DNA of 64,000 nucleotides from contig MU008155.1 of the NCBI GenBank assembly GCA_010909165.1, positions 806,001 through 870,000 on the forward strand, in the 5' to 3' direction. Shown here piece after piece: positions 1 through 64,000 of this stretch. Under the pieces are notes generated by a model, which was not told where the DNA came from, searched no databases, and worked only from the letters and a program-made list of their open reading frames with translations. The DNA comes from Anthoceros angustus. Taxonomy: Eukaryota > Plantae > Anthocerotophyta. The first letter of the stretch is position 1, and each line of letters starts with the position of its first letter. The translations under genes were made by a program, and so were the position numbers.

Positions 1-139
1 TGGGTGTGTCCGTCTCGATTGCGCTTGATTGTCTGGCACTCCGCCACTAGGGTTGTAAACTCCCCAGACGCCCCTGCTTCGCCACAGAACTGCTACCTCC
101 CGCTGATCGCGCTTTGTGGCGGTGTAGGCATCCCTAACA
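1..139 (+). mobile_element. Possible 3' end of an LTR (solo or 3' LTR), truncated by window edge
   Basis: GC-rich stretch ending ...GGTGTAGGCATCCCTAACA (CA terminus) then an abrupt switch to AT-rich sequence. No PBS follows. Weak support only. Confidence 0.25.
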
Positions 140-1699
140 TATATAGACACTTTCTTATTTCTAAAATCACCAAAACCCAAGGACTCTATCTCCGACCTAC
201 CTATCCGGGGTCGAAAAACCTAAGGTTCAAAAAAAACAAATTATTATCCCAAGGGCCAAGGACCATTCTCGTATAAAAGACCTTACCCAGGCGATTCTCA
301 AAGCACTCTGCTATACAAACACTCTTAAAACAAAAAAAAAAAAAATCGTGCATCTCGACACTTCAGAGAGGGGCTAGTGTATATGTGGTCTTCCACACGT
401 GTATTCCATTTCTACCAGTATATATGGCAAAAGCCATAAACAATTAGTATACAAGCCAATAATAGCTATGGTAAAGAAAAAAGGTTGATAAAGGAATTAT
501 GACCTTGTGAGGTGGAAGAAGGTGACAGTTAATGGGCATGTTACTGTGATATTCAGGTCTGGGCACCACTAACAAATAGTTGTGAAGAGAGAGTGCAATG
601 AAGAGCGCTAGGAAAAACCTTAACTAATTGTACTCCCAATGGGGAGTAATAAAGAGGGGGACTGAGAGAGAAGAGAGAGAGGGGTCCTTGTTACAGTCAT
701 GTTGCAATTGCATGAGGGAATTGATAAACAATGCGTATGAGAGAGGGGATGTAGTTAAGAGGGTGAGGAGAGAGAGCCAGGTTCGTGTTAAGATTGTAGG
801 CCCACTTGGGGAAAGAAATGACAAACTTAATACCAAGCCTCCAAATGATGTTGCAAGTTAGAAGTGTAACATAAAATTGCAACAACGACTATAACATAGG
901 CTGCCCTTTCTAGTAGGGCAAGAAGCTGCCGTGATCTATGAGAAAACATATATGGAAATAGTTGTTGATGCAGTCGAGCCCGCCTTCATCTTAGTGTTGC
1001 TGTACATCATAATCTTCAATGCTGCTTATTCGTGTAAGCATGTCTCTCGGATCTTTGACATGGAGTTTAAGCATCCACTCCCTAATTTAGACTCGAATGG
1101 TGAGGCTTCTCCATAGAAAGTTCATGTAGTCCTTGTCCTCTAGACTGTGTTTATTACAAAGGGCAGAACCTTGTCCTCCCTTGACTACTTTTACTCCCAC
1201 TTAGTTCACATGTAGTCCATGGAATAACGATTCAGATTCAGTATTTAAACTGCGCAATATTTAAACTGCAAAGGAAGTAATGGCACATGCTTTAAACAAC
1301 TTCAAGCATTCCTGGATACAAGATTCAACATTGTTTGTACCTTAGAAAGCAGTTTGGAGAGACCGGTGGCCCGAGATGGTGACACTGAAGATAATAATTA
1401 GGCAGCCGGAGTCCCTTGAGCGAGTTCTTCAATGCAAGACGTTAATAAAACCTTTAACCTCTACCATGCCTTCTTAGTTTCCTAGCGTTCAAGTTTTGCG
1501 ATCCGCTGGGAATTCAGACCATGCTTGTTTAGAAGGTGTCTAGATTGCAATGGGGTTGCTTACTTGCTTGCAAGGAGAGCTGCGTGTCGGTTGTTGTATT
1601 GGCTCACGAGTTTGGTGGCTTCTGCAAGGAACTTACCGAGCCATAGTGGCAGGGCATTCAATATGGCCCTGACAGTATTTGTGCCTTGAAACAAAGTTG

Positions 1700-2200
1700 G
1701 CAAGCATCAATGGCTGGGCAGCATAGGAGGAAATGTGCTTCATCCTCCACTAGCCCGGTTCTGGTAGCCCGGTTCTGGAGCATTGGCAGGTGCACCCTAG
1801 GCAATTGTTTTGGGCAAGGACCATCCTGAGTTGATGTGCCTTGGTGCGGAATCGAACAATTAACCTGGTGAGATCGGAAAGAAAGGGCTGTTGGAAATAT
1901 CGTTGGATCTGGTAGGTAGTGCTTTGGTGGACATGTTGAAGGTAGTGCAGCTTACTTGGCCCTGGCAAGGTTGGAGGCCATACCTTTCTAAGGAAAACAT
2001 TCTCAATATCGGTTTCCGTTATCTTGGCACCCAAATCTTTGGGGAGATCCCACCTGGCAAGCCAATTGGCTAAAGAGAGTAGCCAGCCCGAGAGGTGATT
2101 GATGCCATCTTCTGCTGAGAGTTGGCAAGCCTACCTGACGAGGGCAAAGTTTTCCATGATCCAAATGTTGTGTCTAAAATGGACACACTACTTCAGAGCT
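1700..2200 (-). mobile_element. Degenerate non-LTR retrotransposon (LINE, RTEX/L2-like) ORF2 C-terminus
   Basis: Minus-strand translation ...SGWLLSLANWL...SKLHYL...YQIQRYF...LIVRFRTKAHQLRM...C..C...(frameshift)VEDEAHFLLCCP matches the LINE terminal RFRTxxHxL / CxxC..VEDExHFLxxCP zinc-knuckle pattern. It has an internal stop, and a 14-nt duplication (tagcccggttctgg x2) shifts the frame. Confidence 0.65.
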
Positions 2201-2682
2201 TGTATCTCAGATGACATTTTTCGCTCTCATCCTCTTGTGTCAAACCCTAAACCATAAAAATAATTCAAATAAATATATAAATTAATTTTATATCGATGAA
2301 ATTATATAGAATATCGTATCCCATTGATGATACATGGACTATGATACGGTCCATTGCACACATGACATAAGTCTATATATACGCCAATTTTGGACCGGTA
2401 GTTCACGGGACCGTCGGTCCCCGAGAAAAATGAGGGACCGGGATCGGGAGCGGGATAAGGACCGGCAACTTCCGACCGCCAGCCCCGAACTAGTTAGAGA
2501 CCGGGACCGAGGCCGGGACGAAGTCAATCTGAAACCGGCACGTTCGCTAGTGCAGTGCACCGCCGGCCAGTATAAGAAAAGAAGAAGTCTACCGTATTAT
2601 AGAGCTCGAGGAAGATAACGTATCCAGTCCACCCTTTCTACGTCGGATGCAGCACTATCGTGTGTGGAGAGCCGAGAGCGAG

Positions 2683-2722
<40 letters not shown>

Positions 2723-2723
2723 G
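2683..2723. repeat. (CATGGG)n microsatellite, about 7 units
   Basis: Direct reading of six full and one partial CATGGG units. Confidence 0.95.
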
Positions 2724-3567
2724 TGACGATGATCATGCAAGCTCCCCTTGCGGGTCGAATGTCCCCGGGTGTGCAAAGCAACTTGGAAATAATAAAGCTT
2801 TTAGGTACCTAGTATCGATCGAGCATCCGTCAGGAAAAGAATAAACTATCTTACTGGTCAAGCCCGGAGGAGCGTTGCGTTTTGAACACTTGGAGGAAGC
2901 TCCGCAGTATCTTGCATGTGCTGCGAATGTGCTCCTAGAAAATTGGTACTGGGACGGTGCGGCCGCTCTACAATTGCCCTACCGTGGCCATTCTCGCCAC
3001 TGCTGGTTACCGGCATGTATAGACCTGCCGCTGGGCGTCGCAGGATGCTTGGGCTGCTGCTTGGCTGACTCGTCAATTCGCGTTGAGCAATGCCTCAGTC
3101 TTCGCCTTCCTCTGACGCGCCGCATTGGTGTCGTCTCAGCCTCTGCACAACAAAACTCGAGGATTGGCCTTATGGAAGCTCAGGGCAAGCTTTGTCGGCG
3201 TTTCTCTGCCGGTACGTGAGTCCTAAGCGCCGGCAGGGGCTCGCTGAATGCATGCGGGGGTCTCTTCCGCAAGGAATTTGAAAGGCTGAGGCCGGGGTGG
3301 CGGAGGAGCGGTCTTGTTTGCTTGCTGTGGAGGCTGTATCTGTACTTCTCCGAGGCAAGCATGAGATACTCGGAGCTGCCAGAAACGGGGAGCATGCGGA
3401 TTCCTCGGAATCGTTCGATATCGGGGAATCGGCACTTTGAGCAATTTAGGCCTCGGTCCGGAGCTGATCTTCCGAGGGAATTGCTGTCGGGTGCGGTGTA
3501 GCACGGCCGTTTCGAGATGGGACTGCCTTGACTGATGGGGGTCACGAGATTAGGTTTGTGACTCGCC

Positions 3568-6500
3568 ATGGCCAAGCGGAGGATTCCACCTATGGAGCGC
3601 TTCCTCGGGCCCTCCCACAGACTGATCTATGTGAACGACAGTGGCCCCACGGCGGATGTGTACAGTGACAATAAAATCTCCAACACCAAGTACAATTTGT
3701 TGAATTTTATTCCCAAGAATCTCTGGGAGCAATTCAGTCGGTTCATGAACCAGTACTTCCTGCTCATTGCCTGTTTGCAGCTATGGCCCCTCATCACGCC
3801 TGTGAGCCCGGTGAGCACATGGGGACCGCTTATTATCATTTTCGCAGTCTCTGCGTCCAAGGAGGCTTGGGATGATTACTATAGATACACGCAGGACAAG
3901 GTGGCAAATGAAAGGAGAGTATGGGTTGTGCAAAATGGCTTGAAAACCCAGATTCGGTCTCAAGACGTTCATGTGGGGGATCTCGTGTGGATCTCCCAGA
4001 ACGACGAGGTTCCCTGTGATATGGTGCTCTTGGGCACATCGGAGCCTAATGGTGTCTGTTATGTGGAAACTGCTGCTATAGATGGAGAGACCGATCTCAA
4101 AACTAGGTCTGTGCCTCTCCCTTGCACAGGTCTGACCAGCGACCTCTTGCACAAGGTGAAGGGTCTGATACAATGTCCCGGCCCAGATGCAGATTTGAGA
4201 AGATTCGATGGTAATTTGAGGCTATTTCCTCCATTCGTGGACAATGATTTTTGTCCTCTCACAGCAAATAACATATTGTTGCAGTCATGCACCATGCGGA
4301 ATACAGAATGGGCTTGTGGTGTTGCCGTGTACACAGGGAATGAGACGAAAGTTGGGATGAGCAAGGGCCTTCCAGAGCCAAAGCTGACTGCCGTAGACAG
4401 CATGATTGACAAACTGACCGCTGCAATTTTTGCTTTTCAACTGGTAGTTGTGCTCATTCTTGGGGTGGCTGGGAACATCTGGAGGGCTTGGGAGTCTCGA
4501 AAAATGTGGTTTCTGAAGTACCCCAAGCATACCCCGTGGTTTGAGTTTTTGGTGATTCCGCTCCGATTTGAGCTCCTTTCTTCCATTATGATCCCAATCT
4601 CTATCAAGGTCTCCCTGGATTTAGCAAAAGGTCTGTATGCCAAGTTCATTGACTGGGACCTGCATATGTATGATGAAAGGACTGATACACCCGCTGCTGT
4701 TGCTAATACTGGTATCAGTGAAGATCTGGGTCAAGTGGAATTTATCCTTACAGACAAGACTGGGACGCTAACTGAGAATATCATGCTGTTCAAAAGGTGC
4801 TGCATCAAAGGCACATCTTATGGTGGGCTATCTGGTGATGCTCTTACAGATTCCTTACTGACAAGAGCTGTTGGGCTTAAGGATCCAGATGTTGTAAAGT
4901 TCTTGATGGTCATGACTATGTGTAACACCGTGGTCCCCAGCAAAAGTGTGGAGGGAATTGTGTCCTACAAAGCACAGTCTCAGGATGAGGAAGCTTTAGT
5001 TAATGCAGCTTACCAGCTTGGCATGGTTCTGACGTACGTAGTTGGCTCGACTATTGAAGTTAGTTTCCTAGGAACAGTGCTGAAGTATGAGCTGCTGGAT
5101 GTTCTCGAGTTTACATCAGACAGGAAAAGGATGTCTGTGGTAATCCGTGATGCTGTGACAAGGAAGCTGATGCTGTTGACCAAAGGTGCTGATGAGGCAA
5201 TGTTGCCCTTTGCTCGAAGTGATCAGCTAGTCCGACCGGTAGCTGAGGTTTCTGAAAATTATGCAAGAACAGGTTTGAGAACCCTGTGCCTTGCATATCG
5301 TGACTTGAGTGAGGAGGAGTATCTGGGATGGTCATCTGAATTTCGGGCAGCGAGCAGCTCTACAACAGAGAGAGACTGGAAAGTTGCTGAGATCTGCCAG
5401 CGGTTAGAGAGAAATTTTGAGCTCCTTGGTGTAACAGGCATTGAGGATAAGTTGCAGGAAGGTGTCCCAGAGACCATAGAGACTCTGAGGAAGGCTGGAA
5501 TTAACTTCTGGATGTTGACCGGGGATAAGCATAGTACAGCAGTTCAAATTGCATTGGCTTGCAACTTGGTGCTGCCTGAACCACATGGTCACATCTTGCA
5601 CATTGAAGGGAAGACCCCGAATGAGGTGTCTGTCAGTCTGGAGAGGGTGCTACGCACTTTGCGCATTGCTTCAGTTGAGCACAAAGATGGAGCATTTGTT
5701 ATAGATGGTTTGGCTCTTGAAATGGCGCTGCAGCACCGCTATGATTCTTTTGTTGAGTTAACAATGCTTTCCAAGACAGCCATATGCTGTCGAGTGACCC
5801 CTTCTCAAAAGGCCCAGCTTGTGGACATGGTGAAGAGCTGTGATTATCGAACATTGGCCATTGGTGATGGCGGTAATGATGTTAAAATGATACAGGAGGC
5901 CCATGTTGGAGTGGGACTTAGTGGACATGAAGGTCTGCAAGCAGCAAGGGCTGCAGACTTCAGCATTGGGAAATTTAGATTTCTGAAACGACTCATATTG
6001 GTACATGGGCGATACTCATACATTCGGACCTCATTTCTTGCGCAGTATTCTATATACAAGTCTTTGCTCATCTGCTTCATCCAGATATATTTCTCTTTCC
6101 TTTCAGGATTAGCAGGAACAAGTCTTTTCAATTCCTTTAGTTTGATGGCCTACAACGTGGTATACACAAGCATACCAGTTATGATGGCAACTCTGGATAA
6201 GGATATAAGCGAGAAGACCGTTCTTCAGCATCCCCAAATTCTGTTTATTTGTCAAGCAGGGAGGATGATGAATCCGAGTACGTTTGCTGGGTGGTTTGCA
6301 CGAGCAGTTTTCCATGCAGGGGTCGTCTTTGTAGTGACTATTCATGTCTATGCGCACAGCAAAAGTGACACAGAAGAGCTGTCCATGGTTGCGCTTTCTG
6401 GTTGCATTTGGTTGGAGGCGTTTCTTGTTACTTTGGAAACAAACACTTTCACCATCTATCAGCTCGTTGCAATTTGGGGCAACCTTCTAGCATTTTACCT

Positions 6501-6957
6501 CATCAACTTCGTGGTGAGCATGTTCAGGCGAGGTGGGATGTACACTATAATGTTCCGGTTATGTGCGCAGCCCACATACTGGTTGTCTCTGCTGCTGATA
6601 GTAGTGGCAGGAATGGGACCGGTGCTTGCCCTCAAGTATGTGCGCTTTGTGTATCGACCTAGTGCAATCAATGCACTGCAGCAGCTGGAAAGGTCACGGC
6701 CACTCTATTCAGGAGCATCCAGTGTGCAGACAGCTGGGAGAAGCATGGACAAGGATTACACGCGTCTCCCTCTGACCAGAATATGTGCTGATGAGGGATC
6801 AGCGTATGATCCAGGGTCCGTCTATGAACCTCTCCTGTGTTGTAACTCGTCTTCCAGATTAACATGGGGAACGGGAGGTGCTCCACCTATTGAATACTTC
6901 GATTATCTGCCTCCAAGCCCGCCGCCCTTATCCTACTCACAGAACAAGAACAAGTGA
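3568..6957 (+). CDS. ALA2: P4-type ATPase (phospholipid flippase), ALA2-like, single exon, 1129 aa
   Basis: Uninterrupted ORF with DGET (AAIDGETDLK), the phosphorylation motif DKTGTLT, MLTGDK and GDGGND. The N-terminus NLWEQFSRFMNQYFLLIACLQLW and ISEDLGQVE match the Arabidopsis ALA2 type. Confidence 0.95.
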   Translation: MAKRRIPPMERFLGPSHRLIYVNDSGPTADVYSDNKISNTKYNLLNFIPKNLWEQFSRFMNQYFLLIACLQLWPLITPVSPVSTWGPLIIIFAVSASKEAWDDYYRYTQDKVANERRVWVVQNGLKTQIRSQDVHVGDLVWISQNDEVPCDMVLLGTSEPNGVCYVETAAIDGETDLKTRSVPLPCTGLTSDLLHKVKGLIQCPGPDADLRRFDGNLRLFPPFVDNDFCPLTANNILLQSCTMRNTEWACGVAVYTGNETKVGMSKGLPEPKLTAVDSMIDKLTAAIFAFQLVVVLILGVAGNIWRAWESRKMWFLKYPKHTPWFEFLVIPLRFELLSSIMIPISIKVSLDLAKGLYAKFIDWDLHMYDERTDTPAAVANTGISEDLGQVEFILTDKTGTLTENIMLFKRCCIKGTSYGGLSGDALTDSLLTRAVGLKDPDVVKFLMVMTMCNTVVPSKSVEGIVSYKAQSQDEEALVNAAYQLGMVLTYVVGSTIEVSFLGTVLKYELLDVLEFTSDRKRMSVVIRDAVTRKLMLLTKGADEAMLPFARSDQLVRPVAEVSENYARTGLRTLCLAYRDLSEEEYLGWSSEFRAASSSTTERDWKVAEICQRLERNFELLGVTGIEDKLQEGVPETIETLRKAGINFWMLTGDKHSTAVQIALACNLVLPEPHGHILHIEGKTPNEVSVSLERVLRTLRIASVEHKDGAFVIDGLALEMALQHRYDSFVELTMLSKTAICCRVTPSQKAQLVDMVKSCDYRTLAIGDGGNDVKMIQEAHVGVGLSGHEGLQAARAADFSIGKFRFLKRLILVHGRYSYIRTSFLAQYSIYKSLLICFIQIYFSFLSGLAGTSLFNSFSLMAYNVVYTSIPVMMATLDKDISEKTVLQHPQILFICQAGRMMNPSTFAGWFARAVFHAGVVFVVTIHVYAHSKSDTEELSMVALSGCIWLEAFLVTLETNTFTIYQLVAIWGNLLAFYLINFVVSMFRRGGMYTIMFRLCAQPTYWLSLLLIVVAGMGPVLALKYVRFVYRPSAINALQQLERSRPLYSGASSVQTAGRSMDKDYTRLPLTRICADEGSAYDPGSVYEPLLCCNSSSRLTWGTGGAPPIEYFDYLPPSPPPLSYSQNKNK

Positions 6958-7366
6958 TGTTCCCCTTTCCTGAAAACCCCTCGTCTTTCCAAGTCTCTTT
7001 GTCGAACGTGAGACGCAGCTTGTACTGTAATTCTTTCTTGTAAACGTAGCCATATGTGGAGTCCGTGCGTGGGCTGGAAGCCTGAGATCAATTCAGGGTT
7101 TCAAGCACAACCAGCCATTCAACGGTGTTTACTCCAGTCTTGATGCTGTGATGTGAATACAGACAAAAGCTGCAGCTTCGGACTCAGTTGGTTCATTGTC
7201 GGTGAGACTAACCCAAATCAGAATGCAGCTTTACGACAGCAAATTGTTATAACATTATCCACAGACCAGTAAGCCCAGGACGCGGGCGCATGGTTCGCCA
7301 TTGTAGGCGCATGGCGGGCGGGTCTCGGTGATGTGAAGCTCCGAGGGGTCACCGACAAAAGTGAGG

Positions 7367-7846
7367 ATGGCGGCCTCGCTTTCGTCCTCCCTCTGTGCCT
7401 GCGCTAGCGGTGGTCTGGCGCGGGAGCGCGTTGAGGTTCCTTCCTCCAGAGTAGGAAGCACAGGCCGGTTTCTCCCCTCACGCAACGGGTGGCATGGAGG
7501 AAGCAGCCCCAGCAGGCGGCGACTGCAATGCAGAGCGCACACCGTGGAGGTACTACATGGCGGGAAAAAGCATGTGCTGGAGGTGGATGAGGACGAGAGC
7601 ATTTTGTCCAAGGCGTTGGACGCGGGGTTGGATTTGCCGTATGATTGTCAGCTAGGAGTGTGCATGACTTGCCCCGCCAAACTGGAGCAAGGGAAAGTAG
7701 ATCAGTCGGAAGGGATGCTCAGCGACGACGTCGTTGATCAAGGTTACACACTCATGTGTGTCGCCTATCCCCGCTCTGACTGCAGAATTCGCACTATTCC
7801 AGAAGACGAGCTGCTCTCCCTGCAGCTCGTCACATCTGGAGATTAG
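7367..7846 (+). CDS. FdC1: Chloroplast ferredoxin C1 (2Fe-2S, C-terminal extension)
   Basis: Ser/Arg-rich transit peptide, then ESILSKALDAGLDLPYDCQLGVCMTCPAKL...GYTLMCVAYPRSDC...IPEDELLSLQL, the FdC1 signature. First ATG at 7367. Confidence 0.93.
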   Translation: MAASLSSSLCACASGGLARERVEVPSSRVGSTGRFLPSRNGWHGGSSPSRRRLQCRAHTVEVLHGGKKHVLEVDEDESILSKALDAGLDLPYDCQLGVCMTCPAKLEQGKVDQSEGMLSDDVVDQGYTLMCVAYPRSDCRIRTIPEDELLSLQLVTSGD

Positions 7847-8099
7847 GCTGGGCGTTCATCCCTTTGAGTTCATATTTTTGGTAGAGAGTAGTTTTTCTCA
7901 AATACCTCCTCCGGGAGGCAATGTACTCTTCGGACTGCAGGAAACCAGGAAGGGGAACAGTCTTTGTCACTCGTGTCATTTTCTCGGCGTCGTCTTAGTT
8001 TTCCGGCTAAAGAGATGAGAAAAAGGTGACAACCAGTTGGACGGTGCATCAGAGAGTACATACCTCACCAATCTGAGTTGATACATTTGTTGGATACAT

Positions 8100-8162
8100 C
8101 ATATGAAATCTTGTTTATACCATATGAAGTCTTTACTATACCATATGAAACCTTTATTATAC
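8100..8162. repeat. 3 x 21-nt imperfect tandem repeat (CATATGAA...TATAC)
   Basis: Units start at 8100, 8121 and 8142. Confidence 0.85.
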
Positions 8163-8575
8163 ATGGGTGGGGGATACTAACAAAGAGAATCAGCACAAGT
8201 TCATCAAGATGATGCTCCTCCTCGAGGCTTGAACTTGGGTTCAGCTAGCCTGCTCTTACCCTCTGACGCTGAAGAATTAGTTTTACAGCCAGATTGCCGG
8301 TACAGACGGATGACAATTGAACGGTTCTCAATTGCGCCACATAAATACATACCATGCCATTCTATAGCCAACACCGTTGCAACTCAAGTAGCCTTGAATG
8401 CAGGGCACATTGTAGACAAGTTGATGACGACCCTTTCTGAGAAAGGCGAAACTGCGTGCTACTGAATCTGCAGAAACTTGTGAAATAGCTCAAGTAGAAG
8501 GGAAGACATTGGAAACTCATCTCACACGCTCTCACCTTGACATCTAAGAGCCAGCACAGCGTCAAGCAGGGAAAC

Positions 8576-11500
8576 TCAAGCAGGAGAAGTAAATGTATGG
8601 GAGAGGGTTTGTCGCCGTGGGACACCTATTTCACAGGTGTTCACCTTAGCAGCAAAGCGCAAGGAGCACAGAGATTCATTCAGAGACTTGGAGTCAGGTG
8701 ATATGTTGACAAACATCAGCGTCTTCGAGTCTCCTCCAAGGCAGGGCTGCATTCAGCATCAACGGGTTAGGCAGAAGCTAACAAACGACTCCCAAAGAAG
8801 AAAACACGTGAACATGCGACTTCCATACCTGGAGGAGATAAGTCAGCTTCGAATTGCGGTAGGGAATATGCTGTTCCTTGTTGGCTATAGCCATGATCAC
8901 ATCGCCTAGGCTGGATAAACTTTTGTTTATAGCCTGAAAACGAAATGCTGTTAACACACGAAACTGCTGACGCGAAGTACTGCAAAGAGCGGCACTCATG
9001 GCAATTTTAGAGGCTTGTACTGACCTGTGTTTCCTTCAGCCGATCGCCTATCGCACCACTTCTCGAAAGGCGTTCGCTACCAGCTAGATCAATCATATTC
9101 AACACACCTTGGACCTGCTGCTCAGTGCTCTGCAAACACACAGAGAATCTTCAGCAAATGCTATTTGGAAGAGCAATCCAGCCGATAGGGAAATAGAACG
9201 AGGAGGTAAAGCACACCTCATTGTGTCCTGATATCCTCAATGTGAATACACAATGACTTCGTGAGGACTGCTCGTTCATCGCGGTCTTACCAACAGTCCT
9301 GATTCAGAAAAGACCACTTACATAAGGTGACCTGAGGTGTGCAATATGCGCAAACATTTCACCACACAGATCGGGATCAGAAACTAACCTGCTTAAAGAA
9401 GCACGACTGAGCAAAGAAGAGACTTCCCTCCAGCTGACAACTTCGACCACTGTCAGGTCAGATACGATTGTATTGCCATTTTGATCATGCTTCACAATGT
9501 ATTGCTGCTTGGATCCACTGTCACTTCGCGCCTCGACATTGCGAGGACTCGCAAGAAGATCTCGAATGGTTTCATTGTAGATCTCCAACATTGAGGCCTG
9601 TCGAAATAGGAGGGACGTTTACATCAGAGTGAGAGGACAGCAAGACAGTCAAGCGTTACCGCCCAGTTTAACATCAAAAAATTTCTCTACACCATCAAGG
9701 CAAATCTGACCTGCATTTTAAAATTCCAGCCCTGAGTCTCGAGTGTCTGACTTGATTGGAACACCTGCTCTAAAGCTCTGGGTATCACACCCTTATCGTC
9801 TGGATGGTTGGGACTTCCCATCATAGTGTGTGTTTTCCCAGATCCTGTTTGTCCGTATGCAAAAATGCAAACCTGCAAAAAGCCGAGCTTGTAAGAACAC
9901 TACTCAGACCTGACAAGATCGGTAAACCAGTCAGGCCACGGATGTGACTGCAGACAGGTTGTACCTTGTATCCATCCAGTGCACTTTGCACAAGCTGGGA
10001 AATCTCAGTGAAGACGTGTTGCTGTTGGACATCAGGACCAAACACTTTGTCGAACGAGAACACATGTTTTGAACCTGCAACAAACAGCCTATCAAAACGT
10101 TTCTGCCCGAAAGACCGAATTACAAACATTTTCGGCCATATTTGCTGACATACCTTGCGGCTGCAGAAGCTCAATGCCACGACCAAGAAGGTCAATAGAA
10201 TTTGGATACTGAACAACGGGCAGTTCTGCTGTTTCTTCATCTTCAGGAAGGATGGGCCGAACTCTGCAGAATACTCTTATGTTCCCTTTCAGTTCCTGCA
10301 AAAAAAATCGTCCATTGACAACCAGGAAAAGGGCATAATAATGCAGCATAACAGAACAAAAGCGTCTGTCAAGGGATGGTCAGAGGCTGCAAGGAATTAC
10401 AAGGATTGTATTGTGAAGCTTTTTCCGGAGAAGCTCTCCTTCAATGACACGAGTCTCAGCTTCACTAAGGCGAGCCTGCAGGTCTTCCGTCTTTTTTCTC
10501 TGGAGCGTTGTCTCTGATTTTAGTGCCTGCAGTCTGGTCTCTGACTCCTGAGGTGGAGAAAAGTGATCTACGTGAGGAACAACTTCTTCGGAGCAAAACC
10601 TCTAGAACATACAGCAACCAACAAAACGGACCTCCAGCTGATGATTTGCAAGATCAAGCTGCAGTTTCAAGTTGTTGATGAGGTCTGACTGACTCATGCA
10701 GCTTTCCTGTAAATCGAGGTTTGAAAATTGGTGCGCTTTCGTCCAGAGAAAAACAAACACATGTCGGTAATTGTGAGATGCCAATCAGAGAAATGACAGT
10801 TTCGCCATACCTCCAGAGCAGCTGCTTTGTTCTGAATGAAATCCAAATCTGCAGCAGTACGTCCGGTGCACTCCTTGTACAATGCATTCTCTGAGGCTAA
10901 AACTTGATTCTGACTCAATTGTTGGTCTCGCTCTTCCACTAACCGCTGAATTTCAGCACGAAGTCTGTCGCCATCATCAATAAGTATCTTTTTCTGCCTC
11001 TGTGCTTCTTGAAGTGTTGTCTGAAAGAAACATTCATTAACGAAAGACAATAAAAACGTTGAATAACTGTGCATACCTGTTTCAAGAACTCAGTGCAAGC
11101 ATTCAATATGTGCATACCTTCGTAGAGTCAAGTTGGCTCTGAAGAGCTGCAGAATGTCCTCGGAGTGTACTGAGGGTTTCCATGATGACAGCTTTTTCCT
11201 TTTGGATCCTGGCGATTGCTTCAGCTGCGACAGTACCATCTGCTTGGAGTTTGCAGTTATACTGCTGCAAACTTGCATTGTATTCCTGCAGCCTCTTGTT
11301 GATATCTTGCAGGGATCCAACCTATAAACGATTGAAAACAGTCAGCCAAAGCCTTTCACGACCCAAATCATTTGTCAAGCCTGACTTTGGAAATCAGCAA
11401 GGTGTAAACATTTGACTGTCTTACTTGCTGGGTCGCAGTAGCCAGTTCCTTTCGTGCCTTGTCCAATTCATCAGTTAGATGAGATTGCTTCCTAACTGCA

Positions 11501-12401
11501 GCCTGCAATGACTCTGCATCTTTCTGTCTCACGCGCATTAAGGCCTGTGATAGTCTGTATTAGAGGGGGGAACCGGTGACAATTTTGGAAGGCCAAAAGT
11601 GGTGCAAAAAATTGTTCCGCTAGCGGAGCAAAAGAAAAACCGCGCACCTCTTTCTGAGCGTCTGTCTCAGCGAGACATTCTGCTAATCCAGAACATTTCT
11701 GAATACACTCCTCGAGCTTAGATTCAAGTTCTGCTTGCCTTTTCCTGGAGGCACTGACTGAATGGACAAGAGTAATGACATTAGACCCAAATATCCAAAC
11801 AAGGTGCGGATCATGAAGATGCGGGGAAGAGGCTAATCCTTTCAAAAGACGGGAAGAGGCCCTACCAATTTCATCATAGTTCTGTTTGTCATTGTCCAGC
11901 TGCTGCTTGAGCTGATCCTTCTCCAGAAGATGTCCAGTTTCTACCTCCTGAAAGTGTCTAATGCAAGCCCTCAATTTCTTGATGTATTCCATCATCTGCT
12001 CGCTTCTTCCCTGTCATTCGAATGCGATGCTGATCAGAATCCTCTGGCGCTGCAACGGGTAAGACATTCGGACAACACTCCGTAAGTTTTGAGGACTGCA
12101 CCTTGTAGTCATACTTGTTTTTCCCACTCATTTTCATCCCTAGCAGAGCTTGCACATCTGCGCTGGTCGTTGACATGCCCTCCCACTCCCCAGCACTGGG
12201 AGGCAGGGCAGCTTGCCCAACCGGACATGATTCCCGAGCTGCGTTCACTGCCGCGAAAGCTTGCCGATTCCGAGCCGCAGCAGTCAAGTCCGCTGTCAAC
12301 CTGGCTCCAAAGTCATCCCTGCCTCCGGCAAGCTTCCTCTTTCGTTCCGACAGAGAGTCATCCTGGTTCTCCTTGAGCCGGCGGTTCATTGAGTCGGACA
12401 T
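8576..12401 (-). CDS. KIN14C: Kinesin-14 with C-terminal motor (ATK1/ATK5, KIN14C/D type), multi-exon
   Basis: Exons with GT-AG ends give a coiled-coil stalk, then [75 protein letters not shown] and [17 protein letters not shown] (stop 8576-8578). Start codon taken at 12401; upstream UTR exons are likely. Confidence 0.92.
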
Positions 12402-13088
12402 GGCGGAGCCGCGTCTACGTTGCAAAAGAAGGGGAGTTGGTGTGGCAAGCAGCCACTTCCATGAACGTCTCACCGGAGCGCTCTCATGAACCGGACTCCT
12501 CAAGCCTGCAAAGCACGCAAAAGACAATGTGGAGAATCCAGCATGAGGAGCGTTTCTTCGCCGGATGTTGCCGAAGAGCAAGATCTAAAAGAAGAAACCT
12601 GCGAGCAGGACAAGAATCTCAAGCTGCGGCAGAAACGGTGGAATGCGTGAAGTGTGATACCTCCAACGGCAGCACGATCCCCGGCACCGCGGACGCGTAA
12701 GCTCCGCTGCAGCGAGCACTCAGAAGAGCTTGAAGGCACGGCAAAGACCTACATGGAAGAGCACAAGCGAGCCATCCGACGACATGCTCTGCCGCGGGCT
12801 GCTGCCACTGCTGCGTGTAGGAAAGGAAGAGCCCAATGCCGACGAGAGGGGCTCCGGCCTTTCGGAAGAAGGAGGGCGCCACAACGGAAGAATTCAAAAT
12901 CATCAGAGTGGGCCTGACTGCCAACAAACGGCATGGGGCCCTCCAACGGTCACATTCCCAACACCCATTTCGAGTCTTGTGCGTTTTTATTAGGAGGAGC
13001 TCTCCCCATTACACTGGCCACAATGCAAACGAGGTGCAAGATAGATAGGTTATGTACTCCTAATAACAACCTTATCTACTTCGTATTG

Positions 13089-13122
13089 ATATATATATAT
13101 ATCTGTGTGTGTGTGTGTGTGT
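13089..13122. repeat. Compound (AT)n/(GT)n microsatellite
   Basis: Direct reading. Confidence 0.9.
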
Positions 13123-13739
13123 CAATATTTTTATTAGAAAGCATAAAAGGATCAAATAATATCCCAAGATGAATATATTAAATCCAAATTATATTGTGCA
13201 CTTCACAAATACAATATATATAAATAAGTTCTAAACATGTATATACTCAAATGTAAATAGAGACTCATCTTATACAAACAAGGTTAAGAAAACCGGAAAG
13301 AAAAAAAAAAGCTCTACAATATAAGTACATCATATGCCTAGCATTAAAATTCATACGCTTAGACCAAATACACACACATTTATAAGAACGTCGTGATTAA
13401 GCCTCATGAGCTTAGATCGGTACTTAGATGGGGTGCTTAAAGGGAGTGGATGCCCTTGGTGCAAGTAGCTTAGGCACACCATGGTACAAGTTGTTAAGTA
13501 CCAAGTCTCATGACGGAAATCCGTCCTTAGTGGACTTAAATAAAATTCTTCTTTTTCTTCTTCATTACCAAAGACTTGTAAGGTTTTAATTGGATGGAAG
13601 GTTTTCTGAACTTGCTCACATGTGATGGTTTAAGTTATTCTAAAATTATTGAGAATTTCCATAAAACGTTTTAGAGTGGAAGCACTTCATATTTCTAGCT
13701 CCAAATGGAACTAGAAATATTCAAACTAGGAGAAGGCAT

Positions 13740-14400
13740 CATCTCGAAGGTTTTTCCAGTGAAATTGATCTAGTATTTATTTTCCATGTAATTTAAAAAA
13801 CACCGAAGAACCTTAAGACATCAGCCCTTTTTTGCAAGATAAGAGAAATCGTATATCAGCCGGCCCCGAAGAACTTCAAAAGCTTATAACAAGGGGCTTT
13901 TTCTTTTGCAAGAGAGATAACTAAATCCATATATCTGGCAGCCCCGACTTCAGAATCTTACCACAATGGCAAGTTTTGCAAGTGAGATATTGGAAATCAT
14001 TCATCAAGCAGCTCCAAGAGGCATCAAAACAAGCCATCAACGGTCGTGAGTAAACAGGGGTGAGAGGTACCCTCATCCCATTTGTGGTCTGACTTGAGGG
14101 TTCTCTAACGAAGGAGTTCTAATGAACTCTCGGCTAACGTGTCACTCCCCAAGGGAGGACATCATCTTTCAGATCGTATTACGTTACCAATCTCCATCAA
14201 TATTAGCAGGACCTTCAATTACTTCAAAAATGGTTTTTTTGCTAGGCTTGAGAAGGAACAAATCTATTCCAGACATACCATTGATAGTCGTATTTGCTAT
14301 TCTCTAGAAATCATGTCCCTAGGTCCCTCATTTGTTCTTTTAACCCTAGTATTACAAATCCACTCAAATTGAGTGGTTCACGCTAAGTTTTCACCTTTAT
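13740..14400 (+). pseudogene. Highly decayed plant-type leucine-rich-repeat array (LRR-RLK/RLP ectodomain relic)
   Basis: About 70-nt periodic TTTTGCAAG units translate across frameshifts as FAREITKSIY / FASEILEII / LEGSLTKEF / HHLSDRITLPIS / LRRNKSIPDIP / LQIHSN-LSGS, resembling LxxLxLxxNxLSGxIP. Many stops. Confidence 0.4.
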
Positions 14401-15779
14401 GTTTTTGGCGTGGCTAACTTGATCGAAGTATGCTAATGCCAATGTGCATTGGGCAATCTAATTTGCAGAAAACCTGACCTCCTACAACTCACTCCGGTTG
14501 CTCGAAGGTTTCAAAGATGCTGCACGACCACTATGGACAATGTGAGGTTACTCATGACTCCCTCCTCCAGGATCCATCCTAACATGCATTTGTGACCAGC
14601 CTTGATTTTCTGGTAATTAGTGGGCAGTAAAGGCATAGGGTGCTCCCAGTGTTCAGAATAGGATATGGGTCTCCGGACTTGTGGTCGGAAGTGGTTTGTA
14701 AGTCTTTTGGGTTCGATTTTCTGGTCTGTTCTGAGGACTGTGGTTAGTTCAGCCAAGGTGTTTTTCTTGTCCAAAATGTTGGCCTAGATATTTTGTGAGG
14801 TAGAAGAGCATGATGTGCAAAACCTAGTATGAAGGCCGCTTAAGCTAATTTCATGTGCATTGCTAGAATCAGCAAAGATGTTGTGCCATGTTATTTTGAA
14901 GAAGCATGGCCATGGCTTCTGGAATCTTGTGAAAGAGAAGGAGGGGTCAAGAATTTTCCTTGCCCAAATCACCGGACAAAGGAAAGTGAGCTGATCTTTG
15001 TTAAGAAGAGGGGATGAATTTTTGCAATGATTAGAATTAATACAAATTAAAAATCATAAGCTCGCAAAAAATAGGCCAAAAACCTCTTTAGCATTCTGGA
15101 GTTAACTATATCTAGTCTATCACCCAAGCACAATATGGTGTTGACATGTCTACGTTGAACCACAAGCTTGCGCCTATAATCACAAAAAGGGTAGAAAATA
15201 TTTATTGTAGTGGATACATAATTAAGAAAAAGTCCTTTCCTTCACATTCTTCGGCTATTGTACGTTGAATTAACCCAACATGACCAATTTTCCCAATTCG
15301 AGTACTTAGGGCCACTTTTGGGGTTACTATGGGCGGAGAAAAATATCCCTAATATCATTATTGTGTTGTATGACTTTTAGCGAGTTGAATCCAGCCACTT
15401 GCAGGCCCTATGAAAAAATTGCACACGAGGGTAAGCATAGTGTGTTTTTCAATAAAGTAGTTGATCGTATGCAACCATGTCTAGTTTATGTGTGGTTACT
15501 AAGTTAGTTCAATCTAGCATACGTTAGACATAACCATGATACAATAAATTCTGTAGAGGCCACACTACAGTCATGCTGCTGCTAGCATATCCTTAGGCAC
15601 CTGGGTACCTTCTATCCAAAAAAAATGGTCATTTGATTACTTTAAAGACTATTATTTAGATCATAGTTTTTATATATCTAATCATATACAGCAAACAACC
15701 ATATGAAGAGAGAGCAAGGCAACCGAGTAAATCGCTTCTATGGAGCTAACAATTAGTATATTTAAGAAACCTGAACTAA

Positions 15780-15945
15780 CTAAACACTCATATAAATATA
15801 AGGTGCTACCTATTGTACATGTCTAAACACTCTTATAATCCTAGAGTGCTACTTGTTGCACGTGAGTAAATACTCATATTGTAATTCTAAAGTATTACTT
15901 GATGCGCATGACTAAACACTCGTATAATCCTAAAGTGTTACTTGG
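15780..15945. repeat. 4 x about 43-46-nt imperfect tandem repeat (CTAAACACTC...AGTGCTAC)
   Basis: Unit starts near 15780, 15823, 15866 and 15912. Confidence 0.75.
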
Positions 15946-16693
15946 CTGAGTAATCTTGTAAGTAGTGCTACATACCAAATCCTTGAGTTGTAAGCAAGAA
16001 GTGGCTTATTTTTAATCGCACACTACATGCTACGAATTTATAAAATTGGAATGTTTTGTTCTCATCGCCTAGTGCAGATGAGACTTCCCATCTCTCAACT
16101 CTCTGTCATTTTTTTAAAGTGAGCATGAATAAAAAAAATTAAAATCACAATGTAATAAATTCACATGACCTAATTACTTATCAAACCCCCTCAGACGGAA
16201 TTCTGAAAAGTGGCACTTGTGTCTAAAACTAAAACCTTTAGCGCTAATATACTTTTAAATGGCGGTGCTTACAATCCATGTATGTTTAAGTAATAAATCA
16301 ATGATGAAAATACTCGGATAGCTTTCTTCACGTCTTAAAACAAACTAGGGGGTTCAAACAAACTAGGGGGTTCCATGAACCGGAAGACCGTATGGAATTG
16401 GTGAACAGCCCCACATGCAGGCGATGGAGACCACCCCGTCTCATCATGTATGTACGTATATAATTTTCCTTCCATCCCTTCCCTACGGACCACCCCGTGT
16501 TTATGTACATACATACCGTATTCAGTTCAGAGTACATGGCAATACGACACATAAGTCTCGCCTCAAGACCGGACGCATCACGCATACACTTGGACGTGGG
16601 AGCGCAGGATTGTCCTAAAATCGATGATAAATAGATAGATAAGTAGATAAAAACTGCCCAGTCTACGTGCGAAGACAAAAATTGACAGACACG

Positions 16694-18086
<1,393 letters not shown>

Positions 18087-18539
18087 TGCTCCGCCCTTCT
18101 CGAACCCACTACAGGGAAATGCTAAGGAAGAAGCCCCACACCCATCTATCCCCGAGACCTGGCCGCATCCCGTCGCCCACCTGCCAGCGCCCGTTGCAAG
18201 CAGGCCTGCTATGCCTGCTCCTGCTTCGCAAATGGCTTGTCAGCCCACGTGGTGCCAACAGCCGGATTTCACACCGCAGGGGAGAGTTTCGATGCAAAGC
18301 CAAAAACACCAGCAATCGTCTCCCCCTGGAATTTCTCGAAATGATCAAACCTAAAGGTGGTTGAATTTGGAAAGGAGGCAGTTTAATATGTGGGTTAAAC
18401 GGGGGTAGATAGACTAGTGTAAAACGCTGCATTGGGGGCCTGCAAAATCCAGTGAGCTTGGGTGGGGAGGCTGTCGAGCGGAATGGTGGAGGGGGCGCTC
18501 GAATCTGTCGGGCAGGATCTGAAGGGGGCACTTCCTACG

Positions 18540-21166
<2,627 letters not shown>

Positions 21167-21562
21167 ATTTGGGGTCCTCTTCATTCGGTTTTGGTTTCGT
21201 CACGAACATTCATTTTCCCCAAGCTGGGCTGGCAGTTTCAGGCTAACTCGTCTGGGGATGTAAAAGGATTTCTCGTAGACCTAGCAAGAGCGGCCATCTA
21301 CCTCCGGAACGGAGGGTGCGGAGTCGTAGAGGCGGTCCAAAGTTTGAACCCGTCATTCGAGTCAAGTGCAACCTGGTGGCTTGCGAGGCATCTTTCGATG
21401 TGTTATCTTGTAGTGTGACGTAGGTGCGGTTGGTCCGGTTCAATTTTCTTATCACGTTATGAAGGGTTTTCTCTTCTTTGGCCGCTTCGGAGGCCAAACA
21501 ACACAAAGCAAACCGGTGGACGAACATCGTGGAACATGGACAAGGACAATCGCTTCGATAAA

Positions 21563-21910
21563 TCTTGGCCTCCATATGTGAACAAACATCGCAAAACACG
21601 GACATGAACACTGACCTCAATAAGTCCCCCTATAGGTGACACTCGCTTCAGCAAATCCTCTTCATCTTGGCCTCCATATGTGAACAAACATCGCAGAACA
21701 CGGACATGAACACTCGCCTCAATAAGTCTCCGCCCCTATAGGTGACACTCGCTTCAGCAAATCCTCTTCAATAAATCTCCGCCCCTATAGTTGACGGAAC
21801 GAGCTGTGAAATCCCCGCCTCTATTGGTGACGGAACGAGATGTTAAATCCCTGCCTCTATAGGTGACGGAACGAGGCGGATCCCCGCCTCTATAGGTGAC
21901 GGAACGAGGT
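21563..21910. repeat. Two-tier minisatellite: 2 x about 104-nt units plus 4 x about 33-38-nt units sharing a CCCC/TCTATAGGTGAC core
   Basis: Long units at about 21563-21664 and 21665-21770. Short units aaatccccgcctctataggtgacggaacgag run from about 21771 to 21910. Confidence 0.9.
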
Positions 21911-22890
21911 GCTAAGTGTGCCCTCAATTGCAAGGAGGGACAGCCCTGCGGAAAGAGAAAGGAAAGGAAGAGGGAGATATGCATATTCCAATGCCCTCCC
22001 TGCATGCATGGTCGAAAAGGGGACGGGACCCGAGGACGGGTTAGGAGAGCCTGAAGGTTTCTTCCGAGATACCTCGAAATTAGTGACATTTTTTATTGAA
22101 GAAAATAACCCTAAAACATAGAGCCTTATAAAAAGATGCCATATTTGTTAGAATTTAATATATATATGATTTGGAATATGGGCTTGAGAAACTCATTTTG
22201 AGTGGGTTGGGCAACATGGGGTTAAGGAACCGTGGATTCTTTGGCAGCTTGATTCTTTCCACTCGAACGCTGACAAGGTGGAAGATGTGCGCTACCTCCA
22301 TTTTCTTTGATATGGAAGGCAAATAGCTTTGTGTAGGACGTGCAGAAGTAGGTTTCCTGAACTTGGATTGCAACATCTTGGAGATGTTTCTTTGAGCTAG
22401 GATCTTTGAACTTTCTTCGAGCATTTCCAACGGAGATGAGAGCCCCTCATGGCCTGCGATGCCACCTTTTGTTAGCATCCGCCTGAGGATTGCACTCTGC
22501 CTGCAACTGAGGATCTACCTACGGCTGAGAATCCGGTTGATCATCTACCAGCGGCTTGTCATCTGCCTAAGGGTGGGTTCCCGTGTATGGCCACCCCTTA
22601 GCTTGAAACTCGAGTGAAGCTCGTGTCACCTTCGCATGTCATGCCCATGCGTCTTAAAAAGTGATTGCCATTATGTTGGTTCGCTTCAAAGTTCAATGTT
22701 TGATGTAGGTTTCCTACGAAGTCGGGCCAGAAGCATCGTTACGAAGAACTTGATATCAACCCCCAGGGTATGACGTGGCTCCGCTTATGAGATATATGGT
22801 AGTTCAACAACTTTTGGTGTACCTAAAAATGGACCCAATAAACTTTACCGGGTCTTGTATAGTTTGAGGGGTGCAGCATTCATTAACAAG

Positions 22891-22941
22891 TTTCTAGGGG
22901 GTTTCTATAGGGGGGGTTTTAGGGGGGTTTTAGGGGGTTTT
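22891..22941 (+). repeat. Telomere-like (TTTTAGGGGG)n degenerate tract, G-quadruplex-forming motif
   Basis: Four G5-G7 runs separated by TTTCTATA/TTTTA linkers. Confidence 0.7.
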
Positions 22942-25047
22942 GCACACGCGAACCCAACCTAAGAATCTGGCAGCGGCTTGTTACCCTCCTAAGAATCTCG
23001 TTCAGTGGCTTGTCATATGTCATAGGAGCTACGCATGCAACTTGTCGTCGGCCTGACAATTTACCACGACTGCTGGATTTTAGGCCCATGCTGTCAGCAA
23101 AGGAAAAGAGGAAACGTGTTTCTGACCAAAATTGCCATAGTCGGAGAGGAAATCTAAGAGAAAAATAAGCGGAAAAATCACATGGAAAAAACTTGGAGGG
23201 AAAAAAAGACGAAAAAAGTAGATGGAGTTAGCAAATGACGTGGTCAGTATGTTGGTGGCAGTGATAAGCCTCATTCTCACATTGAAGAGAGCAGCAGTTG
23301 ATGGCATCTCACAGCCATCGACTGATGGCAATCAGTTGTATTCCGGTATGTTGTAATTGCAATTACCCAGGCCATTACTTCACTTCTTGTCTAATGGCTG
23401 ACGAATAAGGGATTGGGGATAATAAGAGTCTCCAATAGAGGCCATTCACCACAATCAATTAAGAATAGGCCCTGAGACTGGAAAGAGCATGTCTAGGTAA
23501 GAAATACTAGTAGTTCAAACCAAAGTTCATGTTGACTCTTCTTTTTCAGTGGCAAGTGCACATATGACTTGGCTCTTCTTTTTTAGTGGTAAGTGTATAT
23601 TTGACCGACTCTTCTTTGTTTAGTAGTAAGTGTATATCATACGACACTCGAGGCCTCGAGGGAGGATAAATTTCATATTTTTAATTGTATGTCAACCTAT
23701 AGATCAATAACTTCTTTCATGTGATTTGAGGTTACATTGTTACAAAGAATAAATATAGCATACCTATACAACACAAATCCATAAAAGGCCATAAAATCAC
23801 AAAGGTTATAAAATCTCCACTGTCATGTATGATGACTTTCTAGATTGTGGTTTTTATTAACCTCTATATGCCCAACTGTCTCATTTTGAGACGCTAAGAC
23901 GTGTGCTCCGGTAAAGAAAAAACGCAAGCTTTGGGCGATATGGTCAACGTGGTGCACTCTCAAGAAATACTAGGAGGGAGTTCCACCCACGAAGACAGAC
24001 AGCAAGCGTCCCTAACTCAGCTGCAAAAGAAAATTATGCCCCTCTTGCACCAAAATTGATTGAGGAGAGAAGGAACAAGAAACGACATGGAAAGGCCCAA
24101 CCATAGGTCGAGGTGTGAACCAAACCCAGTTTTGAGAAGAGGCCGAGGCACGGAAACCTGGCCTGAACGCCTACCATGCTCTTCCTCATGGCAAGAGACG
24201 TGGTCCTAGAGCCACCGGCTTCTCTCCCTCACCACCCAATGTTGCAATCCCGGGCTTGCGGGTGTTTTGTCCACTTGCTCCTGTTATTTTCACCATCGTA
24301 CTTGTGTTGGTAAAGGGCCTTGGTTTGGGCAGCGGCCACCAAGGCCTCAGTGAGGAAAGTGAATTCTAGCTGGTGATGGTTTTATATACTTTAGTTGTCT
24401 AACTGGTGGTGGGTGCGTGTTCACAGACCAAACTTGCACGAGGAGGTAAAGTGGCTTGGAGCAGTCACACACCCGGGTTCCCACAACGAATCGCAAGAAG
24501 ACAAAGAACGGACTGCGTTCATGCAATGTGCACTTCGTGTGACGCGTTTGGAGTTAAGGATAGGAGCATGGTGGGTTACGAGATTCTTTCGGAGTCTGGT
24601 TTTTCATAGCAGGACATTGAAGTTTTGCGCATAGCATCTTGCACACTCCACTTATGCATGCAGTTTTCATACGGTGTGTAGCCTTTGCAAAGGCATAACG
24701 TTCGATATGAAGATTGCCTGTTTTCGTGATGAATTGACCCTCAACCACGACCCACTGCAATCACGAAAAAAAACCTCTATAGTTTTAATGGCTACATCGT
24801 TTTAATGGCCACAGCTAATGCCTCACACCTCGAATGCCGGCAAGGTTGTGCTCATCATGAAGAGGAGAAGGAGGGCATGTCCCTTCCATTGTCACGGATT
24901 TGATGAAGGCTCATACGATTTTACATGCAATTATAAGTCTGAGGAAAGTATTTTCTCGAAAATACCCTCCACACCCCCTGGTTATTTATGGGTTAAAGGA
25001 GAAGAGAGTAGGTAGTGATGCTGTGGCTGATGACTTTTGCAAAACAA

Positions 25048-25193
25048 GTGAGTGAAACAGTAACGTCGTTGGGCGAGTTGGGCAAAAATGTGAGTGAAAC
25101 AGTAACGTCGCACAGCGAGTTGGGCTACTACTGGTCAGCAAAACATATTAAAGGACGACGGGTTGAGCTACTACTGGTCAGCAAAACATATTA
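25048..25193. repeat. Two adjacent short direct duplications with about 42-nt period
   Basis: gtgagtgaaacagtaacgtcg at 25048 and 25090; gctactactggtcagcaaaacatatta at 25124 and 25167. Confidence 0.85.
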
Positions 25194-25480
25194 CCAGCTA
25201 AAGCACAGCAGGTTACGTCCATGGACAATTGATTGAGAGGCAAGAGTCATCCTAACAAGCTTTCACGCCTTCCCTAGACCTAAAGACCCACTTAATACAT
25301 AAATGGTGGCGGGGACGTAATTAGTGTCCATTTGTAGATAGTGAACGAGAAAAGAAAGTAAAAGTTAGGGTAATAGGTGCCTGATAAAATGATGAAAAGT
25401 GCCAGGAAACAAGTAATGAGTTTCGCCGGAGTTATTGAACGAAATCGCAGCTCACAAACCCATGAGAGCATTCGAAAAAG

Positions 25481-25489
25481 AAACCCTAG
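25481..25489 (+). promoter_or_regulatory. Telo-box-like element (AAACCCTAG) just upstream of the CHR12-like start
   Basis: Motif match to the plant telo box AAACCCTA near a start codon. Function not shown. Confidence 0.3.
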
Positions 25490-25495
25490 GGGCAA

Positions 25496-28400
25496 ATGGA
25501 CATGGATCGTTCAGAGGCTGAGGAGACGCCATGCCTCAGGCAGCATCAGCAGCTGCACTCGGCGCATGTTACCGACGAGCGCTCCCCGCTGGTTAACAAG
25601 GTGAAGCTACTGCTGGGAGCGCTCTCGTACCTTTCCAGAGATGTTCCACTCGACCCCGCGCTCCTGCATCATGTCGCTGCCATCGAACGGGAGCAGGAGC
25701 AGCAGCCCCTCGCCGTCGCGGACCCGGACCCGGACCCGGACCCGGACCGGGAGCAGCAGCCGGATGCGCCACTCACTCCTGATGTAATTCACGCACACTA
25801 TCTGCTGCGCTAACTCTTGCCTGCCCTTGTCCAGCTTGCTCGGCCAATCGGGCAGGCCGGTGTGCGCCCGCGCCCGCCGCTGCTGTCTTGTTGCTCGAGC
25901 CGGCCTGCAGAGCCGGCTTGTGCCACCACTAAAAGCCCACTCTTTGAGGGATGATTGTGACGACAACTTGAGTCTGTTTTATACTTTTCCTCTAACCAAC
26001 GGTACCCTACGTTTGTGTGGCAGATCGTCGACGAGGACTCCTCGCAAGCTCACGCCGGAGGCTGTCTTGTTGCTCCTGCAAGTTCCGAGGAAGGTGAGTT
26101 CTCAGGCTGGCGAGTGTGCGTGTAGCTTGTTGCGGGCTGGACTCGGCTGCGGGGAGCTGGCAGTGTGCGGGCAGGAAGTGTGAAGGATGGGTGCAGGACG
26201 TTTATTAGCCTAGGTTGTCGTCTGCAGGGTCGTTTGCAGCTGCTAAGACTTGTGGCGTGGCGCAGCTGACATACAATATGATGGCGCCGAGATTGAGGCG
26301 TCCGGGAGGTGGCGCAAAGACCTCGAAGAGGCATTGGCATGTACTCGGTCAGAGCTTTTCTCAGCCAGTGCTCTTAGGGAGGAGCAAGACGCCCGGATAC
26401 ATAGACTTGTCGCTCGTCGCATCAAGGAACTTCAAGGTGGGGGGGCGCGGGCTCATGAGGACTTTCGATTGTTTTGTGCGGCATTTCAATTGTCTTGTGC
26501 GATGCAGTCGTTAGATGTCCTGGAACAGCTGAAGCGCATGTGAATCATTTTGCGGCAAAGTGTTGCAATGCTGGATCCTTTAATGACTGAGGTCAGTTTG
26601 GATTTGCGTGCTGTGTAGAGTTGCCGTCACAAATTGGCGAAGATGTTAAAAGGGGATGCTGGGTAGAGTTGCGAACGCTGCAGGTAACGTGTCTATGTGT
26701 GTGACATCTAGGTCAGGCGGGGGACAAACTTTGTTCTGCCTGTTTAGTGAACTAGGCCATGGTCTTGCGTCTTGGTGGCAGCTAGGGCCCATTCAAACAA
26801 AGGTACGGACGGAGGTTGGGGCAGAGCTGCGCTGGAAGGAGCTTTGCAGTACACCTTCACTGCTTTTTGCATGGGACTCTCAGCGACTGAAGCGGAATAT
26901 TGGTGCTATTTCGGGGGCACCAGTGGAAGTACCTATGCTTGCGAATGGTGATGACAGGACAAGGAGGAAGCGTGAAGCTGAGGTATATGAAAGTTAGGCG
27001 TTTCTGTCTCCCGTGTGTGGATTTCAATTCTTCTGTTTGACACTCTTTGGCTTGCAGAGACAAAGGCGGGTAGACGAAGAAGAAAGAGTGCGAGTGGCCA
27101 CTCGAAAGAGAAAGTTCTTTAGTGAACTTCTGAACCTGTCGCGGGAGTATGGATTTCAAGGGCAATTTGTTGCCAAGCGAAGGAAGCAAAAGAATGATGC
27201 CATTCTGGTACTGTAGTGGTTGTGAGTGAAATGATTTGCCGCTGTGATTGAAGACTAGGTTGGGGTCGACTCCCTTGGTGACGCCTTTGATACATGTCAC
27301 ACAGGCTTGGCATGCAAAACAAAGAAAGCGTGCGACCAGGGCAGAAAAACTGAGAGTACAGGCATTGAAAGCAGATGATCAGGAAGCCTACATGCGAATG
27401 GTGGAGGAGAGCAAGAATGAACGTTTAACCACATTGCTTGCTAAAACTGATGATCTTCTCCAACGGCTGGGTGCCATGGTCCAGAAGCAGAAGCATGCTG
27501 AGCCAGAGGACAACTTCAGGAAAGATAAGCACAGATCAGGGAAAAACACCAGGGAGCCTTCATCGCCGCGGGCTAAAGGCGCAAAAGATCATGTGTTTGA
27601 TGCTGATAACCCACAAGAACTTGATGTGGGTAAGAAGAGGGACCTTTTGGAAGGTCAGCGGCAGTATAACTCTGCAGTTCACTCGATCGAGGAGAAGGTA
27701 TGCACCGAGGGCTATTTGTTCGATCCTTCCTTGCTGGAGCATCATGTAACTGAACTGATGTTCTACTTGCTGGCTCGGTCCCATGCAGGTCACTGTTCAA
27801 CCAGCAATGCTTGAAGGAGGAGAGCTGCGGCCATATCAGCTTGAGGGTCTACAGTGGATGCTGTCATTGTACAACAACAACTTGAATGGCATACTGGCTG
27901 ATGAGATGGGGCTAGGCAAAACTATTCAGTCCATAGCTCTTCTGGCGTATCTTATTGAGAATAAGGGCCTGTCAGGACCACACATCATTGTGGCACCAAA
28001 AGCTGTTCTTCCAAACTGGGCCAACGAGTTTGCAGCATGGGTTCCCAGGTAGCATCTCTGCGTCCGAAGCTAGCTCATTTGCTCTTTGTAGAAAAGGTGA
28101 CCTGAGAATATTCTGGGTTTTGGATGGGTGCAGTCTTACTGCAGTTGTTTATGACGGAAAGGCAGAGGAACGAAGAGTCATTCGGGAAGAATATCCTGAG
28201 GGGACAAATTTCAATGTGTTGATCACCCATTATGATCTTATCATGCGTGACAAGGACAAAAAGTATCTGAAAAAGATCAAATGGCATTATATGATTGTTG
28301 ATGAAGGCCAACGTCTGAAGAATTATGACTGCATTCTATTCCATACACTTGTTTCAGGGTATGCATTTGTTGGTGTGTTTTTGTGATGTACACAGGGGGT

Positions 28401-30472
28401 GCACGTCAAAGCCATGGTTTTCTAAGCTTTATTAATCTTGGTTTCCTTGGTGCAGATATCATGTGAGGAGAAGGCTGCTCTTGACAGGAACTCCCATTCA
28501 GAATAGCCTTCAAGAGTTATGGTCTCTTCTGAACTTCCTCCTGCCTGCCATATTCAACTCCAGTGCCAACTTTGAGGACTGGTTTAATGCGCCATTTGCA
28601 GACCGATCGGATATGTCTCTTACAGAGGAGGAACAGCTTCTTGTAATTCGCCGCTTACACCAGGTGAACAATCGTTCTGGATGTTGACTCTCAAGATCTT
28701 CTGTGGAGCTGCTGCTCGTTTACTGAAAAGTGGAAGTTTTTAATTAGGTTATTCGTCCTTTCCTATTGAGACGGAAGAAAGCAGAGGTTGAGAAGTTTTT
28801 GCCTAAGAAGAGTCAGGTTATCTTAAAATGTGATCTATCGACGTGGCAACGCATATACTACCAGCAAATCATTGACTCTGGGCGGGTTGGTTTGGATTCT
28901 GGTAAGATTTCAGCAATTCAATGTCAAGTAAATGATATATACAGTTTAGAGAGGTGGCTTGTCCTTGCAGGAATATGGTTATCTGCTGCTGATTCCTATA
29001 ACTACTCTATCTGGTTCAGATTCTGGAAGGTCAAAGGGGCTTCTAAACACTGCTATGCAGTTGAGGAAGTGCTGCAACCATCCTTTCCTATTCCTATCTG
29101 ATTATGACCCTAAACTGCGGGATGAGATTGTGCGATCTTCTGGGAAGTTTGAGCTGTTGGATAGGTTACTACCAAAGCTGAGAGCCACTGGTCACAGAGT
29201 TCTCTTATTTTCCCAAATGACTCGGTTGATGGATATTCTTGAGGAGTATTTGGAGTGGAATGGTTACAAGTACATGAGACTTGATGGAATGACTAAAACA
29301 GAGGATCGCGGTCCACTGCTGAGCCAGTTCAATGCACCAAACTCGCCTTATTTTATGTTCCTTCTTAGCACTCGAGCTGGAGGTCTTGGTCTCAACTTGC
29401 AAAGTGCTGATACAGTGATACTTTACGACATCGATTGGAACCCTCAGATGGATCAGCAGGCAGAAGACAGAGCACATCGCATTGGACAAAAAAAGGAGGT
29501 GCGGGTGTTTGTTTTGATAAGTGCTGGCACAATTGAAGAAGAAATATTGGAGCGAGCAAAATCCAAAATGGGGATTGATGCAAAAGTCATCCAAGCTGGC
29601 CTCTTCAACACGACTTCCACAGGTGAACAACAGCTGTACAGCACAGAATAGGATTTGCATTGTTTATGCAGTTTTCCCCCTCTCTCAATTGTCCTCATCT
29701 ATTGCTTTCTGCAGCTCAAGAGAGGCGAGATATGCTTGAGGAAGTAATGCGGAGGGGAGGTGATGCTTTGGGTGCGGATGTTCCAAGTGAGAGAGAAATT
29801 AATCGTCTAGCTGCTCGATCCGATGAAGAATTTGAGATATTTGAAAGGATGGATGCTGAAAGACGCAAGGCCGAGGGTTATCGCTCCAGGCTGATGGAAG
29901 AGCATGAGGTTCCGGAGTGGGTGTTCTTGCAACCTGACAAGACAAAGTTGGCGCAAGGTATTGAAGCTAATGGTGATCCAGGGAAGAGGTTGAGGAAGGA
30001 AGTACTCTACACTGATGTTCTCAGTGATTCTCAGTGGTTGAAAGCTATAGAAGAAGGGGACGATGTTTCTGAAGCTGTGAAAGCACAACTAACAAAGAGA
30101 AAGGAAAATAAAGCAAGGGCATCTGCAGTAGGTGACAGCTATGGCATTGCGAGCCCTGATGTTGATGACTCTATGGAATGGGTGGAAGCCAATAGGTCCA
30201 AGGAGGTACAATTGAAGAGGAAAAGGCCTACTGTGCCTGATCCGGAGGAGAATCAGATAAAAAAGCTGAAGATTCACAAGCGAGATGTCGGACAGGGTGT
30301 TTCACGTCCGCTGGATGATTCGCCAGAAGAAAGATTGCCCAAGATCCTTCTCAAGAAGGTGAAAACAGAAAATTGGCTTGGGTCAAGGGGCAAGAGATCT
30401 AAGAAGGGCCAGAATGGACCTGATGACCAAAGCAACGGCACTGATGACGAGCCCTCAAGCCAGCTTTCTTGA
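25496..30472 (+). CDS. CHR12: SNF2-family chromatin-remodelling ATPase, CHR12/CHR23 (MINU) type, multi-exon
   Basis: N-terminal [17 protein letters not shown]/post-HSA ([27 protein letters not shown]), [81 protein letters not shown] and the SnAC region [14 protein letters not shown]. No bromodomain. Confidence 0.92.
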
Positions 30473-31417
30473 GTCTGTTGGTAGGTACATTCTTGTATCA
30501 TAATTGATTGGCAAAAGGTTGCCGACTTCATTTGCTGATAGTACCTCCTCATCGGTAGTCCCAATTGATCCTTTGGCGGGCTCAGCGGAATGTATACAGC
30601 AGAATGTATACGTGGCTGGCACGCGGCTCATCACCCTATTTGCTCTCAGCGCAAGAGGCCCACTGAAAAACTGTGTGTGGCCTCTAGCGGTGATGAAGTT
30701 TCATCAAAGTGAAGAAGTTTAATTAAATATCAAATCATTTTCCTGCCTTCTAGTGTCTTGGGTATTACCAATATAAGTTGCCTTCATGCTTTCGTGAACT
30801 GTGACCAAGGTCATCAACCCAATGGTTGGGCCTGACTCCCGTTGCCCCTTGAATTGAATCAGCGGCGGGTGGGAATCATGCAACTTCCATCACCAGGAAG
30901 TGATGATGCCGCACTTTCTTGAGGTTGGCTTTGGCGTAGGAGGAAAGTGCTGTCCATCAGTGCCCCGCCATGCGTGCCTGGCATCATATTCTCCAGAGCA
31001 ACAACCCAATTGGCCTTATCCGGTTTTAGATGAGTAAAGAGAACCCCCAACTGCCGTCTACCAGCTGTGGACCTGTGGTTCCCCTCGGGGCCGGAAAGGG
31101 ATGGGAACTGGAAACACAAATGTGATAACGGTTCACATCCCGCTGTTTGTATGGTGGTGACGGTCCATTCGAGGAATGCTGCTCAGCAGGACGTGTTGCG
31201 CGCTTCTGACTAATCGGTCCATCAAACGTACAATCTTCTCTGAACCGCAAGCCGTTAATGTGCTGCTTCTTCTGCTGTGTACTGCATGAGCTGTTTTTTG
31301 CGGTAAGGTGTAATCAGTCAGCTAGACTTTGGCATGGGTCGGTGCGGAAGACATTTCTCCGGCTTCTACTCTCGCTTCTGCTGCATGTCGTAGTCCCACG
31401 ATATTCAAGTGGTTCGT

Positions 31418-33449
31418 ATGGGTGCAGGGGTACCACCCCCACGGTATCTCAGGCTGTACGCAACGATGGCAGTCCAGGACGATTCCACTTATCTGAGGAA
31501 TGTCATGGAGATAGTTCCAGGCAAAACGAACGTAGGGTAAAGGTCCAGTCCTTGTATCTCGTCCTCTGGAGCTGCAACTGGGTGTCTCCCCTCCATCTCC
31601 ATCAGGAACAGCAGACTGCGGATTGGCCCTGAACTTGTAGGCATCAGCTGAACAGACCCTTTGATGCAGATGGGTAGGCACGGGAGTGATGGGACAAGCT
31701 ATGTGTGGTCACTTACAAGCAGCTGGCTACAATGTGACTGTTTTCAATCGAACAGCCAGGTGTGGTGTCAAATTATAACGCATCACTTAAACTCAGCAGG
31801 GTGAGATGTTTTGTCATGAGATCTTTTGGTATTGCACACCAGGAAGGCTGAAGTTTTGGTCAGCAAAGGAGCAACTTTAGTGAACTCACCGAAAGTTGTG
31901 GCTGAGAGGAGCGACATTGTGTTCACCATTGTTGGGTACAGCAAGCTGGTCTCTAGTTGTGCACTGTTCAGAGAAGTGCATTTCTACCATCTCTTACAGT
32001 TCTCTCACGACTTATTCCTTCTGCAGCTACCCCTCAGATGTACGAGATGTGATACTTGGAGAAGATGGCATTTTGCAAGGGCTTCGACCCGGTGGGATTG
32101 TAAGTCCGCCGAATCTGGATCATGTTTTCATAAGATCCTTTTGGTGTGAACATCTCATATGACCAGCTGTTTCCCCTATTAAAGGATTGGTACATGCTGT
32201 GTTGTCGTTTGTAGATCGTGGATATGACAACAAGTGAACCTTCACTTGCTCGTCAAATTTTTGCTGCAGCTCAGGAAAAGTAAGGGTTTCGCTGCAGTAC
32301 CTCTCTTTGTTGATGCAGAGCGATGAGACCCTGCTTCATGCGTTTTACATGTGACTTTCATGGAAGGGGGTGCGATGCAGTGGATGCACCAGTATCTGGA
32401 GGGGACAAAGGAGCTAAGGGGGGTACTTTGGCCATCATGGCTGGCGGCCGCCAGGAAACAGTGAGCATCAATGTCATCAATTTAGGAAAGGGTCAAACAC
32501 TGTTGCATGTGTGAATCTCTAGATCTCGTGTGTCGGCTACAGGTCAAAGCACTGGGACCACTCTTTCAATGTCTGGGCACACCCACATATCTAGGCCCAG
32601 CAGGATCAGGCCAAAGCTGCAAATTAGCAAATCAGGTGCTGGTGTTGAAATTCCGTTAGTGATGCACATCCTGGATCTGCATTTTTCTAGTTGGAAAGCT
32701 GTGTCTCATGAAGGTTATATCGAGACTGTTTCAGATAACAATTGCCTCAACAATGGTGGGGCTGGTTGAGGTGGGTAACAACCAACTAGATTTTCTCACT
32801 TTGAATAGTCTTCTGGATTTTGTGACCATTTGAGATAACGAAGCGGAGAAACTGATATTGCAGGGAATGCTATTTGCTCACAAGGCTGGACTTGATGTCA
32901 CCACGTGAGTGCGTTATCTTCTTTAAGGACATTAGGAGATCCATTTCAGACTAGGCACCCTAAACCATGCATGGGGGTTCGGACGCCTTGCTGACAGGTA
33001 TCTGCAAGCAATATCTGGTGGAGCTGCTGGTTCCAAGTCTTTAGAGCTGTACAGCGGACGAATTCAGAGTCGGGACTTTGCTCCAGGTGACTGGGCTGTG
33101 TGAGTGTTTTGCCTGTTTGCAACTCCCGCCTACTACAAGTATGAAGCTGACTCATTTCTCTGTGGCAGGGTTCTACGTAAAACACTTTGTGAAAGATTTG
33201 GGCATCTCCCTGGAAGAGTGCCGTCAGATGGGGATCTCACTACCTGGGCTTGCCTTGGTTATTTTCTCACTCAGCACCCTCATTTCTGTCTTACAGTTGT
33301 CGTATCGGAAATCAATTCTGAGCAACGTTTGATTGCAGGCACAGCAGCTGTATGTTTCATTGCAAGCCTTCGGTGAGGGCGATTTGGGCACCCAAGCTCT
33401 GGTACTATCTCTCGAACGCCTGAACAACACGACACTGCCCAAAATTTAG
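31418..33449 (+). CDS. 3-hydroxyisobutyrate/6-phosphogluconate dehydrogenase-family protein (At4g29120-like), multi-exon
   Basis: Exon 1 [18 protein letters not shown]...IVPGKTNVG is spliced to [15 protein letters not shown]...VFNRT, followed by [15 protein letters not shown], catalytic [28 protein letters not shown] and [14 protein letters not shown] introns restore the frame. Confidence 0.9.
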
Positions 33450-34952
33450 CTAGTACCTCTTCTTTCTGTCCGGTCTCCAGATCTGTCTACTTACTTACAC
33501 CAGCCCTATGCCCAACATGATCCACTACCTTGACGCCAGAGAAGAACATGAACCATAACTGGTGGACAAATCGTGGCGGAAGGCATGTGGTTGTCATATA
33601 AGAAATTTGAGATGATCAGTAAAAACGTTTGAATCCTCGGAGCTCACCTGTTTGGATCAGCCCATCGTCGGCCTTGGTTAAAATCTCCAGTAGTTAACCT
33701 CAAAACGACTGGGCCTTCTGGCCATTTTCTTTTATAGAAATTCGCGGGAAATTATTCTTAGCCTTTTTTGGGTTGCATTCAATGGTTTTTAATTATGGAA
33801 AATATAAAACATGCTCCTACAAGCTCTCACTCGCCTGTTTTGAATTGAACAGGAGCGGTTCCCCAGCAAACTAGGTACTCAATTTGAGTAGGTCCGTCGT
33901 CCTGGAGTTAATGTCGACATGCACTGCCATATCTTGACAATCATACGACACCCACGCATCACCTCTTCATTCCTCTAGGGTTGTAAGGCTCTGAGTCTCG
34001 GAGTCTTGTAGCGTAGAAGCGTCGCATCTTTTAGGGTTGTGGGCTGAGAAGCGTCGACTCTTGTTGCGTCAGGGGTTCCCGAAGGGGGGGCCTTTGGAGT
34101 AGGGCTCGTTCGGACGCTCTGCTCTGCCTCTTGCCTGCTTGTGGACATCTTCAGCTGCCCGGGGTGGTGCTGGAGTTTGACGATGAGGAGGCTTAGGTTT
34201 TTTGCAGCTCAGGATTTTCCTTTGTAGGTTAGGGTTCTCGTGTGACTTAGGCTTTCAAGTTATCGGCTTGTCTGCGCCTTGCCTGTCGATGTATGTATCA
34301 AAAGAAACTACTGATGTCCCTGCGGACAGATGTGGAAACTTGTTGCTGACTGCAATCTCCTGTGTGGTGTGGAATATGTTATGTCCGTTTGCTTATGCAT
34401 GGAACCTTAACGTCGCCGTGTGGTGGAAGGGGCTTGCTGGCCGGTGATGAATTGTGATCTTACCTACATTGCCTGAACCGCTATGTGGAGAACACCATGG
34501 ATTACTGAGGCCTTGTCGAAGCTGTTGCGTGAAGTGTGTGATATCTGTGGTGCAGACCGGAGGCAATGATGATTGTTGTCTTACCTATTTTGTGAGAGCG
34601 TATATCTGTGATCACTACCAACCAATAGATCCTCCTGAGCCTCCGGTCGTGAACTACTGCTCGAGTCCGTCTGCGTAGTCTGATCCTGGAGTATTTTATT
34701 CCTTCGTGCTGGTCAAGGCTGTGGACGTGCCATAATTGTAACTGATTTTCATTGACGCGGATAAATTACCGCAGTAACCGAATCTTATGATTCACTTTTC
34801 TGCAACCGTGCAATCCGTGAGTTTGCTGCACTCGCCTCTCGTGTTTCATGCCTCTTTGTCCTGTTGATAGCCGGAAGGGGACCTCCAAGGCTTGGACGCA
34901 GCACTTGTGCAGGGGAGCTTTATACGGTCGGTTACAAAGCCGGCATCCTGTG

Positions 34953-35987
34953 ATGCCGCACATCCGAGTCCACCTGTTCGCCGGATTTCCCTTGCTTATC
35001 TTCCTCCTGCTCTCGACACGGGCCATTTCAGCGTTCCATTTGGTCTCCAAGGCGAAGCCGAGTGCCGTGGAAGAGGAGGTGCTGTATCCCACGGTTGAAG
35101 TGCTGAATGGAGCAGATACTGTGTGGCAGGTTCCCGAACATTGCAAGGCAGTGCTGTTTATAGCGCATCCCAGCGGCGCCGACCCTTTCAGGTTCTGGGA
35201 TCCCCACCCTAGGTGCCCCCAGTGCACGGGCTACCCGGAGCATCGGGCTCTGGTTCAGGCTGCCTTGTCGTGGGGATACGCGGTCATTGCAATCGGCAGC
35301 TTGGAGCATGAATGGCAGTACCGGGACCTGGACAGCTCGCGGGATTTCCAAAATGTGGAGTCCATTTTAGGGAGCTGGACTGTTGAGCGCGGGTTGGAGA
35401 AGCTTCCTCTTACCGCCCTGGGGATTTCCCTAGGCGGGATTTTCTTGGCTGCAGCTGCTGATCGGGTCGCCTTCGACGCGGTGGGGCTGATGATCTCGTC
35501 CGGTTTGGAGGGAGGCTTCCGGGGCGTGGGCTCCTTCCCGCCCGTTCTCTTTCTGCACATGCCTAAGGACTGGAGGATCCAGCCTGCGGTGGCGGCAGCA
35601 GTAGGAGAGCTGCAGGCCCAGGGCATTCCGGCTGCGGCAGTCGAGTGCCTGGAGTTTCCTGTCCACGCAGGTCTGTTCGCTGAACGGATTCATGAGATTG
35701 ATGGGGAGCAGTCTGCGAAGATTCGAGTTGCGTTGCAGGATGTGGGAGTTCTGGACGGTGCAGGGTATGTGGTGGATGTCTACACGCAGAGAGACTGGAG
35801 GAGCGTTGTGAGGGAGGTGGTGAGAGAGATATCATCGGAACTGGAGCTTACTGTGGAGCGCATTGCACAGGAACTGAATCTTGCCTATGCCTTTCATGCC
35901 ACAACTAGCTTGAAATCACGCGAGCTGTTTCAGTGGTTGGACTCGAAAGGGCAGATGCTTTCCCAGCTGGAAGAGGAACTGAGGTAG
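34953..35987 (+). CDS. Uncharacterised plant alpha/beta-hydrolase-fold protein with N-terminal signal/TM segment, single exon
   Basis: Open 344-codon ORF with a hydrophobic N-terminus (FAGFPLLIFLLLS), a GxSxG-like GISLGG, PPVLFLHMPKD and a C-terminal ELNLAYAFH. An upstream ATG lies at 34848. Confidence 0.75.
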   Translation: MPHIRVHLFAGFPLLIFLLLSTRAISAFHLVSKAKPSAVEEEVLYPTVEVLNGADTVWQVPEHCKAVLFIAHPSGADPFRFWDPHPRCPQCTGYPEHRALVQAALSWGYAVIAIGSLEHEWQYRDLDSSRDFQNVESILGSWTVERGLEKLPLTALGISLGGIFLAAAADRVAFDAVGLMISSGLEGGFRGVGSFPPVLFLHMPKDWRIQPAVAAAVGELQAQGIPAAAVECLEFPVHAGLFAERIHEIDGEQSAKIRVALQDVGVLDGAGYVVDVYTQRDWRSVVREVVREISSELELTVERIAQELNLAYAFHATTSLKSRELFQWLDSKGQMLSQLEEELR

Positions 35988-36054
35988 ATCGGTATGCGCT
36001 GTGACCACAATGGTGGATGCACAGGCGCAGGGACAAGATCGAACCTGTGCTCAG

Positions 36055-37157
36055 TTACACAGCTTTTTTCACCTCCTGCAGCGTCTTCTTGTCACGCAAC
36101 CCGAACATCTCTTCGAATAAGTACTCCCGCAGCCAGGACGGAGCGTAATAGAGGACGTAGAAGAGTGTCGAAAGGTGTCCAAAAACCAAGGTTCTGGGAC
36201 TGTTCGTTTTTTGGACAGCTTCAAGGATTTTCCGAGCCAAATCCGCACTCGGTGTTGATTTTGGTGACTGAGAGCCGACAGCCCGCTTTTCAATGACAGG
36301 GTCATACGGCTGGTACAGCTTCAATCCAGGCAGATTTTGTTTCGACCTGATTGCCTGCTTTCCTATGTTGGAAATGATGGCCCCTGGTGCAACGAGGATG
36401 ACTTGTATGTCGAACGGTTTCAGCTCCAACCTGTGACACCAGGAACTAATCAGAGGTTCTGGAAATGCGTTCATGTTCAGGTTTTCACATCAACAACCGT
36501 AGAGTACCTCAAAGTCTCGGTGAGAGAGTGCACTGCTGCTTTGGTCGACGCATATACACCTGCCCAGGGGGCAGGACAAAAGGCAGAGATGCTACCTATG
36601 TTCACAATCTTCCCTTTCCGTCTGGCTGCCATGTGCGGCACCACTGCTCGAATGAGGGATAGTGGACCTGCATGGTGGTGGATCAGGACAACCAATCTAT
36701 CTTGCGACAAATAATTGCAGCAGAGGCAAGGTATACATATGCCAGTGCAACAGCTTGTCCGCATATTGCTCGAAGAAACAGGCACTAGTTTCGAAACACA
36801 ACCTGGAGAAGAGGTATGTTGTCACCTACCAAACACATTGGTCTTGTAGCACCTCTCCAGCATGTCGTGGGGAACCTCAGCAAGAGGCCCGATGCACTGT
36901 GTCCCAGCATTGTTAATGAGCACATCTATGTGCCCAAACTTGGCCGCCACAGCTTCCACCGTCTCCTCAATCACAGCCTGTTCTGCAGTCACATCAAGCT
37001 GGAGCAACTCCACGTCTGGATACTGCTCCAACGTCGTCATCCATTCCACGGAGAGGTCAGTTGCCACAACCTTGAAGCCTGCAGCTGCAAACACGAGGGC
37101 CAGGGCATTGCCGATGCCACCGTCTGAGCACCCCGTGATCAGCACAACCTCCTTCAT
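36055..37157 (-). CDS. Short-chain dehydrogenase/reductase (At5g10050/AYR1-like), copy 1, 3 exons
   Basis: Exons 37157-36830, 36667-36508 and 36430-36055. Motifs [17 protein letters not shown] and YASTK. Intact frame, GT-AG introns. Confidence 0.93.
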
Positions 37158-37349
37158 CACGTCGATCGTGTGGTAGCTGGCCAAGCCGCACTCGGGTTGC
37201 AATTAGGTGGGTTCAATTAGGTGTTTATGTACACGAAGGCAAGAACTATCCGCACCTACAAAGTGGATCCTCTTCTCACTGGCCCGCGAATATTCCGTGA
37301 AGTGCCAGAGTCATGGCGCTGACAAGTGTCCTCACCTCCGCTCATTCTG

Positions 37350-38180
37350 TAGATTCAGCTGGCTCATATGAGTGGAAAAGTATCAGTCCCACAGGCATCT
37401 CAAGCTGTACGCAACGATGGCAGCCCAGGAGGATTCCACTTATCTGAGGAATGTGAGAAGCGATTTCCTGGCAAAACGAAAGTCCCTAGGGTAATTACAG
37501 ATCCAGTCCGTGAACATCTCCTACTGGAGCTGCAACTGGGTGTCTCTTTTCCTCCCTCCAATTCCATCAGGACCACCAGACTGCCGAACTGGTAGGGAGA
37601 AGCTGATGAACTTGAATGCAAATGAATAGGCAAGGAGTGATGGAACTTTCACAAGCAGCTGGCTACAATGAAACCCTTGTCCATCGTATAGCCAGGTACG
37701 ATGGAGAAGGTCTAATTATAGCTCACGACGTAGGTGAGCAGGATTCACGTCGGATGTTGTGTGTCATGAGCAATGGCACCACTTTGGTACACTCACAGGA
37801 AGTTGTGGCTGAGAGGAGCAACACTGTTATCACCATTGTCGGGAACAGCAAGCTCGTGTCTCCATTTCCGTGGTTTAGGACGTACATTTCACCATTTCCT
37901 ACGTTTCTCTTACCACTGATTCCTTCTGCAGCTACCCATCAGAAAATCTACGAGCTATTATACTCCGAGAGAATGAGCATTTTGCAAGGTGTTCCACCTG
38001 GTATGTCCCCCGAATCTGGATCATGTTCTCCTGAGATCCTTTATGGTGTTGAGGGAACGGTGGGGAGGCGGGGAAGAGGGAGGCTACTTTGGCCCTCATT
38101 GTTGGTGGCCGCCAAGAAGCAGTGAGCTTCCATCTCATCACTTTAGAAAGGCTCAAGTCCTGTTGCACGTCTGAAAGCTG
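37350..38180 (+). pseudogene. Truncated, frameshifted duplicate of the HIBADH-like gene (5' half)
   Basis: Clear nucleotide homology to 31410-32515 (e.g. gctgtacgcaacgatggcag...ttccacttatctgaggaatgt, aagttgtggctgagaggagc, tactttggcc...ggccgcca). Internal deletions and lost splice sites. Confidence 0.88.
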
Positions 38181-38184
38181 AGGC

Positions 38185-38624
38185 ATCGTCCCGGCTGCAG
38201 CTGCTGACCGGATTGTTCAACGGGGCGGGGCTCATGAACTCGTCCTGCAGCATCCTTGCTGCAGGGTCAGGGCATTCCGGCCGCTGCAATTGAGTGAATG
38301 GATTTCGCGCTCCAATCAGGTCTATTCTCTGGAGACGATTTCATGAGATAGATGAGGAGCAGGTCGCGTTGCGTTGCAGGATGTGGGAGTGGATGTCTAT
38401 GCGCGGGGACTGGAGGAACGTTTGCTAGGGAGCTGGTGAAAGCGACTTCACATGAACTGGAGCTTACATTGGAGCGCATAGCACAGGAACTGAATGTTGG
38501 CCTACGCCTTTCATGCCACAACAAGCTTGAAGTCGCGCTAGCTGTTTCAGGGATTGGAAGTCAAAGGGCGGATGCTTTCCCAGCTGGAAGAGGAACTGAG
38601 TGCTCACAGCACGATGCAGACTAA
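38185..38624 (+). pseudogene. Degenerate 3' fragment of the alpha/beta-hydrolase duplicate
   Basis: Homologous to 35445-35990 (ggctgcagctgctga, ggcattccggc, ttgcgttgcaggatgtgggagt, ELELTLERIAQELN). Frameshifted, 5' part missing. Confidence 0.88.
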
Positions 38625-38649
38625 ACGACAGGATCGCAGCAGTGCCCAG

Positions 38650-39792
38650 TTATACAGCTTTTTTCACCTCCTCTAGCGTCTTCTTGTCATGCAACCCGAA
38701 CATCTTCGCGAACAAGTACTCCCGCAGCCAGGAAGGAGCGTAGTAGAGGACGTAGAAGATGGTTGAAAGATGGCCGAACACCAGGTTGCGGGGACTGTTC
38801 TTTTTCAGGACCGCTTCGAGGGTCTTCCGAGCCAATTCCGCACTTGGTGTTGATTTCGATGATTGAGAGATGACTGCCCGTTTGTGAATAACTGGATCAT
38901 ACGGTTGGAACAGCTTCAATCCTGGCAGACTCTCTTTTGACCTGATTGCCTGCTTTCCCATGTTGGAAGTGATGGCCCCTGGTGCAACGAGGATGACCTG
39001 TATGCCGAACGGTTGCAGCTCCAACCTGTGATACCAGGAACAGGTCAGGGTCAAGAAACGCGTGCATGCACAGGTTTTAACATGGACAACCTGCATGCAG
39101 AGTACCTCAGTGTCTCGGTAAGAGAATGCAGTGCGGCTTTGGAGGACGCATAAACCCCTGCCCAGGGGGCAGGACAAAAGGCAGTGATGCTACCGACGTT
39201 CACAATCTTCCCTTTCCGTCTGGCTGCCATATGCGGCACCACTGCTTGAATGAGGGATAGTGGACCTGCAAGGAGGCGGATCAGATCGTCACACCAGCAC
39301 CAGGACTGGCACTCTATCTGGCAACAATTGCAATTGCAAGCAGAGACAAAGGTAGGCATATCCTATCCCAGTGCAACCGCATGTCCACTAATTTGCCCTA
39401 GACACTTCTTCCTTCTCAGCTAGTACCCAAACACAGGCGAAGGAAGATGCATGTAGTCACCCACCAAACACGTTGGTCTTGTAGCACCTCTCCAGCATGT
39501 CTTGCGGAACCTCAGCCAGAGGCCCGATACACTGTGTCCCAGCATTGTTTATGAGCACATCTATGTGCCCAAACTTGGTCACCACAGATTCCACCGTCTC
39601 CTCGATCACAGCCTGCTCTGCAATCACATCCAGCTGGAGCAACTCCACGTCCGGATGCTGCTCCAACGACTTCATCGATTCCAGGGAGCGGGCGGTTGCC
39701 ACAACCTTGAAGCCTGCATCTGCAAACACTAGAGCCAGGGCATGGCCGATGCCACCGTCTGAGCACCCCGTGATCACCACAACCTCCTTCAT
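38650..39792 (-). CDS. Short-chain dehydrogenase/reductase (At5g10050/AYR1-like), copy 2, 3 exons
   Basis: Exons 39792-39465, 39265-39106 and 39025-38650, with the same intron positions as copy 1. Motifs [17 protein letters not shown] and YASSK. Intact. Confidence 0.93.
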
Positions 39793-40749
39793 CACCTCGA
39801 TTGTGTGGAAACAGGCCAGCCCACAATCGTGTCCAGTTAGGTGTATGTTTCTACAGCATGTACATAGACGAACACGGACATGGTCTAAGTTGGAAAAAAT
39901 GGCCGGGTAAATATTTGGCAAACTCTGTTGAAGTTCGTCTCCGGAGATGCAGGATTAAACCTGGCCGATCGGGCCGATATTTGAGTTTTACAATTACCCG
40001 TCCTTCCTTCGATATAAGAGCTGTTAGGCAACACTCTTTCAGGTTTGGCTCCCTCTGCCTCCGGGGTAGCGATTTCTGATCGTGTTGCAACAAAATTGTG
40101 CCGGGCTCGGTCGCGGAAGCCTTTTCTGCAGGCTGTAACGGAGCTTCTCTCGCGGGCGTTGGTAGGGATGGCATTTTCCAGCAGGATGATGTAGTGGATG
40201 ACCGACGAGGGAGTTGATGGAAGGGAGCACTGGGCAGGCAGAAGCAGGTGATGCTGGCAGAGTGAGAGCGCTTGAAAGTGCGGGTGAGTGCACTGCTTGT
40301 GGTGTGGGGATGTGTGCTCCTCTGCTCTTGTGCTGTGCAGCCCTAAACGGTAGAGTGTGCAATGAGAGCTGGCGGTGAGATATTGTCATTCTGCCGGGAA
40401 ACTGTCGTCGGCGGGGGGAATCGGGGTTGGAGCCAGACCGTCAGAATTTCAACTTCTGCTTCGCGTCGCCGTCCCCGCCAGCTTCTTATGCTGCCGGCCC
40501 CTGTCTTGTATCGTGACAAGCTTCATGTGGTTGTGGGCAAGCAAGCGCAGAAAATCCGCACCCAGCTCACACGACAGGAGAGCTGGGCGGCAGGAGCAGG
40601 AGCTCCAGGGCAAGAATTCGAGCTCGCCGTTCCTGTCCTCGTTGCTCTCTTCCACACGCATTGTGATCAGGAAAGTTTCCTTATGATTCAAGAAATCTGC
40701 AACGGACGTACCTCTGCCGGCATTTTAAAAGGTTTGGTGGGCGAGAGGG

Positions 40750-43700
40750 ATGGGCACCGAGTATGATATGAACCAAAATGCTTTTGCGGTATCCCATGAG
40801 GATCAAGGAGCTGAGTCTCCGCCGGTGTGGGAGCCGCAGGAGTATAAGGGCTGGGCACACGAGAGCACAACAGAAAATCTTGGGACTTACTTGCCTGATT
40901 CCTATGCTCCTCCACCCGAGACGGCGCATTCTGAGCATCAAAGTAATCAAGAGCCGAGTACTGCTGGCCAGGATCAGCAATGGGCTAGTTACTACCCTGC
41001 TCCCACATCGCAACAGCAGGTACTGTGTCGATCTTTCTTTGCTGCCATAATTAGGTCTTCATTTCGTATCCTCGGTTGCATTTTTAAACCCTCGTTTGTG
41101 ACGTCGGTAACTCGTTGCCATGACCAATCTGACATTTTCAAATCATGTGCTGGTGGGAGCTTCCCAATAGCTGCTGTTAGTAGTTCCTAACAGGTTGGGA
41201 CACGAAAAACGTTCATAGGAATATTTAAATCAGAGTTGTCACCTTGTTAGGACACCTTGGGCACGGTGGTGTGTGCTCCCTCTCTGGAGGTCTTTGAATG
41301 TTTCTACATACCTCTGCTGCCAGATGACTTTCGTTTCTTGTGTGTCAGGAAGCTGGAATAAGCCAAGGTCAAGGAAGCTTTGCACCTCCACCACTTCCAA
41401 TGGCGCCCCCCCCTCAGCCACCTCCACCTCCAGATATTGTATCTGCTACCTCATGGAGCTCTTCAGGGCAGACTACAGGAGGAAGTGAGTTGAAGATGGA
41501 TCCCTCTGGGTATGCTACAGGTAGCTATTATTCGCAGGGACAGCAGCCTGTTCAAGATGGAAGCTATGCTCCACAAGATAGTCAAACAAATGTACCTGGC
41601 CCCACTGTTTCTGGGACTAGCACACCATCAGCAAATGGTTCTCACACTTACGGGCAGACATACTCTGGGTATGGAAGTACTGCTGACCCCTATGCCTATG
41701 GCGGTTCTGGATACCAAAATTATAACTATGGTTATCTACAGCAAGGTAACGATTCTTACTCTCAGAACACAGGGGCCTATCAAAATTCAGGTGCTCCTTA
41801 TCAGGCTGCTGTTAACTCCTTTCAAAACACAAGCTCATATGCAGACACAGCATCTTATCAGAACACAAGCACTTATTACAATAATGCTGGTGTCTATCAG
41901 AACACGGGAGCTTACACAGGCTACAGTGCTGTACCAAACACATGGAGTGATGGCAGCTTTGGAAACTATGGTGGTTACACAGGTTATACAGGTTATTCAG
42001 GACAAGACGGAACAGTAAATGCAACTGTCTCTCAACATCAATCGCAGTACCCCCAGGACTACCAGGCCCAGTGGGCTGAGTACTATGCAAGTTTGCAGAG
42101 CCAAAATACGGAGCCTAGTGGACCTCCTGGCACTGATTTGGCATTGCCCAACAGTGCAGTTACAACTCCTGCAGCGCCTACATATGCGAGTATTGTGGCT
42201 CATGGGGCTTCTGCCAACTTTTCTGTACCGTCCAGCCAGCCTCCACCTCCAGGCACCCAGCCTTCTTGGCCACAACCATACAGTGAAGCGCTTCCTGCTC
42301 AGGTGTGTCCTCTTTTCAAGTTGCATAATGTCTCAATATGACCTCCTGTGAGATCCTGAATCTTGTCAAAGAGTAAGAGCCTGTCTGGGATGGTCCTCTT
42401 TGGTGCTATTTTATGTCAGGCTTTTTCTTCCTAATTTGTGTTTTCACTCTCAGCGTTGATTTCAGTATTGTTGTGCATGTACTTACTAGTTCTTTGCTGT
42501 CGAATGCTCTCTCAAACAGGTCAGCTCACTGCAACCTGCGCAAAAGCCACTGCTAAACAGCTGGGAAGCTCCCTCAGTGCTAACGGCTGATCAACAGAGT
42601 TCGGCTCCCCAGCTTCAGACCCAGCTGCAGCCAGCTCCAGTCATCCAGCAGCAGCAGGCTCAGACTGTTGTCCAGTATCCGATCTCACATCCTCAACATT
42701 CTGTACAATATCCACAGCAGCAACAGTCTCAGCAACAGCAGCAGCAACCAACGCATTACCAGCAGTCTGTGCAGGCAGTGACATCCCAGTACCAGCAAGC
42801 ACAGCTGCAGCAGCAGGCTCGTTACATGCAGTCCCAGCCGCAGAATCAGTCCCACCTGACGGGACAGCAGGAACGTCAGCAGGCTTCTCCAGGTTTCCAT
42901 TCACAAGCTCAAGATATGACAAGCTCAGAATCTGGTCTCTGGAGACCTGGGAAAGTTCAAGTTTCCAGTAACTCCAGGATAACACAGAATGTTGGAGCTC
43001 TGAGTGGCACAAGCAAAGTTCTATCAGCAGATGTCTCCAAACCGGCATATATCAGCATCGGGAAACCATCAAGGATGTCATCAGATGATGTTGCAGATGC
43101 CACTCTTCAGGTATTGATCAGTCAAAACCTGACGAGTGTGTGACGTACCTGAAATTGCCACCATTTTGCCTGAAGTCTGGTCCGTGTTACTCTTTCAATC
43201 CGCTTTGTGATCTTATGTACGTCCATGTGGAAACTGGCAGCCTGGGATGTTCCCCCCTTCTCTCCGTGCCTATGTGGAAAGAGCGTTGTCTCGGTGCAGA
43301 GATGATGCACAAAAGGCAGCCTGTCAGGAGATCATGAAAGAGGTAAGCTGTTTGATTTCCCCATCCTCCGTGCTCAGTCAAAAGGAGTGCTACTCTTCAG
43401 TTTGTCCCATGTGGTTCGTCTTCTGGCTTAATGTTGTTACAAGAGTCATGTGTCTTCCAGTGGCTGCTGCTTGATGGATTTGTGGCTTCACTGTGCTTGA
43501 ATATGCTTGCATTGGGAATATATACATGTATGTATTGATGCCAGACACTGTGGGATCTCGAGCGGCGTGAGGTTACATTCCATTCAGGCAAACTTTGAGA
43601 CTATCTTTCCACAGATGATTACAGAGGCGTCACGTGATGGATCTCTCTTCACAAAGGATTGGGACACAGAACCGTTGTTCTCTCTGCCTGAGGTGGTGGC

Positions 43701-45962
43701 TGGCGGGAAAGGGTATCAAATACACGCTGCTATCTGTAGTGGCTTTCACCTTGCTCACAAGTTGTCCCTTTTTTTTTTGCCTCTTATGGGAGTGCTTAAA
43801 TTGCAGGAGCATCCAGCGCCCTAGTGCGACTCCAGTTATTATGAAGCTGGAACGTAGTCCAAACAGACGAGTCAGAAGTAGATGGGAGCCTGTTGCAGAA
43901 GAGGTAGAGGATGAGGACAAGTATGGTCGGCTGCAAGGTCGCGATGGCAAGAAAGAAGGCATCCGAGATAGGGCCAATGATCGAGAGAATTCTGTATGGT
44001 TTTTCAATGCTCCAATGTCGAAGTGCTTTCCAATGTCAACCATGTCAGATCCCTGTTGAGAGCATTTATTATGGTCTGAAACTGTCATGCAGATCTCGCC
44101 AAGTAAGAGGGAAATGTCGTGGATCAAAGCTAAGCCTTCACAACAGCAGACTCCAGGGCAATTGGGTAAGCAGAGACCCCAGAAAGGGGTGAAACGGGTG
44201 CGAAGAACTGTTGCACTTAACTATAATGGTGCGACAAACAGTGAAAGTGAAAGTGAGGAAGAGGAGGACACAGGCGGGATTCATCTGGGATCTGCTGTCT
44301 CAGCAGAGACTCCAGAAGAGAAGAAACGTAGACAAAGTCGAACAAAACGGTTTGACAGAAGCAAGGAGCTCAGTGTAGGAGCGAAGGGTTTGGTGAAGGC
44401 GAAAGGAGTGTCTGGAGGCAGTGCAACTGCAAGAAGGGCAACTGCGTTGCAGTTGGCTATGAGTGCTGGTGATGGTAATGGACGGGCTGTTGAGGACATT
44501 GATTGGGATGCACTCACAGTGAAGGGTACCTGCCAGGAGATTGAGAAGCGGTACTTGCGGCTGACATCTGCTCCTGACCCTAGCACGGTGAGCCCTTCCT
44601 CCTTTCGAAAAGTAAAGACGTGAATGACTCAGGTCTCTTAATGTTCTGCTTCTTTGTGTCGCAAGCAAATGATACCGAGGATGCTTAGCTCCACAATTGC
44701 CATTACAGCTTTGTGCTCAAACATGTATGGGGTTGTCGACAGGTGAGACCGGAGGATGTCTTGAGGAAGGCTCTGGCGATGGTCCAAAGTACATCCAAGA
44801 GTTATCTATATAAATGCGAGCAGCTGAAATCCATTCGGCAGGATCTCACCGTACAGAGGATTCGTGATGAGCTCACTGTGGAGGTGAAATTCCATTGCCA
44901 TGGTTGTGAACTCCTTTCTTGGGACAGAATGTCAGGGCCATTGATTGTGAGGGCTACTGGTTGGATGCGCTCTAGGTGTACGAGACTCACGGACGAATGG
45001 CTCTGGAGGCAGGAGATTTACCGGAGTACAATCAGGTTTGTTGGTGAGCTTGTGAAGCTCTATCTCCTGTATTACTCACGACGGCATCTCAATTATGTGT
45101 TTTTCGGACTGGAGTGCAGTGCCTGAGTCGGTTAAAGGAGTTGTATGGCGAAGGTATCAAGGGTTGCAGTAGTGAGTTTGCTGCCTACAGTCTGCTCTAC
45201 ATTATCTTCCAGCGAGGAAATAGCCGAGAACTACTATCCTCAATGGCAAGGTAAGGTGCTTTAATGACATGGCTTGGGACCAGTGGCTTGTGCATGCTTT
45301 GCTGACAGTTGTAAGATGTACAGGCTATCAATTGATGCCAAGAAAGATGAAGCAGTACAGCATGCCCTGGCTGTGCGTGAAGCTGTTGCAATCGGCAACT
45401 ACCACGCTTTTTTCCGCTTATACAGAACAGCTCCAAACTTAAACCCCTGCTTAATGGGTATGTTGGAAGACCTAGCCATACAACTGTCCGTATTTCTATC
45501 CGAGCATCTGATACGGCCATGTCCTAACTCCGTTTCCACGATGCAGACCTGCACGTCGAGAAGATGAGGTTTGAGGCGCTAAGATGCATGTCAAGGGCCT
45601 ATAGACCGTCAGTGTCTGTTCTATTTATTGCCAGAGCGTTAGGATTCTCAACCAGCACAGAAGGTGAAGAAAGGGAAGTCGAAGGAATGGAGGAATGCGA
45701 AGAGTGGCTGAGAGCCCATGGCGCTCAGCTCATTGTGGAGAGTCCGTCTGGCGAGTTGGTGATGGATGCCAAGGTAATGGAAGGCTCTGATTGGACTCCA
45801 GACTACACTGGGTTTGTGTACCTGCAGGCAGATAGCTGATGTCCTATCGCCTTCTTGGTTGTACAGGCTAGTTCCACAAGTCTGTTCATGCCGGAGCCGG
45901 AAGATGTGGTCCCCCATGGAGATGCAAACCTGGCTCTGAATGATTTTTTTGCACGCACGTAA
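40750..45962 (+). CDS. SAC3A: SAC3/GANP-family protein A (LENG8-like), multi-exon
   Basis: Long Y/Q/G/P-rich N-terminus, [86 protein letters not shown] and the end [18 protein letters not shown]...FART*. Confidence 0.9.
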
Positions 45963-48900
45963 TAGTAAAAAGGCAGCCTCGGTCCCCCCTCACCCATGCT
46001 TTCCTCCTCCCCCGGCTCCAGCCATGATAATTGCGGGAGCCAGCATCCAAATAGTGGTAGCACAGAGGCTGTACTAAATTGTCAGCGGTAGTGCGCCAGG
46101 AGCCAGGCTCTCGCGACCTTTGTACAACAGGAATGTCAGGATCTTGCCAGCAGGCGGTAGGCGCGTCTTTGTAGCCGAGTTCGCAACGGGATGGAAGCTT
46201 GCGGCGGTTCCGTTTGCAGCAGTTTTTGGCATGCAAGGAGGAGTAGATCGTAACACGAGCGAAAGCGTGAGTCGGTTGCTGCTCCCCTTCGCTTGCTTCT
46301 GGAAACACAGTTTGCTTAGTTCTGCAAGCCTGGGCCAGGCTGCCTGGCCACAAGGTCTGGTGTCTCGTCCACTCAGTGCCAACCGCCGCAGCCGGCAGAT
46401 GGCAGCCGTTACCCCCTCCTGGGCTCTTGGTGGATGTAAAGTATGCATATGCAGACATCATATGTAGCTGCAACATGTCCCCGGGTCCCCTGCATCCGCC
46501 TGCGGCTGCAAATGGCATGCCGCGGTTGATGGCACCATATTTAAAAAGCAATGAGCAGCTGGAATCCAGGGCTCTGCACAGCTACTTTAAGGCATTGGCA
46601 GGATGCGCGGAAGGGGATGAATGTGCTTTTGGCAGATTCAGATTTTTGAATTTCTGTCACGGCAAGCCTCCAGGCAACCCGACCCAGGCTCCAGCACACA
46701 TACCAGCACGCCGAGCCCGGGGACACCACTTTGAGCAACAGCTCCTTTCGTCTTGGTCCCTTTAGGGTGTGATAATAGAAGTCCTGACGTCTCCTTTAAC
46801 CATCGTTCTTTTCTATGTAGATGCTACCGGTGCGCATACTCATGCAATTCTTGTGAACAAGGGAACTGGAGGTTCAGGGAGGCAGGCAGTGTGGCTCCTG
46901 TAACATCGATTGGGCGGCCACTCCCAACGACGTCGAGCTCCAAAATGAGAAAATCAAGGCTTCACCAAAGGCGGGAACGTGCTCAAGGATGTCTTCGAGG
47001 CCGTTGGCAAGCTTTTGTCTTATGACCGCTACAGTTAAGCTTGCAAGAAAGCCGGATGTGAAGTTGTCGAACTCGTACCACGTTTCAGGATCTGTCTCAG
47101 AGCTCTGGTTTTGACATTTGGAGATGCTCTGAGGGGATGTTAGAGGATTTCCGGGGTCACTGAATGTTACTTATTAGCAGGGATGAAAGCGGAGAAGAGG
47201 AGGAGTGGCAGACACACTGGCGAGAAGCCTGTCGGTTCAGATGATCACGTTTTGCAAATCACCGCCAATATTTCACTGCCGTTGTGGAGTGCATTACATA
47301 TGATATGACCTTATGACCGTAAAAGAGGAGGAGATGCTCTGAGGAAAAGGTTGATCAACCGCTGAGCAATGTCTGGCTGTTGTGTCACCCGCTTGCTTTC
47401 TGGTTGGATCCACTGCTGGACTCACTTACCTGTGTCGTTGTCGACAAAGCCATGCACAAGCGCGTGCCTGGATAGAATCGGAATTAGAGTTGCAGTCTGA
47501 TGAACTGTTCTGTTTTGATCTGTGGCAGGCATTTGTCTTGGCCGGTGGGGGAGAAGGCGAAAGCCAAAAGCAGTCGATATTGAGAACAGGAAACCTCGTT
47601 CTCACTAAAAACACCTCTTAACTCGAGTCTACCTAGTCGGGGAGAGAGGGTTTGATTTAGAGCAAAATAGGTAGTACATATCCAGACGGCCACGGCCTGA
47701 TGACCAGAGTCGGTTGCCTGCTTCCTTTCCTTTGCTTTCCTTTCCTTCTTCTCGTGTCAGTGACTTGCCTTGAGTGGTCGGGCGAGTGTCAGAGTTCCGC
47801 AAACCTGGCCGCCTACCTGGTCGAGGACTCCACACTCCAGTGCCTCGTCCACTGAGCGTCAACCGCCGAAGGCGGGCAGTTGGTAGCCGTTTCCTCTCGG
47901 CTACCACTTTTGCCTCCGCCCCTCGGCACACGCTTTCATTACTCGGCCTCATGGGTGCATGTGGTATCAGCATGACCCATTACATGCGCCTGGGGCCGCC
48001 GACGAGATGCCCGGCTGATGGGGACCGCATTACCGAGATCCGGCAGGATTTGGAGGGGCCTCTCATCTCAAACAACCCACCGCACCCCGCTAGTGGAGGC
48101 CGGTGGGGGGTGGAACGGCAGACCAGCCCAGCCCACGACACGCCAAGCCGTCCCCCTCTGTCCCGCTCCGCTCCGCTCCCCCCCGTCCCGTCCCGTCCCG
48201 TTTCTGTCCCGACGTCATCTTCGGGGCCACCAGTTTGTTACCACTCCGGCACCAGCACGTTGTTGTTCGGGGATTGGAAATTGGAATCCATCCTTGCTTA
48301 AACCTCCAAGTTTGCTTTTCCCGCGTTGGGAACTCGAATTGACGCCGCTTTCATAACTCCGATTGACGCCGGAAGCAGAGAGCAAGGCTCCCGAGGAGTA
48401 CCATTGCACCATACGTCTCTGCTGGGCTCCATGTGTAGCAAGGCTGAAGGCGATTGGTACGTGCCCTCTCCACTTTGGTCCTTGTGGGTCATCCGGGAGC
48501 CACGTCTCCCACCTTTGCCTGCCTGCCACTTTCGATGTTTCGTGATGGCCACAGTTTCCAGTTGCCGCGGACCGATGAGACACATACTTGTCGCCCCGGC
48601 CCCCTCCAGTCCTGTGGACGGTGGTGGGTGCCCCCCAAGTTGCGACGCGCGACTCGCGCGTGATTTGTGAATCGCGAGATGAGACTGTCTTTTTCCTTCG
48701 ACTGTCCCACTCGTACATGTAAACCCTAATTCCAGGCGCCCTTTACAAGAGAGAAATTCCAGGCATCCCGCGTAAATTTATCACTGGCAGCCACGAGGGT
48801 TGCAACCCGACATAGCTCAAATCTCGCCAGGAGGCCGATCGGTTTCAAGGGAGAGTCGGGACAAATGGTGACTGCCAACGGTGTTGTGCGGCGGTGGGGA

Positions 48901-51900
48901 CTGTGGTGTGACTGGCTGGCTAGCTCCCTTCACTTCCCTTCGTTTCTTGGAGTCGTCACATCCTCGCTTTGACGCTGTGACACAGAATCGCGTGCTGAAG
49001 TCGCTTAGTCATCCATCAATCAAGCAATCAAAGACCAGAATCAGCTTAGCTTACAAATTCCACTTGATGCAAGCAAGGGAGCCGAAGGTAGCAAGCAACC
49101 TTGACAAGAGACATTTGTACCATCTTACTCCACTGCCGTCTCTCTCAACATCTTTCATGCTAATGCTGTGCGGGTAGATTCATTCCAACTCCATTTCCAT
49201 TGCCATTTCATTCCGACGCCCGAGGCCAACTCTAGCGAATGCTTCCACCGAAACGCTTCCTTCCCTTCCCCCGCTTCGTACATGATCAACGCTGACATCA
49301 CGCACCCTGCATCCTGCAGCGGATCAGGCAAGTTGGAAGCAGGGCCTGGCAGTCTCCAGCAGCCATGACATTCAATAAAAAACAAAAGGAAAACGATTCC
49401 GGGGGCGGGCTGCCCCACCTGCAGCGGGCACCGCTGCGGAGGGCGTAGCCAGAGCCGCGCTCATTGGCCGGGAAGGGTCACAACCGAAAGCAGTCCGCAA
49501 GCCGGAGTCCAGCCAGCCAGAGCTCGGTGATCAAGGATCCAACCAGGATCGGAGCTCTGGCCGACAGCAGAGTCTGGGAGACCCGCGGGCCACTGTACCA
49601 CCAAGGCCCAGGCTGGCTGGCGATCAGATAATAAACAAAGACCGCTCCGAGTCGAGCTCGGTCCGGACAGCCCCGATATTCGTCTTTGCATCATCCCAAC
49701 GCAACCACCTCGCGGCAGGCCGCACAGCAGCAGCGGCATCACAGCAGATAGATAGATACCTCCACAAACACACACACAAACACACACCATACCAGCGTAC
49801 ATCCCTCCACAACTTTACAAAAACATATCTGCCAGATCTGCCTCCCTCCAATTCCTCCAATTCACAAACATATCTTGCTCTAATCGGGCCCTGCACGGCA
49901 CGGCCCGGTCCCGGCCCCGGCCCCGGCCCCCCCGTCCGGATGCCACTTTCACGCGGTTTGCTTGGCCCACGGTAGAGAGCGAGAGCGAGTCAAGTGAAAA
50001 AAGGCAGCGCGGTGGAGTGTGCAGGTGTGCCCGCTCCTTGCCCACATCTTTGCACGGCTGCCATGGCCGGTGCGGTCACCTCGTCCTCCTCCGTGAGACG
50101 CACCGAGACGCGACTCCCTCCGGAACCAGCTGCGTCGCATCCCCACCGCCCCAGACGCGGTACGACGCGGGGCCCCATCCTTTTTTCCAGCGGGGCCACG
50201 CCCAGGCCACTCCCAGGCGCGCAGCAGGCAGCCAGCAAGCCCGTCCTTCCTCCTCCTCTCGCCCCCGGGCATCGGGCGCCACGGTAACTCCATTTTCACA
50301 CCTCTTTCCCCCTGGGGTTCGGGTGCGGCGGTAAAGACGCCACTCACGGAACGGAACGGAACGGAGCGCGCCAAATGCGCACGGGGTTAGCGGGCCACGT
50401 GACCTCGTGATCGCCATCATGATACATTCCATTTCATCCAACCCTTCCACAATCCTGTGTCGGAGCGGCATCCTTGGCGCCGGAATCCTTTGTCCACATC
50501 CCCTTCTAGTGCGGCACAGAAGAAGAAGAAACAACAAGTTTATCCTACTCCTGACTCCGAGTCCTGCGTGTACAGCAGTATATCACATGTAGGTGAGTAC
50601 CTACACATTTAGGGCAGGCCAAGAGACGCGACTCCAACTCGACTCCGACTCGACTCCACCTTCCCCTTATCCCTTCCCCAACAACCTGATAGACGGCATA
50701 GCGCGGCCACGCGCGCTCGCATCACTCGCCTGTGACCCGCCACACCCTCGAGGGCCGCGCCTGGCGCTTGGTTTCCACCCGATCCCGCCTTCGGGATCGG
50801 CGAGTCGAGGCCATCCCGTAGGCGGCAGCCGCGTACCCTAACTCCGGCTTCGTCGGGGGCAACGGAACGCGGAACTCGCAGGGGACTCCGAGCGCGCATA
50901 TTCCTTCCGCTCCACATCAAACTCCTACACTTGACCATGTATACGGCCATGGCGGGCCTGGCTGTTGCGCTGCCCGCGCATTTGTCTCGCATTCGTGCCG
51001 TGCGGCGGGGGCCGTGGCAAGGGAACCAGGCGCTGCCGCCTGCAGCTCGCTGCGCGTGGGACAAGTGTGATTTGCGAAGCACGTAGCTTATCGGCGCCGC
51101 AGTGCGCCCGCGTCCGCCTCCAATGGAGCTTTGCCATCTGCTGAGCCTCTAAGTCACTCCAGCCCCACGCAATGCCGGTGCCAAGTGTACTCGCTTCTTC
51201 TCTACACCTGTGAACTCTCTGCCGCACTTCGACTTCCACTCCCCGTCCAATCGCTTCCGCACTCTGGGTGACGAGGTCCAGTCTGTGGCGTGCTGTGCAC
51301 ATAAGGGCCCCACTCGGATGTGTAATACCTGCTCTCTTCAACCTGTACGTACCCTGGGCTGGCAGGTTCAAACTTCCATGTCTTCTGCGACACCACACAT
51401 ACGAATCTCCTGGATCCCCTAGTATTCATTGTACGTCCGATACAGCCAGGTACATAATGTGTATGAAATTCTACACCACAACAAAAACTATTCAATATTA
51501 CTGGGTAGAAAAAAAAGGATAGTACATATCCTATAAATTCTATGGAAGGACGATCACGGGATGGATCAACTGAAACTTGTGTAAGTAGAAAGCATCTCCA
51601 ACAATGTTGGGATGCTGATGTACACTCCTTCCTCTATCACATTTTCCAAGAATCACATAAGAATTGATACCATGATTGTCCAGGTTGTTTGTCTACGTCA
51701 ATTATATACCACAAGCATGTCACAAATATAAACCACCTGTAAAGATGGAAGCATTTTTGGAAAAAGAGAATAGGATATACCATGTGCTAACTGTGAAGAG
51801 AGACTCTGGATTTAGTCCATGGGCTTTGATAACGGTGTATAAGAAGGAAGATACTGATGGGCAGGAAGATAGCCATGTAGATTGAAATGGCTGACCATCC

Positions 51901-52836
51901 TGTTAGAGGTGGTTGTTTATATTTCTCTCTTTCAATGTTGCCCTAGTTGTGTGGTAAGTTTATGGTTATTGCTCCCAATTTCGTGTACCTATTTTTATAT
52001 ATGTAATTAAAATTTGTAAAACTTACTATTGAAGTAGACTCATGCACATGTTGCATGGTTACTCTCTCTTCTCATGAATTGTAAAATAACAATGAGAGAC
52101 CCGCGAGTCCAACTTGAAATGGTCAAAAGCAAAACAATTTAGATCCATTTCATGTCGGTTGTAAGGATACATGTCCTAAAAGCGGTGAATGATTTTTTGT
52201 GGTCTTCGTCCACATTGTCTTATGGTAGATGAGATTATGTTTGTATACTGAACAAAGTTGAAACGGAATTAGATAGAAATGACGAAAATAAAGTATCTTA
52301 GTTTAGTTATTGACGAAAGTAAGGTAATCTGGTTATGGATAACTACATCGGTGACATGAAGATGCTGTTTTGTTTGTGAAGCATTAAAATAAGCCATAGA
52401 ATGTTGAAGAAAGGCCAAACCCTTTAGAAGAAGAATCTCAACTTCAATAATTTATCATTAGCATCACTCGTTCAATGTGTATAGATGGTATAAACCCATA
52501 TACTATACGACTCTCTATTGGAGAGCCTGAAGGTCACAATGAGGTGAAGAACTTTGCTCACTTTTTAAAGTCCCTATTGCTTCTATGATATAATAATTAG
52601 AAGGTGAAAGTTCCTACATACACTTGTGCTTGTTGATGAAGAGTTCATGAGCCCAGAGTTGTTGATGAGATAATGCATGCTCTTCTTATGGTTCGGAATA
52701 TCGTGCCTGCTCAAATTCATCGCCCGCGCAGTGGACATGCGTTACCAAACCAAGGCTCTAAAATGATAGCCAATGATAACCATGCTCGACCCATAACATG
52801 TGTTACGTAAGCAAAGGGTTTGATAGATTAATCAAA

Positions 52837-53130
52837 GTGTTTTTGTATGTGGTGTAGAACACATAACTATCATGTTTTGCCAAGTGATATCAATGGAAGA
52901 GAAAGGGAATGAAGGGAAGGAACTACTACCATGGCTCTACCATTAAAACACATGCCTAATAAGAAGATAATGTGTTTTGGTATGTGGTGTGGAACACATA
53001 ACTATCATGTTTTGCCAAGTGGATCGAAGAGGAAGACAATGAAGGGAAGGAACTACAACCATGACTCTACCAGTCATTACATCCCTAAGAGGAAGACATT
53101 GATGAGAAGGAACTACCACGATGGCTCTAT
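52837..53130. repeat. Degenerate tandem repeat, about 134-nt period (2 full copies plus a partial)
   Basis: gtatgtggtgt(a/g)gaacacataactatcatgttttgccaagtg...gaagggaaggaactac..ccatg.ctctacc at about 52837 and 52971; partial third copy near 53090. Confidence 0.85.
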
Positions 53131-54857
53131 TTGATATCCATAATAGAACCATAGTATAAAATTTCTTTTCATGGAAGAGAAATTATATATATCTAGAAAT
53201 TCTAAATCAGAATAAAAGGTTAGAAAAGGAAAGTCATTTTATAAGACCACCGCCGGAGTCATTTATGCAGTTAATAGTTTACTTTGAGCTACCCGTCTGG
53301 GAGGTGCGGTAGGTAAGCTAGTGTGGGTTCTGGAAGGTACGGAACGCAAGTTCGAAATGGAAAACAGAGCGCTGAGGGCCAATGGCGCACTGAACCCTAG
53401 GGTCCCTAGACCGTCAAAAAGCAGGATGCCAGCGCTGACACCCAACGTGCGACGCCAAGCAAATTAGCAACGGGCATCGGCAATTGCGCTAGTGAGGTAT
53501 GCGCATGTAACTTGTAACACAGACCGAGTAAGTCCATGGCTAGATGAGGTCGGGCCCGGGTGAGGCGCATGGGAGCAGGAGGCACCCGGCCCCGGTCCCG
53601 GTCCCGGTCCCGGTGGGGCAGCTGGGCACGGGCAGCAGGGCCAGGGTCCAGCTTGGAGGGAGGGCCTCAAGTGCTGCGAGCAGTGCCTCCTTCTTCCATT
53701 TGGCCCCTGGAGTACCACCACCTCCCTCGCTCCCTCCCTGCCTCCCCTTCCCTTTTCGGCCCTCGCCGTCTCCTGCTTGCTCCTAGACTGTGCGCGTCTC
53801 TGTTGCTCTCCCTCCATCGCCAGCGTCCTGCGCGTGCTAGCTTCCCTTCCGCCGCCTTCCCCCCACCGAATGCCCCTCCCCCGCCTCCCCCATAGGAGCC
53901 GCTAGTCCTCAGTCCATGTTCGCGCAACCAAGGAGCCGGCCCGATCCAAGCCGCGCGCTCGACCTCGGCCAGCATCAGCGCATCCGGAAGCAGGGCCATC
54001 GCGGCCGCAGAAGCAGCAGCACCAGCAGAGAGGCCGGCGCGGATCATGCTCCCGTGCGCTGCCTCCACGACCTGCACCGACCCCGGCCCTCCGACAGCCT
54101 CTGCACAAGTCATGGCGGCAGGCTCCATTGCTGTAGGCCCTGCAGCCTTGCTTTAGCCTCCATTCCGCCCTCTCCCGGCTCCCTCCTCCCCTCCCTGCCC
54201 CTGCTGCTCGCTGCCTAATCCGCTCCCGCACTTTTCTGCTTGCTCCCCCATTTGAATGCCCCTGCTCTGCTGCTGGCGTCGCAATTTCCCTCCCCCTCCC
54301 CATTCCGCCGCGGGATTGCGATCCGTACGCCGCCCGACTTGCCGCAATTGCTTGCTTCTGTTGGCTGTGGCTGTGCTCTCCTCCCTTCCCGCTTGCGTGG
54401 GGTGTTGTTTCGGCGTTGCATTGTAGGCGCCGTGCGAGGCTAGATTTGCGTGTGCTTCTAGAGTGCTGCACGCCAGGTTCGGGTTTGTGGAAGGGTGGGA
54501 GAGAAGTGCGGGGGGTGTGCGGTGCTGTGTGAGCCGCACTGTTGCGATTTGGATGTCAATTCCAGTCGGCTTCACTTGAGCGTGCTGTTTAGGGTTTGAT
54601 CGATTTGGTTGCATGCTCCATGTCCCAATCGGGTGGTGGCCTTCTCTGTCAGCTGGTTGTGGGGGGGTGTGTTTAGTTTTGAAGTGCAAGGCCCCTGAGG
54701 ATGATACCGTTTATGCTCGAGGGTGGGGGGTGTTGTAGTGTGTCAGTCCGTCTTTAACATAGCTTGTTACAGTGTGCATCTAGCGATGATACTTCCTCTT
54801 TCAGGCCAGGGAGCAGGCGCGGGAGCAGGAGCAGGAGCAGTCAAGGCCTGCGTGGGG

Positions 54858-60838
<5,981 letters not shown>

Positions 60839-61703
60839 TTTGCCCGCAAAGTGCATGTCTTGTGCAACAAGCATATGCACTGACTTAAGGCTTGGCTGTT
60901 CAGCTTAAAGCTAGCACAATTTAGCTGGTCTAGGGGCTGAAGTCGCATCCGATCTATTCTAATGTTTCTTGTAGTTTTTGAGGCGACTCGGGATCGTTCC
61001 AGTGTGAGAGGAGACGGCCCTGATACAGTCAGGATATATTGTTTTGTTACATAATTCTAGTTGGTTAGTGTTCCTAACTGATGATAGGTCTCTGGAAGTA
61101 TAAGAGCTGAAGACATGATACTCTTATCCTTCCATGCTGAGAACTCTGGACCAACTCGGGAAAGTCTTTATGAACATGAACTGATAAATCGCATTCTACA
61201 GTGGTTGATAGGGCTTATTGTACATCTATGGATACAAGTGAAGCCTTGGAAGAGAAGCACATTGCTCTCTTCTCATCCCTCTTTTCGAATCCTGGACTGG
61301 CAGTGGATGGTTAGCTATCTTTTCCCTGTTTCTGCCTTCAGTTTAGATTTAATGTGAAGTGTTTCTCTTCAGTTTTAGTCCAATGTGAGGTTCCTATTGG
61401 CTTGCTTTTTTGTTCTTTGTACTGCTGCCATTTTTAGTCTGTGGAAATATCACCCGGATAGCTAACCCTGCTGATGTTGAAAATGTTTTCCCACAGAAGG
61501 TTTACAATGAAGGACGGCAGATAGCATAGCTGAGAAACACGATTGATAGATGGATCACATGGAACGAATGATATTTTTTTCTAAGCCAGTTGTCTTATCC
61601 ATTTCAGCTATGATGCTTCTTTATCAGCTCCTGAACAGACAAACAAAATGTATCCATATGTTGAATGCAGCATTGTAACCAATTGTTGCTAGTGTGTACA
61701 ACG

Positions 61704-61782
61704 CTATGCACCTCAATATCATCTATGCACCTCAATATCGTCTATGCACCTCAATATTGTCTATGCACCTCAATATCGTCTA
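61704..61782. repeat. 4 x 19-nt tandem repeat (CTATGCACCTCAATATCGT)
   Basis: Direct reading; units at 61704, 61723, 61742 and 61761. Confidence 0.95.
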
Positions 61783-62034
61783 AAAGAGTTGTTGAAAGCA
61801 TTGTAAACAACAATGGTATGGAAAAGTGTTGCATGTTGAAACTAATGTATGGTAAATTAACCTTTGTAACCCCTAAACGGTAGGTCCTTGTGGCCATTTT
61901 TTTGCCGGTAATGCACTGGGAAAAAAGGAAGCGATTTTTCGGCATGGATTCTTTAAAATGAATTATTCTAAATTCTTGCTGCTTATTACTGTTTTTAAGC
62001 CAAATATATTTAATTTAAAAATTAAAAAAATATG

Positions 62035-62550
62035 TGCAATCATTAGCAAGAGAAGCTCTTTCCAACGAGATGTCACATGAATCTTTCCAACAGGTCTTTC
62101 ATTTGCTTTGATGAACGAAACTTCAAGGGCTTCAAACGGGAACATTCACATCAAAAAGAAGCGTCCCTATCTCAAGAAAGCAAAAAAGGATGCGCCAAGT
62201 CCACATCCCCCTTGTCTCGATCAAGGAACGAACAGCACTTTACGCATTCCATTTGGCTAGACTGACTGGCACAAAACTCCGACCTTACAGAACTACGCGC
62301 ACGCCGCCTACTACCTTGTTGCCTCAACGGCACACAAAGAAACCATTTGGGCATGGAATTCAATGATTTATTAGAACAAGAGAAAGGTTTATATATACGA
62401 GTTCCAGATGGTTGCAACTGCTCAACTGCGATCCTGCAATTGGTGCTCATAACTGAAATGCATGTCTAGACTTAAGCTATGATTTAATATGAAATGTGCC
62501 CTAGACTCCTGATCTAATCCGCAACCGCTAAACCCTAGGTTGCGGCAATA
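62035..62550 (-). mobile_element. Probable 3' LTR of the copia element (left boundary uncertain)
   Basis: On the minus strand a polypurine tract GAGAGGGAG (62551-62559) is followed directly by TATTG (TG->TA decay of TGTTG). An internal TATATAAA lies near 62390, and the sequence turns AT-rich left of about 62035. Confidence 0.4.
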
Positions 62551-62932
62551 CTCCCTCTCACTGCGGATTTGCCAATCTCATGTCCTTGAAATCCATGACG
62601 TCTATCTCTTATGCTTGCGTCCAATTGATCCTGAGTCTATTATCAAACATCCGGTGGCTTCTTCAGCTCGCGAGTCACTTGATCACAATTGTGAGTGAAA
62701 GGATCAGAAGTCTCGAGCAAGTTGAAGTCCCCAAGCGCATATGTGACAGAGCTAAATTAGTGAGGAAGCCCAAGAGAGATAGCTCGCATCTAGCTTCACA
62801 ATGCGCTTCCAATGAGTCAGTACGAGTAGTTCTGGGTTGCAACTTCCCAACCTCTGCCTGAAGATGTGGATGGTAGTGGCTAACACTGAAAACATTGGCG
62901 AAAGCGGTCATTGCAGTATAAAGGGCTCCCCC

Positions 62933-64000
62933 TCATGTTGAAGCTGGGGAGGCTTGATGCCCACCTCCCAGATAAGTCTCCTTTCGGATCAAGCCGATGA
63001 TGTTTACGTGCTTCTCATGCAAAGGCTTCGGCAGACCCTTGGTCAGCAAGTCAGATGTATTGTCTATTATGTTGACGTATTTCAGTAGAACCTGCTTGTT
63101 GTTGACTACCAGGTGGATGAAGTAATGCTGCATCTCCACATGCTTTGTCCTCGCGTGTAAAACGTGGTTGTGTGTTATTGTTATTGCTTATTGGTTGTCG
63201 CAAAGCAATTCTGTTGACTAAAGTTGCTCCTCATGGATGTCCTTCAAAAACTGTCTGATCCACAATATCTCCTTAGCTGCGAGTGAAGTGGCGGCATACT
63301 CAGCTTTTGTACTGCACAAAAAAATTGTCTGCATCTTCTTGCAACTCCAGGAAACGGATGAGTTGTTGATGATCATGCAGTATGCTGCTGTGGATTTTCT
63401 AGCGTCGAGGTCCCCTACCCAATCTGCATCTAAGTAGGATGTTAGCTTGTGCTTGCCTGTGGGATCACCTCTGTAGATGAGTCCCAGTGACTTGGTGCCT
63501 TTCAAGTAACGGAAAACTCATTTGACGCAGGTCCAGTGGGCTTATCCAGGATTAGACAGATATCTAGAAGCAATGTTGATAGCTTGAGCAATGTCTCAGG
63601 TCTTGTCCAAATTGACAAGTACAGGAGGCTGCCGACGGCTTCATTGTAAGGTACTTGCTGCATCTCCTTCGACTCTTTAGGTGTGGTTGGGCAATCCTCG
63701 GCAGTAACCTTCTCCCCTGTGGCAATGAGTGTTGACGTTGGTTTTTCTTCCTTCAAGTTGAATCTCTCCATAAGTTGGTCCACATAGCGTTCTTGGTGGA
63801 TGAAAATGAGTGATCTATGGCGTTATACTCAAACTGAACACCAAGCGCATAGCGAAGGGGTTCAATATCTTGTACCTCATACTCTCTGGACAGAAGATCC
63901 TTCACATGTTGGATGAAGGGTAGGTCGTTGCCAAAGATAAAGTTGTTGGCCACGTATAGGGTGACGATGACGAACTTGCTCTTGTCCTTGAGAACGTACA
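62933..64000 (-). mobile_element. Degenerate Ty1/copia retrotransposon RT-RNaseH region, truncated by window end
   Basis: Fragments across frameshifts: LRYALGVQF, PYNEAVGSLLYL, YLDADWVGDLDARKST, VSWSCKKMQT...STKAEY, KHVEMQHY, DLLTKGLPKP. Confidence 0.93.

Follow-up and report, generated by a model that had tools for sequence, protein, structure and literature searches.

This locus raises the question of whether a gene duplication has been followed by a change of cofactor in one of the two products. Within a 64,000-nucleotide stretch of contig MU008155.1 of the hornwort Anthoceros angustus (hereafter the window), two tandem SDR genes differ at the residues concerned by the SDR cofactor fingerprint rule (Kavanagh et al. 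2008; PMC2792337), one copy possessing the NADP(H)-type and the other the NAD(H)-type pattern. As argued below, the best reading of these sequences is that copy 1 has probably shifted toward NAD(H) preference.

Gene models for both copies were rebuilt from sequence. Both lie on the minus strand and encode 287 amino acids each, in three exons whose lengths (328/160/376) and GT-AG intron phases are the same, with no internal stops, so that the two intact three-exon SDRs with shared intron positions described in the initial annotation are borne out. Of the 287 residues, 40 differ between the copies (86% identity), as do 96 of the 864 bases. In both, exon 1 (E ~3e-21) and exon 2 (E ~1e-13) match the Pfam family PF00106 (adh_short). 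In copy 1, the first exon spans Met1 to the first base of codon 110 and carries the glycine motif, strand beta2 and the NNAG motif. Both copies have TGCSDGGIG as their classical-SDR glycine motif, which contains an additional residue, a trait of the whole subfamily, and N82-N83-A84-G85, N107, S135, Y148 and K152 are all present in both.

Table 1. Coordinates of the two SDR copies, their duplication units and neighbouring genes, numbered from the first base of the window.
Feature	Positions	Strand	Content or evidence
Duplication unit A	31403..37209	.	beta-hydroxyacid-dehydrogenase-like gene, 379-aa ORF, SDR copy 1, 52 bp 5' flank
Intact beta-hydroxyacid/6PGDH-type dehydrogenase exons	31670..32660	+	PF03446 E 1e-10; gene ends not defined
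379-aa ORF, convergent with copy 1	34848..35987	+	open reading frame
SDR copy 1 exon 3, including stop codon (PG motif, family-specific C-terminal region)	36055..36430	-	
SDR copy 1 exon 2 (Ser135, Tyr148, Lys152)	36508..36667	-	gene model, Pfam adh_short
SDR copy 1 exon 1	36830..37157	-	Pfam adh_short E 3e-21
SDR copy 1 codons 34-35, GAC CTC	37053..37058	-	Asp-Leu (derived, NAD-type fingerprint)
Unaligned junction between units A and B	37210..37352	.	alignment of units
Duplication unit B	37353..39843	.	collapsed version of unit A (four blocks align at ~70-80% identity), SDR copy 2 intact
Dehydrogenase-like gene (beta-hydroxyacid type), eroded remnant	37353..38175	+	matches 31403-32147 and 32418-32515
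379-aa ORF 3' part, eroded remnant	38182..38620	+	matches 35436-35501 and 35609-35987
SDR copy 2 exon 3, including stop codon	38650..39025	-	
SDR copy 2 exon 2	39106..39265	-	gene model, Pfam adh_short
SDR copy 2 exon 1	39465..39792	-	Pfam adh_short E 3e-21
SDR copy 2 codons 34-35, GCC CGC	39688..39693	-	Ala-Arg (ancestral, NADP-type fingerprint)

The two copies lie in two duplication units (Table 1). The intact dehydrogenase of unit A possesses a GTGVMG Rossmann motif and the motifs DAPVSGG...GTLAIMAGG. Copy 1 had been described as lying beside intact dehydrogenase and hydrolase genes; the intact dehydrogenase and the 379-aa ORF do adjoin it, and only their remnants are found in unit B, but the hydrolase label was abandoned, as the ORF has no family match in Pfam or NCBIfam. 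The unaligned junction forms the new upstream region of copy 1 and may act as its promoter; next to it, in head-to-head orientation, comes the dehydrogenase remnant with its 5' end. The ancestral 5' flank survives in copy 2; copy 1 has nothing of it beyond -52 bp, which casts some doubt on its expression. In the nearest relative (contig L001), a single SDR adjoins SABATH-type methyltransferase genes, and no neighbours are shared with the window.

At codons 34 and 35, copy 1 encodes Asp-Leu and copy 2 Ala-Arg, with one base change in each codon, as initially annotated. The accompanying claim that the copies differ exactly at the fingerprint needs qualification, since 40 residues differ in total; however, among the 56 columns conserved in at least 80% of 34 full-length relatives, columns 34 and 35 are the only ones at which the two copies differ. 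Several lines of evidence place these residues at the beta2 specificity positions, as had been proposed. Counted from the final Gly of the glycine motif, they are residues +18 and +19. P0152 is the nearest full-length relative, and its AlphaFold model (pLDDT 95.8) was used in place of models of the copies themselves; there, the equivalent of residue 34 is the last residue of beta2 and that of residue 35 is the first of the following loop. Exon 1 of copy 1 aligns best with solved SDRs that place D34, without a gap, on the Asp at the beta2 end, and these D-type matches include 4nbw (VVAWDLA), 4nbu (VVIADFN) and the 3-hydroxybutyrate dehydrogenase 6zzq (VVISDMN). The best solved matches to exon 1 of copy 2 are of the x-Arg type, namely 3un1 (VVATSRS), ElxO and NADPH-sorbose reductase. 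The NCBIfam model for 3-hydroxybutyrate dehydrogenase (TIGR01963) scores copy 1 at 66.7 bits vs 60.9 for copy 2, and the best-matching model, PRK05693, gives 82.2 bits for copy 1 vs 88.7 for copy 2. Copy 2 shows the NADP(H)-type 'cP2' pattern (A34-R35, that is, a basic loop residue after a non-acidic beta2 end), which copy 1 does not; copy 1 shows the NAD(H)-type 'cD1d' pattern, with D34, L35 and a C10-S11-D12-G13 stretch lacking Arg or Lys.

The polarity of this difference was established by outgroup comparison and by counting changes on the tree. Arg is found at position 35 in 350 of 352 aligned domains of relatives (163 of 165 in a smaller survey), while Asp occupies position 34 in a single one, P0025, which retains Arg35; Asp34 and loss of Arg35 occur together in none of the 352. 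The two copies are sisters (support 99/96) and group with P0152, then with P0153, Marchantia P0027 and Populus P0024, inside a plant clade (98/92), with a single change to Asp on the tree. Because the relatives nearly all possess Arg35, none combines both changes and the copies are sisters, A-R (or S-R) is clearly the ancestral state of the family, and D-L is derived in copy 1. This agrees with the initial annotation, in which copy 2 was ancestral and copy 1 had gained the Asp and lost the Arg. The ATSRS motif that it gave for At5g10050-type proteins is indeed common among the angiosperm relatives in the survey.

On the basis of the tree, from whose alignment Arabidopsis At5g10050 itself is absent, and of the source names, both copies belong with the plant At5g10050/AYR1-like proteins, designated SDR368C. 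The nearest plant relatives, from Populus, Marchantia paleacea, Helianthus and Corchorus, bear names of this family (At5g10050; yeast AYR1-like 'NADPH-dependent 1-acyl-DHAP reductase-like'). Both copies share with it the TGCSxGGIG and NNAG motifs, the catalytic N-S-Y-K residues and the C-terminal extension, and copy 2 also the A/S-R fingerprint; copy 1 departs from it by D-L, where 350 of 352 relatives have Arg and 351 of 352 lack Asp. Nothing more than 62% identical to either copy was found in protein collections by homology searches, by an exhaustive search of representatives or by exact look-ups of both exon-1 ORFs, although such blanks are weak evidence, as the word-indexed search also missed the protein P0002.

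How would a shift in preference have come about? A lineage-specific tandem duplication of ~5.9 kb would have generated the two plant SDR368C-family genes. Copy 2 retained the ancestral flank, Ala34-Arg35 and a slow rate of change, with Arg35, in the loop after beta2, predicted to bind the 2'-phosphate of NADP(H). In copy 1, the acquired Asp34 would form hydrogen bonds with the hydroxyls of the adenine ribose in NAD(H) and repel the 2'-phosphate, as in classical SDRs, and Arg35 has been replaced by Leu, a hydrophobic residue such as follows the Asp in D-type SDRs. Both belong to a cluster of derived substitutions at residues 34-41 (five of the 24 polarised to copy 1, p=0.02), predicted to line the adenosine pocket. 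Most likely, copy 1 would then encode a working enzyme that now prefers NAD(H) to NADP(H), and it would therefore probably draw on another redox pool of the cell, usually running as an oxidation.

Known systems offer points of comparison. Like NAD(H)-dependent SDRs of the cD1d type, for example the 3-hydroxybutyrate dehydrogenase above, copy 1 possesses an Asp at +18 followed by a hydrophobic residue; unlike these, it lies phylogenetically within an NADP-type family, its Asp is secondary, and its use of NAD(H) is a prediction. Judged by motif spacing, L36 of human 17beta-HSD1 and T38 of mouse lung carbonyl reductase would be equivalent to position 34, the last beta2 residue before the loop Arg, which is changed to Asp in the L36D and T38D mutants as in copy 1. 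Both mutations move the preference from NADP(H) to NAD(H) (PMC2871135 for L36D; PMC5817062 for T38D). These are single mutants made in the laboratory, in which the Arg was kept and efficiency was lost, whereas in copy 1 the change is natural, the Arg is replaced and four to five more changes lie nearby. In L36D, catalytic efficiency falls ~30-fold, and replacement of the analogous loop Arg in other SDRs lowers activity with both cofactors (PMC2871135). Because both changes cost activity elsewhere, an Asp fingerprint is no guarantee of an efficient NAD(H) enzyme.

The main alternative is a relaxation of constraint on copy 1 as a redundant duplicate, with D-L harming NADPH binding without allowing efficient use of NAD(H) and leaving a gene that is weak, subfunctionalised or slowly decaying. 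Site by site, 24 changes are polarised to copy 1 vs 11 to copy 2 (~2.2:1, p=0.04), an asymmetry that fits this alternative, as does a maximum-likelihood branch ~8x longer, although its 8.5:1 ratio was not taken at face value given the site-by-site figure. The dN/dS analysis that had been called for gives a local omega of ~1 in codons 30-50, which likewise fits relaxed constraint. The directed neofunctionalisation proposed in the initial annotation thus goes beyond these data, in which copy 1 is simply the faster-evolving copy. The same may be said of the missing 5' flank, of the decay of the other two genes of unit B, showing that decay does happen at this locus, and of the cost of loop-Arg loss noted above. 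However, copy 1 still has an intact ORF and four intact splice sites after a divergence of dS ~0.31 between the copies, and its overall omega is 0.37-0.52, significantly below 1 under every allocation of changes, even when all non-synonymous changes are charged to copy 1. As a whole gene, copy 1 is under purifying selection. It retains 53 of the 56 conserved columns, including the glycine motif, NNAG and N107-S135-Y148-K152, and deviates only at 34, 35 and 227, the last in common with copy 2. Were its 24 changes random, ~4.7 conserved-column changes would be expected; beyond the shared 227, two are observed, and these are the cofactor pair, now carrying residues typical of D-type SDRs. On balance, I regard relaxed constraint as rather unlikely. 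Separately, third-position divergence is lower in exon 1 (p=0.005); gene conversion was considered as a cause of the low exon-1 dS and rejected, the longest identical tract being 33 nt (p=0.89).

It could also be that the fingerprint is not decisive in the SDR368C family, with both enzymes using the same cofactor or having dual specificity, and D-L shifting affinity only modestly. Sequence-based prediction of cofactor preference has known exceptions, the extra residue in the glycine motif (TGCSxGGIG) means that the geometry may depart from that of textbook SDRs, and P0025 suggests that an NADP-type Arg does not preclude an Asp before it. I nevertheless consider this improbable, since the P0152 model puts both residues exactly at the end of beta2 and in the next loop, the Arg, too, is gone from copy 1, and 17beta-HSD1 (1fdt), the closest solved fold to the SDR368C-type family (none of whose close members has a solved structure), has its preference inverted by the equivalent L36D alone (PMC2871135). 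Least probable, and very much so, is that copy 1 has recently fallen silent, its ORF being intact for want of time to decay. The replacement of its promoter region at the duplication junction would fit such silencing, as would the lack of a match to either copy in the protein collections; but copy 2 is equally absent from these, making the absence uninformative on expression, and the junction is as old as the duplication itself (dS ~0.31), with purifying selection acting on copy 1 since. A functional copy 1 with a changed preference thus remains the reading to which I give most weight.

Cofactor preference sets the redox pool of an SDR, and hence its direction in the cell. Well-polarised natural switches occurring soon after duplication are therefore test cases for the evolution of specificity, and they reveal the accompanying changes by which the efficiency loss of single-site mutants made in the laboratory is offset. 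The two proteins here, one ancestral and one derived, are encoded next to each other and are 40 residues apart, in a family without an assigned function in plants (PMC3541173), one of whose members, At5g10050, is found enriched at lipid droplets (PMC12712439). The mechanism is already a textbook one, and this pair would be a new instance of it, illustrating rather than overturning known principles. Tentatively, and with more doubt than confidence, it may be proposed that in a hornwort lineage one of two tandem duplicates has undergone a natural NADP-to-NAD switch at two residues, which became fixed and has been maintained by selection, together with remodelling of the adenosine pocket. This would give a reductase/dehydrogenase pair acting on the same substrate, possibly at the lipid droplet, with copy 1 perhaps driven by a duplicated promoter, that of the neighbouring dehydrogenase gene.

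The two SDR copies are complete classical short-chain dehydrogenase/reductase genes in tandem, with shared exon lengths (328, 160 and 376 nt), GT-AG introns of identical phase (162 and 77 nt in copy 1 versus 199 and 80 nt in copy 2) and an uninterrupted 287-residue reading frame in each. Exons 1 and 2 of either copy match Pfam adh_short. This agrees with the initial annotation, which had described two intact three-exon genes with matching intron positions, and its reading of codons 34–35 and their coordinates was exact. The Asp-Leu versus Ala-Arg difference at the NAD/NADP fingerprint (residues 34–35) is confirmed, but the statement that the copies differ exactly there is too strong, since 40 residues in all distinguish the two proteins (86.1% identity; 88.9% for DNA).

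Features of the tandem duplication, in window coordinates
Feature	Position	Strand	Basis or remark
SDR copy 1, exons 1–3	36830-37157, 36508-36667, 36055-36430	minus	rebuilt from window sequence
SDR copy 2, exons 1–3	39465-39792, 39106-39265, 38650-39025	minus	rebuilt from window sequence
Copy 1 codons 34–35, GAC CTC (Asp-Leu)	37053-37058	minus	sequence
Copy 2 codons 34–35, GCC CGC (Ala-Arg)	39688-39693	minus	sequence
Unit A: dehydrogenase gene, 379-aa ORF, SDR copy 1	at least 31403-37209		homology blocks
Unit B: collapsed copy of unit A, intact SDR copy 2	at least 37353-39843		homology blocks
Beta-hydroxyacid/6-phosphogluconate-dehydrogenase (6PGDH)-type gene, multi-exon, intact (unit A)	31403-33400	plus	PF03446; GTGVMG, DAPVSGG motifs
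Dehydrogenase remnant, frame-broken (unit B)	37353-38175		homology to unit A gene
379-aa ORF, convergent with SDR copy 1	34848-35987	plus	open frame
Eroded partial copy of 379-aa ORF	38182-38620		unit B remnant
Junction, copy 1 upstream region	37210-37352		followed by duplicated dehydrogenase 5' end, head-to-head

The glycine motif, TGCSDGGIG, has one residue more than the textbook TGxxxGxG, a feature shared by the entire subfamily, and residues 34 and 35 lie at +18 and +19 from its last glycine, G16. A structural model was generated for the nearest full-length relative, P0152 (42-sequence alignment, pLDDT 95.8). In this model strand beta2 spans P0152 residues 36–41 (window numbering plus 7), so that the Ala at the position-34 equivalent closes the strand, and the Arg at the position-35 equivalent opens the loop that leads into the next helix. 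Kavanagh et al. 2008 (PMC2792337) describe this arrangement: NAD(H) specificity comes from an acidic residue that immediately follows the second strand and binds the 2' and 3' hydroxyls of the ribose. Among solved structures, the best matches to copy 2 exon 1 are x-Arg enzymes (3un1 VVATSRS, ElxO, clavulanic acid dehydrogenase, NADPH-sorbose reductase), whereas those to copy 1 exon 1 are of the Asp type: 4nbw (VVAWDLA), 4nbu (VVIADFN) and 6zzq (VVISDMN, 3-hydroxybutyrate dehydrogenase). D34 falls without a gap on the Asp of all three, which, like copy 1 with Leu35, carry a hydrophobic residue after it, and the NCBIfam profile scores of the two copies move in the same direction. The proposed assignment of residues 34–35 to the beta2-end specificity positions is thus well supported by motif spacing, modeling and alignment.

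Both copies belong to the At5g10050 family, SDR368C, which is found across Viridiplantae without an assigned function (PMC3541173); the Arabidopsis At5g10050 protein is strongly enriched on root lipid droplets (PMC12712439). Relatives in Populus, Marchantia, Helianthus, Corchorus and others are named [quoted passage not shown] or "RED1-like". When copy 2 exon 1 was used for an exhaustive HMMER search, the 150 nearest cluster representatives gave 165 aligned domains, with Arg35 in 163 and Asp34 in one. Widening the survey by ∼100 further plant sequences, to 352 domains, brought these counts to 350 and one, and none of the 352 combined Asp34 with loss of Arg35. The window sequence has clear land-plant affinity, and in a maximum-likelihood tree of 36 full-length proteins the copies are sisters (99/96) adjoining P0152 (98/92) inside the plant clade, with one single change to Asp required. 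Searches of protein collections and exon-1 look-ups found no ortholog above 62% identity. Sister copies within the plant clade, together with a near-invariant Arg35, argue that the duplication is lineage-specific and lend good support to Ala-Arg as the ancestral state, kept by copy 2 as originally suggested, and Asp-Leu as derived in copy 1.

Among the 352 domains, the only other Asp at the beta2 end is in P0025 (L002:132-548, L003:132-548; Logan assemblies SRR28098538 and SRR28098536), which reads VIATDRS with the Arg kept and has adh_short exon-like ORFs downstream; this may be a case of another plant moving independently towards NAD use. For the nearest relative, P0002/P0152, the genomic contig (L001:132-831 and 2042-3764; Logan SRR33208241) carries a single SDR368C-like gene beside SABATH-type methyltransferase (PF03492) ORFs, and showed neither a tandem SDR nor neighbours in common with the window.

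Coding sequences joined from the window exons served for the tree, the local alignments, translation and dN/dS. Between the copies, dN is 0.069 and dS 0.309 (omega 0.22). Polarised against the four nearest outgroups, 24 of the 40 differences arose along the lineage of copy 1, 11 along that of copy 2, and 5 are unresolved (p = 0.04). The maximum-likelihood terminal branches are more unequal (0.128 versus 0.015), and I take the site count as the safer rate figure. With synonymous changes split evenly, omega of copy 1 is 0.37–0.52, and charging all non-synonymous changes to this copy still leaves it significantly below 1 (p 1e-4 to 6e-3). Copy 1 keeps 53 of the 56 columns conserved at ≥80% in the family, including the glycine motif, D55, NNAG, N107, S135, Y148, K152 and the PG motif; it deviates only at 34, 35 and 227, the last in common with copy 2. 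Five of its 24 derived changes cluster within residues 34–41 (permutation p = 0.02), the beta2 end and start of the next helix, which line the adenosine pocket. This pattern fits a cofactor pocket remodelled in a targeted way while the rest of the enzyme stayed constrained. Local omega is, however, ∼1, and local relaxation would look alike, so the "directed neofunctionalisation" initially proposed is not demonstrated. The chief rival, that copy 1 is under relaxed constraint with impaired cofactor binding, I consider rather unlikely, at less than half the weight of a shift towards NAD(H). Third-codon-position divergence is lower in exon 1 (0.119; 36830-37157) than in exon 3 (0.266; 36058-36430; Fisher p = 0.005), which could reflect old partial gene conversion or 5'-end synonymous constraint; no long identical tract was found between the copies (longest 33 nt, p = 0.89).

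Thr38 of mouse lung carbonyl reductase and Leu36 of human 17beta-HSD1 are presumably equivalent to position 34, going by motif spacing. The closest solved fold to the SDR368C family is 17beta-HSD1 with NADP+ (1fdt). The carbonyl reductase T38D mutant, with Asp at the beta2 end, is among those listed in PMC5817062 as switching towards NADH, and L36D inverts the cofactor preference of 17beta-HSD1, with a ∼30-fold loss of catalytic efficiency (PMC2871135). Replacing the loop Arg in several SDRs lowers activity with both cofactors, because this residue also stacks on adenine (PMC2871135). These two effects are the chief caveat here. The further substitutions near the fingerprint of copy 1 could be compensatory.

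Unit B, the half of the duplication with copy 2, matches unit A, which holds copy 1, in four homologous blocks (∼70–80% identity), and retains the dehydrogenase gene and 379-aa ORF only as eroded remnants. Copy 1 was described as lying beside intact dehydrogenase and hydrolase genes; the dehydrogenase is indeed intact in unit A, but the hydrolase label finds no support, as the ORF matched no Pfam or NCBIfam family at any of the thresholds used; a G-I-S-L-G-G stretch in it resembles a nucleophile elbow. Upstream of the duplicated block lie exons of a SNF2-type chromatin remodeller (28959-30472, plus strand; Helicase_C E 5e-26, SnAC domain E 5e-11). Homology of the SDR 5' flanks ends 52 bp upstream of either ATG (37209, 39843), which, given the tandem arrangement, places copy 2 next to the original upstream flank. 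The region upstream of copy 1 is the junction, and this copy has therefore changed both fingerprint and regulatory context. The 5' end of the dehydrogenase remnant faces the start of copy 1, and one may speculate that copy 1 uses the duplicated dehydrogenase promoter.

These observations are best explained by copy 1 having shifted towards NAD(H), a reading that is reasonably probable. The mechanism is textbook, and copy 1 would add a clean new case to a type of event already known.
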